Below are positions 1 through 64,000 of a stretch of DNA of 64,000 nt, one piece after another. Numbering within the stretch: the first letter of the stretch is position 1; every line of letters begins with the position of its first letter. Both the position numbers and the translations under genes were made by a program. Under the pieces are notes generated by a model. The model ran no database searches and was not told where the DNA came from. It worked only from the letters and a program-made list of their open reading frames with translations. Source of the stretch: an uncultured Chloroflexia bacterium (GTDB lineage: Bacteria > Chloroflexota > Limnocylindria > Limnocylindrales > CSP1-4); contig CAWHXD010000019.1 of the NCBI GenBank assembly GCA_963833225.1, positions 64,001 to 128,000 of the forward strand, written 5' to 3'.

Positions 1-215
1 CTGGTGTGAGCCACGCCGGCCTGCTCGGCGACCAGGTCCACGTGATCACCGAGGCCGGGGCGTACGACGCGGGCCGCCTGCGCGCGACGCTGGCGGCGGC
101 CGCCGGGATCCCATCCGCGAGCCTCGAGATCGAGCCGGCCGAGGTGACCCTGGAGGACGTGTTCACGGTGCTCACCGGTGGGCGCGTCGACACCGACGAG
201 GAGACCGCGCAATGA
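1..215 (+). CDS. ABC transporter ATP-binding protein, C-terminal part (truncated by window edge)
   Basis: Ends with EPAEVTLEDVFTVLT, a typical ABC-2 ATPase tail; ATGA overlap with the permease. Confidence 0.75.
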   Translation, partial: GVSHAGLLGDQVHVITEAGAYDAGRLRATLAAAAGIPSASLEIEPAEVTLEDVFTVLTGGRVDTDEETAQ

Positions 216-1342
216 GAGGACGGCTGCTCGCGATCATCCGCAAGGAGTTCATCCACATCGCGCGCGATCCACGCACCCTGGCGCTCACGTTCGTGATGCC
301 GCTGGTGATGCTGCTGCTGCTTGGCTACGCGGCCACCAATGACGTCCGCAACGTGCCGCTCGCCGTGTGGGACCAGGACCGCTCCGCCGAGTCCCGGGAG
401 CTCATCGAGTCGTACCGCGCGGCCGACTACTTCCAGCTCGCCTTCGAGGCCGGCTCGGACGCGGAGATCGAGCAGCTCATCACGGACGGCTCGGCACAGG
501 TGGGGATGATCATCCCGCCCGACTATGGCGCGACCCTGGCCGCGGGTGGGTCGACCGAGATCGCGTTCATCATCGACGGCTCGGACCCGCTCGTCGCCCA
601 GACGGCCCTCGCGGCCGCATCCCAGCTGGGGCAGGCCGCCTCGTTCGGGGTCGTGACCCAGCGCCTCGCGGAGCACGGCCAGGGTGGCACGTTCGTGCTG
701 CCGATCGATGTCCGCACCCAGGTCTGGTACAACCCCGACCTCAAGAGCTCGCACTACATGGTCCCGGCCCTGATCGGCGTGATCATGCTGTTCCTGTCGG
801 TCGTGCTCACGTCCACCGCCATCGTCCGCGAGCGCGAGCGGGGCACCATCGAGCAGCTGATCGTGACCCCCATCCGGTCGTCCGAGCTGCTGGTCGGCAA
901 GCTGACCCCGTACGTCCTGCTCGCATTCCTCAACATGGTCGAGATCCTGGCCATCGGGGTGGTGCTGTTCGGCGTGCCCATCGCGGGCAGCGTGCCGCTG
1001 CTGTTGGGCACCGCGGCCCTGTTCCTGGTCACGCCGCTGGGGATCGGGTTGCTGATCTCCACCGTGGCCAAGTCCCAGCAGGAGGCGATCATCCTGTCGC
1101 TGTTCTTCCTGCTGCCCAACATCTTCCTGTCCGGCTTCTTCTTCCCGATCGCCGCGATGCCCGGCTGGCTCCAGGCGATCACCTACCTGTTCCCGCTCAA
1201 CTACTTCCTGACGATCGTGCGCGGGATCGTGCTCAAGGGCGCCGCCATGGCGGAGCTGTGGCCGCAGGTGGTGGCGCTGGTGGCCTACGGGGTCATCGTG
1301 ATGGGGCTGGCGGCGCGCCGGTTCCGCAAGCGGCTCGACTGA
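212..1342 (+). CDS. ABC-2 type exporter permease (YbhR/YbhS-like)
   Basis: KEFIHIARDPRTL start, WYNP, REREXGTIEQL and LSGFFFPI motifs, multiple TM helices. Confidence 0.92.
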   Translation: MRGRLLAIIRKEFIHIARDPRTLALTFVMPLVMLLLLGYAATNDVRNVPLAVWDQDRSAESRELIESYRAADYFQLAFEAGSDAEIEQLITDGSAQVGMIIPPDYGATLAAGGSTEIAFIIDGSDPLVAQTALAAASQLGQAASFGVVTQRLAEHGQGGTFVLPIDVRTQVWYNPDLKSSHYMVPALIGVIMLFLSVVLTSTAIVRERERGTIEQLIVTPIRSSELLVGKLTPYVLLAFLNMVEILAIGVVLFGVPIAGSVPLLLGTAALFLVTPLGIGLLISTVAKSQQEAIILSLFFLLPNIFLSGFFFPIAAMPGWLQAITYLFPLNYFLTIVRGIVLKGAAMAELWPQVVALVAYGVIVMGLAARRFRKRLD

Positions 1343-1396
1343 TCTGCCGGCGGGTGCGCCCCTCCGGCGAGGGCCGGGCTACCCGCCGCACCCGGC

Positions 1397-2638
1397 TCAG
1401 CGACGCTCGTCGAGGAACGCGAGCAGGGCGTCCGTGGTCCGTCGGGCCGCGGGGGCGATCCGGCGCGAGACGCCGGGGTACTGGTCGAACCCGTGGACGG
1501 CCCCCGGCACCTCCACCAGGGTCGATGGGACCCCGGCGTCCCGAAGGCGCTGGTGGAGACGTCGGCCATGGGCGGCCGGGATGATCGCGTCGTCGCCGCC
1601 CGTCACCTGGAGGACGGGTGGGCAGGCGGACCCGGCAAGCGCGACCGGTGACCAGTCGGCGTAGGCCCCGGGGGACTCGGCTGGCGTGCCACCGAACAGG
1701 CCATGGACCAGCAGGGCGCCCCCCGGCAGGTTGCCGTATCGGTAGGCCGGGAACAGGCGGAGCCGCGTCACCAGCCGGTCGATCGGGGTCGCCCGCAGCC
1801 GAGGCCGCAGATCGTCCGGGATCGGCTGGCCGGGCGCGGGCTGGCGCGGGTTGACGCGCCCGTACTCCTCCCAGAACGCAACGGGATCCGTGACGGCCGA
1901 GATGGCCGCGACGCCGCGCACGGGGCCCGGGTCGTCGCGCTGGCTCTTTGCGGCGCGGAAGGCCGTCACGAGGGCCAGGTGGCCGCCGCCCGCATGTCCA
2001 ACCAGGACGATCCGGTCCCGTCGGACCCCATGGTTGGCCCCGGCCGACCGGAGCCAGGCCGTCGCCGCAGCCACCGCGCCCTCCATGTCGCCGAGCGTCG
2101 CGCCGGGCGCGAGCGGGTAGGCGAGGTCGAGCACGACGTGGCCGCCGCCCGCCATGGCGCGCATCAGGGGGGCGATCAGGAACCCCTTGTCCAGCGCCTG
2201 CCAGAGCCCGCCGTGCAGGTACACCACCCCGACGCCCGAGGGCGGCGTGCCGTCCTCGGGCAGCCACAGGTCGCCCAGCAGCGGCGGTCCGGCGCCGTCG
2301 CCGACCACGACGTCCCGCAGGCACTGGGCGTCCGGCGGCTTGCGGGCGACGATCTGCGACAGGCGGGCGCCACGGCCTCTCGCGCGGACGGTGAACCGGG
2401 CCGCCAGCGACGCTCCTGCCAGCGCGGCCAGCCCGGGCAGGCGACGACCCGTGACGAGGGACACCCCGCCGACGAGGAGCCCGGCCGCCGCCACGACCGG
2501 CGCCCAGGCCTGCGCCAGCAGGCGCGGCAGCCACAGCACGATCGCGGCCCGCCCGGATCGCGGGCCGGTCACCGCGAGCACGCCCGCCAGCCCGATGGCG
2601 ATCCCGCCCCAGCGCAGCCCGGCTCGAAGAAATTTCAC
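1397..2638 (-). CDS. alpha/beta hydrolase (HSL-like) with N-terminal membrane anchor; nucleophile position is Ala
   Basis: YLHGG oxyanion motif, GHAGGGHLA elbow, GGDD and HGF catalytic Asp/His; start uncertain. Confidence 0.8.
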   Translation of the reverse strand: MKFLRAGLRWGGIAIGLAGVLAVTGPRSGRAAIVLWLPRLLAQAWAPVVAAAGLLVGGVSLVTGRRLPGLAALAGASLAARFTVRARGRGARLSQIVARKPPDAQCLRDVVVGDGAGPPLLGDLWLPEDGTPPSGVGVVYLHGGLWQALDKGFLIAPLMRAMAGGGHVVLDLAYPLAPGATLGDMEGAVAAATAWLRSAGANHGVRRDRIVLVGHAGGGHLALVTAFRAAKSQRDDPGPVRGVAAISAVTDPVAFWEEYGRVNPRQPAPGQPIPDDLRPRLRATPIDRLVTRLRLFPAYRYGNLPGGALLVHGLFGGTPAESPGAYADWSPVALAGSACPPVLQVTGGDDAIIPAAHGRRLHQRLRDAGVPSTLVEVPGAVHGFDQYPGVSRRIAPAARRTTDALLAFLDERR

Positions 2639-2705
2639 CAGGCTTCGAGTCTAGACGGTGCCGCACACCCGGCCGGCGCCCTGTTCGCCGGCGGGCGCGG
2701 CCCTG

Positions 2706-3309
2706 CTACTCGCTGAAGCGCTGCTCCGCCCAGGGATCGGCATCGTTGTGGTAGCCGTAGCGCTCCCAGAAGCCCGGCTGGTCACGATCGAGGAGCTCGA
2801 GACCGCGGATCCACTTGGGGCCCTTCCAGAAGTACCGCTTGGGGACGATCAGCCGGAGCGGGTACCCGTGGTCCGGGGTCGAGTGGCTCGCCTTCAAAGG
2901 TATCGGCGAGCAGGACGTCATCGTCATCGAGGACCGCGAGCGGCATGTTGGCGGTGTAGCCCTGCTCCGCGTGGCCGACCACGTGGGTGGCGGTGGGGCG
3001 GACCTGGGCCAGCTCCAGGATGGTCTGGATCGCGACCCCCTCCCAGTGCGTGTCCAGCTTCGACCAGCGGGTGACGCAGTGGATGTCCGTGGTGACCTGC
3101 TTGCGGGGCAGGGCGCGGAACTCGTCCCAGGTGAGGCGGAACGGGTTGTCAACCTCGCCGTAGACCTTGAAGTCCCAGGTCGCGAGGTCCGCGCGCGGCA
3201 CGGAGCCGTAGTGGAGGACCGGGAACTTCTCGGTGAGGTACTGGCCGGGGGGCACCCGGTCCGCGACCGAGGGGTCGGGGCGGCGGTTGCCGATGAGTCG
3301 ATCGAACAT
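2706..3309 (-). CDS. Sulfite-oxidase-like molybdopterin oxidoreductase (YuiH-like), frameshifted near 2880
   Basis: [15 protein letters not shown] and [10 protein letters not shown] in one frame; [20 protein letters not shown] and GFWERYGYH in another; indel in a CCCC run. Confidence 0.88.
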
Positions 3310-3411
3310 GGGTCTCCTGCGCCGGGACGGGCACGCGTGGCTGTCGCCAGCCTGTTCGCACAGATGCTACTCGCGGACCGTGACGGCGCGGTGACCGGGT
3401 AGAGTTGGGGT

Positions 3412-4182
3412 ATGCCCGAAGCGCCCAAGGTCGTGATCGTCATGCCCGCGTACAACGCCGCCCGCACCCTGGAGCGCACGTACGCGGACATCCCGCACGA
3501 CCTCGTCGATCACCTGATCCTCGTCGACGACGTGTCGGAGGACGAGACGGTGGAGATCGCCAAGCGGCTGGGCATCGAGGTCATCGTCCATCGCCAGAAC
3601 CTGGGCTACGGCGGCAACCAGAAGACCTGCTACGACCGGGCGCTGGAGTGGGGTGCCGACGTGGTCGTGATGCTGCACCCCGACTACCAGTACGACGCGA
3701 CGCGGATCCCGCAGCTGGTGGAGCCGATCCTCGCGGGCGAGGCGGATCTCATGCTCGGCAGCCGGTTCCTCGGCGACCCGATCGCCGGCGGCATGCCCAA
3801 GTGGAAGTTCCTGTCCAACCGGTTCCTGACCGGGGTGGAGAACCTGGTGTTCGGGCTGCGCCTGTCCGAGTACCACACCGGGCTCCGGGCCTACTCCCGG
3901 CGCCTCCTCGAGCGGATCCCGTACGAACTCAACTCCGACGATTTCGTGTTCGACCAGGACCTGATCGCGCAGGTCGTGGCGGCGGGTGGGATGCGCATCG
4001 GCGAGATCGCCGTCCCGACCCGCTACTTCGCGGAGGCAAGTTCCGTCGGGTTCCGCCGGAGCGTGGTGTACGGGTTCTCCACCTTGCGAGTCGTTGGCCG
4101 GTATCTCCTGCACCGCACCGGGCTCCGCCGCTCGGCGAAGCTCCGCCCGCGCGTCCCCGCGAGCGAGTCCGGCAGCGTGTAG
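3412..4182 (+). CDS. Glycosyltransferase family 2 (polyprenol-phosphate glycosyltransferase-like)
   Basis: [25 protein letters not shown] and GSRF motifs. Confidence 0.92.
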
Positions 4183-4184
4183 CC

Positions 4185-5204
4185 GTGCGCCTGCGCGGGG
4201 CCCTCTCGGGGAGGCTGGCCCGGGCGGCACTGGGTGTCGCCATCTCGGCTGTGGCGCTGGCTCTCGTCGCCCGGTCCGTGGACCTGGGCGCGGCCTGGGA
4301 ATCGCTTCGCACCGCCGACGCGCGCTGGATCGCGCTCCTCGTGGCCTTCGTCGTGGGCGACGTCGTGCTCCGCGCCGTCCGGTGGCGGGTGCTCCTGGGG
4401 CCGCTCGCGGTGGTGCCGCTGGCCGCGACGACGGCGTCGCTGCTCGTCGGGTACCTGGCCAACAACGTGCTGCCGGCGCGGCTGGGCGAGATCGTCCGGA
4501 GCCACGACCTGGGCCGGCGGACGGGCGTGTCGCGGTCCACGATCCTGGGCACGATCGTCATCGAGCGGGTCGTGGACACGATGGTGGTCGTGGCGATCGC
4601 GGCCGTCGCGATCCTCGTGCTCTCGGTCCGGGGGATCGTGGCCTCGGCGGTCCTGGTCGGGTTCGCGGTCACGGCGCTGCTTGTCGTGGGCGTGATCGTG
4701 GGCATCTCCGCACACCGGCTGCCGGGCGCGGAGCGTGTGCGTGGGTTCCTCGCCCGGTGGCCGCGGGTCCGCGACGTGCTGCGGCGGCTCCAGGCGGGGC
4801 TGTCGGTGGCGAGCGACCTGCGCGCGATGGCGGCCGCGGTCGTGCTGTCCGTTGGGTCGTGGTCGTTCACGGTGCTCGCGTTCGCGGCCGCCGCGCAGGC
4901 GGTGGGCATCGAGCCGACGATGGGCCAGGCGGCGCTGCTCGCGGCGGGCACGAACCTCGCGACGGCGATCCCGGCCGGGCCGGGGTACGTTGGCACCTTC
5001 GAGCTGGCCGCGGTGACGATCGCGCGCTCCGTGGGGATCGCCCCCGCGCCGGCGCTGGCGTTCGCGATCCTGGCCCACGCGACGGCGCTGGTGCTGACCT
5101 CGGCAGGGGGAGCCGTGGTCCTGGTCCTCGCCGGTCGCCGCGGGATGGCGTTGCCGGTCGAGGAGGGCGCTGGTGACAAGCGACTGAAGGGAGGGGGGCG
5201 ATGA
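4185..5204 (+). CDS. Lysylphosphatidylglycerol-synthase TM/flippase-like membrane protein (UPF0104)
   Basis: RAVRWRVLL, NNVLPARLGEIVR, ERVVD and PAGPGYVGTFE motifs; GTG at 4185 just after the GT2 stop. Confidence 0.85.
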   Translation: MRLRGALSGRLARAALGVAISAVALALVARSVDLGAAWESLRTADARWIALLVAFVVGDVVLRAVRWRVLLGPLAVVPLAATTASLLVGYLANNVLPARLGEIVRSHDLGRRTGVSRSTILGTIVIERVVDTMVVVAIAAVAILVLSVRGIVASAVLVGFAVTALLVVGVIVGISAHRLPGAERVRGFLARWPRVRDVLRRLQAGLSVASDLRAMAAAVVLSVGSWSFTVLAFAAAAQAVGIEPTMGQAALLAAGTNLATAIPAGPGYVGTFELAAVTIARSVGIAPAPALAFAILAHATALVLTSAGGAVVLVLAGRRGMALPVEEGAGDKRLKGGGR

Positions 5205-5953
5205 CACGGGCAAGGATCCGGCACCCGTGGCCCGGGGTGATCGACTGGGGTGGCGACTGGCTGACCGAGACGCGGGACGAGCTCGCGCACCTGGGGTTCG
5301 TGCTGCGCGACGGATCGGCGCCCGGGGTGATGCCCGGTCCACGGCTGCTGGTCGCGCTCCGTGACCACCCGACGCTCGAGCACTTCGACCCGGAGGTGGT
5401 CACGTACTGGGTCGCCGCTGAGGGGCACGGTCGCCTGGCGACGCTCGATCGAGGCAGGCGGTCGGCGCCGCTCGACAGGGCCAGCGAGGCCCCGCAGGCC
5501 GTTCCCTGGTCATGGGGCCCGGTGAGGGTGACGGATCGGGTTCCCGTCAGCAACGGGTTTCTCGGGTTCGGTGGCACGCTGCTGGTCGATGCCACCGATG
5601 ACTCGGCGACCTACGCCGCGTTCACGTCACGCGCGCCGATCGTGCGCTGGGCGGGCCATTCGCAGGGCGTGGACTTCCTCGTCGACGAGGTGGGCGCGTT
5701 CTTCGCGCGGCTGATGGTCCCGGTCGACTACCAGCCCGAGGCTGAGACGCGGGTGGCGGCGGCCGACCCGGAAGCGCTGTACGCGGCGTTCCTCGCGCAC
5801 TCGATCGACAGGCTCCACCACTCGCGCCGCCTCCGGGATGCGGACCCGAAGACGGCCGGCTGGCTGGAGCGTGAGGGCCACCGGCTCCGGCGCGAGGTTC
5901 CCGGGCACTGGGCGGCGGGGCTGGATCTCCTCGCCTGGCTGGATCTCGGGTAG
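5201..5953 (+). CDS. Hypothetical protein
   Basis: 250 aa ORF with GGAGG RBS and ATGA overlap; no family recognised. Confidence 0.7.
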   Translation: MTRARIRHPWPGVIDWGGDWLTETRDELAHLGFVLRDGSAPGVMPGPRLLVALRDHPTLEHFDPEVVTYWVAAEGHGRLATLDRGRRSAPLDRASEAPQAVPWSWGPVRVTDRVPVSNGFLGFGGTLLVDATDDSATYAAFTSRAPIVRWAGHSQGVDFLVDEVGAFFARLMVPVDYQPEAETRVAAADPEALYAAFLAHSIDRLHHSRRLRDADPKTAGWLEREGHRLRREVPGHWAAGLDLLAWLDLG

Positions 5954-6072
5954 CCGCGCCCGCTGACCTGCTCGGCGCACCCGTGGCGCGCGACGCCACG
6001 ATGACCCCCTGCCGGGCGGGCCCGCCCGGCGCGTGTTGGGGGCATGCCCGGCGCGCGGCGGTGGGGCCCGCG

Positions 6073-6310
6073 TGACTCTCGGTCACGCTCTTGGGGCTGT
6101 AGCGGGTTCTCGGCGGGCCGATCGTCGCCCTCGGCCTGACAAGCTGACGCTCGGTCACGCTTTGGGGCCTGTAGCGGGTCCCCGCCGGCCGATCTCGGGC
6201 CTAGAGGCCCAGTTCATCGCCTCTGAGTCAAGTTCGGACGTGCCGGCATGGTCGCCGGGGCTCACTCGGGGCCTTGAGGCTCCGTTTGTTGACGCAGGGT
6301 CACGCCGGAG
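6073..6310. repeat. Degenerate ~72-bp tandem repeat in a convergent intergenic region
   Basis: TGACnCTCGGTCACGCT..GGGC.TGTAGCGGGT..GCCGATC at 6073 and 6145; further degenerate GTCA cores near 6227 and 6299. Confidence 0.6.
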
Positions 6311-6453
6311 GGATGACAAACGCGACCCGTCGCGCGCCACGGTGGACCCGTGGCGTGCTCACCGACGACGTGCGCGGGCACAAACGCGAAGCGACCACTC
6401 ACGGGTGACCGCGAGTGGTCGCACACACCGATGCCCCCGGCGAGGGGCCCCGG

Positions 6454-7452
6454 TCAGCCGCCGAGCAGCCCGTTGGCCATCAGGAACTCCTTCGCGACAT
6501 CCTTGATGTCCTGCTGCTCAACGGCCACCTTGACGCCCAGGTTGGTGAGCTCCTCGGTGGTCAGCTTGGCGAGCACGTTGTCGAACAGGGCCTGGAACGC
6601 GGTCGGATCCGCAACCTTGGCGAGCAGGTCGTCACGGACGAGCGCGGTCATGTTCTCGGCCGGCTGGGTCATGAGATCGTCGTCGAGGACGACGAACCCG
6701 AACTGGGCGATCGCCGGCTGCGTGGAGCACAACCACGCGAAGTCGACGCCCTTGTTCTCGAGCGCCTGGGCGATCGGGGCATCGCACGCGGCGAGCGACT
6801 CGCGCTTCTTGGGCGGATAGGTGATCCCGTAGGCCTCGAGCGCTCCCTTGCACAGCGGGTTGGCGTCGCAGTCGGGTGGCAGGCCCCACCGGAGCTGTCC
6901 CTGGACCGCGGCCAGGTCGCTCATCGTGGCCAGGCCCAGCTCGGTGGCGGTGTCCTGCCGGACGACGGCGGCGTTGGTGTCCTCGCCGGGCGAGATGCCG
7001 AACACGCTGATGCCCTTCGACGAGAGCTGCGCGGCAAGCGCGTCGCGGTTGGCGAGCCCGTCGCCGGTGATCTGGCTGGTGTCGTAGTAGCCGAGGCCGG
7101 AGCCGACGTACTCGGGAGAGACATCGATCTGGCCGTTCTCGAGCGCGGGCTGGCGAACCTGGCGGGCGCCGATGCCGAGGGTGCGGGTTACCGGGTAGCC
7201 GTCGGCCTCGAGGACCTGGGCGAACATCTCGGCGACGAGCTGTGACTCGTAGAAGCCGTCCGAGCCGATCCGGACCTCCGGCTTGGGGGCTTCCGTGGGG
7301 GTGGGTGTCTCGGGAGCCATGCTCTCGGGAGCCATGCTCTCGGCGGGCGCCTGCGTCGGCGCTGTCGACGGGCTGCTGCCCCCACCCGACGAGCAGGCGG
7401 CAACCGCCACCAGCATCGCCGCCCCGAGGGCGAGCGCGCGGGAAAACCGCAT
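6454..7452 (-). CDS. Osmoprotectant (glycine betaine/choline) ABC substrate-binding lipoprotein
   Basis: Lipobox VAAC, IGSDGFYES, PEYVGS; ATG at 7452 with GGAGGAG RBS. Confidence 0.9.
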   Translation of the reverse strand: MRFSRALALGAAMLVAVAACSSGGGSSPSTAPTQAPAESMAPESMAPETPTPTEAPKPEVRIGSDGFYESQLVAEMFAQVLEADGYPVTRTLGIGARQVRQPALENGQIDVSPEYVGSGLGYYDTSQITGDGLANRDALAAQLSSKGISVFGISPGEDTNAAVVRQDTATELGLATMSDLAAVQGQLRWGLPPDCDANPLCKGALEAYGITYPPKKRESLAACDAPIAQALENKGVDFAWLCSTQPAIAQFGFVVLDDDLMTQPAENMTALVRDDLLAKVADPTAFQALFDNVLAKLTTEELTNLGVKVAVEQQDIKDVAKEFLMANGLLGG

Positions 7453-7547
7453 TGGGTCTCCTCCCCTGTGCGTATCGTGGCTCCCCGGCTGGGGCGCGGG
7501 CCGAGCGTACCTCATGACCGGCCGATGGGCTCGCGGGCGGGATCCGG

Positions 7548-8288
7548 TCAGGGAATGCCGCGTGGAAGCCGGCCCTCGGCGAGCTGGCGGAACCCCCGGG
7601 CGGGGCGGATCGTGCGATCTGCGCGCCGCGCCGTGCCGCGCTGGGCGACGGAGAGCAGGAGATCGACCGAGATCGCGAGCGCGGACACGAGGATCGCGCC
7701 GCCGATCAGCTCGCCCAGCCCGGCCACGCCCTTGAGGCGGCCATCGAGGATGAAGCGCCCCAGGCCGCCGAAGCCCACCACGGCGCCGATCGTGGCTGTC
7801 GCGATCACGTTGAGGACCGCGGTCCGGAAGCCGCCGATGATGACCGGTGCGGCGAGCGGCAGCTCCAGGGTCCGGAGCACCTCCATCTCGCGCAGGCCCA
7901 TCCCTCGACCCGCCTCGATCAGGTCGCGGTCCACCTCGCGCAGACCCGCGTAGGCGTTGACGAGGATGGGCGGGATCGCGAGCAGGACCATCGCCAGGAA
8001 CGTGGGGACCAGGTTGAGCCCGATGTCCGGCCACACGGCCAGCGACACGGGCAGGATCATCACGATCACCGCATACGACGGCAGCGCCCGGCCGATGTTG
8101 GCGACGTTGATGGCGAGGGTGGCCCAGCGCCCGGTATGCCCGATCCAGAGACCCACCGGGAGGGCGATCAGCGTCGCGGCGACCACGGACACGGAGCTGA
8201 TCGCCACGTGCTCAAGGAGCCGGACGGGGATCCCGGTCTCGCCCTGCCATGTGGCGGGATCGGTGAGCCAGGCGACGAGCTCGTTCAT
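7548..8288 (-). CDS. Osmoprotectant ABC permease
   Basis: NIGRALPS, EAGRGMG, ELPLAAP and GGLG motifs. Confidence 0.9.
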   Translation of the reverse strand: MNELVAWLTDPATWQGETGIPVRLLEHVAISSVSVVAATLIALPVGLWIGHTGRWATLAINVANIGRALPSYAVIVMILPVSLAVWPDIGLNLVPTFLAMVLLAIPPILVNAYAGLREVDRDLIEAGRGMGLREMEVLRTLELPLAAPVIIGGFRTAVLNVIATATIGAVVGFGGLGRFILDGRLKGVAGLGELIGGAILVSALAISVDLLLSVAQRGTARRADRTIRPARGFRQLAEGRLPRGIP

Positions 8289-8962
8289 GGCGTGACCGGG
8301 TGCTCGGCGCGCGCCCGGGCCCAGGGCGTGGCCCGCGCCTCGAGCCGGCGGAGCAGGAAGTCGAGCACGAGCGCCAGCAGGACCGCGAGCAGCGACCCCA
8401 CCAGGTACTTGGTGGGGAAGAACGTCTGGAGGCCCTCGCTGATCAGCTGGCCCAGCCCCCCAAAGGTGTTGCCCAGGATCGAGACGACGGTCGCCAGCCC
8501 GACGAGCGTGACGGCCGCCACGCGCAGCCCCGCGACCATCAGCGGCACCGCCAGCGGGAGCTCCACGCGCAGCAGGCGCTGCCGGGAGCGATAGCCCATG
8601 CCGTCAGCCGACTCGAGGACCTCGCGGGGCACGCCCTGCAGGCCGGCCACGATGTTCCGGAACAGGATCAGCAGCGTGTAGCTGGTGAGCGGGACGAGCG
8701 CCGTGAGATAGCTGAACCCGAAGATCGGGATGAGGAGGGCGAACGCCGCCAGGGACGGGATCGTGTACAGCAGGCCGGTCACGGCCGTGATCGGACCGCT
8801 CACCGCCGGCCGCCGCACCGCCCAGATGGCAAGCACCAGGCTGATCGCGAAGCCCACCGCGAGCGGGATCGCGGTGAGCACCAGGTGCTGGGCGGTCGCC
8901 GCGGCGAGGTCGTCGAGGTGCGAGGCGATCCAGCCGGCGTCGATCAGCGGCTGGCCATTCAT
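8285..8962 (-). CDS. Osmoprotectant ABC permease
   Basis: YTIPSLA, ESADGMG, VELPLAVP motifs. Confidence 0.9.
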   Translation of the reverse strand: MNGQPLIDAGWIASHLDDLAAATAQHLVLTAIPLAVGFAISLVLAIWAVRRPAVSGPITAVTGLLYTIPSLAAFALLIPIFGFSYLTALVPLTSYTLLILFRNIVAGLQGVPREVLESADGMGYRSRQRLLRVELPLAVPLMVAGLRVAAVTLVGLATVVSILGNTFGGLGQLISEGLQTFFPTKYLVGSLLAVLLALVLDFLLRRLEARATPWARARAEHPVTP

Positions 8963-10257
8963 CCCGGAGTCTCCGCTGCCCCGGCAGCCCCGGTTGCGGC
9001 ATTCGCCGGCCCGTCGGCGTCAGCGTCGGCCGGCGTCTCGTGGTGGTCGGCCGCCGGCCCGTCGGCGGTGCCGTCGGCCGGCGTCGTTGCGTCGATGCCC
9101 TGCGCCCCCTGGCTGCGCATCCACTCCGTGATGTCGTCGAGCCGGATCATGCCCCGCAGGGCGCCGTTCCGGTCCACCACCAGGCCGGCCTGGACGTCGG
9201 CGTCGAGCAGCATCGACAGGGCGTCCTTGAGCGTGGTGCGCCGATCGAACAGGGGCGAGGCCGACTCGACTTGCTCAACCTCGATGGCCCCCGCCGACAG
9301 GTGGTTGCGATGGATCCAGCCGATCGGCTGCATCGCCTCGCCCGTGAGCAGGACGTGCTCGAACGGGTCCTGCGCGGCCAGCCGCCGGATCATGGTCCCG
9401 TTGTCGCCGGGGCGGGCGGTGACGACCGGCGTGAGTGCCAGCTCCCCCACCCGGAACAGGGACAGGCGCTTGAGGCCGCGGTCCGTGCCCACGAACCGGG
9501 CCACGAAGTCCGACGCGGGGTTGGCGAGAATCTCGGCCGGCGTCCCGAACTGCTCCACGACCCCGCCGGCCCGGAAGACCGCCACCAGGTCGCCCATCTT
9601 GATGGCCTCGTCGATGTCGTGGGTGACGAACAGGATCGACTTGGCCAGCTGCTCCTGGAGGCGCAGGAACTCGTTCTGGAGACGCTCTCGAACGATCGGG
9701 TCCACGGCCCCGAACGGCTCGTCCATGAGCATGACCGGTGGATCTGCGGCCAGCGCCCGTGCCACGCCAACGCGCTGTCGCTCGCCGCCGGAGAGCTGGG
9801 TCGGGAAGCGGCTGGCGTAGCTGGCCGGGTCCAGGCCCACCAGGTGGAGGAGCTCGTCGGAGCGCGCCTTGCGCGCGGCAGGCGACCAGCCCAGCAGGCG
9901 CGGCACCGTGGCCACGTTGTCCTCGATCGTCTGGTGGGGGAACAGCCCGGTCTGCTGGATGACGTACCCGATGCCCCGGCGGAGCTCGGTGACATCGCGG
10001 CTCGCGATGTCCACCCCGTCGAGCAGGATCCGGCCCGAGGTTGGCTCGATCAGGCGGTTGACCATCTTGAGCGACGTCGTCTTGCCACAGCCCGACGGCC
10101 CGACCAGCACGCAGATCCTGCCGGCGGGGATGGCCAGGGACAGGTCGTTGACCGCCGCGGGGGTCCCGGTCCTGGCCGCCCGCGGGTCGTAGGACTTGCT
10201 GACGTGGTCGAACTCGACCGTTGCGGCGCGACCGGACGTGGCGGGGGAGGCGGACAT
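8959..10257 (-). CDS. Osmoprotectant ABC ATP-binding protein with C-terminal CBS-like region
   Basis: GPSGCGKTT, LSGGERQR, LMDEPFGAVDP, FVTHDIDEA. Confidence 0.93.
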   Translation of the reverse strand: MSASPATSGRAATVEFDHVSKSYDPRAARTGTPAAVNDLSLAIPAGRICVLVGPSGCGKTTSLKMVNRLIEPTSGRILLDGVDIASRDVTELRRGIGYVIQQTGLFPHQTIEDNVATVPRLLGWSPAARKARSDELLHLVGLDPASYASRFPTQLSGGERQRVGVARALAADPPVMLMDEPFGAVDPIVRERLQNEFLRLQEQLAKSILFVTHDIDEAIKMGDLVAVFRAGGVVEQFGTPAEILANPASDFVARFVGTDRGLKRLSLFRVGELALTPVVTARPGDNGTMIRRLAAQDPFEHVLLTGEAMQPIGWIHRNHLSAGAIEVEQVESASPLFDRRTTLKDALSMLLDADVQAGLVVDRNGALRGMIRLDDITEWMRSQGAQGIDATTPADGTADGPAADHHETPADADADGPANAATGAAGAAETPG

Positions 10258-10442
10258 CGGGCTGGGGGCTCCTCGCGGTTGGGGGAAGGCTACGCGATCA
10301 CGTCGTCCCCGCCCAGCGCGGTGGCGGTTGGTCGCGACCGATGGCACTACCCCCCGGCGGCGGCCCGGACCATCATTGGCGGCGCGATGACGCCGCGGCG
10401 AGTCCCGAGAGGCGCCGTCGGGGCGCGTCGCGAAGGAGACCC

Positions 10443-10766
10443 ATGCTCGAGATGCGCACCCGCACCCGCACCCGCATCGCCATCACCGCCGCGCCAACCG
10501 ACACGGTCCGCGGGCCGCGCACCCGGCTCCAGCTCGAGCTTCGCGATGTCGCCGAGGAGATCACCGGGCGCGTCGACCGTGACGAGCTCAGCCGCTCGGA
10601 CGAGGAAGACATCACCGAGGCGATCGACGCCGCGGTGGCCGCGGCGCTGCCCGATGTCGTGGCCGCCCTGGATCGCGAGCTGACGCCCCGCATCGAGGCG
10701 CTGCCGCTGGCCACACGCCTCACGCTTGCGCAGGCTCGCCGGCGGCGGGACTTCGGGCTCGATTGA
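10443..10766 (+). CDS. Hypothetical small helical protein
   Basis: AAGGAG RBS before ATG 10443; high-GC3 codon usage. Confidence 0.65.
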   Translation: MLEMRTRTRTRIAITAAPTDTVRGPRTRLQLELRDVAEEITGRVDRDELSRSDEEDITEAIDAAVAAALPDVVAALDRELTPRIEALPLATRLTLAQARRRRDFGLD

Positions 10767-10863
10767 CCCGGGCTCGGGCGGGTCGACCCACCGACCCGCC
10801 CGGGACCCAGAGACGCGTGGCGAGCATCAGTCGGCGGATGGCCTGTCATGCGCGGATGGCCTG

Positions 10864-11145
10864 TCAGGCGGCGTCAAGCTCCCGGCTGATCGCCCGGAGG
10901 ATGAACCGGGCCGCCTCGGCGCTCTTGCCGCCCAGCCGTTGCCCGTCGTCCTGCTCCAGCGCGACGGCCAGGTCCGCCAGCATCGCGCCGATCACGGGCG
11001 TCCGCGACAGGACCCCCTGCTCGAACGCCGCCTCCAGCCCGGCGACGGCCTCGCGCGCGTTGTCAACGACGTGGCCCTTCGCCTCCATCCGCTCCCGGAA
11101 TGCGGCGCGCGCCGCCTCGGCAGCCGCGCCAGCGCTGGGTGTCAT
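10864..11145 (-). CDS. Hypothetical small protein
   Basis: GGAGG RBS; overlaps the GNAT stop; ends EAARFILRAISRELDAA. Confidence 0.65.
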   Translation of the reverse strand: MTPSAGAAAEAARAAFRERMEAKGHVVDNAREAVAGLEAAFEQGVLSRTPVIGAMLADLAVALEQDDGQRLGGKSAEAARFILRAISRELDAA

Positions 11146-11789
11146 TCGTTCCTCCCAGGTCCCCGATCCCCGCCTGTCCATGCCCGCATCTGCGCCGTGG
11201 CGCGCCCGTCGGTGGCGGCCCGCTCCTCCCAGCGGCGCGCTCGCCATTCTGGCTCCAGCACGCTCATGTGGATCTCGTCCCACCAGCGGCCATCGCGCCA
11301 GATCGCCTCGCGCGCCCGCCCCTCGTCCACGAACCCGACCCTCGCGTACGCGCGCACGGCGCGCTCGTTGAACGCGAACACCGACAGCGACACGCGGTGG
11401 AGCCCGAGCGCGGTGAACGCGTGCTCCACCATCAGCGCCGTGGCCTCGGTGCCGTAGCCGTTGCCCCAGGCGTCGTGCTCGCCGATCGTGATGTGGTACA
11501 GGACCGACCCGTTGTCGGCGTCGAGCTGCGAGAACGCGCAGCTGCCGATGAGCCGCCCGGTGGCCCGCTCGTGGATCCCCATCGCGAGGGCGTCGGGTCC
11601 CAGGGCCCGCATCATGAAGAACCGCTCGATCTCATCGGGCCGCATCGGCTTGTCCTGGTAGCGCGTCAGGCGCGCCACCTCGGGATCCTGGTACCAGCGG
11701 AGGAAGTCGGGAAGGTTGTCCCGAGTGTGCCGCTTGAGCACGACGAGGGAACCGTCGATTCGGTCCGGGAACCAGCGGCGATGGAGCAT
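11142..11789 (-). CDS. GNAT acetyltransferase (RimJ/RimL family)
   Basis: WGNGYGTEA, LGLHRVSLSV, NERAVRAYARVGF, EGRAREA. Confidence 0.9.
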   Translation of the reverse strand: MLHRRWFPDRIDGSLVVLKRHTRDNLPDFLRWYQDPEVARLTRYQDKPMRPDEIERFFMMRALGPDALAMGIHERATGRLIGSCAFSQLDADNGSVLYHITIGEHDAWGNGYGTEATALMVEHAFTALGLHRVSLSVFAFNERAVRAYARVGFVDEGRAREAIWRDGRWWDEIHMSVLEPEWRARRWEERAATDGRATAQMRAWTGGDRGPGRNE

Positions 11790-11815
11790 CACGTGCACCC
11801 TATACCATCGGCTGC

Positions 11816-13537
11816 ATGCGCCGCTGGAGCGAGGCGACGGACCGGGTGGCGGCGACCCCCAGGACGTCGGAGAAGACCGACATCCTCGCCGCCTATCTCG
11901 CGTCGCTCGACGACGACGAGCTGCCGGTTGCCGCCGTGTTCCTGGCCGGGCGCCCGTTCCCGGAGGCCGACCAGCGTTCCGTGGGCCTCGGCTGGTCCGG
12001 GTTGAACGGCACGGTCCTCCGCGTTGCCGGCGCCGACGCCGATGCCATCCGCCGCGCGTACGACCGCTCGTCGGACATTGCGACCGCGGTGGCGGACGTC
12101 CTGCTGGCCGCGGGCCATGATCCGGACCCCGCGTCCGAGCCATCGCTGGTCGAGACGCGGCAAGCATTCGAGGCGATCGAGGCTGCGTCGGGTCCCGCGG
12201 CGAAGGCCGCGATCCTGGAGCCCCTGCTCGCGAGGTCCTCGCCGCGGACGGCCGCGGCGATCGTCAAGGTCCTCACCGGCGAGCTCCGCATCGGGCTCCG
12301 CGAGGGGCTGCTGGAGGCTGCCATCGCGAAGGCCTTCTCGCGCCCGCTGGAGCGGGTGAAGCGCGCCGGGATGCTCACGGGGGATGTGGGCCGGACGGCG
12401 ACCCTCGCCCGGGAGGACCGGCTGGACGAGGCGGCGATGGCCCTGTTCCACCCGCTCAAGTTCATGCTCGCGTCGCCGGCCGAGGACGCGTCGGAGATCA
12501 TCGGCCGGCTGGGGCCGACGGTCTGGGTCGAGGACAAGTACGACGGCATCCGGGCCCAGCTCCACCGGACCGGCGACGACGTCCATCTCTACTCTCGCGA
12601 CCTGCACGACATCAGCGGCCAGTTCCCGGAGGTGGTCGAAGGTGCTCGAGGCCTGCCGTGGGCGGGCATCCTCGACGGCGAGCTCCTGGCGTGGAAGGAC
12701 GGCGTCGTGCTCCCGTTCCTCAAGCTCCAGGCCCGGCTGGGGCGCAAGAACCCGTCGGCCGCGATCCTTGCCGAGGTCCCCGTGATCTACGTTGCCTGGG
12801 ACGTCCTGGGCATGGACCGCGACGGCGACGCGGCCGTCACGCCGCTGCTGGACACGCCGCTCACGGAGCGGCGGCGGGTCCTCGAGTCGCTCGCTCTCCC
12901 GCTCGCGGCCGACGGGGGCTGCTTCGCGCTGAGCCACCTCGTCACGGTGGAGTCCACGGATGGGCTCGAGGCCGCCTTCCTCGAGGCGCGGGCGCGGCGC
13001 AACGAGGGGCTGATGGTCAAGGACCCGGGCAGCCCGTACTCGCCGGGTCGGCGCGGCCTCGGCTGGCTCAAGATGAAGAAGGCCCTGGCGACCCTCGACT
13101 GCGTCGTCGTCGGGGTCGAGGTGGGGCACGGCAAGCGTCACGGGGTCCTGAGCGACTACACCTTCGCGGTGCACGACGAGGCCACCGGCGGGCTGGTCAC
13201 GATCGGCAAGGCGTACAGCGGGCTGACTGACGCGGAGATCGCCGAGATGACCCGCTGGTTCGAGGCCCACACCGTCTCAACCCACGGGCGGTACCGGGTC
13301 GTGGAGCCGGTCATCGTCATCGAGGTCGCGTTCGACGTGATCATGCGGTCCACGCGCCACCGGTCGGGATACGCGCTGCGCTTCCCGCGGATCGCGAACC
13401 TCCGCCCGGACAAGCCGGTCTCCGAGATCGACACGCTGGCGACGGTCGCCCGGCTGTACGAGGGGCTGCAGCACGGGCCGGAGCACCTGGTCACCGCGAG
13501 CGCCCCGCCGGCAACGACGGGACCATCGGCAGGCTAG
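11816..13537 (+). CDS. ATP-dependent DNA ligase (LigB/archaeal-type with N-terminal DNA-binding domain)
   Basis: Adenylation motif EDKYDGIRAQ, LDGE, EGLMVK, WLKMKK, ALRFPRI. Confidence 0.95.
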   Translation: MRRWSEATDRVAATPRTSEKTDILAAYLASLDDDELPVAAVFLAGRPFPEADQRSVGLGWSGLNGTVLRVAGADADAIRRAYDRSSDIATAVADVLLAAGHDPDPASEPSLVETRQAFEAIEAASGPAAKAAILEPLLARSSPRTAAAIVKVLTGELRIGLREGLLEAAIAKAFSRPLERVKRAGMLTGDVGRTATLAREDRLDEAAMALFHPLKFMLASPAEDASEIIGRLGPTVWVEDKYDGIRAQLHRTGDDVHLYSRDLHDISGQFPEVVEGARGLPWAGILDGELLAWKDGVVLPFLKLQARLGRKNPSAAILAEVPVIYVAWDVLGMDRDGDAAVTPLLDTPLTERRRVLESLALPLAADGGCFALSHLVTVESTDGLEAAFLEARARRNEGLMVKDPGSPYSPGRRGLGWLKMKKALATLDCVVVGVEVGHGKRHGVLSDYTFAVHDEATGGLVTIGKAYSGLTDAEIAEMTRWFEAHTVSTHGRYRVVEPVIVIEVAFDVIMRSTRHRSGYALRFPRIANLRPDKPVSEIDTLATVARLYEGLQHGPEHLVTASAPPATTGPSAG

Positions 13538-13614
13538 TCTCGGTCGTGTCCGGCGCCTATGCTGGACCGCAGTGTCGGCGCGCCGCCGCGGCGCGCACCC
13601 GGAGGGCCCACCGC

Positions 13615-14190
13615 ATGTTCCCCACGTTCACCGAGATCGGCCGAGTCGAGCTGACCCTGTACACGGACTCGCTGATCACGCGCGGCTGGGTCAGGACGCG
13701 CCAGCACCGCGTGACCGACATCCTCAACCTCGCCGAGGACCCGTTCCTCATCCTCGAAGACATCTCCGTGGACGAGATCGGCGACCGTGGCTCGCCGATC
13801 CGGGCGGACGTGGCGCAGATCAACCTGGACTCGGTCCTGTTCGCGGTCGCCAACGTGCCCGTGGAGCCATCGCCGGAGCTCCGCACGCCCAAGCGGCCCG
13901 CCGAGGTCATCTTGTCCGTGCCGCCGTTCCGGGTCACGGGCAAGGTCCACCTGATGGCGGACGAGCCATCGCTCCGGGACGCCCTCAAGGAGCTCAACAT
14001 GCGGTTCATCCCGGTCACGGATGCCGTGTACTGGTCTGACCGCCTGGGGGAGGCACGGACGAGCGCGCTGCTGGTGGCGGTGAACCAGCGGCGAACGCAG
14101 ATCCTTGCCCAGCACCAGGAGGTTGACCCGTGGGTCGGCCTCAGCGCACCGGCACCCGTGGTGCCGCCGCCCGACGACCTGATCGGCTGA
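13615..14190 (+). CDS. Conserved hypothetical protein (DUF6812-like, two similar beta-rich halves)
   Basis: RVTDILN..FLIL and LRDALKELNMRFIPVTDA; GGAGG upstream. Confidence 0.6.
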   Translation: MFPTFTEIGRVELTLYTDSLITRGWVRTRQHRVTDILNLAEDPFLILEDISVDEIGDRGSPIRADVAQINLDSVLFAVANVPVEPSPELRTPKRPAEVILSVPPFRVTGKVHLMADEPSLRDALKELNMRFIPVTDAVYWSDRLGEARTSALLVAVNQRRTQILAQHQEVDPWVGLSAPAPVVPPPDDLIG

Positions 14191-14197
14191 CCGAGCG

Positions 14198-15040
14198 CTA
14201 CTGGTTAACGGGCAGGTCCATCCGCGCGCCCCACTCGGCCCAGCCGCCGTCGTACAGGGCGACGTCCTCGTGGCCCAGGAGGGACAGCACCCACGCGAGC
14301 TTCGAGGCGGCCAGTCCCGACTGGTCGTAGCACACGAGGCGGCGGCCGCGGGTGATGTTCGCCCGCAGGAGCAGCGCCCGCAGCTCCGCCGGCTCGCGGA
14401 GGCGCTGCGTGCCGGGCAGGTGCATGGCACCCACCGGCACGTTGATCGCCCCCGGGATATGACCAAGGCGGCGGACGTTGCCTTCGAAGCCGTGGTACTC
14501 GGCCGGCGCGCGAGCGTCGACGAGCACGACGCCCGGCGCACCCAGCTGGTCGCGCACGTCCGCGGTCGTCACATGGCGCCGCGTGTCGAGTCGCGGCGTG
14601 AACCGGGTGGGGACCGCGGTCTCCGCGCCGCTCGTCACCTGGTACCCGCCATCGGACCACGCCGGGTAGCCGCCTTCCAGGACGCGCGCGGTATCGAATC
14701 CGTAGGCGCGCAGGCTCCACCAGGCGCGCGATGCGTGGTAGCCCAGGGTGTCGTCATACAGGACCGCCGTCTCCCCGTCGCCGATCCCCGCGGCGCTCAT
14801 CGCGCCGGCCATGCGCTCCGGCGAGGCCAGCAGGAGCCTGTCCGCGCTCTCGCTCGCCTCCACCACGGACGTCTTCCAGTCGAGGTGCACCGCTCCCGGG
14901 ATGTGCCCTGAGGCGTGCAGCGCGGCCGCCGTGCCGTCCGGCCGCCAGCGGAGGTCCACGACCCGGACGCCGGGCCGGCCGAGCTGCTCGGCGAGCCACG
15001 CGGGCGTGGCGATCAGGTCGGGTCGGGGAGCATCCGCCAC
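14198..15040 (-). CDS. Tandem-domain rhodanese/sulfurtransferase (SseA-like); active-site Cys replaced by Asp
   Basis: GHIPGA twice, LVDARAPAEY, YDGGWAEW C-terminal signature; active loop reads VCYDQSG. Confidence 0.9.
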   Translation of the reverse strand: MADAPRPDLIATPAWLAEQLGRPGVRVVDLRWRPDGTAAALHASGHIPGAVHLDWKTSVVEASESADRLLLASPERMAGAMSAAGIGDGETAVLYDDTLGYHASRAWWSLRAYGFDTARVLEGGYPAWSDGGYQVTSGAETAVPTRFTPRLDTRRHVTTADVRDQLGAPGVVLVDARAPAEYHGFEGNVRRLGHIPGAINVPVGAMHLPGTQRLREPAELRALLLRANITRGRRLVCYDQSGLAASKLAWVLSLLGHEDVALYDGGWAEWGARMDLPVNQ

Positions 15041-15107
15041 GAGGCCTCCGGAGCGCGGTAGGGGACTGGGAGTCCGCCGATATCATACGGGCGTGGTATC
15101 TCCGTTC

Positions 15108-16347
15108 ATGCCCGACGACGAGAAGGTCACGGCCATCCGGCAGCAGCTGCCGGCCACCTCCGCCGGCATCTACCTGAATGCGGGCACCTGCGGCCCCCTG
15201 CCCGCCGGGACGCAGCGGGCGATGGACGAGCAGGCGGCCAGCGAGCTCACCGTGGGCCGCGCCAAGATCGACGGGTTCCTGGCGTTCGCGGACCGTGCCC
15301 TCGAGGTCCGAGCCACCGTGGCCGCGGCCCTGGTCGCCGACCCCGACGACATCGCCCTGACGCACTCGACCACCGACGGGATCAACCTCGTCCTCTCGTC
15401 GCTGGCCTGGCGACCGGGCGATCGGGTGATCACGACCAACCACGAGCATCCGGGGGTCCTGGGCCCGCTTCAGGCCGCCCGGGACCGATACGGCGTCGAG
15501 GTCGAGGTCGTCGACATCGGCGACGGGGGCGACGACGAGATGACCCTCGCCCGCTTCCGGCGGGCGCTGGACCGGCCGGCCCGGGCGGTCGTCGTCAGCC
15601 ACGTCCTGTGGACGACCGGCGCGGTCCTGCCGGTCGGGGCGCTCGGCTCCCTGGCGCGCGCGGCGGGGGCGGTCGCGGTCATCGACGGGGCCCAGTCCGC
15701 CGGCGCCATCCCGGTCACGCTGATGGACCTCGATGTCGACGCCTACGCGGTGCCCGGCCAGAAGTGGCTCCTGGGACCCGAGGGGATGGGTGCGCTGTGG
15801 GTGCGCCGGTCGTTTGCGGACTCCGTGCGTCCCCTCGTGGTCCGGCTACCACATCTACAGCACGTTCGACCGGGACACGGGTGGCGTGCTGCGCGACGGC
15901 GCCCGCCGGTTTGAGGCCACGGCGTTCCACCGCCCATCGGTGATCGGGCTGGGGCGCAGCGTGGGCTGGCTGTCGATGTCCGTGGGGCTGCCCTGGGCCC
16001 AGGGTCGCGCGCGGCGCCTCGCGGCCGCAGCGCACGCGCGGCTGGCGTCGGTCGAGGGCGTCTCGATGGTCACGCCTCCGGACCATGGCGGCACCCTCGT
16101 GACCTTCCGCATCGCGGGGTGGACGGCGGCCGGTGCCGCGGCGGAACTGTCCGCTCGCGTGTTCGCGATCATCCGGGAGGTGCGACCCGTTGACGCGATC
16201 CGGATCTCGGTCGGCTTCTGGAACACGGAGTCGGAGCTGGAGCGGTTCGCGGAGGCGGTCGAGCTGCTGGCCGCCCATACCCAGGAGACCATCCCGACCC
16301 GCCCGGCGCTCACGATCCTGGGGAGCGATGGCCGGCCCCTCGCCTGA
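15108..16347 (+). CDS. Class V PLP aminotransferase, cystine/cysteine lyase (C-DES)-like; frameshift near 15835
   Basis: YLNAGTCGP, EHPG, SHVLWTTG, DGAQSAG, PGQKWLLGPEG, then RRFEA and IRISVGFWN in a second frame; no desulfurase Cys loop. Confidence 0.85.
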
Positions 16348-16765
16348 GCCCAACGGCTCGCCGGCGCCCGATCGGGGCCAGCCCCCGAAGCGGCGGGGGT
16401 TCGTCGAGGTCCGCTGGCGCCAGTTCCGCCGCGCCCCGCGCCCCGTGTTCCGTGCCGTCGCAAGCAGTCTCAGCGTCGCGGTGCTCCTTGGCACCATGTT
16501 CCTCGCGTACGACCTGGCGCTCGACAAGGGCGCACGGCTGCCCGGTGGTGATCTGCGGCTGCTGGCGCTGGTGCTCTACGTGGCCGTGGTCTGCATCGCC
16601 GGCGCCGTGGTGACCTGGGCGGTGGTCCCGCTGCCGGCCGGCTCCGGAACGGATCGCCGCACGCGGACGCCGTGGAGCCTCGCGCTCGGCCTGTTTGCGG
16701 CCGTGCCAATCGCGTACCTTGTGCTCGTGGTGCTCCACGAGATGATCAAGCCCTTCCTGGCATAA
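16328..16765 (+). CDS. Hypothetical membrane protein (3 TM)
   Basis: Three hydrophobic segments; overlaps the upstream gene end. Confidence 0.7.
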   Translation: MAGPSPEPNGSPAPDRGQPPKRRGFVEVRWRQFRRAPRPVFRAVASSLSVAVLLGTMFLAYDLALDKGARLPGGDLRLLALVLYVAVVCIAGAVVTWAVVPLPAGSGTDRRTRTPWSLALGLFAAVPIAYLVLVVLHEMIKPFLA

Positions 16766-16841
16766 CGGGGCGACGGGAGCCAGTGCGGCCGCTATCATCG
16801 GGGAGGTCGCTGGACCCAATGACAGTTGAGGACCATCACGG

Positions 16842-17129
16842 GTGAACGACGATCGCGGCCCCGGCGCGATGCCGAAGCTCTACGGAGCACCCGCCTATGC
16901 CCGACCCCCGCTCCTCCCGGTGAGCCAGGTGGAGCGGCCGTTCGACCCGGATGCGCTCCCCCTCGAGAGCGAGCGGGACGGCGAGGAGCCGGAGCCTCCC
17001 GGCGTGCAGCCGGCGAACGGCCACGAACCTGCCAACGCCACCTCCGGCGGCAACGACAACGCGCCGGTCAGGTTCCTGGGTCGTCCGCTCCGTCTGCGCC
17101 TGCCGGGTCGCGACCAGGCCGCACGGTAG
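16842..17129 (+). CDS. Hypothetical Pro-rich small protein
   Basis: PKLYGAPAYARPP..RPFDPDALPLE; start may be the internal ATG. Confidence 0.55.
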   Translation: MNDDRGPGAMPKLYGAPAYARPPLLPVSQVERPFDPDALPLESERDGEEPEPPGVQPANGHEPANATSGGNDNAPVRFLGRPLRLRLPGRDQAAR

Positions 17130-17153
17130 TCCCGCTCGCCGCCAGGCGATCGT

Positions 17154-17230
17154 GGGGGAGTAGCTCAATCGGTTAGAGCTGCGGGCTTATATCCCGCCGG
17201 TTCCAGGTTCGAGTCCTGGCTCCCCTACCA
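17154..17230 (+). tRNA. tRNA-Ile, anticodon UAU (TAT at 17188-17190)
   Basis: Full cloverleaf: acceptor GGGGGAG/CTCCCCT, D-arm GCTC/GAGC, anticodon arm GCGGG-CTTATAT-CCCGC, T-arm CCAGG-TTCGAGT-CCTGG, A73, encoded CCA. Confidence 0.93.
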
Positions 17231-17239
17231 CTCCGACCG

Positions 17240-18004
17240 CTAGCGGGCCGAGACGCCTGCGAGGGTCCTCACCATCTCCACGATCCGTTCCTGCCGGTGC
17301 GGGGTGAGCCCGCGCTGCAGCGGGAGCGACTCGAACCAGCCGGCAAGCGCTTCCGGTGCCACCACGGCGCATGACGCCGAGCGCTCGATGCTGGGGTCGG
17401 CCGTCACGATGGCCGCATGGACGCGGACCAGGAAATCCCGGTCATCCGCGGCGAGCCAGCTTCGGACACGCTCAGCGTCACGGCTCGCTCGCTGGACCGG
17501 ATCCTCGATCGGAAGCCAGCGGCCCCGGTCGTCCCGGATCTCCCAGCGGGTGCCCACATGCCGCGTCGCCTGGCGCGGCGGGACGTGCCCCAGGACCACG
17601 ATCCCAAACGGCCCGATCACCAGCTCGTGGACGCGACGCCCGTCTGGCAGCCGCAGGTTCGTGGCGGCGAGGTGATCCGGCCCAAGGGCCCTGGCGAGGG
17701 CCGGCGTCACCCGGCGGGGCCGCGTTGCAGCGAGCGTCTCGGCGACGGCCGCGAGCCGTGCCACGCCCAGGAGCCCGAACACCGCCGGGATCACGATCGC
17801 GAACCCCCACACGACGATCACGCCGGCGCTCTCGAGCGTGCTGGGGCGCCCGTGCGGGATGAAGCCCGTGACGATCGGCGTGGCCACGCACAGCCACAGC
17901 AGCGCGCCGCTGGCAACGAGGAGGAGGACGCCGACGACGACGGCACGCACGATCGCGATCCGATCGAGGAGACGCGTCGATCCCGGAGCGACGATGACCT
18001 GCAT
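17240..18004 (-). CDS. Membrane protein with degenerate NERD-like domain
   Basis: Two N-terminal TMs, then RVHELVIGPFGIVVL and DPVQRA..AERVRSWL resembling NERD, but lacking the D..ExK residues. Confidence 0.6.
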   Translation of the reverse strand: MQVIVAPGSTRLLDRIAIVRAVVVGVLLLVASGALLWLCVATPIVTGFIPHGRPSTLESAGVIVVWGFAIVIPAVFGLLGVARLAAVAETLAATRPRRVTPALARALGPDHLAATNLRLPDGRRVHELVIGPFGIVVLGHVPPRQATRHVGTRWEIRDDRGRWLPIEDPVQRASRDAERVRSWLAADDRDFLVRVHAAIVTADPSIERSASCAVVAPEALAGWFESLPLQRGLTPHRQERIVEMVRTLAGVSAR

Positions 18005-18263
18005 GCCCGCATGCTGGAGGACGGTGCGCGCACGAACCTATGGGCGAATCGGGCTACCGGGGGAGGCGAGACAGTCCCCCGGACCTCTCGTGACCATCCC
18101 TGAAGGCCCCGATCCGACCCATTGGTGGTGCGTTCCCGCACCGGAATCGGCGTGCGAGGCATATCGCCGGCCCTAACGCGGCTCCCGGCGCCACCCGGCG
18201 GTCCTTCCCAACCGAGGACCCCCGTACCATAGCCGCTCGGCCGTCCAGTGGAGATGCTCCGAC

Positions 18264-19917
18264 GTGAACCCACGCGATTCGCCTGGGGATTCACCGGGAG
18301 GCATCACCGAGCCCGTGGCGCACTTCGCACGGCGATCGATCAGCAGGTGGCGCACGCACGCGCTGCATCCGGCTGCCGCGCTGGCTGCCGTGCTGCTGAT
18401 CGCCCTCGTCGTGGTCTCGCCGGCATCGGCTGCCCCATCCCAGTCGATCCAGCTCTCGTCGCCGGACTTCTGGCCGGCCAGCGCCACCACCAGCACCTAT
18501 GTCACCTTCCGGGTGACCTACCGTCACACGGGTGGCCTGGCTCCATCCTTCGTCCGGGTGCACGTCGGCGGGACGACAGGCGAGATGCAGGTCGCCGCCG
18601 GCTCGAGCTGGAAGCAGGGTGTCGTGTTCGAGGCGACCACGCGTCTCAACGCCGGCACCTGGACGCCCTGGTTCGAGACCGAGCGAGGCGACCTGTACGC
18701 CACGATCACGATGACCCGGTCGATCACGGTCAGCGGTCCCACCCCGACCCCGAAGCCAACCCCCAAGCCAACCCCGACCCCGACCCCCAGGCCAACCCCC
18801 ACGGCCACCCCCAGGCCGACCCCGATCGCTACCCCCACGGCCACCCCCAAGCCGACTCCCAAGCCGACCCCCCAAGCCGACCCCCAAGCCGACCCCGGCG
18901 GCCACCCCCAAGCCCACCGCGAGCCCCAGGCCCGCCGGCACCGACAAGCCATCGGCGACCTCGAAGGCGACATCCGGCGGCAAGGCCTCGCCCAAACCGA
19001 CCCAGACGCCCGGCACGACCGCGTCGCCCGACACCAGCCCCGAGCCCACGCCGACCTCGGACCCCGGCCTGGCCGGGGTGCTCCCGGGGGCGGCCAACGG
19101 CGGCCCGGGCGATGTCGGCGGCACGGACGGCACCGGCGGCCCGGATGGCGGCGCTGGGCCGGTCAATGACTCGGACCCGACGCTCGTCAGCGGCCTCGAG
19201 GGCCTGTCGCCGGACCCGTCCCTGCTGTCGCCGATCTCGATAGCCATCGTGGCCGCGGGTGGGCTTGCGATGCTGATGGCCTTCCTGGTGTTCGGGCGGC
19301 GGCGGCGCCGAGGCGAGGAGGACGACGGGGCCCTTGCAGCGGGCGCGGCGGCCGGCTATCCGCTCGTGGCTGCTCCGCAGCGCGCTCCGCTCGGTGGCGT
19401 CGTGCCGATGATGGCCGCCACCGCAACTCCGATCCCCACTGCGCAGGCTGTCCCCAGCCTCGCCGCGCCCGATCTCGACGCCCACCTGCCGCGCTGGCGC
19501 CGCCCCTCGCTCATGGAGGCCCGCAAGAACGACCCGCTCCGGGGTGGCGTGACCGCCAAGGCGAGCCTGACCTTCGACGAGCAATCGTCAGAGGTCCTCG
19601 ACGGGCGTGAGCGCCGCCGCATTCGCTACCGGATGGTCTCCCTGCTGAACGTGCCGGATGAGGTCCAGGGCGTGGAGATCGGTAGCCTCGACGAGGGCGA
19701 TGAGGTGGTCCTGGTGGAGAAGGCCGGCACCTACTGGCGGGTGCTGTGTCCCGACGGCCGGGAGGGCTGGCTGCACAAGATGACCCTGGGTGATGTCGTG
19801 ATCGACTCGTCGTCGGCCGCCACCTGGACGGCTGCGGATGACGGCCCGGACCCGGGCGGCTTCGAGGACATCATGCGCGCCTACAACGAGTCAAGGCGGC
19901 AGTTCGGCGGGAGCTGA
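18264..19917 (+). CDS. Surface protein: signal peptide, Pro/Thr linker, TM, C-terminal SH3-like domain; frameshift in the repeat near 18870
   Basis: PASA signal, PTPKPT repeats, TM followed by RRRRR, GSLDEGDEVVLVEKAGTYWRVLCPDGREGWL. Confidence 0.75.
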
Positions 19918-19924
19918 GCGCTCC

Positions 19925-20851
19925 CTATCCGCGTCGCCTGCCCGCCGGCGGCTTGCGGAGCACCAGGATGTGCTGGTGCGTGATGTTCGGGACGAACGCG
20001 TGCGGATACCCGTACGGTCGCAGGCGTGTCCCGGCCTGATACCAGGCGATGTCACCCTTGGGCACCAACCCTGTCTGCCCGGCGCGCGAGGCAAGGTCGG
20101 CTGCCGTGAACAGGTATCGCCCGTCCTGGTAGGCGTCGCGCACGATGAGGGTCGCATAGCGGCCCGGTCGCAGGACCCGGTGCAGCTCGCCCAGGACATC
20201 ACCCATGGCGTCGAGGTACGCGGCGTAGTCGGGCAGGTTCGCGAGGTCGTGGTCGAGGTCCGAGACCATCGCGTAGTCCGTGCGCCGGTTCGCGTGCGCT
20301 TCGGCGAGGGCGCCCCCGGCCATCGTCATCTTCAGCTGGACGTTGTAGGGCGGGTCGGTGGCGACGAAGTCGACCGAGTCGTCCGGCATCCGGCGCAGGA
20401 CCTGACGCGCGTCACCCTCGCGCAGCTCGATCCCCGACGGGTCAAAGCCGCGAGGGCCGCCGGGGTCGGTCTGGCCCAGGTCGGCGAGCGTCGGCCCCTC
20501 CCCGCCGTGCTCGGCCAGGAGCGCCGCGACCGTCTCACGGAAGACACGCGTCCAGCGAGCGTCGAGCTCGATCCCGATGGCCCGGCGCGGCCCCCGCGCG
20601 ATCGCGGCACCCAGGAGCGTGCCGCCGACGCCCGCGAACGGGTCGAGCACGAGCTCGCCCGACTTCGTGAAGAACTCGATGAGCCGGGCCATCAGCCGCG
20701 GCGGCTTGTTGGCGCCATGCACGCGTCGCCGATCGTGACCCAGCTCGGACGGGTAGGTGGTCGTCCACACCGACTTGGTGAAGTAGAGCCACTCCTCGCC
20801 GGAGAGCTCGTTCAGGTCGTTCGCGGGGTGGGGTGGGCGGCGCGGCTGCAC
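19925..20851 (-). CDS. Orphan N4/N6 amino-methyltransferase (DNA or RNA) with permuted motif order
   Basis: KPPRLMARLIEFFT..LDPFAGVGGT (motif X/I) precedes TDPPY (motif IV) and RVLRPG. Confidence 0.85.
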   Translation of the reverse strand: MQPRRPPHPANDLNELSGEEWLYFTKSVWTTTYPSELGHDRRRVHGANKPPRLMARLIEFFTKSGELVLDPFAGVGGTLLGAAIARGPRRAIGIELDARWTRVFRETVAALLAEHGGEGPTLADLGQTDPGGPRGFDPSGIELREGDARQVLRRMPDDSVDFVATDPPYNVQLKMTMAGGALAEAHANRRTDYAMVSDLDHDLANLPDYAAYLDAMGDVLGELHRVLRPGRYATLIVRDAYQDGRYLFTAADLASRAGQTGLVPKGDIAWYQAGTRLRPYGYPHAFVPNITHQHILVLRKPPAGRRRG

Positions 20852-20933
20852 AGGGGCAGCGTACCGGCCGGGCCCCGGTGGCGAGCGTCCTCCCGTCGGT
20901 CGGCGGCCACGATCGGCCACCTACAATGCGGCC

Positions 20934-23900
20934 ATGGTGGGCAGAGTGAGCAGCCGACGCTTCATCGGTCGTGAGCCGGAGCTCGCGCGGGTCGCCGAGG
21001 CCCTCGGGACGGCCGCGGGCGGCACCGCGACGACGGTGATCGTGGCCGGCAGCGCCGGGACCGGCGTTTCCCGGTTCCTCGACGAGGCGCTCTCGCGAGC
21101 CACCGCCGGTCCCAACCCTCCGCTCGTGCTCCGGGGCCGGTCCTACGGGCCGGCGGACCCTCCGTGGGCGGCCGTGCTTGAGGCCCTCGAGCCGGCATTG
21201 GTCAGCCGGCCGCCGGCGGAGATCCTCGCGTTGCTGCGTCGAGACGCCGGCCCCGTCCTGCGGAGCCTGCCGGCCCTTGGCGAGCTGGCCGCCCAGGTCC
21301 GCGGCGCCCGCGAGAGCGCGCTTGCAGATCCGGAACGGCGCCAGCCGCGCGCCATCGAGTCCATGATGCGGTGGCTGGGCCGCGTCGCCGAGGAGCGGCC
21401 GGTGATCCTCGTCCTCGAGGATCTGCACGTGGCGGATGCCGCGACGCGTGCCTTCGCCACGTTCGTCGCCCGCATCGCGCGCCAGGAGCGGATCGCGCTC
21501 CTCCTTGCCTACCAGCCCGACCGCCTGAGCCGGGAGCACCCGCTGCGCGAGAGCCTGGCGATCATCGGAGCTGGGCTCCGCCCGCCCGTCCGGGTGGACC
21601 TGCCGCCGTTTGCGCGGCGCGAGATCGCGGGGCTCATCGAGGGCATCGAGGGAGAGCGTCCGTCAGCCTCGATCGTCGTCCTCGTCGCGGAGCGATCGGG
21701 TGGGTCGCCGCTGGTCGTCGAGGAGCTGGTGGCCGCCCGACGCGAGCTGAGCAACGCGACCCTCACCGGGACCCTCGCCGACCTCGTCGCCGCCCGCCTG
21801 GCCCGGCGGTCGCCCGAGTGCCGGCGACTCCTTCGCCTGCTCGCACCGGCGGAGCGCCCGGTGACGCCGGAGCAGATCGCCGTCGCCGCCGAGGCATTCG
21901 AGTCGGACGGGGCCGCCGCGTCCGTCCGGCAGCCGCCCCGCTCCACCACGCTGCCGCGACGGCGGACCGTGGCGCTCGATGCGGACCTCGCTGCCGGGCT
22001 CGCGGAGGCGATCGAGCATGGCCTGGTGGTGGAGCTGGCCGACGGGCAATTCACCGTCCGGCACGAGCTCGTCGCACGGGCCGTGGTCGCGGACCTCCTG
22101 CCGTCGCAGCGCCCGCGCCACCGGGCCTCGCTGGCCCTGGCGTTTGCCGACACGCCCGCGATTGCCGCCGCCTTCTGGCGTGGCGGGCACTGCCTGGCAG
22201 AGGCCCGGGAGGCGGCCCTCGAAGCCGGCCGTCTGGCCATGCGTCTCGTGGCTCCCGAGGATGCGCTGGCCGTGCTCGAGCGCGGGCTGGACTTGCCGGC
22301 GCCGGTGCCGGATGCGGAGGCGGAGCACGGCAGCGGTGCCGCGGATCTCGCGCAGCTCGCGGCCGATGCCGCCTTTGCCGCCATGCGGCCGACGCGAGCG
22401 GTGGCGTACGCGGAAAGCGCCCTCGCGGCGCTCGGCGAGCGGCGGGACCGCCTGGAGCACGCGACGCTGGCGGCCCGACTCGGCCGATACCGCATGGCCG
22501 CCGGGGACGCAGCGGGCGCGGCCGCCGACCTGCGACGTGCCGCCGACATCGCGCCGCCCGAGCCAACCGTGGAACGGGCGCGGATCCTCGCCCTCCTTGC
22601 CCAGGAGCGAATGATCACCGGGGCGTTCCGCGACGCGGATCGTGTCGCGCGCGAGGCGCTCGCGATCACGCGGGCCATCGGGCCCGCCGCCGAGGCGGAG
22701 GCGATTCATGTGATGACGACCCTCGCGGTCGTCCATGGCTGGGGCGACACCCCGGATGCGGCGCTCCCCCTGCTGCGGGAGGCCGTGGGCCGCGCCCGTG
22801 CCGCCGGGCTGGTGGAGGAGTGGTGGCGCGCCGTCGCCAACGAGGCCGTCGTCCTCGAGCTGCTGGGCCGCCCGGCCGAGGCGGTCGAGGTGACGTTCGC
22901 CTCCATGGCCGAGGCGCGCGACCTCGATCTCGATGCTGTCTACGGGAACCTGCTGGGCGGCAACGTGGCCGGCATCCTGGTGGATGTCGGCCGGTGGCAG
23001 GAGGCGCGTGAGCTGAGCCTGCGGGCGCTTGACTGGAGCCCGGCGGGGATCCCGTTCGTCAACGCGATCCTCAACCTCGTCCTGGTCGAGATCGAATCGG
23101 AGGCGGGCGAGGAGGCCGGGCGGCTGCTGGGGCGCATCCTCGTGGAGCTCGAGACCGGCGGCGACCTCCAGTTCGCGATCCCCGCCTACCAGGCCACCGC
23201 GTCCTATGCCATGTGGTCGGGCGATCTCACAGATGCCCGGCGCGCGACGGAGCGGGGGTGGGCGAGATTGCGTGGGTCGGAGGACTGGGCGCTCATCGCC
23301 CGCATGGCGGCGACGGCAATGGAGGTCGAGAGCGCGATCGTGACCGACGCGCTGGAACGGCGGCGCATCGGCGATGTGGCCGCCTCCCGCGAGCGCGCCA
23401 CGCGGATCCTCGCCGAGGCCGCAGCTGCGGTCGCGCGCGCACGCTCCGAGGACGGCCGCGGAACCGGTGAGCCGGAGGCCAGCCTCGCGACGGCCCGTGC
23501 CTACCATGCCCGCCTGACGGGCACGGACGATCCCGCACGCTGGGCGGCCCTGTCCGAGCGCTGGCGCGCGATCGGTGACCCCTACCGGGAAGCCCGGGCT
23601 CGCTGGCGCCAGGCGGAGGCCACGCTGGGCGGGGCGATCGCGGGGCCCGGCGGCGCACGCGATCGGACCGATGCCCGCCTGGTTCGGGCGGATGCCCGCG
23701 AGCCACTCCTCCACGCCGTGGGGCTCGCGATGAGCCTCCGGGCGCGCCCGCTCCTCAGGCGCCTCCACGAGCTCGCGCGTCGGTCGCTGATCGCCCTGCC
23801 GCCCGAGGTGGACGAGCTGCTCGCGCAGCCCGCCGCCCCACCCCTCGGCCCACGCGCCCAGGTCTCGGCGCAGCCCGTGGCGGACATGAGCCCTGCCCAG

Positions 23901-24161
23901 GCTCCGGGACTGGCCACCGGGGTCCCCACCGCGCCCGACACGTTCGGGCTGTCCAGGCGCGAGCTGGAGGTGCTGGCGCAGATCGCCCAGGGCCGCACCA
24001 ACCGGGAGATCGGTGACCGGTTGTTCATCAGCCAGAAGACCGTCGGCGTCCACGTGGGGAACATCCTCTCGAAGCTGGGCGTGTCGGGGCGGGTGGAGGC
24101 AGCCGCGGTCGCCATCCGCCTGGGGCTCGAGGCCGCGGGCGCCGGCGGGCGCCGGGTCTAG
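20934..24161 (+). CDS. AAA ATPase-TPR-LuxR (MalT/LAL-like STAND) transcriptional regulator
   Basis: FIGREPEL, degenerate Walker A GSAGTGVS, LEDLH, GGSPL, C-terminal LSRRELEVL..GRTNREI..TVGVHV HTH. Confidence 0.9.
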   Translation: MVGRVSSRRFIGREPELARVAEALGTAAGGTATTVIVAGSAGTGVSRFLDEALSRATAGPNPPLVLRGRSYGPADPPWAAVLEALEPALVSRPPAEILALLRRDAGPVLRSLPALGELAAQVRGARESALADPERRQPRAIESMMRWLGRVAEERPVILVLEDLHVADAATRAFATFVARIARQERIALLLAYQPDRLSREHPLRESLAIIGAGLRPPVRVDLPPFARREIAGLIEGIEGERPSASIVVLVAERSGGSPLVVEELVAARRELSNATLTGTLADLVAARLARRSPECRRLLRLLAPAERPVTPEQIAVAAEAFESDGAAASVRQPPRSTTLPRRRTVALDADLAAGLAEAIEHGLVVELADGQFTVRHELVARAVVADLLPSQRPRHRASLALAFADTPAIAAAFWRGGHCLAEAREAALEAGRLAMRLVAPEDALAVLERGLDLPAPVPDAEAEHGSGAADLAQLAADAAFAAMRPTRAVAYAESALAALGERRDRLEHATLAARLGRYRMAAGDAAGAAADLRRAADIAPPEPTVERARILALLAQERMITGAFRDADRVAREALAITRAIGPAAEAEAIHVMTTLAVVHGWGDTPDAALPLLREAVGRARAAGLVEEWWRAVANEAVVLELLGRPAEAVEVTFASMAEARDLDLDAVYGNLLGGNVAGILVDVGRWQEARELSLRALDWSPAGIPFVNAILNLVLVEIESEAGEEAGRLLGRILVELETGGDLQFAIPAYQATASYAMWSGDLTDARRATERGWARLRGSEDWALIARMAATAMEVESAIVTDALERRRIGDVAASRERATRILAEAAAAVARARSEDGRGTGEPEASLATARAYHARLTGTDDPARWAALSERWRAIGDPYREARARWRQAEATLGGAIAGPGGARDRTDARLVRADAREPLLHAVGLAMSLRARPLLRRLHELARRSLIALPPEVDELLAQPAAPPLGPRAQVSAQPVADMSPAQAPGLATGVPTAPDTFGLSRRELEVLAQIAQGRTNREIGDRLFISQKTVGVHVGNILSKLGVSGRVEAAAVAIRLGLEAAGAGGRRV

Positions 24162-24467
24162 CGTCCCGATCTCGCCGATCTGCCGACCGCCTGCCACGTG
24201 CCCGTGGTGCGGGCGGCAGGGGCGTTCGTGACCACCGTCGGTCCCCGGTCCCGTGATCACCGTCCCCGGTCCCGTGATCGCGAGCTGGATCAGGATCGGT
24301 TCCTTCACGCGGGGCCCGGGACCCGAAACCCGGGTTTCGTCGCGCGCTCGCCGGGTGCGCACCCCGGATCTGAGCCAGATCGCAATCACGGCGATCGCGG
24401 CCCGGCGGCACGCTCGGCGCTTGTTCGATAAATTCAGCCCATTCCACGCTGCCCAGCTGAGGTTCCC

Positions 24468-24923
24468 ATGCGTCGCCCCCTCCTCCTGCTCGTCATCGCG
24501 CTGGCGACGGTCCTTGCCGCCTGTGCGTCCGCTGCCGGTCCCGGCTGGACCTACGCGCCACCGACCGAGGCGCCCCCCTCGCAGGCGGCGCCATCCGTGG
24601 CCCCGTCCGAGGCTCCATCGGACGGTGGCGGTGGCAGTGGCGGCACGGTCATCCGCGAGATCGCCAAGGGGATCCAGTTCGTGAACAAGGATCTCTCGGC
24701 GCCCGCCGACACGCCGTTCCAGATCGAGTTCGACAACCAGGACGTGGGCACCCCGCACAACATCGAGATCAAGGACGCCAGTGGTGCGGTCGTGTTCAAG
24801 GGCGAGATCTTCGCCGGTCCCGCCGTCAAGACCTACGACGTCCCGGCCCTGCCCGCGGGCACCTACCCCTTCGTGTGCACCGTGCACCCCAACATGATCG
24901 GCACCCTCACGGTGGGAGGCTGA
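24468..24923 (+). CDS. Cupredoxin-domain lipoprotein
   Basis: Lipobox LAAC, PHN, YPFVCTVHPNMIG type-1 copper ligands. Confidence 0.9.
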   Translation: MRRPLLLLVIALATVLAACASAAGPGWTYAPPTEAPPSQAAPSVAPSEAPSDGGGGSGGTVIREIAKGIQFVNKDLSAPADTPFQIEFDNQDVGTPHNIEIKDASGAVVFKGEIFAGPAVKTYDVPALPAGTYPFVCTVHPNMIGTLTVGG

Positions 24924-24939
24924 GCAGGGTGGTCGCCAG

Positions 24940-25690
24940 GTGACCCGCGTCGACGAGGTCTGCTACCGGGACGCCTACGTCCGGACCGCCGAGGCGCGGG
25001 TGCTCGAGGTGTCCGCGTCCGACGGGCCGCCGCTGATCGTGCTCGAGTCGACCCCGTTCTACCCGGGAGGTGGCGGCCAGCCGAGCGACCGGGGACTGAT
25101 CCTGCGGACGGTGGATGGCCGCAGCTGGACCGTCAGCGCCGCGCGGCGCATGGGCGGCGAGATCGTCCACGAGCTGGAGCCGCCCGACGACGGCGAGCTT
25201 CCCGTCGCCGGTGACCGCGTCCGGCTGGACCTCGACTGGGCCCGGCGCCACGCGCTGATGCGCACGCATACCGCGCTCCACGCGCTGTGCGGTGTCGTCT
25301 GGCGTGACTATGGCGCCCTGGTCACGGGCGGCAACATGGAGCCGGGGTCCGGGCGCATGGACTTCGAGTTCGAGACCATGTCCGGAGATCTCGTCGGCGA
25401 GATCGAGGCCAAGGTCAACGACGAGCTGGCGCTGGGGCGCGACGTGCGGGTCAACGTGCTGCCTCGGGACCAGGCCTTCGCGATCCCGGATCTCATCCGG
25501 ACAAAGGTCAACCTCCTGCCGCCCGGGATCGAGCAGATTCGGACCATCGAGATCGTCGGGCTTGACCTGCAGGCTGACGGGGGCACGCACGTCGCGAACA
25601 CCCGGGAAGTCGGGCGAATTTCGTGTTCAGGGATACGAGTCGAAGGGTCGGATCAACAAGCGGATCCGCATCGCGGTCGTCGACGAATAA
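24940..25690 (+). CDS. alaX: Alanyl-tRNA editing protein AlaX (AlaX-M); 1-nt frameshift near 25620
   Basis: TPFYPGGGGQPSD, MRTHTALHAL (HxxxH), QADGGTHV, C-terminal ESKGRINKRIRI in the shifted frame. Confidence 0.9.
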
Positions 25691-26130
25691 GGATCAACCT
25701 CCCGGTTGACCTAATGCGTTGCCACAGCGATGACGGTTGACATTATTCCTCGCCGGTGATGATGATCGATCGCCGCCGACAGACGGTCGGTCGGAAGGAG
25801 TCATCGTCATGCCTCGCTCGAACGCCAACGCTGGCGCGGTCGCCCGCGAACCTGATCGAATTGCCGACGGCACGCCAACCGCGGCGACGACGGCGCGGTG
25901 ATGGTGATCTACGACCGAACGGACGGAAGGGCATCTACCCCTGGCGTCTGCTGTCAGGCCCTGCGTCGTAATCAAGCTGCTGCGCCCGGGTCGCCGCGCA
26001 AGGAGCTCTACCGACACCCACTCTGGCGGAAGTAACCGGCGACCACGGATAGCGAATTGCCCATTGACTCGGTTCGGTCCGCCGCGTTGGCTACCCGGCC
26101 TGCATTCGAGCGCCCCATCGCCAACAGTCG

Positions 26131-26569
26131 TCAGCGCGGATCGCCGGCGCTTGCCTCGGCCGTCGGTTCGGAAGCTGGGACGCAAGGAATGCCAGATCTG
26201 AGATCATCGGCATCAGCTTCCAGCGAGATGGAGCCGTGAAGCAGGGGTGCGGGGCGATTGCAAAGACCTGGTGCTGCGGACGCTCGATCCCTGATCTCGG
26301 GCGAGCAGTGCAACTCGGTGAGCAGGCGCGCTTGCGCCACTCCGGATCGGAGAACAGGCGCTGCAGTTCCGCAACAGACCAGCTACTGGTTCGCAGGTCA
26401 ACTCGATAGGCGACGCCACCACACGTCGCTCTCGCTGGTCTCGACGAAGATGTCGCCGAACGCCGTCACGAGCAGCGGGCGGATGCGCTTGCCTGCTAGC
26501 TCTGGCCACATGCGCAAGGCGTCACTAGATCTCGGCCTCGTCGGGTTTCGCCTCGAACAGCGGATCCAC
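26131..26569 (-). pseudogene. Tdi1/DUF1851 (GAD-like) toxin-immunity-like protein, multiply frameshifted
   Basis: Manual stitching: MDPLFEAKP..LRMWPELAGKRIRPLLVTAFGDIFVE..ELQRLFSDPEW..QVFAIAPHPCFTG; AAAGGGGG RBS before GTG. Confidence 0.5.
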
Positions 26570-26779
26570 GGTCCCCCTTTCCTGCGACGGTCACGAAGTG
26601 ACATGGTGCCAGACTGCTCCTAGGTCGCTCAGGCGGGTCACGCTGGACCACCGTCGGAACGTCGCGCTTCCCCATTCTGCAAGCCGCCGACGTCGCTTGA
26701 CAGGACATACATTCGCTGTCCATCGTCGGCGGTGATGAACGAGAACGGAGCGGCGACGCCGAGGTTGAACTTGGAACGG

Positions 26780-27189
26780 GCGGAAGTCACCGGGTGGAGC
26801 AGCATCCGACGCGAGTGCAGGCAGAGAACATGCTGATCCCGCGTGCCGCGCCATGGTAGACGCCGGGAACCCGGACGGGCTCGCGTGTTCCTGGATGCAG
26901 CAAGCGGTCAGGCGCCATGACGCCACGATCGAGCGCGACATCGAGTTCATGCTCGACCTGACGCGACGTCCGCACCGGCGGCGGGCACGCGAGATCGAGG
27001 TCATGGCGGCGGACGAGATGGAACTCGCGCGGCGCGACGCCACACGCGCGCTGCTCGCCATCCGAACGTCGGCACCGATCAGGAGCGGATCCGGGCGTCC
27101 AACACCGTGCAGATGGTCGAGTTCAAGCGCAAGCACGAGGCGCCGCACTCAAGGCGCAGTACGGCATCGACCTGCCGCCGATCGACTGA
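26780..27189 (+). pseudogene. Hypothetical helical protein, frameshifted
   Basis: IERDIEFMLDL..EMELARRDATRALL..ERIRASNTVQMVEFKRKH..QYGIDLPPID* across frames; start uncertain. Confidence 0.4.
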
Positions 27190-27214
27190 GGTCTCAACGC
27201 TCTATCCTCGGGCC

Positions 27215-27890
27215 ATGGTGGCGAAGCGCACGATCGAGGAGCGGTTCCGGCTCGTCGCCGAGAGCGCGGCGGAACTGGACCGCCATCCAGTGATGGTCGC
27301 TCGAGCGCGGACTACTCTTGAGGTCAAACTCGATGCGGCAGGCCTTCGTGCAACGTCGCCGAGCCTGACCGATCCTCCTGCGTTCGTTGCTTCCGACCTT
27401 GCGGAAGTTCCTCATGGATGGCGACGACCACCACCTGACTGAGATCCACAACCTCGCGCTCCGCCACATCGACGACCGGAACTGGTGCACGCGATCGAGA
27501 GCGCCAAGGAGGGGTACAGAGGCGGGAGGGCAAGGATGGGCCTCCAGTTGAACATCGACAGGAGCTCAGGTGACGCCCCAGCGCGCGGCAGATCTCTGGA
27601 TCAATGGGGTCTACCTCCATTCCGACGTCGACAAGGAGCGCGAACTCACCTCGTTGACCGGCATCGCTCCTGCGCTCGTGCGCAACGCATTCCTGGAGTT
27701 CGTCTTCGCTGTCACCAGCATCGCGATCTTCACCGGCAGCGTGCTTGCCGAGGCGCTGCAGCGCGGGGTGGTTCGGAGTGATGTCGTGCAGATGACCAAC
27801 CGGCACCCCCACACCTTGCAGGATGCCAGCGCGGTCGCATCGCCTCCTGCCGTGGGGATCGACCTGATTGCGCAGGGCCATAGCTGCTAA
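27215..27890 (+). pseudogene. Hypothetical protein, frameshifted (LWINGVYLHSD motif)
   Basis: Coherent stitched protein MVAKRTIEERFRL..RKFLMDGDDHHL..TPQRAADLWINGVYLHSDVDKERELT. Confidence 0.5.
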
Positions 27891-28040
27891 TTGCGGACAG
27901 CGCTTGGGCATCCCGCCGTCCCGACGCTCCGCCGACCGTAGCGCTGGACTGCTACGCGCCATTCCCGAATGTCATCCAACCTGTCACGATCGACTGGCGC
28001 CGTTGATGTGCCACCGAGCGCGCAGGCGCTCGGAGGGTGG

Positions 28041-28808
28041 GTGAGCGACAAGAGCGCAATCGAGTGGACCGACGCCACCTGGAACCCGGTGACCGGGCTG
28101 CTCGAAGGTCTGTCCCGGCTGCGCCTACTGCTACGCCGAGCGGCTGTCGCTCCGCTTCGGCTGGTCCGCACTCCCATGGACACCCGCGAACGCCGCCGAG
28201 AACGTGGTCCTGCATCCCGAGCGACTCGACCAGCCGCTGCGCTGGCGGCAGCCGCGGCGGGTCTTCGTCAACAGCGATGAGCGATCTGTGCCACCGAGCT
28301 CGTGCCGGCCGAATTCATCCACCAGGTGTTCGCGATCGATGGAGGATGCCGGACCGCCACACCTATCCAGATCCTCACCAAGCGCCCCGAGCGGATGCGC
28401 GCCTGGTTCGAGGGACCGGCGTCCGATGGGCGCGGAGCCCCGTTGCCCAACGTGTGGCTCGGCACCTCGATCGAGAACGACCGATGGGTCGGTCGGGCAG
28501 ACGAGCTGCGCGACGACGCCGGCGGCCGTGCGGTTCGTCAGCGCCGAGCCGCTCCTCGGTCCGCTGCCATCCCTGGATCTGGTCGGGCATCGACTGGCTG
28601 ATCGTCGGTGGCGAGTCAGGCTCGAGCCACCGTCCCATGGACGAGGCCTGGGTGCGCGACTTGAAGCGACATGCGCCGAGAGGGCGGGACGGCCTTCTTC
28701 TTCAAGCAGTGGGGTGGCCGGACGCCGAAAGCCGGCGGAAGGCACCTAGATGGTCGAACCTGGGACGAGTACCCGATCGCCCAGCGTGTAGAGGTTGCGC
28801 GATCCTAG
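28041..28808 (+). pseudogene. DUF5131 / phage Gp37-Gp68 family radical-SAM-like protein, multiple frameshifts
   Basis: SAIEWTDATWNPVTGC..CPGC..YCYAER, RVFVNS, QILTKRPERM, NVWLGTSIE, FVSAEPLLG, WLIVGGESG, FFFKQWGG. Confidence 0.85.
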
Positions 28809-29889
28809 GCGCGAATCTCATCACGGTCCCGGGCACGTACGTGCCCTGGCGAGCGCCCGCGGGACGTTTGACAGTCAGCAGTCCGTCCTTCTCGGCGACC
28901 GCCAAGGTCTTGCGCTTGAGGTGCCTGTTCGGCAGGTATGGCGTCGCCAGGAGCGTGTAGTCCTCCGCTTGCTCGATGCTGAATGGCGTGCCGCCGAAGT
29001 TGGACCGTAGTGCCTGACGCAAGACCGTGAAGTCAGGCTCCGGCTTAGAACAGGACCATCTGATCGCGGATCGTGCTGTCTCGGAACCTCTCTCCGCCAG
29101 TTGGGTCAACAGCCCACATGGCCTCCTTCATCTTCTCGAGGCCGAGCGGATTCCAGTGGCGAAGAAGAGGTGATAGCCCATGTTCTCCGCGATGACGATC
29201 TCGAAGGAGCGCACGTACTTGGTTGATCGGGATAGGGCGTCGACGGAATAGCGTCATGGAGCATCTGGCGACGCTCCGCCCCTTCAGCGGAACCGCTGCC
29301 TCGCCATGCGCCGGTCGCCGTAGAGCTTGGTGAAGCGCATGAGCGATGTCGGCTTGCCGACAGCGGGCGATGAATGCGGCGTGGGCAAGTAGATGAGCAC
29401 TTCGCAACGCGGGAACCCGAGGATCCGGCTCGACAGCACGAACTTGGTGTCCTGTAGCCGAAGGGATCAATGAAGGCGAATGTCGGGACGAGTTGCGACG
29501 CGTCGCCCAGCACTTGTTCCATCACCGCTGAGTACTCGCCGTGCATCGGGAACGCCGAGACGTTTGGCGGCAGGGGACGCATCGCCTCGATCTCGTTGGA
29601 CAGGTACTGGGCGCGGTCCGCACGCGACTCGATGAAGAAGTACGACGAGATCGCGCGTCTGGATACGTGCCGCTCTGATCGTGCTCGAGGAACGCCTTGA
29701 GCATGATCTTGGGGGACCCGTCCTCGCCGCCAAGGTAGGTGCCGGGACCCGCGAACCCGTCGATCAGCAGCAACTTCGGGTTGTACCTCGCCATGATCGG
29801 CAGCCAGGCATCGAGGTACTTCCGGAGATCCGGTGCTTCGCCGCCGTGTGCTCGTCGCGCTCCCACAGAACCGTTGACGGTGCTGCCAT
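28805..29889 (-). pseudogene. tcmP: Three-Cys-motif partner protein (TcmP, SAM-methyltransferase-like plus wHTH), multiple frameshifts
   Basis: HTAAKH..LRKYLDAWLPI, IDGFAGPG..GSP, FAFIDPFGY, YHLFF, GLEKMKEAMW. Confidence 0.8.
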
Positions 29890-29960
29890 GCCTTCCCCCG
29901 CTCCCTTCGTGTCCCGCCTCGTCCCCCCTTGTCGGCCGTCCTGCGAAGATGAGAGACGAC

Positions 29961-30798
29961 ATGGCGGCAAGACTTCATCACACTGTAACTACCCAGGAAC
30001 CTGTAGTCGGCTTCGAAGCCGATGGCTGGACGCGGTACCTAACGCTCGAGGGCGACCGGGCATTCGTCATCGGAGGCGCCTGCGACACGTGTGCCTTCAT
30101 GTTCGAGCGGAAGCGCAGCAACCTCCTCTCGCCGACTGTCGTGTCCGATCGCCTTGCTGCCGGACTCGACTTGCTAGGCGACGACCTGCTCGACACGGTG
30201 GGATCCCTGCTTCCGACTGGCGACTACGCCGTTGCGACTGCCACCGTCACCCCGACCCCGAAGCGGTCCGTGTCAGCCTGACGACTACTTCAGTCATGAG
30301 TCGCTGGACTGTTCGGGATGCCGTCCTATGAGGGTGTGCCCGACAACCCGAGAACGCCGTACTGGCGCGCTGGGTCCTGGACGATGCCGCGCGACGCCGG
30401 CGCAAGATGGACACCTGATGGCCCTCGTCCGAGGCCGACGAACCCGAAGCGCTTCTTCCACTTCATCATTCCGCTGGAGCCTCCGCACCATCTCGATCGT
30501 GATCGCGTCGCCCACTGGGAGCGCCAGATTGCGTCGGGTGCTCAGCCAGCGGCTCTCGGGGTCTCGGTCCTCGATGTCCGGGCGCCAGCAGTCACGCCTT
30601 GGGACAAGGACGAGGCGACATACGAGTACGCGGAGCATTGGTGCTTGGCGACCTACCTCCTCGATGGTCACCACAAGGTCGAGGCGGCGGCTCGCGAGCA
30701 ATCGCCCCCTGCGACTCCTCACCTTCGTAGCGCGGGGTGCCTCCGTCGCGAGCGAGCAGGACGTGGACTCGGTCGTCCGGGCCATCTCCAACGGCTAG
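29961..30798 (+). pseudogene. Hypothetical protein with CxxC and ParB/Srx-like LLDGHHK motif, frameshifted
   Basis: GACDTCAF, DYFSHE, PRTPYWR, YLLDGHHKVEAAA across three frames. Confidence 0.55.
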
Positions 30799-30897
30799 CC
30801 ATTGCTGCGCCACGAATGATTCCTTGACGTAACGTGACGCACGTGGCAACCACACGTCGTGCGTCGGCCTCGGTCTGCTAGGCGATGAAGCGCTGGA

Positions 30898-31094
30898 TCA
30901 TCCGGACGAAGGTCAACCTCCTGCCGCCCGGAATCGAGCAGATTCGGACGATCGAAATCGTCGGGCTTGACCTCCAGGCTGACGGGGGTACCCACGTCGC
31001 GAACACCGCCGAGGTCGGGCGGATCCAGGTGACCGGGTACGAGTCCAAGGGCCGTATCAACAAGCGGATCCGCATCGCGGTGGTCGACGACTAA
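30898..31094 (+). pseudogene. alaX: Displaced duplicate 3' end of alaX
   Basis: Encodes IRTKVNLLPPGIEQIRTIEIVGLDLQADGGTHVANT..ESKGRINKRIRIAVVDD*. Confidence 0.9.
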
Positions 31095-31132
31095 CTAGTC
31101 TTCCACCGGGCAGGGCCGGCAGGAACCGGCGG

Positions 31133-32315
31133 TCAGTCGCAGAGCCCGATCGGGTCCCAGATCAGCTCGCTCGACTCGAGCGGTGCCCCGACGCTCTTGC
31201 CCTTGCCACCCTTGTTGCTGGTGGCCGTGTACGAGTGCTCGGTCTCGCGCAGGTGCATGTGCGCCTTGAGCTGGTCGTCGATGGTCAGCTCCACGACCCC
31301 GGACGCCTTGCCCTTGGTGCGGACCGTGATCCCACCTCCCGGCGTTGATACCTGGTTGTCGGTGTAGGTGAAGGTTCCGGTCATGACCCCCGTCGAGGAG
31401 GTCGCATCCAGCCGGATGGTCCACGTCTGCTTGCCCTTGGTCGCGAGGACGTCGTACGTGCCCTTGGCGGTCCAGGTGCCGCCGGGGCGCGTCGCACTTC
31501 CGGCCCGCGATCCTCCCGCCAAGGCTCGGGTGGTCGATCTGGTAGTTGCACTTGAGGTCGGTCTTCTTGATCCCGGCCCGCTCGACGAGCCGGTTGATGG
31601 TGGCCTTTTCCACGTTGCCGGCCGCGGTGCTGTTCATGACGTCGACCGCCGCCCCGGCCTTGGGCCGGCTGTGGAGCTTGTGGTCGGCCCCGGTGTAGTC
31701 CTCGTACGTGTCGTGGACGCCCATGACGTGCCCGGCTTCGTGGGCATACAGGTTGGGAGTGTTGATCCCGGGGCGCACGGCCGGATAGCGCCACAGTGAC
31801 GACGAGGCCCCGTTGTTCTGCGGCGTCAGCTGGTCGCTCGGGCTGTTGCCATCCCAGGTGGCGCCGGAGCTCTCGGAGGCCGACACGAAGTTGCGCATGT
31901 ACACGGGCGACTGGTCGATCCGGACCTCGACGCGATCCGTCGGATCCGGTGGGTTCAGGTGGTCATCGACCTTGACGTCGACCTTGACCACCACGTCATA
32001 GCAGTAGTACTGGTGGCCGTTCCAGACCTTCTCGATGTTCTCCTTGATGGCCCGGGCAATGTCGTCCGTCACATGACACCTCGCCACCGCCGCCGGGGTA
32101 CGCGCGGCGGCCAGCTGACCGGGCGTGCAGGCGGGCGTGATCGTGATGCGCACGTTGGCGGTGATGATCTTGGACAGGTCGTCGGTCTTCCAGCTGACAG
32201 CGCTGGCGGTCGCGCCGGCCACCGGCACCGGAGCCACCGCGCCGACGCCGACGAGAATGGCAAGGGCGACCGCCCGGAGCGTCCGAGACAGGATCATCGA
32301 TCTCAGCAGGCTCAT
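31133..32315 (-). CDS. Secreted zinc metallopeptidase (metzincin-like); frameshift near 31490
   Basis: Signal peptide, YAHEAGHVMGVHD (HExxHxxGxxD), DVMN Met-turn, beta-rich C-terminal domain. Confidence 0.7.
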
Positions 32316-33020
32316 GGGACGCTCAATCGGCCGATCGCGGGATCGAACTGCAGCGTTGCCCCGTTGGCGCCGAGCCAGGCCTTCCAGGTGGCCGCGAGGT
32401 CCTGTGGCGTGGCGCCGTCGGGGACGCCGGGGCCGTCGATGTAGCGATCGAGCGTGGAGACCGCGAACTCCGAGATGGCCAGAGGCGGCTGGGATCCGCG
32501 CAGGTCTCCGTCCTCGAGGATCAGGTCAGCGAGGACATCCGCGGCGTCTGATGCCCCCGAGCGAGAGGACGGTCGCCGCGGCCAGCGCGCGGATCGTCGG
32601 ATCGTCGTTGCCGAGGAGCGGTTGCAGGACCGCCGGGTCGCTGCCCACGGTGCCGTACACGAGGGTCGCCGCCCACAGTGCGTCGCCGCTGGCGCCATCC
32701 TGGATCGCGTTCGCAGCCGCGACCGCCCCGGCATCGGTGAACCGGACGGCGTCCACGGCGCTGAGCGATGCCGGGTCGTCGAGGTTGGCGGCGTCGATCG
32801 CGGCCCGGGCTGCCGCGACGTCCGGGTCGCTCGATGAGGAATCGGAGGTAGGCGGAGCGGTCACCGATGCACTTTCCTGGGCGCCGGGGCTCTGGGTGGG
32901 ACGGGGTCCCGTGGTCGTGTCCGGTGAGCCGCAGGCGGCAAGGACCGCCGCCAGGATGGCCGCGAGCATGATCGAGACGGAAGTCCGCCTCCCCACCAAG
33001 AGGACGCCGGGGACCCGCAT
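32312..33020 (-). CDS. HEAT-repeat-like lipoprotein; frameshift near 32560
   Basis: Lipobox LAACG, LQPLLGNDDPTIRALAAATV; ATGA overlap with the peptidase. Confidence 0.6.
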
Positions 33021-33125
33021 CCCCGGACAATGCCACACGCGCGGCCGCGGTTCAATCCGCTATTTCAACCGCCTCGACCGGCGGTTGACTGCGGAATCAA
33101 GGTCCTGGCCGGTCACCGGGGTCGC

Positions 33126-33662
33126 TCATCGCGGGCTGGCGGCGCGGATCGCGGCCACGGTCGCGGCCACGTCGAGCGTCGTGGTGTCCAGGACCAGCCA
33201 GCCGTCGGCGACGAGGCCGTCAAGCATCGGACCCATGAAGCCGTAGGCGTGGCCGATCGCCATCTCGGCGGACGGATCGAGGGTGCCGATCCGGGCCGCG
33301 TTTCGCCGCCGGACCTCGGCCTCGGTGGGGTAGAGCACAACGCCAAATGCCCCGGGCTCCGCGAGCAGCCCACGGTACTCGCGCAGCCCGAGCGGATCGA
33401 AGAAGTCGTCGATCACGACCGTGAACCCGGCCGCCGCATAGTCGAGCGCCGTCCGCACCGCCGCCGCGCGGGCGAGTGCGATCTGGAGGACGAGCTCCTC
33501 GTTCCAGCCCGGCGCTGGGGACGCGAGGCCCGCCACCACCATGTGGCGCAGGTCGTCGACGGGGATGTGGACCCCGCGCTCGAACGACGCGGCGAGCGCG
33601 TGCGCCGCACTGCTCTTGCCGGCCGACGTGCTACCGACGATGAGGTAGATGGGGGAGGGCAC
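33126..33662 (-). CDS. P-loop kinase (AAA_33/chloramphenicol-phosphotransferase-like)
   Basis: GSTSAGKSS, VDDLRHMV, RRRNAAR, LDTTTL. Confidence 0.8.
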   Translation of the reverse strand: MPSPIYLIVGSTSAGKSSAAHALAASFERGVHIPVDDLRHMVVAGLASPAPGWNEELVLQIALARAAAVRTALDYAAAGFTVVIDDFFDPLGLREYRGLLAEPGAFGVVLYPTEAEVRRRNAARIGTLDPSAEMAIGHAYGFMGPMLDGLVADGWLVLDTTTLDVAATVAAIRAASPR

Positions 33663-33739
33663 GTCCAGATGATCGCAGGTCGGCGGCAGCAGTCGCGTGG
33701 GCGACACCCGGGTCGGCCGGCGCCGGGCATCATTGGGCG

Positions 33740-35524
33740 ATGCCCGCTACCCACGATTCGTTCCGCGCCATCGATGACCGGTTTGCCCGCTTCCTCGACG
33801 AGCGCCGCGCTCCGGGTGCCGCCTGGGGCGTGATCCGCGACGGCGAGCTGGTCCACACCGGGGGAATCGGGGAGGCGGTCGTCGGCGTCGCGCGCAGGCC
33901 GGATGCCGACACCGTGTTCCGGATCGCATCGATGACCAAGTCGTTCACCGCGGCGCTGATCCTTGGGCTGCGCGACGAGGGGCGGCTTGGCCTGGACGAC
34001 CCGGTGGCCCGGCACATCCCCGAGCTCGAGGGCTGGGGCCCGCCGAACGGGGACGCCGGGCCCGTGACCCTTCGCCAGCTGCTCACGATGTCCGCGGGTC
34101 TCGCGACCGATGATCCGTGGGGCGACCGGCAGCAGGGGCTCCCGCTCGACGCCTTCGCGCGCTTCCTCGCGGCCGGCCCGGGCTTCGCCTGGCCACCGGG
34201 CGCGGCGTTCGAGTACTCGAACCTGGGGTTCGGGATCCTGGGGCGCGTCGCCACCAACGCCGGCGGCGCCGAGTACCGGGACCTGGTGACGACCCGGTTC
34301 CTGGTCCCGCTCGGGATGGCGTCCTCGGGCTTCCGCGAGGAGGATGTGCCCGGCGACCGCCTTGCGCGCGGCTACGTGCGCCGGAACGACGCCTTCATCC
34401 GCGAGGGCGACGATCCATACGGGGCCTTCGCGTCGATGGGCGGGCTCTACTCGACCGTACGGGACCTGGCGCGCTGGGTGGCGGGGTTCCTCGACGCGTT
34501 CCCGGCCCGCTCCGGCGCGGATGGCCCACATCCGCTGCGCCGGGCGACCCGGCGCGAGATGCAGCAGGTGCAGCGGGGCTTTCGCGCCGCGATCCCGGCG
34601 CACGCTCCCGACGCGGTCCCGGGTCTCGTGGCCGGCGGGTACGGGTTTGGGCTGTTCGTGACCAGCGACCCGGACCTCGGCACGTTCGTCACCCATTCGG
34701 GCGGCTATCCGGGCTACGGGTCCGAGATGGCCTGGCACCCGGCGACCGGCCTCGGGATGGTGGCGCTCGCCAACCTGCGGTACGCGGGGCCGTCTCCCGT
34801 GGTGGCCGAGCTGCTGGCGCGATTGGTTCGTGATGAGCAGGCACCGCGGCGGCGGCTCCACCCGGCGCCCGATACGGAGCGGCTCAGGCTCGCCGTCGAG
34901 GCGCTCGTCGAGCATTGGGACGATGCCGCGGCGGACGCAGTATTCGCGATGAACATGGACCTCGACGAGCCCCGCGACATCCGGCGAGCGGCGGTGAAGG
35001 CGGCGGTCGACGCGATCGGCGGACCGTACCGTCGCGATCCGGCGCGGGCAGAGCGCGTGCCATCCGCGGCGCAGGTGGAGTGGTGGCTTCGCGGGCGGGA
35101 AGGCTGGCTGCGGATCCTCGTGCTCGACACGCCGGAGCCGGAGCCGCGGATCCAGGCGCTCAAGATCGCCGCGGTCGGGGACCCGTCAGCGGCGCTTGCC
35201 GCGGCCGCAGGACAGATCCTCGACGCCTGCGCTGCCGACACCGATGCCGGACGGCTGCCGCGGTGGCCCGGCGGCCTCGACCACGCGGAGACCGTCGACA
35301 TCGCGAGCGTCGAGCGGAGCCTCGCGGCGGCCTGGGTCAGGTTCGGTCGTCTGGAGATCGGCGACCCGATCGATGGGGACGGTCACGCCTCCACCACGTG
35401 GACGCTGCGCACCGAGCGTGGTGGCGAGGCGACGCTCCGCCTCGGCGCGGATCCGGACAGCGGCGCCATCACGGAGTGCGCGCTGCTCGTCGCTCGCCGG
35501 CAGCCCCCCGACGAATCCTGGTAG
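33740..35524 (+). CDS. Serine hydrolase, beta-lactamase/AmpC family, with C-terminal extension
   Basis: FRIASMTKS (SxxK), YSN, HSGG. Confidence 0.9.
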   Translation: MPATHDSFRAIDDRFARFLDERRAPGAAWGVIRDGELVHTGGIGEAVVGVARRPDADTVFRIASMTKSFTAALILGLRDEGRLGLDDPVARHIPELEGWGPPNGDAGPVTLRQLLTMSAGLATDDPWGDRQQGLPLDAFARFLAAGPGFAWPPGAAFEYSNLGFGILGRVATNAGGAEYRDLVTTRFLVPLGMASSGFREEDVPGDRLARGYVRRNDAFIREGDDPYGAFASMGGLYSTVRDLARWVAGFLDAFPARSGADGPHPLRRATRREMQQVQRGFRAAIPAHAPDAVPGLVAGGYGFGLFVTSDPDLGTFVTHSGGYPGYGSEMAWHPATGLGMVALANLRYAGPSPVVAELLARLVRDEQAPRRRLHPAPDTERLRLAVEALVEHWDDAAADAVFAMNMDLDEPRDIRRAAVKAAVDAIGGPYRRDPARAERVPSAAQVEWWLRGREGWLRILVLDTPEPEPRIQALKIAAVGDPSAALAAAAGQILDACAADTDAGRLPRWPGGLDHAETVDIASVERSLAAAWVRFGRLEIGDPIDGDGHASTTWTLRTERGGEATLRLGADPDSGAITECALLVARRQPPDESW

Positions 35525-35533
35525 CCCCCGGGT

Positions 35534-36172
35534 TCAGCGCCAGAGATCGGGCGGTGTCACCGTTGCGCCGGCGGCTCGCCGCGAGGCGCTCGAGGACCGA
35601 GTACCAGTCGAACCGGCTGGTGATCTCCGACGCGCGGAGCACGACCAGTCCGCTCGGCGGGGACCAGGTCGGGGAGCGTCCGGTCGAGGATCGCCTCGAT
35701 CTCGTCGCGAAAGGCGTCGCTGGTGGATCGCACGCCGTCCGCCTGGAGGGCGACGTCCGGGAGCAGGCGAACCACCAGGTCGTAGGTCTGCGACCAGCGC
35801 CGGACGAGGGGGCCCACGTCAAACGCGTCGGTCCCGCCGCACGCCCGCAGGTAGTAGGCGTAGTTGTCCATCACCCCGCGATCCGTGGCCAGGACATCGG
35901 CCTTGTGGGCCAGCTCCAGCTCCTGGCGGACCTGGCTGACCAGGACCCACAGCTGCGCCTCGCCGCTCGCCCCCTCGTTGATGCCCAGCGGGTTGTCGCG
36001 CACCACCTCGCGACCCAACTCCACGCTCCGTCCGGCGCGCTGCACCTCGGCCGCGAACGCGAGCAGGGCGCTGGTCTTGCGGATCCCGTGGGACCCGATG
36101 AAGGCGATCTTGGCCGGGCGCGGCCAGGCCGCGGGCGAGCGGGGCGACGGCCTGGATGCGCTTGCGGGGCAT
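35534..36172 (-). CDS. NadR/AAA_28-like nucleoside kinase-fold protein, frameshifted
   Basis: KIAFIGSHGIRKTS, EVVR, TDRGVMDNYAY, ADGVRS across frames; ends approximate. Confidence 0.65.
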
Positions 36173-36227
36173 GCTCACAGGGTAGCCCCGGACGCCGGCG
36201 TGGTGAGGGCCCGGCGCCGGGTCGTCC

Positions 36228-37655
36228 CTACAGCGCCTTGACCGCCGAGACCAGCTCCCCGAGGCCGGCCTTCGCGTCGGCGAACAGCATCCCGGTCTTG
36301 GGGTTCGTGTACAGCTCGTTGTCGATACCGGCGTAGCCGCGGCCCATCGAGCGCTTCATCACGATGATGTTCTTGGCATGGTCCACGTCGAGGATCGGCA
36401 TGCCCGACACCGGGGAGCCGGGCCGGCGGGCGGCCGGGTTGGTGACGTCGTTGGCACCGATGACGAGGGCCACGTCGCAGCGGTCGAACTCGGGGTTGAT
36501 GTCCTCCATCTCCTTGAGCTGGGGATAGGGGACGTTGGCCTCCGCCAGGAGCACGTTCATGTGTCCCGGCATCCGTCCGGCCACCGGGTGGATCGCGTAG
36601 CTGACGTTGACCCCCCGGCTCTCGAGCAGCTCGGCGAGCTCGCGGACGCCGTGCTGGGCCTGGGCAACCGCGAGGCCGTAGCCCGGCACCACGATCACCG
36701 ACGAGGCGTACGCCAGCTGGATCGCCGCGTCGTCCATCGACACCTCGCGGACGGAGCCACCGGGGCCCGTCGCCGCGCCGGCCACGGCATCGCCACCACC
36801 AAACCCGCCGAGCATGATGTTCATGACCGACCGGTTCATGGCGTCGGCCATGAGCTTGGTCAGGATGGCGCCCGAGGCACCGACCAGGGCGCCGGCGATG
36901 ATCAGGACCGGGTTGTTCAGGACGAAGCCGGCCATGGCAACCGCGGTGCCCGTGAACGAGTTGAGCAGGCTGATGACCACGGGCATGTCCGCGCCGCCGA
37001 TCGGGAGCGTCATGGTGACGCCGAAGACCAGGGCTGCGGCGAGGATCGCCAGCATCACGGCCACGTGGTAGTTGCCGAGGAACAGGAACACGGACCCGGC
37101 GACCACGATGAGCGCCAGGAGGGCGGTCACGATCTGGCCACCCGGGACGATGACCGGGCGCGACGGCGTGATCTTGAGGCCCATCAGCTTCCCGGACGCG
37201 ATCAGCGAGCCCGTGAAGGTGATCGAGCCGATCGCGATGTCGAGGACGGTCGCGACGTTCTCCTGGAGGCCGGGGACGGTGCCGCCGTGACGCAGGTACT
37301 CGTCGATCGCGATCAGGGCCGCGGCGCCGCCGCCGACCGCGTTGAACAGGGACACCAGCTGCGGCATCGCGGTCATCTTCACGGTCCTGGCGGAGTACAG
37401 GCCGTACCCGCCGCCGACCGCGATGCCGGCGGCGATGATGATCCAGCCCAGCGGGTTGAAGGCGGCGGTCGTCGGCTTGAACAGCAGGAAGATGGCGGTG
37501 GCGCCGATCGCGAGGGCCATGCCGGCCGCCGAGACCAGGTTGCCGTTGCGCGCCGTGGCGGGCGAGTTCATCTGGGACAGGCCCACGACGAACGCGACGG
37601 CGCCCAGCAGCCAGGCCAGGCGGACGAAGGCGTCGAGCGGAGTGAGATCGGGCAC
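36228..37655 (-). CDS. pntB: NAD(P) transhydrogenase subunit beta
   Basis: MTAMPQLVS, IGGADMPVVISLLNS, PGYGLAVAQAQH, HPVAGRMPGHMNVLLAEA. Confidence 0.97.
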   Translation of the reverse strand: MPDLTPLDAFVRLAWLLGAVAFVVGLSQMNSPATARNGNLVSAAGMALAIGATAIFLLFKPTTAAFNPLGWIIIAAGIAVGGGYGLYSARTVKMTAMPQLVSLFNAVGGGAAALIAIDEYLRHGGTVPGLQENVATVLDIAIGSITFTGSLIASGKLMGLKITPSRPVIVPGGQIVTALLALIVVAGSVFLFLGNYHVAVMLAILAAALVFGVTMTLPIGGADMPVVISLLNSFTGTAVAMAGFVLNNPVLIIAGALVGASGAILTKLMADAMNRSVMNIMLGGFGGGDAVAGAATGPGGSVREVSMDDAAIQLAYASSVIVVPGYGLAVAQAQHGVRELAELLESRGVNVSYAIHPVAGRMPGHMNVLLAEANVPYPQLKEMEDINPEFDRCDVALVIGANDVTNPAARRPGSPVSGMPILDVDHAKNIIVMKRSMGRGYAGIDNELYTNPKTGMLFADAKAGLGELVSAVKAL

Positions 37656-37657
37656 GG

Positions 37658-37993
37658 TCAGTCTTCTGCCTTCTCGGCCTTGGGTGCCGCGGGCTTGCGC
37701 CTGAACATCTGGAGCATCCGGTCCGTGACCACGTAGCCGCCCACCACGTTCAGCGTGGCGAACGCGACGGCCAGGAAGGACAGCAGATAGGACACCGGGC
37801 TGTCCGCCCCGATGGCGATGATCATGGCGCCCACCAGCACGATCCCGTGGATCGAGTTGGCGCCCGACATCAGCGGGGTGTGGAGCGTGGCCGGGACCTT
37901 GGAGATCACCGCGAAGCCGACCAGGATCGCGAGCACGAAGATCGTGAACGCGAGGTCGATGGGCATCATCGTGGTCGTCGGGTCGGCGTTCAC
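37658..37993 (-). CDS. pntA2: NAD(P) transhydrogenase alpha, membrane part
   Basis: KVPATLHTPLMSGANSIHG, VTDRMLQMF. Confidence 0.95.
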   Translation of the reverse strand: MNADPTTTMMPIDLAFTIFVLAILVGFAVISKVPATLHTPLMSGANSIHGIVLVGAMIIAIGADSPVSYLLSFLAVAFATLNVVGGYVVTDRMLQMFRRKPAAPKAEKAED

Positions 37994-39147
37994 GCGGCAC
38001 CTCCGGCGGGAGCCAGGAGCTTCTGCACGGGCTCGGACAGGACCGATCCGCCATGGGTGATGACGGTGGCTTTCGTGACCTCCTCCTCGAAGTCGAGATG
38101 GAGGTCGCCGTCCTTGACCATGTTCAGGAGCAGCATCGAGATGTTGCGGGCATAGAACTGGCTGGCCGAGAGCGGCATGGACGCCGGAAGGTTCTCCGGG
38201 GCGACGATGGTGACGCCGTTGCCGGTGACGATCGTCTGGCCGGCCTGGCTCAGCTCGCAGTTGCCGCCCAGGGCGCTCGCGGCCATGTCCACGATGACGG
38301 AGCCCGGGCGCATCGCGGTGACGGCGCCAGCGGTGACCAGCACGGGCGGCTTGCGACCAGGAACCTGGGCGGTGGTGATGACCACATCCTGACCGGCGAT
38401 CACCTCGTTGAGCTCCGCCTGCTGAGCGGCGCGCTCCTCGGGCGTGAGCTCGCGGGCATACCCCCCGGCGCCCGTCGCGTCGATCGCGGTCCTGAGCTTG
38501 ACGAACTTCGCCCCAAGCGATTCGGCCTGCTCCGCCGTCTCCGGGCGGACATCGTAGGCAGCCACCACCGCGCCGAGGCGGCGCGCGGTGCCGATCGCCT
38601 GGAGGCCGGCGACGCCGATCCCGAGGATCAGGACGTTGGCGGGCTTCGCGGTGCCGGCCGCCGTGGTCAGGAGCGGGAAGTAGCGCCCGAAGGTGTTGGC
38701 GGCGATCAGGACCGCCTTGTAGCCGCCCGTGTTGGCCTGGCTCGAGAGGGCATCCATCGTCTGGGCCCGCGACAGGGTGCGCGGGATCGCGTCGAGGCTG
38801 ACCGCGGTCACCCCGGCCGACGCCAGCGTCGCCATGAGCGCCGGGTCGAGCAGCGGTTGCAGCAGGCCGACAACGGCCTGGCCGCTGCGCAGCAGCGCGG
38901 CATCCTCGGCCGACGGCTTCTGGACGCGCAGGATCACGTCCGCTCCCGCGTACAGGTCGGCGGTGCTCACGATCGTTGCCCCGGCGTCGGCATACGCCTG
39001 GTCCGGGATCAGGGCACCGGCACCCGCGCCGGCCTCGACGAGGATCTCGAGCCCGGCGGCCGTCAGCTTGCCGAGCGCTTCGGGCACCAGGGCGACACGG
39101 CGCTCTCCGGCCGCGGTCTCCCTGGCGACGCCGACCTTCATGGGCAT
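37990..39147 (-). CDS. pntA1: NAD(P) transhydrogenase alpha, soluble part
   Basis: GERRVALVP, RAQTMDALSSQAN, GIGVAGLQAI, GGYAREL, GGNCE. Confidence 0.96.
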   Translation of the reverse strand: MPMKVGVARETAAGERRVALVPEALGKLTAAGLEILVEAGAGAGALIPDQAYADAGATIVSTADLYAGADVILRVQKPSAEDAALLRSGQAVVGLLQPLLDPALMATLASAGVTAVSLDAIPRTLSRAQTMDALSSQANTGGYKAVLIAANTFGRYFPLLTTAAGTAKPANVLILGIGVAGLQAIGTARRLGAVVAAYDVRPETAEQAESLGAKFVKLRTAIDATGAGGYARELTPEERAAQQAELNEVIAGQDVVITTAQVPGRKPPVLVTAGAVTAMRPGSVIVDMAASALGGNCELSQAGQTIVTGNGVTIVAPENLPASMPLSASQFYARNISMLLLNMVKDGDLHLDFEEEVTKATVITHGGSVLSEPVQKLLAPAGGAA

Positions 39148-39260
39148 CACCGTCCGTTTGGGCAGCAGTTGTGGACCGGGCCGATGGTACCGGAGGCAAC
39201 CGATTGCCGGATGTTGCGGGCCGGTTGCGACCGCGATACGGAGCCGGGATCGCCGCCCAA

Positions 39261-40572
39261 TCAGGCGGCGGTCGATCCCCGCCAGGTGCGGATGCCGCCG
39301 CCGTCGGCCTTGGCCGCGTACATCGCCCGGTCGGCGCGTTCGCGCAGATCGCTTTCGAGCTCGTTTCCACCCGGCCTGGCGAGGGCGATCCCGATGGAAA
39401 CCCCGATCTGCTTGGGTCCATCGCTGGTGCTGAAGGGCGCGAGGATCGCCTCGAGGACCCGCTGGGCAAGGACCATCGCCTCGTCCTCGTCGTGCACGCC
39501 GTTGAGCAGGACCATGAACTCGTCCCCGCCACGCCGCCCCACCGCATCGGTGACGCGGACGCTGCGGCGCAGCCGGGCGCCCAGCTCCGCGAGCACCTCG
39601 TCGCCGACGAGGTGGCTGCGCGGGCCGTCGTTGACCGATTTGAAGTTGTCGAGGTCCAGGAACAGGTAGGCGGCGCCATCGATGCCCTGGCGGGCGCGGT
39701 TCGCGGCCTCGGTGGCCCGCAGGGAGAACGCGTTCCGGCTCAGGACGCCCGTCAGCTCGTCGTGGTCAACGCGGGTCGCGTCGGCGGCGGCCCGCCACAG
39801 CGACAGCACGAGGGTCGTGCACAGGATCGGTGCCCACCAGCCGACGGCAAGCCAGACCACGACGAACAGCCAGCCCAGCAATGTCTCGGCGACCGCCGTC
39901 TGCCGGAAGGAGTCGTCGAAGAGGGCCGCCACGTCGCGCGGGGTCAGGCCGTCGCGCAGCACGATGACCAACGCGGCGAGCAGCGCCGAGACCACCGCCA
40001 TGACCGCTGTGCCGGCAATCCCGGCCAGCGAGCAGCACGACCAGCGTGTCGCCCACGCCCACCGCTTCGCATGCGGCAATCACGACCTCCAGCACCAGGC
40101 CCCCGATGACAGCGGCCAGCAGCAGCGCGGCATGGTTGAACGCCACCCCGTACCACGGCGCCTCGCGCAGCTCGCGGCGGTCAAAGGTGCCCAGCATGGC
40201 GACCCACGCTCCGGCGACCGGACCGCCGAGCGTCATGGCGGCGGCGATGAACGGCAGGTGCAGGCTCAGCGCGGTATGGCCACCCGGGTCCCGCAGGATT
40301 CGCATGCCACCGAGCAGCGCGAAGGCCGTCCAGGCCGTGAGACCCGCGGCACCCGACCATGGCTCGGGGACCCCCACGATGCCAAGCGTCGACCGCAGGT
40401 GGGCTCCCGGCACGACGAGCAGCAGCAGCGTTCCAATGGTCAGCGCCGCGGCGCCGGCCGCGATCACCGCAGCGGTGTACCCGGCCAGGAGCGCGGTGCG
40501 GCGGGGAACGGCGAGCAGGGAGCCACCGCGGATCGTGTGGCCGGCGAGGGTCAGCCGCACGCCACGCCCCAC
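39261..40572 (-). CDS. Membrane-bound diguanylate cyclase; frameshift near 40030
   Basis: Multi-TM N-terminus, DELTGV, DLDNFKSVND, RRGGDEF, ADRAMYAAK; start uncertain. Confidence 0.85.
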
Positions 40573-40932
40573 CCAGGGAGCGTGACCCGGGCGCGCGTCG
40601 GCCGCTGCACCCGATCGGGCGCGCGTGTCCGGGCACGGTCGCGGAGCTGATCAGCCTCCGCCGGCCGGCCGCGTGAGATTCGCACTGCGTCAACCCCTGC
40701 CTTCCGGAGCGCAGCACCGTCCGGGTCCGGTCGATGCGGCGGGCGGCGAGCCTTCCGGCACCGCCACCGCGGATAGTCTGTGGTGTCGCCGCCGTCCGGG
40801 CACCCACCCGTTGGTCATGGTTGACCGTCATGGCGCGGAGCGAACCGCCCGGCAAGCCACCAAAGGTCCCACGCGGGCGAATCGTGGTGCGTGGATGCTC
40901 CGCCTTTGCCGCCCCGGGCGGCATCCGGCACC

Positions 40933-42393
40933 ATGGCGCTCGTGAATGACGACGCCAGCCATCCCGATTCCCTCGACCCCGTGACGCCCGACCCCGTGAC
41001 GCCCGACCCCGTGACGCCCGGCGTCACTCGCGCATCCCAGCCCGCCGCTTCGACCGACGTCTCCGCTGACGCCGGCATCAGGGCGCAGAACCGGATCGCG
41101 ATCCTGGGGACGCTGGCGCTGATCGTGGTGCTCGCGGTCGGCGGCGCGATCCTCCTCGCCGGGGGCGCGGGCCGGGACGGTCCGCCGGTCGGGGCGATCG
41201 GCGCTTCACCGACAACGGCCGGGTCCGTCGATGCTTCCCTGCCCGTCCCGACCCCGCTCACGACCAGCGACCCGCTCGCCGCGCTGCCATCCGAAGGCAA
41301 TCGCCTGGGTCGTCCCGATGCGAAGGTGGTGGTCGAGTACTGGGCCGACTACCAGTGCCCCTACTGTGCCAAGTTCGCCCAGGAGCGGATCCCGGACCTG
41401 ATCCCGCTCATCGAGGACGGCACCGTCGCCCTCGTCCACCGGGACTATGCGTTCATCGGTCCCGAATCGTTCGACGCCGCGATCGCCGTGCGATGCGCCG
41501 GCCGCGAGGGCCGCTACTGGGCCATGCACGACGCGGTCTACGCGGCCCAGGCCGGGGAGAACCAGGGCGCCTTCTCTCGCGATCGGCTGACCGCGATCGC
41601 CGCCACCGTCGGCCTCGATGCCACCACGCTCGCGGCCTGCTTCGATGATCGCTCGCTGTATGTGGACGTCCTCGCCGACTCCGCGGAGGCCACCCGCATC
41701 GCCATCAAGTCCACACCGACGATCGACATCAACGGGACCCGGTTCCTGGGCGTCCCGGAGCCCGGCGAGATGGAGACCGCGATCTCGGCCGCCGTCGCGG
41801 GTGCCAGCCCGGAGCCGCTGCCCACCGCGGTGCCGATCCCTGATCCGTGGGCCGACGCCGGTGCGACGGGGCGCGTGGCCGGCTCGGCGTCGTCTCCCGT
41901 GACCGTGGACCTGTGGCTGGACTACCTGTCAGTCGACGGTGCGGCCTTCGCCGGCCAGTTGGGCGACGAGCTACGGGCCAGGGTGGTCGACGGCAAGATT
42001 CGCGTCGTCATGCATGACCTGGCGCTGATGGGCGACGAATCGGTCGTGGCAGCCACGTCCGTGCGATGCGTCGACGCCCAGGGCGGGTCTGGCTGGCTCG
42101 TGAGCACCGTCCTGGCTTCGGTCTCCGCCCAGGGACCCGTCTCCGGCGTCTTCATCCCCGACAACCTGCTGCGCCTTGGTGCCCAGCTCGGCCTTGATGT
42201 CCGCGCCCTCGACACGTGCCTCGGAGACAGCGCCGTGGCCCAGGCGGTGCGCGACGAGACCGCGGCAGGCGAGGCGCTCGGGCTGGACCAGGCCCCGGCG
42301 ATCATCGTGTCCAAGGGTGGCAAGCAGGTCGCCCGCTTCTTGGGGACGCTCGATGTCGCGGCCGTGATGGCCGCCATCGACAAGGCCGGCTAG
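40933..42393 (+). CDS. Membrane-anchored protein with two DsbA/thioredoxin domains
   Basis: TM, DYQCPYC and cis-Pro STPT in domain 1; domain 2 lacks CxxC; N-terminal PVTPD x3. Confidence 0.88.
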   Translation: MALVNDDASHPDSLDPVTPDPVTPDPVTPGVTRASQPAASTDVSADAGIRAQNRIAILGTLALIVVLAVGGAILLAGGAGRDGPPVGAIGASPTTAGSVDASLPVPTPLTTSDPLAALPSEGNRLGRPDAKVVVEYWADYQCPYCAKFAQERIPDLIPLIEDGTVALVHRDYAFIGPESFDAAIAVRCAGREGRYWAMHDAVYAAQAGENQGAFSRDRLTAIAATVGLDATTLAACFDDRSLYVDVLADSAEATRIAIKSTPTIDINGTRFLGVPEPGEMETAISAAVAGASPEPLPTAVPIPDPWADAGATGRVAGSASSPVTVDLWLDYLSVDGAAFAGQLGDELRARVVDGKIRVVMHDLALMGDESVVAATSVRCVDAQGGSGWLVSTVLASVSAQGPVSGVFIPDNLLRLGAQLGLDVRALDTCLGDSAVAQAVRDETAAGEALGLDQAPAIIVSKGGKQVARFLGTLDVAAVMAAIDKAG

Positions 42394-42869
42394 GCGCCGG
42401 GATCCGGGTCCTGGTCCGCGAGGGCCGCCAGCCTGGCCACGGCCATCTCGATCTGACGCATGCACCCGTCGCGCCAGATCCCGCTCTCGATGAACGCCTG
42501 GTGACCTTCGTCCGTGCGCAGGTCCACGCCGGTCAGGGCGCGGCAGGTCGTGGCGCCGAACTCTGCCTCGAACGCCGCCATGAGCTCCGCCGTCGCGGCC
42601 CGGACCGCTCGCTTGGCCTCGTTATGGTCGGCGATGCGACGGGCAGTGAGCCGACCGACGGCCATCGCGGCGCCCGTGATCGCGCCGCAGGTTGCCCCCG
42701 AGTACGCGATCCCGCCGTTGAGCGCCATGGCCGGCGCCGTGTCGGCCGCGTCCGGCAGCCCATATGCCTCGGCGAGGACCATCAGCGTCGTCTCCGCGCA
42801 GCCGTAGGTGTTGGCGTCGTCGAGGAACAGCGCGCGAGCCCGGGCGCGCGCGGCATCGGCGCGGTTCAT
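42390..42869 (-). CDS. C-GCAxxG-C-C family putative redox protein
   Basis: GCAE, TCGAITGA, TTCRAL, GC; ATGA overlap. Confidence 0.85.
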   Translation of the reverse strand: MNRADAARARARALFLDDANTYGCAETTLMVLAEAYGLPDAADTAPAMALNGGIAYSGATCGAITGAAMAVGRLTARRIADHNEAKRAVRAATAELMAAFEAEFGATTCRALTGVDLRTDEGHQAFIESGIWRDGCMRQIEMAVARLAALADQDPDPGA

Positions 42870-43663
42870 CGCTTGTACAGGAACGTGTCCTGCGCGTCCG
42901 GCTCGCCGATGGCCAGGCGTTGCGCGCGGTACAGGGACATGCCGAGGGCGTAGGCGTCGTCTGGGTCCAGCTCCTCCGATCGGCGCAGGGCCTCCATCTC
43001 GGTGCGCACGGCAAGCGGCGGATGACGGGCGATCAGCCCGGCAAGTCGACGGGCCTCGGGCAGCAGCTCGTCCGGCTCGACGATGCGGTTGACGAGGTGG
43101 ATCCGAAGCGCCTCGGCGGCGTCGATCGGCTCGCCGGTCAACGCCAGCTCCCAGGCGGCGGTCGGCGGGAGGAAGCGGCTGAGCCGCATCGTGCCTGCGA
43201 TGCCGCCCATCCCGTAGGCGATCTCGGGCAGCCCAAACCGCGCATCCGGTGTGGCGACGCGGATGTCCGTGAGGCGCAGGAGATAGAACAGGCCCCGGCC
43301 CAGGCACCAGCCCCTGACGGCTCCGATCAGCGGCTTCGTCCGCTCCAGCCGGAGGATGGCATCGGCGGCATCCCAGCCGGCCGGGTCCGGAGCATCGGGG
43401 GTCACGGGGCCAGGGCCCATCGCGCCCAGCAGGTCGCTCGCGGCGTCGCCCGAGGACGGCGACTCGGACTTGATGTCGTCGCCGGCCGAAAACGCACGCT
43501 CGCCGGCACCGGTGAGGATCCCGACCCGGAGCTCGGGATCGGCGAGGAAGTCGAGCATGGCCGCATGCAGCTCGCGGTGCATCGCGGGCGTGATGGGGTT
43601 GACCTTGCCGTTGGCCAGGGTGAACGTCGCGATCGCGCCGTCCCTGGTGTACTCGATGCCCAT
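42866..43663 (-). CDS. Enoyl-CoA hydratase/isomerase
   Basis: AFSAGDDI, KPLIGAVRGWCLG, FGLPEI, LTGEPIDAAEA. Confidence 0.9.
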   Translation of the reverse strand: MGIEYTRDGAIATFTLANGKVNPITPAMHRELHAAMLDFLADPELRVGILTGAGERAFSAGDDIKSESPSSGDAASDLLGAMGPGPVTPDAPDPAGWDAADAILRLERTKPLIGAVRGWCLGRGLFYLLRLTDIRVATPDARFGLPEIAYGMGGIAGTMRLSRFLPPTAAWELALTGEPIDAAEALRIHLVNRIVEPDELLPEARRLAGLIARHPPLAVRTEMEALRRSEELDPDDAYALGMSLYRAQRLAIGEPDAQDTFLYKR

Positions 43664-43735
43664 GCCGCCTCCGTCGTTCGCTGCCAGTCTAGGTGGCGGC
43701 TGGCCAACACGGCGACTCGCTCCGACGGCGGCGGC

Positions 43736-45361
43736 TCAGACGGCGGCTCGCTCCGCGCGCATCCTCGCCGCGACGTTGATCCGCTGCACCTTCCGGGTGT
43801 GGGTCCTCGGGAAGTCCGGTTCCGGGAACACGGCGTGAGCGACCACGCGCTGGTGTGGCGCCAGGCGCGAGTTCGCCGTCTTGACGGCCTGAACCACGGC
43901 GCCCGCCTCGTCGGCGACCGGATCCGCGAAGGCGCCGCCCTCGCGGTACGCCGCGCAGATCCTGCCGTCGCCCCCGTCGTACACGACGGGCTCAACTAGG
44001 CCTGCCGCGACCAGCGCCGCCTCCACGTCCTCCGGGTGGACGTTCATGCCGTTGGTCAACGGGATCAGCGATCGCGTCCGGCCGATCAGCCGGAGCGACC
44101 CGGTCGCGTCGATCTCCCCGTAGTCGCCCGTCCGGTACCAGCCGTCGGTCGTGAACGCCGCTGCCGTCGACTCGGGGTCCTCCCAGTAGCCGGTGAACAC
44201 CGACGGGCCACGCACCACCACCTCGCCGTCGGGCTCCACGCGAAGCTCCAGCGGTGGCATCCACCAGCCCACGCGATCGGGTGGGGTCCGGCCGCGCTGG
44301 TTGGTCGCCACGAGCCCCGCCTCGGTTGACCCGTATCCCTGGACCACCTCGACGCCCAATGCCTCCCAGCTGCGCTGGAGCGCGGGCGACAGGTACGCCG
44401 CCGAGCAGAGCACCATCCGCAGCTCGCCGCCCATCGCCTCGTGGATCGTGCGGAACAGGCGTCGCCGGAGGCCGACCGGCAGGTAGGGCGCAATGCGCAG
44501 TGCGCGGCGGAACGTCGTGCCCTTGCCGGAGCGGTCCGCCTCGCGACGGATGGCCAGGAACAGCAGCTCCAGGACCTGCGGCACCACCACCAGTGCCGTG
44601 GCCCGGTGACCGCGGATCGATGCCGCGATGAGGTCGGGCCGCAGGGTGGTGATGTACTCGGTCTCGGCGCGCGCGGCGACCGCGTAGATCAGCCCCGCCA
44701 CCTGTTCCATGATGTGTGACAAGGGCAGGATCGACACGAAGCGGTTGCCGCCGCGCGGGATCGTCCGCAGGCAGCGGACCGTCGATGCCAGGAGCATCGA
44801 CTGGGTCACGGTCACGCCCTTGGGGTTCCCGGTGGACCCCGAGGTGCACAGGATCTCGATGGGCTCGTCGGGATCGGCGGCCTCGCGTGCGTTCAAGGCG
44901 GCTACCGCGCCCTGCGGCGGGGTGTTCGTCAGGTCGTCCAGGTCGATCACCGGCAGCGAGGCCAGGCGCGGGATGGTCACGGGCTCCACGGTGCTTCCGC
45001 TGCCCAGCAGGATCGCGGCCGGCTTGGTCAGGCTGGCGATGCGGTCGATGGTGTCCGCGGTCATCCGGACGTCGAGCGGCACCAGGACCACGTTCGCACG
45101 ACCGGCGGCGAACAGCGCGGCCGCGAACCCGGGCCCCGGGGCTCCCTGCACCAGGATGCGAGCTCGCGGCGCCACCGCCGCCGCGAGCCGTGCTGCCGCG
45201 TTGCCGGTTGCCGTCCCGAACTCCGCCATGGTCATCGAGATTCCGCGGGTGCTCGAGGTGCGGACGCCTAGGAACGGCGCATCGCCTGCGGCGGCAACCG
45301 CCTCGTCCAGCAGGGCAGGGAGCGTCGCGGGAAGCGGAATCTCGGGGAAGGAATCGGGCAC
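43736..45361 (-). CDS. AMP-binding long-chain acyl-CoA synthetase
   Basis: TSGSTGNPKG, QGYGSTE, WYRTGD, GMNVHPEDVE, TRKVQR. Confidence 0.9.
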   Translation of the reverse strand: MPDSFPEIPLPATLPALLDEAVAAAGDAPFLGVRTSSTRGISMTMAEFGTATGNAAARLAAAVAPRARILVQGAPGPGFAAALFAAGRANVVLVPLDVRMTADTIDRIASLTKPAAILLGSGSTVEPVTIPRLASLPVIDLDDLTNTPPQGAVAALNAREAADPDEPIEILCTSGSTGNPKGVTVTQSMLLASTVRCLRTIPRGGNRFVSILPLSHIMEQVAGLIYAVAARAETEYITTLRPDLIAASIRGHRATALVVVPQVLELLFLAIRREADRSGKGTTFRRALRIAPYLPVGLRRRLFRTIHEAMGGELRMVLCSAAYLSPALQRSWEALGVEVVQGYGSTEAGLVATNQRGRTPPDRVGWWMPPLELRVEPDGEVVVRGPSVFTGYWEDPESTAAAFTTDGWYRTGDYGEIDATGSLRLIGRTRSLIPLTNGMNVHPEDVEAALVAAGLVEPVVYDGGDGRICAAYREGGAFADPVADEAGAVVQAVKTANSRLAPHQRVVAHAVFPEPDFPRTHTRKVQRINVAARMRAERAAV

Positions 45362-45611
45362 GAAGCGGGCCTCGGGTGCGGACGCGGACCTCGAGGCCCG
45401 GGAGGGCCGGAGGCGGTGAGGATACCCCGTCGGTGCGAGAACGCCCTTGGCGGGTCGGGATCCACGGCGGTCCGAGTTGCCCGGCTGACGTCCCGGTCGC
45501 GCGTCGCCGTGGGTGCCGGACGGCCTGTTTCGCCCACGCCGGAATCACCCTAGGCAAGCCCGGCCCGGCCCGGCCACGATCCGTCCACGACTAGCGCGAG
45601 GGAGGGATCCC

Positions 45612-46934
45612 ATGGCCCACGCGACCACCCGCGGCGCCTACGGGGCGCTGGCGGATCGACTCAACCGTCTTCCCCAGGGCGCGCCGCCCACGGATCTCCT
45701 GTTCCGGATCCTCGCCCTGCTGTTCAGCGAGAAGGAGGCCGGCCTGGTCGCCCGCCTGCCCGTCCGCCCGGTGACCGCCGGGAGGGCAGCCCGCATCTGG
45801 GGCATGCGCGAGGCGGAGGCACGGTCCGTCCTCGATGGCCTCGCCTCACGCGCGATCCTGCTCGACATGGAGGGCCCCAACGGGACGCTCTACATCCTGC
45901 CGCCACCGATGGCCGGCTTCTTCGAGTTCTCGATGATGCGGGTGCGCGACGACATCGACCAGCATCTGCTCGCCGAGCTTTTCTACCAGTACATCACCGT
46001 CGAGGACGACTTCATCGTCTCGCTGTTCACCAACGGCGAGACGCAGCTGGGGCGCACGTTCGTCAATGAGCCGGCCCTCGACGAGGCGCGGCCCCGAGCC
46101 GAGCCGCGGCCCCGAGCCGGTGTCAGCGACACGAGCCTCCAGGTGCTGGACTACGAGCGTGCCAGCGAGGTCATCGGGACGGCGCAGCACATGGGCGTCG
46201 GGGTCTGCTACTGCCGCCACAAGGCCGAGCACGTGGGCAAGGCGTGCGCCGCTCCGCAGAACATCTGCATGACCTTTGGCGGGACCGCGGATGCGCTCAT
46301 CCGCCATGGGTTTGCGCGGAGGGTGGACGCCGCCGAAGGGATGGACCTCCTCGCGCAGGCCTGGGACAGCCGCCTGGTCCAGTTCGGCGAGAACGTCCAG
46401 CGCGACGTCGCGTTCATCTGCAACTGCTGCGGCTGCTGCTGCGAGGCGATGATCGCGCAGCGCCGGTTCGGGGCCATGGACCCGGTCCATACCACCAACT
46501 ACCTGCCGCACGTGGATGCGGCGACCTGCAACGGCTGCGCGAAGTGCGTCGACGTGTGCCCCGTCGAGGCCATGACCCTGGTCTCCGCCAACGACCCGGC
46601 CAAGCCCCGCAAGCGTCGAGCCGAGCTTGCCGCGGACATCTGCCTGGGCTGCGGCGTGTGCACCCGGGTGTGCGCGCCCAAGGCGCTGTGGCTGGAGCCG
46701 CGGCCGGAACGAGTGGTGACCCCCGTGGACACGCTCCACCGGACGGTGATGATGGCCATCGAGCGGGGGAAGCTCCAGGACTGCATCTTCGACAACCGGG
46801 CGCTGCTCAGTCACCGGGCGATGGCCGGGATCCTGGGCGTCATCCTCCGCCTGCCGCCGACCAAGCAGGTGCTCGCGAACCGCCAGCTCAAGTCGCGCTA
46901 CCTGGCGAAGCTGCTCGAGCACGTCTCGGTCTGA
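45612..46934 (+). CDS. 4Fe-4S dicluster protein with N-terminal wHTH-like region and CNCCGCCC motif
   Basis: CYCRH, ICNCCGCCC, CNGCAKCVDVCP, CLGCGVCTRVC; GGAGG RBS. Confidence 0.88.
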   Translation: MAHATTRGAYGALADRLNRLPQGAPPTDLLFRILALLFSEKEAGLVARLPVRPVTAGRAARIWGMREAEARSVLDGLASRAILLDMEGPNGTLYILPPPMAGFFEFSMMRVRDDIDQHLLAELFYQYITVEDDFIVSLFTNGETQLGRTFVNEPALDEARPRAEPRPRAGVSDTSLQVLDYERASEVIGTAQHMGVGVCYCRHKAEHVGKACAAPQNICMTFGGTADALIRHGFARRVDAAEGMDLLAQAWDSRLVQFGENVQRDVAFICNCCGCCCEAMIAQRRFGAMDPVHTTNYLPHVDAATCNGCAKCVDVCPVEAMTLVSANDPAKPRKRRAELAADICLGCGVCTRVCAPKALWLEPRPERVVTPVDTLHRTVMMAIERGKLQDCIFDNRALLSHRAMAGILGVILRLPPTKQVLANRQLKSRYLAKLLEHVSV

Positions 46935-46955
46935 GGGGCCCAGGCGCGGGGCACA

Positions 46956-47100
46956 GGGCTCCGGGCGGGCTCCGGGCGGGCTCCCTCGGCCTCCGGGCGG
47001 GCTCCGGGCGCCCCGCCCACGCTCGGCCTCCGGCTGGGCTCCGGCCGGGCTCCGGGCTCCCTCGGCCTCCGGGCGGGCTTCCGGCCGGGCTCCGGGCGCC
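46956..47100. repeat. Imperfect 11-bp tandem repeat (GGCTCCGGGCG), intergenic
   Basis: About ten variants of GGCTCCGG(G/C)C(G) in 145 bp. Confidence 0.75.
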
Positions 47101-47311
47101 CGAACGGTTGCATCGGGTGACAACCAGGGCCGCGGCAGACCCGTTCGCTACGCGGGAGCGATCACACGCGCAACACGTCCCGCGGCTGACGCCCGAACCA
47201 GCCTGTGACGGGACCGTTGGGGCTCCGGGCGCCTGAAGGATCGCGCCCGCCCTGCGCAGGGGCTGCGGCCGCCCGGCCCACGCGGGAGCGAAACCCGGCT
47301 TCGGGCAGCCC

Positions 47312-47950
47312 TCAGTCGAGCGCCAGGACGTGGACCGGGACCGGAGGCAGGTCGTCGTACGTTTCGGAGGCCGCCAGCATGCCGTCCTCAGGCACCTCGA
47401 GCGCCTCGAGCGCCGCGTCCGAGATCAGCGCATAGGGCTGATCCCCGACAAGGTCCCGGGCGTGGTTCTTGAGCAGCCGGTGAGCCACGATCACGTCGGG
47501 CCCTGCGAGCTCCTCGTTCCCGAAGATCCGCTGGACCACGTACTCGCCGTGGTGCAGCACGAACTTCACCCCCAGGTCGTGGATCCTCGAGCATGAGGTG
47601 CATTCGCAGGTCCAGATCGAGTTGGCATTCGCGAGCAGGTCGGTGAACGACGCGTGACAGGCACGCAGGCAGTCGATGACCTGCGTTCCGCGGGTCGGGT
47701 GGGCAGCATCCGAAACGGCAAACAGCGCGTCGCCCTCCAGCTTCACCAGCCGGAACCTCGGGGCGACCTTCGCCACCATCCCGTCGAGCAGCGATGACAG
47801 CAGCTCGTAGGCGGCCGGCGGCTGGTCGGCCTCGATGATGAGCGCGCGATGGGCGTCGGCCACGCCGTGGAGAAACGCGGCGTAGCCAGAGATGTCGGCG
47901 AGGAGGAACGTGCCCTCCACGTGGCCGCCGCGGCCGGCAGGGACGTGCAT
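47312..47950 (-). CDS. DUF2652 family (class III cyclase-like) protein
   Basis: LADISGY, KLEGDA, CECTSC, KFVLHHGE, LAGPDVIVAHRLLKN. Confidence 0.85.
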   Translation of the reverse strand: MHVPAGRGGHVEGTFLLADISGYAAFLHGVADAHRALIIEADQPPAAYELLSSLLDGMVAKVAPRFRLVKLEGDALFAVSDAAHPTRGTQVIDCLRACHASFTDLLANANSIWTCECTSCSRIHDLGVKFVLHHGEYVVQRIFGNEELAGPDVIVAHRLLKNHARDLVGDQPYALISDAALEALEVPEDGMLAASETYDDLPPVPVHVLALD

Positions 47951-48139
47951 CGGCGCAGCCTAGCCGGTTCTCGCGGCGCGCGACGATCGGTCGTGCCCAA
48001 GCCGTGGAGTCGACGCCCGGCCGTGGCCGACGCACGAAGATGGTCGAGATCGTGCGACCATCGTCGAGGTCATTCTCCGCGCCCTCGCGCGGCCCGCCCA
48101 CGAATTTCGTCCGGCGCCGCGCACACGAGGACCACGCCA

Positions 48140-49378
48140 ATGACGATCGACGCGTCAGCTGCCGCCGACCGCAACCAGACCGCATCGCTCGCGAGCCGGG
48201 CGATCGCCGAGGTCGAGGCCCACACCGCCCACAACTACTACCCGCTGCCGGTCGTGCTCGCCCGGGGCGAGGGCGCATGGGTCGAGGATGTCGATGGCAA
48301 CCGCTATCTCGACCTGCTGGCGGGCTACTCCGCGCTCAACTTCGGGCACCGCAACCCGCGCCTGGTCGAGGCCGTGGAGCACCAGCTGGGCCGCCTCACC
48401 CTGACCAGCCGCGCGTTCCACAACGACCTCCTGGGCGTGTTCGCGCGCGAGCTCGCGGACCTATGCCGCATGGACTCCGTCCTGCCGATGAACACCGGCG
48501 CCGAGGCGGTGGAGACCGCGATCAAGCTCGCTCGAAAGTGGGGGTACGAGCGCAAGGGCGTCGCCGAGGGCCGCGCCCGGATCATCGTCATGGGCGGCAA
48601 CTTCCACGGCCGAACCACGACCATCGTCGGGTTCAGCGACGACCCCGTCGCGCGCGCCGGGTTCGGGCCGTTCACCCCTGGGTTCGTCCGCGCCGAGTAT
48701 GGCAATGCGGCGGCGCTGGCCGCGGCGATCGACGATGACACCGTCGGCGTGCTCCTGGAGCCCATCCAGGGCGAGAATGGCGTGATCATCCCGCCGGACG
48801 GATACCTGCGCGAGGTCCGCCGCCTGTGCACCGAGCGCAACGTCCTGATGCTCGCCGACGAGATCCAGTCGGGCCTGGGCCGGACGGGCCGGACGTTCGC
48901 CTGCGATCACGAGGATGTGGTCCCGGACGTGTACATCCTGGGCAAGGCGCTCGGTGGCGGGATCCTGCCGGTTTCCGCGGTCGTCGCCCGCGCCGAGGTC
49001 ATGGACGTCATCCACCCGGGCGAGCACGGCTCCACCTTCGGCGGCAACCCGCTGGCCTGCGCGGTGGGCATCGAGGTCGTGCGAATGCTCGCGACCGGCG
49101 AGCCCCAGGCGCGCGCCGCGGATCTGGGCGCGGTTCTCGCCGGGGAGCTCGCGACCCTGCCGGCGGACAAGGTGAGCGCCGTGCGGGCGCGCGGGCTGTG
49201 GGCCGGCATCGACCTCATCGGGCGCACGGGTCGCGACCTGTGCGAGGGGCTCCTGCGCCGGGGCGTGCTCGCCAAGGACACGCACGGCTCCACGATCCGC
49301 CTCGCGCCCCCGATCGTCATCGAGCGCGATGATCTCGTCGCCGCCATCGGCATCCTCCGGGAGGAGCTCACCGGGTGA
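48140..49378 (+). CDS. rocD: Ornithine--oxo-acid transaminase
   Basis: AHNYYPLPVVL, TLTSRAFHND, EPIQGE, DEIQSGLGRTG, LGKALGGG, HGSTFGGNPL. Confidence 0.95.
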   Translation: MTIDASAAADRNQTASLASRAIAEVEAHTAHNYYPLPVVLARGEGAWVEDVDGNRYLDLLAGYSALNFGHRNPRLVEAVEHQLGRLTLTSRAFHNDLLGVFARELADLCRMDSVLPMNTGAEAVETAIKLARKWGYERKGVAEGRARIIVMGGNFHGRTTTIVGFSDDPVARAGFGPFTPGFVRAEYGNAAALAAAIDDDTVGVLLEPIQGENGVIIPPDGYLREVRRLCTERNVLMLADEIQSGLGRTGRTFACDHEDVVPDVYILGKALGGGILPVSAVVARAEVMDVIHPGEHGSTFGGNPLACAVGIEVVRMLATGEPQARAADLGAVLAGELATLPADKVSAVRARGLWAGIDLIGRTGRDLCEGLLRRGVLAKDTHGSTIRLAPPIVIERDDLVAAIGILREELTG

Positions 49379-49463
49379 CGTCGGTACGGGGTCCGAATGA
49401 GGGATTTCTCATCCCCGTCCGAAACTCCATGATCCTTGAGCACCTCAGAGTGGCGTCATCCCA

Positions 49464-50735
49464 GTGATGACCCATGACAGCTACGGAGCCCCGTTGATCG
49501 CCACCGCCATCGAGAACCGCCTCCTCGCCGGCCCGCCGCTGGCAGGTCGCCCCGAGTCCTTCGACGACCACCGCGCGCGGCTCGGTCCGTTGCCCGCCGC
49601 GTACGCCAACGGCGACGTCATCACCACGCTCGAAGCCAGCGGCCTCCTGGGCCGGGGCGGTGCCGGGTTCCCGGTCGGCCGCAAATGGCGCGCGATGGCG
49701 TCACGGCCGCACGGCGGCGCGGTCCTGCTCGCCAACGGTGCCGAAGGCGAGCCGCCCAGCCACAAGGACCGGACGCTGATGGAGCACCGGCCACACCTCG
49801 TTCTCGATGGCGCCGCCCTGGCGGCGGAGGCCGTCGGCGCGGACGAGATCGTCATGTACATCGGCGAGGAGCACGAGGCGTCGATCGAGGCGATGGCCCA
49901 GGCGATGCGCGAGCGGCGGGCGACCATCCCGCGGCCGATGCGCCTGGTGAAGGCGCCCATCGGGTACGTCGCGGGCGAGGCCTCCGCCGCGGTCCACTAC
50001 GTCAATGCCGCGGACGCGAGACCCACCACCACGCCGCCCCGGATGTCGGAGAAGGGGATCGACGGCCACCCCACCATCGTCCAGAACGTCGAGAGCCTGG
50101 CCATGGCCGCCCTCATCGCGAGGTTCGGCGAGGACTGGTACCGGTCCGCCGGTCGGCTTGCGACCAAGGGCACGGCGCTGATCACCGTCACCGGCCCGCG
50201 GCTGGAGCAGGGCGTGCGCGAGATCGAGCTGGGGACGCCCCTGGGCGAGGTGATCGAGTCGGCCGGCGGTCGGCGCGACGACCTGTCGGCCGTGATCCTC
50301 GGCGGCTACTTCGGGACGTGGACCGATCTCGACGAGGCCTGGGACCTGCCGCTGGACCCGGTCGCGATGCGCGAGGTGGGGTTGACGTTCGGCGCCGGGA
50401 TCATCGGCGCCCTGGGGCGCAACACCTGCGGAGTGGCGGCCACCGCCGAGATCATCGGCTTCCTGGCTCGCGAGAGCGCCGGCCAGTGCGGACCATGCGT
50501 CTACGGTCTCGCGGCCGTGGCGGATGGTGCTCGCCGGCTTGCGCACGGGGCGGGCACCGAGGCGGACCTGGCGAACCTCGAGCGGTGGACCGCGCAGATC
50601 CCCGGTCGTGGCGCGTGCCACCACCCGGATGGCGCGATGCAGATGATGACAAGCTCGATGGCGGTGTTTGGCACCGAGCTGGCCTACCACGCGCGAACCG
50701 GGCGCTGCTCGGTTCACGCCGGGGCGTTCGGCTGA
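49464..50735 (+). CDS. NuoF-like flavoprotein/Fe-S subunit (stand-alone)
   Basis: GLLGRGGAGFP, NGAEGEP..KD, YVAGEAS, ESAGQCGPC, GACHHPDG. Confidence 0.88.
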   Translation: MMTHDSYGAPLIATAIENRLLAGPPLAGRPESFDDHRARLGPLPAAYANGDVITTLEASGLLGRGGAGFPVGRKWRAMASRPHGGAVLLANGAEGEPPSHKDRTLMEHRPHLVLDGAALAAEAVGADEIVMYIGEEHEASIEAMAQAMRERRATIPRPMRLVKAPIGYVAGEASAAVHYVNAADARPTTTPPRMSEKGIDGHPTIVQNVESLAMAALIARFGEDWYRSAGRLATKGTALITVTGPRLEQGVREIELGTPLGEVIESAGGRRDDLSAVILGGYFGTWTDLDEAWDLPLDPVAMREVGLTFGAGIIGALGRNTCGVAATAEIIGFLARESAGQCGPCVYGLAAVADGARRLAHGAGTEADLANLERWTAQIPGRGACHHPDGAMQMMTSSMAVFGTELAYHARTGRCSVHAGAFG

Positions 50736-50959
50736 TGGCCAGGACCGAGCGCCGCCTGCGCGTGGACTGGATCAAGTGCGACGGCTACGGCACCTGCGCC
50801 GACATGCTGCCGGAGCTGATCGATGTCGACGAGTGGCGCTACCCGATCCTCGTCGGCAGCCCGGTGCCCGGAGCGCTGATGCACGACGCCCAGCGCGCGG
50901 TCGATTGCTGCCCGATGAAGGCGCTGATCCTGGAGAAGGTCCCGCCGGCGCGGGTGTAG
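50735..50959 (+). CDS. Ferredoxin
   Basis: CDGYGTC..CCP; TGATG overlap. Confidence 0.85.
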   Translation: MARTERRLRVDWIKCDGYGTCADMLPELIDVDEWRYPILVGSPVPGALMHDAQRAVDCCPMKALILEKVPPARV

Positions 50960-51109
50960 GTCCCTCGAGCCCGCCGGCGGTGACCCGCCGGCGGGCCCGG
51001 CCACTCGCCCCCAGCCCCCGTATCGCCCGGCATCGGGCCGCCCCGCCCCCGTATCGCCCGCGGCCCCATGCGTCCCGGGGCCATCAGCGGCCCGCGGACC
51101 CCTGCCGGG

Positions 51110-53101
51110 TCAGGGTGACGCCGTCCCAGTGACAGGGCCGCAGGCGATCCACGTCCCGAGTGGGCGCGAACCGACGGGCGCCTCGCCGCCACCGACGAAG
51201 ACGAGGTCGCCGCTCCGGGCAATCACCATCCCGGCAAGATCGACGAGCGCTACCCCGTCCGGACCGACCTGACCCGCGTACCCGAACGGCCACACCACCG
51301 GGACGAGCGTCCCGCCCTGGGCCGCAACGGCCAGGCCGAGGACGCGATCCTCGACGATCTTGCCCTCGAGCAGCGCGGCCGGGCACGCCTGGGCCGTCGC
51401 GCCCGGCCCCTCCATCCATCGCGGTCCACTGGTCGGGATCCGGACGGCGCCGTTGCCCGCGTCCATGCCCCGCTTCACCAGGTCCACGATCCACGAGGTC
51501 ACGTAGCCCTCGCCGATTGCGACCTCCTCCGGGCCACGCTGGCCGTGCACCGCGGACGCGCTGCCGTCCCAGCCGTCCGCCGGGACCAGGACGACCACGA
51601 CGTCGAAGGGATACAGGCGGTCGCAGGCCGCGTCGGGCGGACAGGTGTCATCGACGACGATGAGCACGGCCTCGTCATAGGCATCGGGCACGCGCTGGCG
51701 GACGAGCGCGATTGCCCCTTCGCAGTCGGCGGGGGCGATCCGCCCGCAGCGGACGATCGGTCCCAGGTCCAGGGGCCCGGCCGGTCCAGGAGTTGCGGTC
51801 GGCGTCGCCGGGGCATGGGAGACAGCGTGGGGGGCCTCGGTCGGCGCGGGGGGCGTCGCCGCCGTGGCCACTCCGGGGAGCACCCGGATGGTGACCGAGG
51901 CGATGAGGTCGTGAGGCTCGCCACCGCACAGGTCCGGTGTCAAATTCGGGCCGGCGGCGATGCCCAGCCGCGCCGTGAGCGTCCACGTGCCCGCCGGGAG
52001 CCGCAGGACGTCGCTGGCGCGGCCGTCTGGGCCGATGTCGAGGTACGCCTTCACGAACGCGTCGTTGGGCGCCGGGTTGTCGTTCGAGTACGAGCCCCCC
52101 TTGATCCAGGGATGGGTTCGGGGCGAGCCGCGCTCGTAGCTCGTCGTCCGACACATCAGCATCGACGGGATGACGCCCGTGGAGCGGTCACCGCCGACCT
52201 CCTGCACGGAGAAGGTGACCGGCCCATCCGCGGACCGCACCTCGACGATCGGCTCCGGACCCAGGTACTCGACTACGGCCACGGCGTCGATCGCCTCGCC
52301 CTCGCGGTAGATCGACCGGTCCGCTCGCAACACCAGGCTGAACCGCGCGTCGGCGTCGCGGACCTCAACGGGCGCCGCGCCCGTGTCGGCCGTCGTCGCG
52401 GGCACGACCGTCACGAGGACGGACGCGCTCAGGCCGGTCGCGAACGTGGCCGTGAGATCCCACGTGCCGGGCGGCAGGTGCAGTGCGTCCCCACTCTCGA
52501 GGTACTGCTCGACGAACGCGTCGTTGACCGGATCGCCGCCGGTCGTGCCCCCCGATTTCTGCCACGGGTACCGCACGACCTCGCTCCGCTGGAACGACGT
52601 CGTGGTCAACAGGTCACGGACGCCGCCGTCGACGTGTCGCTTGCCGCCCACCTCCATGACGCTGAACACGACGGGGCTCGAGGTGTGCTCGACGTCGGTC
52701 GTTGACTCCGGGCCGAGGAACTCCACGGTCGCCTCCGCGATGATCGCCTCCCCCTCGGCGTAGGCGGATCGATCGGCGGTGAGGATGATCCGGAAGCGGC
52801 CGTCTTCGTTGGTCCCGGTGACCGGACCCGGGAAGCCGTCCACGACGGCCCCGGCCGACGCTGTAGGGGATGGCGTCGTCGAACCCGGTGCGGCCGAGCC
52901 GGGCGTCGTCGGGCCCGTCCCGCCCCGGCCCACGATCGCGACCCCCACGATGGCGACCACAGCCACCACCACCAGCGACATCGGCAGGGCGGCCGTGGCG
53001 CGGACGGCTCGACGGGCGTCGTCAGCGGGCGGTTTCGCGGTGGCGGCCACGCGATTCCAGTCGCGAAGCAGGGTGTCGATGTCCTCGTCGGAGCGCTTCA
53101 T
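51110..53101 (-). CDS. Putative anti-sigma membrane protein with tandem Ig-like extracytoplasmic repeats
   Basis: Short cytoplasmic N-terminus, one TM, two similar repeats (ADRS.Y.EGEAI...VE.LGPE); ATGA-coupled to the ECF sigma. Confidence 0.7.
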   Translation of the reverse strand: MKRSDEDIDTLLRDWNRVAATAKPPADDARRAVRATAALPMSLVVVAVVAIVGVAIVGRGGTGPTTPGSAAPGSTTPSPTASAGAVVDGFPGPVTGTNEDGRFRIILTADRSAYAEGEAIIAEATVEFLGPESTTDVEHTSSPVVFSVMEVGGKRHVDGGVRDLLTTTSFQRSEVVRYPWQKSGGTTGGDPVNDAFVEQYLESGDALHLPPGTWDLTATFATGLSASVLVTVVPATTADTGAAPVEVRDADARFSLVLRADRSIYREGEAIDAVAVVEYLGPEPIVEVRSADGPVTFSVQEVGGDRSTGVIPSMLMCRTTSYERGSPRTHPWIKGGSYSNDNPAPNDAFVKAYLDIGPDGRASDVLRLPAGTWTLTARLGIAAGPNLTPDLCGGEPHDLIASVTIRVLPGVATAATPPAPTEAPHAVSHAPATPTATPGPAGPLDLGPIVRCGRIAPADCEGAIALVRQRVPDAYDEAVLIVVDDTCPPDAACDRLYPFDVVVVLVPADGWDGSASAVHGQRGPEEVAIGEGYVTSWIVDLVKRGMDAGNGAVRIPTSGPRWMEGPGATAQACPAALLEGKIVEDRVLGLAVAAQGGTLVPVVWPFGYAGQVGPDGVALVDLAGMVIARSGDLVFVGGGEAPVGSRPLGTWIACGPVTGTASP

Positions 53102-53589
53102 CGCGCGTCCTCCAGCTTGCGTCGCGCGCGGCTGGCCGCCGCACGGAGGGCACCCGGCGTGGTGCCCATGAGCTCAGCGGCTTCCTCGTAGGTCCGACCG
53201 TCTACCGCGGTCATCACCAGCGCGGTCCGCTCGAGTGGGAGCAGCCCCGCCATCGCGTCCCGCAGGTCCAGCCAGCGGTCCGCAACGGCGGCGTCCAGGG
53301 TCGCGGGTCGAGCCCCGCCGCCGGCCGTCAGCCGCCGCCGCAGCCGCCGGAACCGATCCTGGGCCAGCCGTCGCGTCGTCACGATCAGCCACGGGAGGAC
53401 GCTGTCGGCCCAGTCCAGCCGATCGCGCTCGCGCCACAGGCGAGCGAACGCCTCCTGCGCGAGGTCCTCGGCCGCGGCCCAGTCGTTGGTCCAGGAGAGG
53501 GCGAACCGGAACACGTCGGACCACAGCGCCTCGTAGACGGAGGCGTACCGCTCCTCGGCGTTCAACCTGACGGACACGGCGATGACCAC
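53098..53589 (-). CDS. ECF RNA polymerase sigma factor
   Basis: AEDLAQEAF, PWL, region 4 YEEAAELMGTTPGALRAAASRARRKL. Confidence 0.88.
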   Translation of the reverse strand: MVIAVSVRLNAEERYASVYEALWSDVFRFALSWTNDWAAAEDLAQEAFARLWRERDRLDWADSVLPWLIVTTRRLAQDRFRRLRRRLTAGGGARPATLDAAVADRWLDLRDAMAGLLPLERTALVMTAVDGRTYEEAAELMGTTPGALRAAASRARRKLEDAR

Positions 53590-53719
53590 ACCTCAATCAC
53601 GCACGAGGGCGGCGAAACGCACGCGCTGCGACGCACCGTATCAAGCCAGGGCGCCGGTCGCCCGCTGCCCGCGGGTGTGGCCGGCGCCCGGCCGGACGAG
53701 AACTGGGACGGCCGCGCGC

Positions 53720-53890
53720 CCGGGTGACCACAACTCTGCGCCAGATATCACCCCAGGCTGATACAGCAACCGATCAGGCGCCGAGACGCGCCTGCAATAT
53801 CACCAGGGACCGATACACGGCCTGTCTTGCGGTCGTGGCTGGTGGCAATAGCAGTACCCACCTATATCTGGTGCAGTCGGGCGGACCCGG
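53720..53890. other. AT-richer structured intergenic element with inverted repeats
   Basis: CTGCGCCAGATAT (53736-48) pairs with ATATCTGGTGCAG (53864-76); two TATCA-N8-YGATA sites. Confidence 0.5.
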
Positions 53891-54179
53891 TGCCCATCGG
53901 AGGCCCGCAACTGCGGTGGCACGGCCGAGGCCGTGATCCAGGCCCCAAGCGCGAGGCCCCGGGCCCGCAGGCCGCAAGGACCCGGGCTCCAGCCGCATAT
54001 CCACCCCGGAATCCGCCCGGACCACCACACCGGACCACGATCCGCTCACCACCCGGGACCGGCCCGCATCTGCTCTGGACCCGCCGGGCAGCCGCAACCG
54101 GCCCGGATGCCGCATCCTGAGGGGCAACAGCCGGGCCGCGCACCCACCCGCCCGCGCGGCACGCGGAAGGAGCACGCGC

Positions 54180-55583
54180 ATGCCGCAGGCAGATCGAGTC
54201 GTGGACATCCTCGCGGGACGACCCGCGATCGGCGAGCGGGCCACGGTCCAGGGGTGGATTCGCACCCGGCGCGACTCGAAGGCGGGCCTGTCGTTCCTCG
54301 CCGTCCACGACGGCTCGTGCTTCCCCACGTTCCAGGTCGTGGCCCCGAACACCCTGGCCAACTACGAGTCGGAGGTCCTGCACCTCACGGCCGGCTGCGC
54401 CGTGACCGTGACGGGGACCCTTGCCGAGTCGCAGGGCAGGGGCCAGGCCGTGGAGCTCCAGGCGGACGACGTGACGGTCGTCGGCTGGGTGGACGATCCC
54501 GACACGTACCCGATCCAGCCCAAGCAGCACAGCTTCGAGTACCTGCGCGAGGTCGCCCACCTGCGCCCGCGCACGAACACCTTCGGCGCCATGGCCCGCG
54601 TCCGGCACACCCTCGCGATGGCGATTCACGAGTGGTTCGACACCAACGGCTATGCGTGGATCCACACCCCGATCATCACCGCGAGCGATGCGGAGGGCGC
54701 AGGCGAGCTGTTCCGGGTCTCCACCCTGGACCTCGCGAACCTTCCGCGCACCCCCGTCGGCGGCGTCGACTATTCGACCGACTTCTTCGGCAAGCCGGCC
54801 TTCCTCACCGTGTCGGGCCAGCTCAACGTGGAGGCGTACTGCCTCGCCCTGGGCCGCGTGTACACCTTCGGGCCCACGTTCCGGGCCGAGAACTCCAACA
54901 CCAGCCGCCACCTGTCCGAGTTCTGGATGGTGGAGCCGGAGATCGCGTTCGCTGACATTCACGACAACGCCGACGTCGCCGAGGCGCTGCTCAAGGCCAG
55001 CTTCCGGACCCTGCTCGAGCGCCGTCCGGACGACATGGCGTTCTTCGCCGAGCGCATCGACAAGGAGGCCATCACCCGCCTCGAGGGCCTGATCACGAGC
55101 GAGTTCGTGCGCATGGAGTACACGGAGGCGATCGCGGTTCTCGAGCGGGCGAAGCGGACCTGGGAGTTCCCGGTCAGCTGGGGCGTCGCGCTCCAGGCCG
55201 AGCACGAGCGCTACCTGTGCGAGGAGTACGCGAAGAAGCCGGTGGTGGTCATCAACTACCCCAGGGAGATCAAGGCGTTCTACATGCGCCTCAACGACGA
55301 CGAGCGCACCGTGGCGGCGATGGACGTCCTGGCCCCGGGCATCGGCGAGATCGTGGGCGGCAGCCAGCGCGAGGAGCGGCTGGACGTGCTGGACGCCCGG
55401 ATCCGCGAGACCGGTCTCGACCCGCAGGTCTACTGGTGGTACCGCGACCTGCGCCGGTACGGCACGGTGCCGCACGCGGGGTTCGGCCTCGGGTTCGACC
55501 GGGCGCTGGCGTACGCGACGGGAATGGCCAACATCCGGGACGTCATCCCGTTCCCGCGGACGCCGTCCAGCGCCGACTTCTAG
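54180..55583 (+). CDS. asnS: Asparagine--tRNA ligase
   Basis: [49 protein letters not shown]. Confidence 0.97.
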
Positions 55584-55609
55584 GCCGACGATACCGGCCG
55601 GGAGGAGCG

Positions 55610-55975
55610 ATGACCGTCGAACCTGGCGAGCGACGCATCCTGGTCGCCATCAAGGCGTTCCACTCGGCGATCTTCCTGGTCATGCTGTCGTCGATCCTGT
55701 GGCTGGTCTGGACCGGGATCACGGGCCGGCGGGATCGGGGCGTGGCCGTGGCGGGAGCGCTCGTCGCTGTCGAATCCGCGGTGTTCGTGGTGAACGGTGG
55801 CGTGTGCCCGCTGACGCCGCTTGCCGAGCGCCACGGAGCCGGCCGCGGCGGGGTGTCCGACATCTTCCTGCCGGATGCGCTGGCCCGGACCATCCCGTTC
55901 TGGGCGACACCGCTGGTGGTGCTGGGCGCCGGCCTCCACCTGCGCGGGATCGTCGCGGCCCGCCGTCGCGGCTGA
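55610..55975 (+). CDS. Small membrane protein with CPLT motif (DUF2784-like)
   Basis: Three TMs, [17 protein letters not shown]; GGAGG RBS. Confidence 0.75.
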
Positions 55976-56027
55976 CGGGAGCCAAGGGGGCGCTGCAGTC
56001 CCGCCGTGGGCTGGCGGTCACGTGGCC

Positions 56028-57581
56028 TCAGCCCCGCTGGCGCCGCGGGTTGACTCGTCGACCGCGCCCCGGCCCCTCGGTGGGCACGCCCGCGGCGAGC
56101 GCCTCGGCCGTGACCGGGTCGGGCGGTGGCGGGAGGACCGGGAGCTCGACCTGGTCCACGAGCCCGGACCGGATGATCCGGCGCATCTCCGCGTCCACGG
56201 CCGCGTCCGTCTCGATCGGCCGATAGGCGGCGAGCCGGCGGTCCACCTCGTCGCAGGCCCGGCCGTAGGTGTCCTTGCCGCCGGCTCGGAGCCAGCCCTC
56301 GCGGTTGTCGCGCATGATCACGGGCGAGGGGAGGTGGAGCTCCGTGGGCCAGTGGGCCGAGGTGTGGTCGGCCATGATCAGGTGTTGGTCCGTCATGACC
56401 TTGTCCACGAGCGCCTGGACCGGCAGGTCGTCCTGGACGCGGATCTCGCGCACGAACCGGAGCGCCTGGCCGCATATCTCGTCGTCGAAGACCAGCTTGG
56501 GCAGGCTGAACACCAGCAGGAAGTCCAGCATCCCGGGGCCGCTGACGCTGTTCACGCCGGCGAGGGCGGCGATCAACGCGCTGCCGAAGGTCTCCGCACC
56601 GGCCTGGGCGTCGAGGATCGGCGCGTCGGAGAGCGCCATATACGACTGGCAGGGAAGCTCGAGCGCCTTGGCGACGGCGGTGTACGCGGCGTCCAGTTGG
56701 ACGGCCTCGATGGCGGACATGGGCGAGCTGGCAACCTTCATGTGGAAGGTGGCCGGCGCGCCGCCGAACAGGACCGGGGCTCCCGGGCGGATCACCTGGG
56801 CCATCGTGATCCCGGCCAGGACGTCGATCGTGTGGAACACCGTCGCCCCCACGGTCGTGACCGGCGCGACCAGCCCCATCAGGGTGACCGGCACGATCTC
56901 GACCGGGATGCCGGCCTCGACGCAGTCGATCAGGTTCTGGCAGGAGTCCTCGGAATACCGGAAGTTGCCGGTCGCGGTGATCGTGAAGATCGACATCGGG
57001 CGCGCCACCAGGTCAGCGCGGTCTGCCCGGAAGAGCTGCATCAGCTCCACCATCCGCGGCACGCCGTGTTCGGTGAACGCGCCCGAGACGACGGGCTTCT
57101 TCGAGTTGGCCAGGACCATGTACAGGCGCCACGCGTCGGACACGCCGGGCTCGATGTCGTCGTTGGTGGAGAACGCCGTGGCCAGGTAGGCGATGTGGTC
57201 CAGCCCGTCGCCCAGGCGAACGTATTCCACGAAGTCGGTCGAATTCGCCAGCCGCACCTCGCCGGTCCGGTGATCAAGCCACTTGAGGCCGGACGAGCCG
57301 GGCACGAAGTGGACGCGATCCCCGCCGAGGTCCGCATGCGGGACGCCATCGCGGTCGTAGAGCGTGAACGCGGACGGGGCGCTCGCGATGGCCGCCTCCA
57401 CGATGTCGCGCGGGAACAGGACCCGGTCACCGGCGGCATTGGTGGGCAGGCCGGCCGCCACCAGCCGTCGCCGCATCTCGGCGCTGCGGATCTCCATCCC
57501 CGTCTCGGCCAGCACGCGCTTGGCCTCGTCGAGGATCTGGCCGATCAGGTCGTCCGACAGGACGCGAAGGGTGGGGCGCAT
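56028..57581 (-). CDS. Trimethylamine methyltransferase (MttB) superfamily protein, non-pyrrolysine
   Basis: [58 protein letters not shown]; no in-frame TAG. Confidence 0.9.
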
Positions 57582-57697
57582 CAGGGTGGAAACCCTACCG
57601 CATGGGGGCGGGCCCGGCAGGCGCCACGACACCGAGCGGAACGGCCCGCGCGGCGTGCCGGGGTCCGGGCAGGCGCCCGTCGTTGCGGCGCCGACCT

Positions 57698-58813
57698 CTA
57701 GGACCGGATTGGCGAGCCCGATCCGCTCCCCGAACGGTCGTCCGATCCACCACTGGAGCCGCCACCGGAGCCGCCGCTGGGCCGCGGCGTCTCGCCTGGC
57801 CCGCCGCCCGGCGACCCGGACCCCGACCCGGACCCCGACCCGGACCCCGACCCGGACCCCGACCCGTGGGGCATCGCGGACGGGTTGCCGCTCGCGCGGG
57901 GCGCCTTCGTGGCATCGGGCGACGGCGCGCCGCCCTGTCCACCCGACGACGCCGACGGCTTCGGGCCGGGCGACCCCGCCGATCCCTGCGTGTGTCCAGA
58001 CGTCGACGCTGGCATCGAGCCGCGTGGCGACGCTGGCGTGCCGGGCGGCGGTTCGGCGGTCGCCCCGGGACCCGGGCCAGGACCGGGCCCATCGCCGTCG
58101 CCGGGCTCCCCGAGTGCTGCGAGGAACGCCCGTCCGGCGACGCGATCCCGCTCGCGGACCGCCTCGAGCCCAAGATCCCCCGTCCCGATGCCGGCGATCA
58201 CCTCGAGCTGGGCGCGGACTCGGGCGGCGAGCGGAGTGGCCGCCTGCGGGTCGGCGACCGGGATCGCTGCCGCCTCGGTCGCGATGCTGGCATACGCTCG
58301 GAGCGCGGCGGTCACGCCCGCGGCGTCGCCCCGCCCGGACGCGTCGAGCGCCTCGCGGACGCGCGCCTCGAGCCGCCCGACCTGCGCCCCTGCCCGGTCC
58401 GCCGACCCCTGCGGCAGCCCGAGCTCCTCGGCCGCGACGCGCGTGTCGTACAGCGGTCCACCGGGGGCGGACGCGGCGACGGTCCCCAGGCTCGCCGCGA
58501 GCAGGGCACATGCCGCGACGAGGACGAACACCGGGCGGCGCCCGCCTCGACGGATCATGGGCGCCGCGCTGGTCATGGGACGGGTGCGACCGGCGGTCCC
58601 CGGGCGAGGTTCGGCCCGGCTCGCCGACGCGCTGGCGAACGCGCCCAGCACCGCCGCCCGGCTCGCGTCGGGTCGGCGACCGTCGTCATCGGGTTCGGCG
58701 GTGGCGACGGTCGCTGTCATGAGGGCGGCGACATCCTCGACGCCCTCGTCGTCCCACGCGTCGCCCGCCGGTGGGCGAACCAGGAGGTCCCGGACTCGAT
58801 TGATGAGGCTCAT
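57698..58813 (-). CDS. Putative anti-sigma factor (DUF5667-like) with Gly/Ser-rich tail
   Basis: TM followed by [16 protein letters not shown], helical domain, GS repeats; ATGA-coupled to the ECF sigma. Confidence 0.7.
57812..57866. repeat. 12-bp tandem repeat CGACCCGGACCC x4.5 (encodes GSGS)
   Basis: Directly visible. Confidence 0.85.
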
Positions 58814-59391
58814 CGGGCATCCTCGTCGAACGGCAGGCCGGCCGGCTCCAGGAGCTCACGGAGCCGCACGAGGGCGCGGTGCTGCAGGACGCGGACCGCG
58901 CCGTTGCTCCGTCCCATGAGCACGGCCGTCTCGCCCGGTGACAGCTCCGCGAAGAACCGCCACTCGAGCACCTGGCGCTGGTCGTCCGGCAGGGCGTCGA
59001 GGGCCCCCCGGAGGCGATCGCGATCCTGGCCTCGCTCGGCCAGGGCGACCGGGTCCCCCACGTTCGCGGGCCGCTCGACCGCCGCCTCCAGCGAGACCGC
59101 GGGGTGCGTCGTCCGGCGATGGTCGATCACGGTGTTCCGCGCGATGCGGAACACCCAGGCCCCGAAGGGCAGGCCACGCGGCTGGTAGCGGGGGAGAGCC
59201 TCGATCATCTTGACGAACGTCCGTTGCAGCAGCTCCTCGGCGACATCGCCGCTGCCGACCTGGTGGCGCAGGAATCGGCGCACGCGAGGAGCAAAGGCAT
59301 CGTAGAGATCGGCGAACGCGGCACTGTCACCAGCGGCGGCACGTTCGACGAGCGCATCGACCGCGGCATCATCGGGAGGGCGGATGTCCAT
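58810..59391 (-). CDS. ECF RNA polymerase sigma factor
   Basis: GDSAAFADLYD, AEELLQRTF, AWVFRIARN, LSPGETAVLMGRSNGAVRVLQHRAL. Confidence 0.92.
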   Translation of the reverse strand: MDIRPPDDAAVDALVERAAAGDSAAFADLYDAFAPRVRRFLRHQVGSGDVAEELLQRTFVKMIEALPRYQPRGLPFGAWVFRIARNTVIDHRRTTHPAVSLEAAVERPANVGDPVALAERGQDRDRLRGALDALPDDQRQVLEWRFFAELSPGETAVLMGRSNGAVRVLQHRALVRLRELLEPAGLPFDEDAR

Positions 59392-59528
59392 CTGGTGCGC
59401 CGGGTTACCTCCACGACTTGCTCGTGGGACGCTCCCCGATCGGCGGACCGGCCACTGCCGGCCTCATGCTGGCGCTCCACTGGACGACCCGCCATGGGCT
59501 CCCAGCCCCCGATCCCGCGGGTGCAAGG

Positions 59529-60149
59529 TCACGAACCGCCGTGCCCGCCTCGCTGGCCGCCCGGGTCGGGCGTAGCGTCGGGACTGCCGGGGCCCTGCTG
59601 CCCGGCCTGCTCCTGCTGCTGCTCCTGGACGGGCTCCTGCTGATCGCGCGTCTGCTCGCGGCTCTGCTCGCGCGTCTGATCGCGCGCGGGGTCCTGCTGA
59701 TCGCGGTTCTGCTCGCGCGCCTGCTCGCGGGCGGGATCGCTCCGGCCTCCGGTGGCCGGAGCCGCCGTCGCCGCTGCGTCGCCAGCACCGGTCCGGGTGC
59801 GGTCGCGGTCCGGGACGCAGGTCGTCCCGTCCGGCTCGCAGGTCTGGTCACGATCCTGATCCTGATCGCGATCCTGGTCGCGATCCCGGTCAGCCTCGAT
59901 CGCCGGGCTCGTCGCCTCGAGGACCACGTCGACACGATCACGGCTTCGGAGCTGATCCTGATCCTGGTCCTGACCCTCGGCAGGGTCCTGAGCGTGGATC
60001 CGGTCTCGATCCTGGTCGCCGCCCGTGCCGCCGACGCCGATCTGCGTGTCGGCCGCCACGAACGACGCCATCGCGAAGGTCGCCAGGAGGGCGCCACCGA
60101 GCACGGTGACCACCTTCCCGTGAGCGGAGGCGGAGATTTTGCTGGTCAT
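59529..60149 (-). CDS. Secreted low-complexity Gln/Asp/Arg-rich protein
   Basis: Signal peptide (..SFVAA), DQDRD, QTREQ and QEQ repeats, one CxxxxxxC pair. Confidence 0.7.
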   Translation of the reverse strand: MTSKISASAHGKVVTVLGGALLATFAMASFVAADTQIGVGGTGGDQDRDRIHAQDPAEGQDQDQDQLRSRDRVDVVLEATSPAIEADRDRDQDRDQDQDRDQTCEPDGTTCVPDRDRTRTGAGDAAATAAPATGGRSDPAREQAREQNRDQQDPARDQTREQSREQTRDQQEPVQEQQQEQAGQQGPGSPDATPDPGGQRGGHGGS

Positions 60150-60386
60150 GGCGGGAGATCCCTCCCAGGCAGGCGGCGGGCCTCTGCCCGGACTGCGCCA
60201 TCCCTGTTCGCCCAGCGACAACGAACGTTGCGGGAATCCTGTTACGCGGCGCGGTCGCCGGTCGGCCACCGCCTCCCGTCGCCGCCGTGAACGACCGTGC
60301 GCAATGCGGCGGCCCGCCCGACGTGTCGGACTGGCCGGAACGGCCGGACGGTCGACCCGCCGCGGCAGCGACCGCCGACCCGCGGG

Positions 60387-61706
60387 TCAGCGGTCCTTGA
60401 CCGCCACGAAGTCCCGTACGGGACGGCCGACGTACAGCTGGCGCGGGCGTCCGATGCGCGCCTGCGGGTCATGCATCATCTCGCGCCACTGGGCGATCCA
60501 GCCGGGCAGCCGCCCGATCGCGAACAGCACGGTGAACATCTGGGACGGGAACCCGAGCGCCCGGTAGATCAGGCCGCTGTAGAAGTCCACGTTCGGGTAC
60601 AGCTTGTGATCGATGAAGTACGGGTCGCTCAGGGCGACCTCCTCCAGCTCCATCGCGATCCGGAGCAGGTGATCGTCCCGGTGCATCCGCTCGAGGAGCG
60701 GCTGCGCGGCCGACTTGATGATCTGCGCCCGCGGGTCGTAGTTCTTGTAGACCCGGTGCCCGAAGCCCATCAGCCGGAACGGGTCCTCCTTGTCCTTGGC
60801 CCGCAACACGGCCTTGGCCACGTCGCCACCATCGGCGGCGATGGCCTCGAGCATCTGGAGCACCTCCTGGTTGGCGCCGCCGTGGAGCGGACCCCACAGG
60901 GCCGAGATGCCGGCCGCGACCGACGCGTAGAGGTTGGCGTGGCTGGAGCCCACCATGCGCACCGTCGATGTCGAGCAGTTCTGCTCGTGGTCCGCATGGA
61001 GGATCAACAGCACCCGGAGCGCCCGGAACGCCTCGGCGTCCGCGACGTATGGCTCGGACGGCACCGCGAACATCATCCGCAGGAAGTTCTCTTCGTAGGT
61101 GAGCGAGTTGTCCGGGTACACGAACGGCTGCCCGATCGACTTCTTGAACGCGGCCGCCGCGATCGTCGGCAGCTTGGCGATCAGGCGCACGCTGGACAGC
61201 TCCACGTCGCGATCATCGAGCACGTCGCCGGTGCCCTGGTAGAAGGTGGACAGAGCGCTCACGGCGGAGCCGAGGATCGCCATCGGGTGGGCGTCCATCG
61301 GGAACGCGTTGAAGAACTGCCGGAACTCCTCGCGGATCAGGGTGTGGCGCTTGATCTCGCTCGTCCAGGCGTCCAGCTGCGCGGCGTCGGGCAGCTCGCC
61401 GTTGATCAGCAGGTATGCCGTCTCGAGGAAGGTCGTCTGCTCGGCCAGCTGCTCGATCGGGTAGCCGCGGTAGCGCAGGATGCCCTTGTCGCCGTCGAGG
61501 AAGGTGATCGCGCTGCGCGTGGGTGCGGTGTTCGCATAGCCGTAGTCGAGCGTTACCAGCCCGGCGTCCTTGAGCAGGGGCGCGATGTTGATCGCCGACT
61601 GGCCATCGGTCGAGGCCTCGACCGGGAACGCCAGCTCCTTCTCGCCGATGGTGAGTCGCGCGAGCGCGGGCTCGTTGGTGCTCTCTGGACGCTCGGTCGT
61701 AGTCAT
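60387..61706 (-). CDS. gltA: Citrate synthase (type II)
   Basis: GILRYRGYPIEQL, HADHEQNCST, GPLHGGAN, GFGHRVYK, YPNVDFYSG. Confidence 0.97.
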   Translation of the reverse strand: MTTTERPESTNEPALARLTIGEKELAFPVEASTDGQSAINIAPLLKDAGLVTLDYGYANTAPTRSAITFLDGDKGILRYRGYPIEQLAEQTTFLETAYLLINGELPDAAQLDAWTSEIKRHTLIREEFRQFFNAFPMDAHPMAILGSAVSALSTFYQGTGDVLDDRDVELSSVRLIAKLPTIAAAAFKKSIGQPFVYPDNSLTYEENFLRMMFAVPSEPYVADAEAFRALRVLLILHADHEQNCSTSTVRMVGSSHANLYASVAAGISALWGPLHGGANQEVLQMLEAIAADGGDVAKAVLRAKDKEDPFRLMGFGHRVYKNYDPRAQIIKSAAQPLLERMHRDDHLLRIAMELEEVALSDPYFIDHKLYPNVDFYSGLIYRALGFPSQMFTVLFAIGRLPGWIAQWREMMHDPQARIGRPRQLYVGRPVRDFVAVKDR

Positions 61707-61847
61707 CGATGCACGCCTCCTCCTCCGCCCCGCCGCAACTCGACAGGTGCGGTCGTCGACGCCAACGGTGGCCGGGAGCCTCAGGGTAGACAAGGGCCAT
61801 TGGCTCGTTACGACCGCCCCACCGGCCCGTGCCACCTCGCCCGCCAG

Positions 61848-63609
61848 TCAGCGATCGAGCACCGTGATCTCCCGCCAGGCGACCCACGACGGCCCGCTCA
61901 CGATCTCGACGCGCAGGTACCGGATGCCGGTCCACGGTTGCGCCGGCCGGAAGGCCAGGACCTCCTCGTTGTCGAGGGCTTGCACGAACTTGTGCAGCAC
62001 GGTCCGGGCGCCGCCCCGGGTCCCCGCTCCGTACACGCGCACGTCCATGCGGCCGCCGGGTGACATGGCGGAGGACAGCCGCAGCTCGGCGATCCGCTGC
62101 TTCGACCCGAGGTCGATCTCGATCCACTGCGGCGGGTGGCTGCCGGCGTTCCAGTAGCTGCCCGGGTCGCCGTCGACGGCACGTCGGGGGCCATAGCCGG
62201 GGAGCGTGAGGGAGGCGGTGACAGGGCGTCCAAGGGCGAGATTCGTCGCCAGGTCGAGGGAGCCGAGCTTGCAGGGGTTCGGGCGCACCACCGGGGAGAG
62301 CGCATCGGCGATGGCGCCGTCATGTTCGACGGCATTCCAGAACTCCGGCTGCTCGGTGGAATCCCAGGTCCACGTCAGCCAGCCGTCGAACCCGAACCGG
62401 CAGGAGTCCATCTGCCACGTGACCGCCGTGCGGATGGCATCCTCGAGGGTGGGGGTGGTGGCCCGTTCCACCCCGAACTCGCCCAGGATCACTGGCTTCC
62501 TGGTCTTCCGCGGCAGCCCGAAGTTGTCCACGATCTGGGGCAGCGTCAGGTCACCGCCCGGATAGCCGTGCAGGTCGATGAAGTCGGCGGTGGAGTGCAG
62601 GATCGCCTGCCGGGTCTCGATCAGCCGGTCGTCACCCACGCGAGACTCGTTGGGGCCCTTGGGCTGGAAGAAGCCGACCGTCACCAGCGCCGTCGGGTCC
62701 ACGCTGACGATCGCCTCCCGCATCCGGTCGATCCAGAACACCAGGCCATCCGCCAGGAGCTTCCGCTTCGCCGTCGCCGTCGACACGTCGTAGGTGTTGC
62801 CGTTGGCCGTCCGCACGGTCCCCGAGGTCAGCGAGAAGGGCGGCGCGAGCTCGGTGAAGTAGAGCTCGTTGCGGAGCTCGTAGGCCAGAAGCGCGCCGAG
62901 GGCCGCGCCCCGGTCGACGAGCCCCTGGGCCAGCTCGCGGAAGAACCGGGCACACGCCTGCAGGCCCCCCGTGGACAGGTAGAGGCTGTTGACGTCCTCG
63001 ATGCCGGGGTCGCTGTCGAACGCCCAGCCCGGGGATTTCGGGCAGCCAGTCGAGCGTGAACAGCACGAACATGCGATGGGTCTCGGCCCGCTGCAGGAGA
63101 TCGGCGGCGTTGTCGAGAAAGGCGGGGTTGAGCGAGCTCCCTGGCCCGGGCAGGCCGCCGCTGCTCGTGCCCAGGAAGATCCGCACCGCGTTGTAGCCGC
63201 GGCGGCTCATCTCGGCCAGCGCCGTGTCGATTCGGTCCGGGTCGTAGTGGCCCACGTTGAGCGTCACGTGCGCGCCCGCGAGACGGATGTAGTTCATGCC
63301 GCGCGGCACGAACCGCTCCCCGGTCACTCGGTCGTAGAGCTCGCCTTCACCGTCCGCGACGCGCACGCCGATCCGGTGTGGGACCGGCGCGGGCGGCGGC
63401 GATGCGGTCGACGGAGCCGTGGCGACCGGCGCAGAGGCGGGCGGCTGGGTGTTGATTGTCGTTGTGGCGGGCGAGGCTGCCGGCGGCGGGCTCGTCGTGG
63501 TGGCGGCCGAGCTCGGCGTGACCGGGGTGCCGCACGCCGCTGCGAGCAGGACGGTTGCGAGCGCCGCGATCACCGGCCGTCGCGGAGGGACGTTCGCCAT
63601 GCCCATCAT
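61848..63609 (-). CDS. Lipoprotein glycoside hydrolase (GH5/clan A) with C-terminal F5/8 (CBM32) domain; frameshift near 63040
   Basis: Lipobox AAACG, RGMNY, NAVRIF, acid/base RNE, nucleophile LGEFG, AVDGD..W..QWIEIDLG. Confidence 0.82.
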
Positions 63610-63644
63610 CGGGCGCAGCCTAACGGGTTGGAGGCCGAGGAGCC

Positions 63645-64000
63645 CTAATCGTCGCGGTTGCGCTTCGCCTCGATCAGGGCGGCGTCCGCCCGCTCCGTGA
63701 GCTCGTCGAGCGTCTCGTTGGATGTGAGCGTGGCGAGCCCGGCGGTGATCCCGACGCCGGTGGCATGCCGGAGGGACTGATCGATCACGTCGATGCGGTG
63801 CCTCACCTCGTCCGAATCGACCGAGGCGATCCCGCACACGAACTCGTCGCCACCAAAGCGCACGATCGGGTCGTACGACCGCATGTTGGCGCGCATCGTG
63901 GCCCCCAGCATTCGGAGCACGCGATCGCCGGCCGCGTGTCCATCACGGTCGTTCACGCCCTTGAGCCCGTCGACGTCGACGAACGCAATGACGAACTTGC
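63645..64000 (-). CDS. GGDEF domain protein, C-terminal part (truncated by window edge)
   Basis: DVDGLKGVNDRDGH, RFGGDEF, ADAALIEAK. Confidence 0.88.
   Translation of the reverse strand, partial: KFVIAFVDVDGLKGVNDRDGHAAGDRVLRMLGATMRANMRSYDPIVRFGGDEFVCGIASVDSDEVRHRIDVIDQSLRHATGVGITAGLATLTSNETLDELTERADAALIEAKRNRDD

What the first reader, a model, noticed from the sequence alone, without database searches (positions are those of the whole stretch)
25493..31094. Integrase-less island inserted into alaX with a ~197-bp duplicated, diverged 3' gene end
Seen: alaX codons from IRTKVNLL to the stop occur twice, at 25493-25690 and 30898-31094. They are near-identical in protein but differ at many synonymous sites and a few residues (NTREVGRIRVQG..VVDE vs NTAEVGRIQVTG..VVDD). 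About 5.2 kb of lower-GC accessory DNA lies between them. Established: integrative elements often restore their target gene with their own copy of its 3' end, usually a tRNA, with a short att site and an adjacent integrase. Inference: here the target is a tRNA-editing protein gene, the overlap is unusually long and no recombinase is visible. This fits either a homologous-recombination cargo hotspot anchored on alaX or a satellite mobilised in trans.
Basis: partly seen in the sequence, partly recalled or inferred. Interest (0 to 1): 0.72.

Follow-up and report, generated by a model that had tools for sequence, protein, structure and literature searches.

The report
Decayed integrase element inserted in alaX
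The duplicated end of the alaX gene marks the two borders of an old phage-like element that once carried its own integrase and a spare copy of the gene's end, an arrangement long known from the e14 element in E. coli, so it is a tidy but ordinary case at a new target gene.

Summary
The last 197-198 bases of alaX occur twice in direct orientation (25493-25690 and 30898-31094), about 87% identical, with lower-GC DNA between them. One detail was missed: copy A has one extra base near 25615, so alaX as assembled is frameshifted.

The island is the decayed remnant of a tyrosine-integrase integrative element that targets the alaX 3' end. Five other genomes, in four genera of the same family, show the same layout. 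In three of them the downstream fragment starts at the same alaX base as here. In four genomes an intact tyrosine integrase gene starts about 120 bases after the alaX stop, and a fifth carries a truncated copy.

The window keeps these parts of the element, collinear with the 10.6-kb element of G295:
- the conserved left-end motif;
- the integrase ribosome-binding site, ATG and first five or six codons;
- a DUF5131/TcmP gene pair (84% DNA identity to G295);
- the conserved right end.

The integrase body is gone, and no recombinase is detectable on the whole contig. The copy attached to alaX carries the element-type gene end; the distal copy is the displaced host end.

This is the e14/icd-icdC arrangement at a new target gene in uncultured Chloroflexota. 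Excision could not be tested because no reads were available.

The parts
24940..25690 (+). alaX (AlaX-M-type alanyl-tRNA editing protein). As assembled it is frameshifted by one extra base near 25615.
   Evidence: NF040865 AlaXM E=2.4e-66 (223.8 bits, below the 300-bit cut-off; query cut at the frameshift). Pfam tRNA_SAD and tRNA-synt_2c. ORF 24940-25740 is 266 aa, against about 250 aa in relatives. The extra base is seen against three relatives.
25493..25690 (+). Copy A = attL repeat, the alaX 3' end now in use. The first half is host-like; the second half is element-type (..VQGYES..VDE*).
   Evidence: Second half (25591-25687) is 82-84% identical to the alaX-attached copies of element-bearing genomes, 77% to copy B, and 69-79% to the 13 genus relatives without the motif (G013 and G020, which carry it, 81%). 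First half is 93% identical to copy B and 96% to G006 and G010.
25691..25750 (+). Conserved left end of the element (P' side). It holds heptamer GTCAACC/GGTTGAC copies (palindrome 25694-25709; another GGTTGAC around 25737) and a promoter-like site at 25737-25766.
   Evidence: Conserved directly after the alaX stop in G295, G220, G276, G416, G390, G013, G005, G020, L048 and L050 and G361. Promoter-like TTGACA-18-GATGAT, 10 of 12 matches. Hairpin in the fold. Function is inferred.
25793..25828 (+). Remnant of the integrase gene: ribosome-binding site (AAGGAG), ATG at 25809 and the first five or six codons (MPRS..). Homology stops at about 25828.
   Evidence: Alignment with the integrase starts of G295, G220 and G276. 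blastn 25401-25826 matches G295 at 80%. tblastn with the intact integrases finds nothing further in the island at E<=1e-3.
25829..27968 (.). Unassigned DNA. Coding signal is weak from 25830 to 26800. Plus-strand ORF pieces in shifting frames lie at 26853-27890. A 207-nt stretch (26970-27176) is shared with the G295 element.
   Evidence: GC3 frame plot. blastn 26970-27176 matches G295 at 72%. No Pfam, NCBIfam or PHROG match for the ORF pieces.
27969..28808 (+). DUF5131 (phage Gp37/Gp68-type) gene, read in three frames.
   Evidence: PF07505 hits on three ORF pieces covering profile positions 2-16, 87-150 and 206-243. Lies inside the 28032-29899 block that is 83.7% identical to G295.
28810..29892 (-). 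TcmP (three-Cys-motif partner protein) homologue with several frameshifts and in-frame stops.
   Evidence: tblastn with the G295 402-aa protein: 46% identity, E=8e-83. The G295 protein matches TIGR04474 at E=9.5e-52. The translation shows stops. Indel list.
29982..30827 (+). Two ORF pieces of unknown function (cargo or element right arm).
   Evidence: No family match. No tblastn match in 22 related loci.
30820..30897 (+). Conserved right end of the element (P side), directly upstream of copy B.
   Evidence: blastn 30820-31088 matches G295 at 82%. Alignment with G295, G220 and G390.
30898..31094 (+). Copy B = attR repeat: the displaced host-type alaX 3' end (..VTGYES..VDD*), with intact frame and no 5' part of the gene.
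   Evidence: 81-89% identical to the single alaX 3' end of 14 of 16 genus relatives (75-77% to G008 and G013). tRNA_SAD E=2e-9.

Best explanation
The 5.4-kb segment is the remnant of an integrative, phage-like element. Its tyrosine integrase recombines an element site (attP) with the 3' part of the host gene alaX (attB). The attP contains a roughly 197-bp imitation of the alaX 3' end.

Integration splits alaX. The element's own gene end, followed by a conserved left-end motif and the integrase gene, becomes the working end of alaX (attL, copy A). The host's original end is left behind the element as a dead fragment (attR, copy B).

In this genome the integrase body and the replication and packaging genes have been deleted. 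The remaining DUF5131/TcmP cargo reads as frameshifted. The element is therefore stuck: it could leave only by homologous recombination between the two repeats or through an integrase supplied from outside.

Shown: the repeat, the conserved ends, the integrase remnant, collinearity with intact elements elsewhere, and the absence of any recombinase on the contig.

Inferred: that the integrase catalyses the alaX insertion, where the crossover lies (probably at the left edge of the repeat, later blurred by gene conversion), and that the frameshifts are real rather than assembly errors.
For: 1. Recurrence. 13 of 401 family genomes (the own genome included) have two matches to copy B. Of the 12 others re-examined:
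- 5 (G416, G295, G390, G276, G220) have alaX plus a same-strand downstream 3' fragment on one contig, 1.7-16.5 kb away;
- 4 have the second match at or near a contig end;
- 3 have two full-length alaX copies.

2. The fragment begins at the same alaX base (query position 554) in the own genome, G295, G220 and G390, preceded by a conserved right-end sequence.

3. Integrase. In G295 and G220 an ORF starting about 120 nt after the alaX stop matches PF00589 (7e-30 and 1.2e-23) plus SAM-like N-terminal domains. A scan of one genome per species found 5 relatives, all 5 directly downstream of alaX. Three (L047 = G295, L048, L050) are 94-100% identical to the G295 protein, L049 (= G220) is 71% identical, and L051 (= G276) is truncated.

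4. The own island is collinear with the G295 element: 25401-25826 (80%), 26970-27176 (72%), 28032-29899 (83.7% over 1884 nt) and 30820-31088 (82%). The integrase RBS, ATG and first codons are retained and homology then stops.

5. The element origin of the attached gene end shows as a jump in identity at the repeat:
- G008 vs G220 (different genera): 68% and 80% in the alaX 5' parts, 89% and 90% in the repeat;
- G220 copy A vs its own copy B: 72% and 70%;
- L048 vs L050: 72% and 87% rising to 92% and 98%.

6. No tRNA gene or Rfam family lies at the junctions.

7. Empty or different sites: alaX lies 47 bp from the conserved downstream gene in G014. None of 16 genus relatives shares the island DNA.
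Against: - No integrase gene is in the window or on its contig. No close relative of the alaX-linked integrase is anywhere in the own genome at E<=1e-40. Mobility of this copy is therefore unsupported.
- No reads could be obtained, so neither the junctions nor an excised form were verified for this assembly.
- The position where copy A switches from host-like to element-like differs between genomes: whole repeat in G220, about the middle here and in G390 and G416, and the last ~35 nt in G276. A strictly site-specific crossover alone does not predict this.
- In G390, G416 and G276 the left parts of the two copies are identical. This needs gene conversion, or could be a polishing artefact of the assemblies.
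- No intact element was found in the viral contig collection (best integrase identity 29%).
- Integrase activity on alaX has not been tested in any member.
Confidence: 0.86

Rival explanations
1. A recombinase-free cargo hotspot. DNA is swapped in and out downstream of alaX by homologous recombination anchored on the conserved alaX end, and the duplication arose from a single-crossover (Campbell-type) insertion of a circular DNA carrying an alaX fragment.
For: - The alaX 3' end is highly conserved at the DNA level across the family: 278 of 401 genomes match at E<=1e-8, with 82-90% identity in the 150 matches listed.
- The DNA between alaX and the downstream conserved block varies from 47 bp to 6.8 kb in 15 of 16 genus relatives.
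- Host-to-element switch points in copy A differ between genomes.
Against: - Intact members carry a dedicated tyrosine integrase next to the site, and the window keeps its start.
- The fragment boundary is the same base in four genomes of four genera, and both element ends are conserved.
- The variable DNA of 14 genus relatives holds ordinary chromosomal genes (ECF sigma factors, peptidases, monooxygenases). No second alaX fragment was seen in the 16 relatives' loci.
Confidence: 0.06
2. A primary integrase-less satellite that is integrated and excised by an integrase supplied in trans by a helper element.
For: - There is no recombinase in the island.
- Intact att-like repeats and conserved ends are retained.
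- The intact relatives encode an integrase, a primase-helicase and a large terminase; Pfam recognised no capsid gene in the 17 of their ORFs scanned.
Against: - The integrase RBS, ATG and first codons remain, so the gene was lost by deletion.
- No integrase related at E<=1e-40 exists in the own assembly, which is 86% complete.
- The cargo genes read as broken.
- Other decayed derivatives with different internal deletions exist: G276, G416, G390 and G005.
Confidence: 0.05
3. An assembly artefact: two strains' alaX alleles joined, or a low-coverage strain variant threaded into the contig.
For: - The assembly has 20 contigs and is 86% complete.
- The island shows about 25 single-base indels in 1.9 kb relative to G295, mostly insertions.
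- Genes just right of copy B also change frame.
Against: - The same layout, with the same conserved ends in the same order, occurs in five independent assemblies, one of them on a 2.1-Mb contig.
- The island is collinear with the G295 element.
- Flanking genes do not show the same indel load at a similar divergence.
Confidence: 0.03

Closest known systems
e14 cryptic prophage (and, from recall, phage 21) integrated in the icd gene of Escherichia coli, leaving the icdC pseudogene
   Same: - The element inserts in the 3' part of a housekeeping protein gene.
- It carries its own, slightly different copy of the gene's end, so the gene stays whole.
- The displaced host end remains as a C-terminal fragment pseudogene at the far border.
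- The two copies differ mostly at synonymous sites and in a few residues.
(Passages of PMC13626634 read, which cite Hill et al. 1989. The phage 21 case is recalled, not read.)
   Different: - The target is alaX, not icd.
- The hosts are uncultured Chloroflexota.
- The integrase is a XerC/D-like tyrosine recombinase.
- The copy in this window has lost its integrase, whereas e14 still excises.
- No excision data exist here.
Genomic islands and prophages at tRNA/tmRNA gene 3' ends with an adjacent tyrosine integrase
   Same: attL next to the integrase, the element-borne gene end restoring the target, direct repeats at both borders, and frequent decay into integrase-less remnants (general knowledge, recalled).
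   Different: The target is a protein gene. No tRNA or Rfam RNA lies in 20-40 kb of the window. The repeat is about 197 bp instead of the few tens of bases usual at tRNA sites.
'Grounded' or cryptic prophage remnants
   Same: Loss of the integrase and of replication and packaging genes by internal deletion, with some cargo and the att borders retained. (PMC6379469 was seen only as title and abstract start in the listing.)
   Different: Here the remnant still supplies the working 3' end of a host gene. Its left border therefore cannot be lost without truncating alaX.
Phage satellites (PICI-like elements)
   Same: The intact relatives (10.6 and 16.5 kb) encode an integrase, a Toprim/AAA_25 primase-helicase and a large terminase; Pfam recognised no capsid or tail genes in the 17 of their ORFs scanned.
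   Different: Helper dependence is untested. Many of their ORFs have no family match, so structural genes may be present but unrecognised. No related element was found in the viral contigs.

Membership tests
Integrase-mediated integrative element in the 3' end of a protein gene (e14/icd type) | Direct repeat of the target gene's 3' end at both borders of the insert | tested here: met
   25493-25690 and 30898-31094, 87% identical, E=1.3e-62. These are the only two copies in the genome.
Integrase-mediated integrative element in the 3' end of a protein gene (e14/icd type) | Site-specific recombinase gene next to one border | tested here: not met
   The window and its whole contig have no PF00589 or PF00239 match at E<=1. 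Only the RBS, ATG and five or six codons remain. The feature is met in relatives: G295, G220, L048 and L050 intact, G276 truncated.
Integrase-mediated integrative element in the 3' end of a protein gene (e14/icd type) | The element-borne gene end keeps the target gene open | tested here: inconclusive
   Copy A encodes the full end, but one extra base near 25615 breaks the frame as assembled. This could be real or an assembly error. The single alaX ORFs of the genus relatives are about 250 aa and open.
Integrase-mediated integrative element in the 3' end of a protein gene (e14/icd type) | Unoccupied target sites in related genomes | tested here: met
   265 of the 278 genomes with a match have a single alaX 3' end. 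In G014, alaX lies 47 bp from the downstream conserved gene.
Integrase-mediated integrative element in the 3' end of a protein gene (e14/icd type) | Excision and integration demonstrated (circular junction, restored attB) | not testable with these tools
   No sequencing run was listed for the stretch.
Tyrosine recombinase (for the integrases of G295 and G220) | Phage_integrase catalytic domain with the R..K..HxxR..H/W..Y residues | tested here: met
   PF00589 at 7e-30 and 1.2e-23. GMRRAE, AKGKKAR, HPHxFRH, GW and RYG are conserved in both proteins. Assignment of these to the catalytic residues is from recall.
AlaX trans-editing protein (target gene) | Match to the AlaX-M model and the tRNA_SAD domain | tested here: inconclusive
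   NF040865 at 2.4e-66 but 223.8 bits, below the 300-bit cut-off, with the query cut at the frameshift. The first 226 residues match tRNA_SAD at 23.4 bits, just below the 24-bit cut-off; copy B matches at 2e-9, 37.7 bits.
DUF5131 / TcmP gene pair (cargo) | Adjacent PF07505 and TIGR04474 genes | tested here: met
   PF07505 on three ORF pieces. The G295 orthologue matches TIGR04474 at 9.5e-52. The own copy is 46% identical in protein and 83.7% in DNA to the G295 pair. Both own genes read as broken.
Phage satellite (PICI-like) | Helper-dependent packaging and lack of own structural genes | not testable with these tools
   The 17 ORFs scanned from the two intact relatives show an integrase, a primase-helicase and a large terminase; the G220 element also an HTH protein, a proteasome-like protein and a DNA methylase. 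Absence of capsid genes rests only on the lack of Pfam or PHROG matches.

The most novel reading that the evidence does not exclude
The element's imitation of the alaX end is not a passive att site. It may repeatedly exchange sequence with the host gene by gene conversion or variable crossover within the 197-bp homology. After the element decays, the element-borne C-terminus stays fixed in the host protein.

G013 and G008 carry the element-type alaX end without any second copy, and that end is 89-94% identical to the one in G220, a different genus. AlaX C-termini in this Chloroflexota family would then be a mosaic spread horizontally by an integrative element. The element itself would be stabilised because losing its left border truncates a tRNA-editing gene.
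Probability: 0.4. Interest if true: 0.45.

Novelty: new member of a known kind. Interest (0 to 1): 0.33.

Why it matters
- It adds alaX to the list of protein genes used as attachment sites by integrase elements. Two full-text searches for alaX with integrase or attB found no relevant paper.
- It documents a small family of such elements in uncultured Chloroflexota, from intact copies to several independently decayed remnants.
- Practically, it explains an odd-looking 'integrase-less' island. It also warns annotators that the 69-codon ORF at 30885-31094 is a displaced gene end, not a gene.
- The wider biology is already known from e14/icd and from tRNA-site islands.

Tried and rejected
Reads. 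The look-up of sequencing runs on window:24900-31400 listed no run. Junction spanning, coverage, excision junctions and the reality of the frameshifts remain untested.

No earlier notes were seen.

Viral contigs. A scan with the two-integrase alignment gave 6 loci of at most 29% identity, so no free phage form was found.

Short-motif search. blastn-type search of 401 family genomes with the 143-nt left end (25688-25830) matched 12 of 401 genomes. Only the own genome, G295, G416 and G361 match at alaX. It missed G220, G276 and G005, which carry a diverged motif, so it undercounts.

Cargo. No Pfam, NCBIfam or PHROG match for the own-specific ORF pieces 25694-26185, 26258-26623, 26853-27890 and 29982-30827, nor for 31133-31522 and 32312-33038. 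The piece 31523-32315 gave only a weak hit to an M6 metalloprotease domain (E=0.0019, below cut-off).

The tblastx comparison was too noisy to use; only its blastn part is cited.

Third degenerate alaX copy, or tandem accretion: none found by the nhmmer profile.

Crossover site. I could not fix it. A palindrome CCGGAyCTsATCCGG straddles the left edge of the repeat in alaX (read from the alignment), and GTCAACC heptamers recur. Neither was tested.

Pseudogene versus assembly error, undecided:
- Own vs G295 substitutions are three times more frequent at third codon positions (0.30-0.40 against 0.09-0.13). The genes were therefore under selection for most of their divergence, and the roughly 25 indels are either recent or errors.
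- The excess of insertions (19 against 6) leans towards errors.
- Loss of the integrase body is structural and real in either case.

Supplementary files of papers were not consulted.

Unpublished genomes. G121 and G391 and G121 and G231 are included only in tallies; no specific claim rests on them.

Full report
**Observation**

The last 197-198 bases of alaX are present twice in direct orientation: 25493-25690, attached to the gene (copy A), and 30898-31094 (copy B). The repeat finder reports 91% identity over the first 127 nt and 90% over the last 60 nt. The spacing changes from 5405 to 5404, so there is a 1-nt indel between the blocks. The pairwise alignment shows homology switching on at TCATCCGGAC and off exactly at the stop codon.

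In the whole 3.89-Mb assembly these are the only two copies (E=1.3e-62; nhmmer profile). Outside the indel patch, 45 of 60 codons are identical, 13 differ synonymously and 2 non-synonymously.

GC is 0.61-0.69 between the copies and 0.72-0.78 upstream of alaX. The ORF from 24940 therefore leaves frame and ends at 25740 (266 aa), while relatives have about 250 aa.

**Surroundings in relatives**

The window is G000:C19:64001-128000. In 16 genomes of the same genus the cupredoxin-alaX pair is syntenic and alaX is single-copy. The conserved block from about 33100/33700 onward was found in 15 of the 16 loci; it was not found in the 10 kb fetched for G024. None of the 16 shares the DNA of 25751-30897.

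The distance from the alaX stop to the first conserved downstream block ranges from 47 bp (G014) to 6.8 kb (G019). Thirty-six ORFs from these variable stretches in 14 relatives are ordinary chromosomal genes: ECF sigma factors, S10 peptidases, luciferase-like monooxygenases and a SpoIIE phosphatase. One DNA methylase fragment in G005 belongs to the element family. No integrase family is among the 25 of 27 families shown. The neighbourhood is therefore variable but not obviously a mobile-element dump.

**The same architecture elsewhere**

Copy B as query against 401 genomes of the family matched 278. Thirteen genomes, the own one included, had two matches. The 12 others were re-examined with the whole alaX:
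- Five (G416, G295, G390, G276, G220) have alaX plus a same-strand partial 3' copy downstream on the same contig. The gaps are 1.7, 10.6, 2.1, 2.5 and 16.5 kb.
- Four (G383, G429, G134, G256) have the second match at or near the end of another contig, as expected if the repeat breaks assemblies.
- Three (G353, G049, G398) have two full-length alaX copies on different contigs, which is a different matter.

In the own genome, G295, G220 and G390, from four genera, the fragment starts at the same alaX position. It is preceded by a conserved sequence of about 60-80 nt.

All alaX-attached copies in these genomes end with ..GACGAATAA or a close variant. A conserved motif of about 60 nt follows. It is also present after alaX in G013, G005 and G020, in G361, and in L048 and L050.

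**The integrase**

About 120 nt after the alaX stop, G295 and G220 have ORFs of 318 and 332 aa. They match PF00589 (7e-30 and 1.2e-23) and the SAM-like N-terminal domains. They are 71% identical to each other and share the motifs expected of tyrosine recombinases (the residue assignment is from recall). NCBIfam places them nearest XerC/XerD, below the equivalog cut-offs.

Among 401 family genomes, 128 have some match at E<=1e-40. Only G295, G220 (71%) and G276 (69%, residues 1-172 only) exceed 50% identity in the 150 rows listed. The own genome has no match.

A pattern scan of one genome per species (185,579 species) found five relatives: L047 (= G295), L048 (95%), L050 (94%), L049 (= G220) and L051 (= G276, truncated). 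All five lie directly downstream of alaX, with the motif between. Their record titles name Chloroflexota MAGs, one of them 'Candidatus Limnocylindrales'.

The G295 and G220 elements share a backbone: integrase, small ORFs, a Toprim/AAA_25 primase-helicase and a large terminase. Their right halves differ. G295 has DUF5131 plus TcmP; G220 has a DNA methylase, a proteasome-like protein and others.

**What the window holds**

blastn of the island against the G295 element gives four collinear blocks:

| Window | Content | Identity to G295 |
|---|---|---|
| 25401-25826 | alaX end, motif, integrase 5' region | 80% |
| 26970-27176 | unassigned stretch | 72% |
| 28032-29899 | DUF5131 and TcmP | 83.7% over 1884 nt |
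| 30820-31088 | right end and copy B | 82% |

The multiple alignment shows the integrase ribosome-binding site, the ATG (25809) and the first five or six codons conserved in the window. Similarity stops after that. tblastn with the intact integrases finds nothing more. Six-frame HMM searches find no tyrosine or serine recombinase on the whole contig. The window's island is therefore a deletion derivative that lost the integrase body and the replication and packaging genes.

G276 (truncated integrase plus a methylase fragment), G005 (motif plus the same methylase fragment), G416 and G390 are other, independently decayed derivatives.

No tRNA gene and no Rfam family lie near the junctions.

**Which copy is whose**

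Copies attached to alaX carry an element-type end, and distal copies carry a host-type end.
- G220: the two copies are only 72% and 70% identical. The distal copy resembles the alaX of G276, a genome of the same genus (85% and 87%).
- G008 and G013 (the window's genus): the single alaX end is 89-94% identical to the attached copy of G220, a different genus, although the 5' parts of alaX are only 68% and 80% identical.
- L048 and L050: 72% and 87% in the 5' parts, rising to 92% and 98% in the repeat.
- This window: the second half of copy A (25591-25687) is closest to the attached copies of element-bearing genomes (82-84%), against 77% to copy B. Its first half is host-like (93% to copy B, 96% to G006 and G010).

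The switch point thus differs between genomes: the whole repeat in G220, about the middle here and in G390 and G416, and the last ~35 nt in G276.

My reading, which is inference, is a crossover at the left edge of the repeat. An element needs to carry the gene only from the crossover to the stop codon, which fits the fixed left boundary. Gene conversion from the distal copy would then have followed. It would also explain why the left parts of both copies are identical in G390, G416 and G276. Variable RecA-type crossovers or assembly polishing artefacts are alternatives that I cannot exclude.

**State of the remnant**

Relative to G295, the DUF5131-TcmP block has about 19 single-base insertions and 6 single-base deletions in 1.9 kb. 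The translation shows frame changes and stops. Flanking genes compared with G008 at a similar divergence (83.5%) show mainly compensated or intergenic single-base gaps.

Substitutions against G295 are three times more frequent at third codon positions. The genes were therefore under selection for most of their divergence. The indels are either recent decay or errors of a locally poor assembly, and the excess of insertions leans towards errors. Without reads this stays open. G295's own DUF5131 also has one frame change. Loss of the integrase is structural and does not depend on this question.

**Mechanism and comparison**

The best-supported model is classical integrase-mediated insertion into a protein gene's 3' end, with an element-borne replacement end. 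This is known from e14 in icd, with the icdC pseudogene at the far border. Passages of PMC13626634 were read; they cite Hill et al. 1989, which I did not read.

What differs here:
- the target gene (AlaX-M-type editing protein);
- the host group;
- the decayed state of this copy.

A promoter-like site (TTGACA-18-GATGAT, 25737-25766) sits upstream of the integrase start. Three copies of the heptamer GTCAACC/GGTTGAC lie in the left-end motif. Their roles as integrase promoter and binding sites are conjecture.

Two full-text searches for alaX together with integrase or attB returned nothing relevant. Two papers held both 'alaX' and 'integrase', and both were unrelated by title and abstract start.

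**Verdict**

- The feature is a new member of a known kind and of modest interest.
- The most novel reading still open is that the element spreads and fixes its own AlaX C-terminus in host genes (G008 and G013 have it without a second copy) and exchanges sequence with the host gene by conversion.

Noticed in passing
window 24657-24923 (3' part of the cupredoxin gene 24468-24923): This 267-nt stretch recurs at 99% identity at G000:C19:171856-172122, outside the window. Weaker copies exist elsewhere in the own genome and in relatives, so the cupredoxin domain is a multi-copy family here.
   Followed up: no
window 31133-32315 (-) and 32312-33038 (-): The two genes just right of copy B each change reading frame once by GC3 phase and ORF layout. 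One has an HEAGH metalloprotease-like motif; the other begins with a lipoprotein-like signal. Both lie in lower-GC DNA (0.64-0.68, rising to about 0.72 from 32200). Neither has a homologue in the 22 related loci searched. Whether this is native DNA or an older island is open.
   Followed up: partly
window 35576 and 35647: The own sequence has two uncompensated extra bases relative to G008, G013 and G014 inside a block (35538-36173) that is 80-84% conserved across the genus. These are possible frameshifts or a non-coding conserved element.
   Followed up: no
window 25686-25766: The left-end motif contains GTCAACC/GGTTGAC three times: a palindrome at 25694-25709 and a third copy around 25737. 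The same heptamer occurs in alaX at the left edge of the repeat (about 25504-25510). There is also a sigma-70-like site, TTGACA-18-GATGAT, upstream of the integrase ATG.
   Followed up: partly
G353, G049, G398 (handles): These three genomes have two full-length alaX copies on separate contigs. Within G353 and within G049 the two copies match the query equally well (both 82% in G353; identical scores in G049), which suggests duplicated contigs or mixed strains rather than element insertion.
   Followed up: no
L033 (G295), oriented positions about 10100-10930: The DUF5131 gene of the otherwise intact G295 element also needs one frame change near its C-terminal third.
   Followed up: no
alaX 25476-25500 and the same place in relatives: The left boundary of the repeat falls in the middle of a palindrome, CCGGAyCTsATCCGG, in the alaX coding sequence (read from the alignment). 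It is a candidate core site and was not tested.
   Followed up: no
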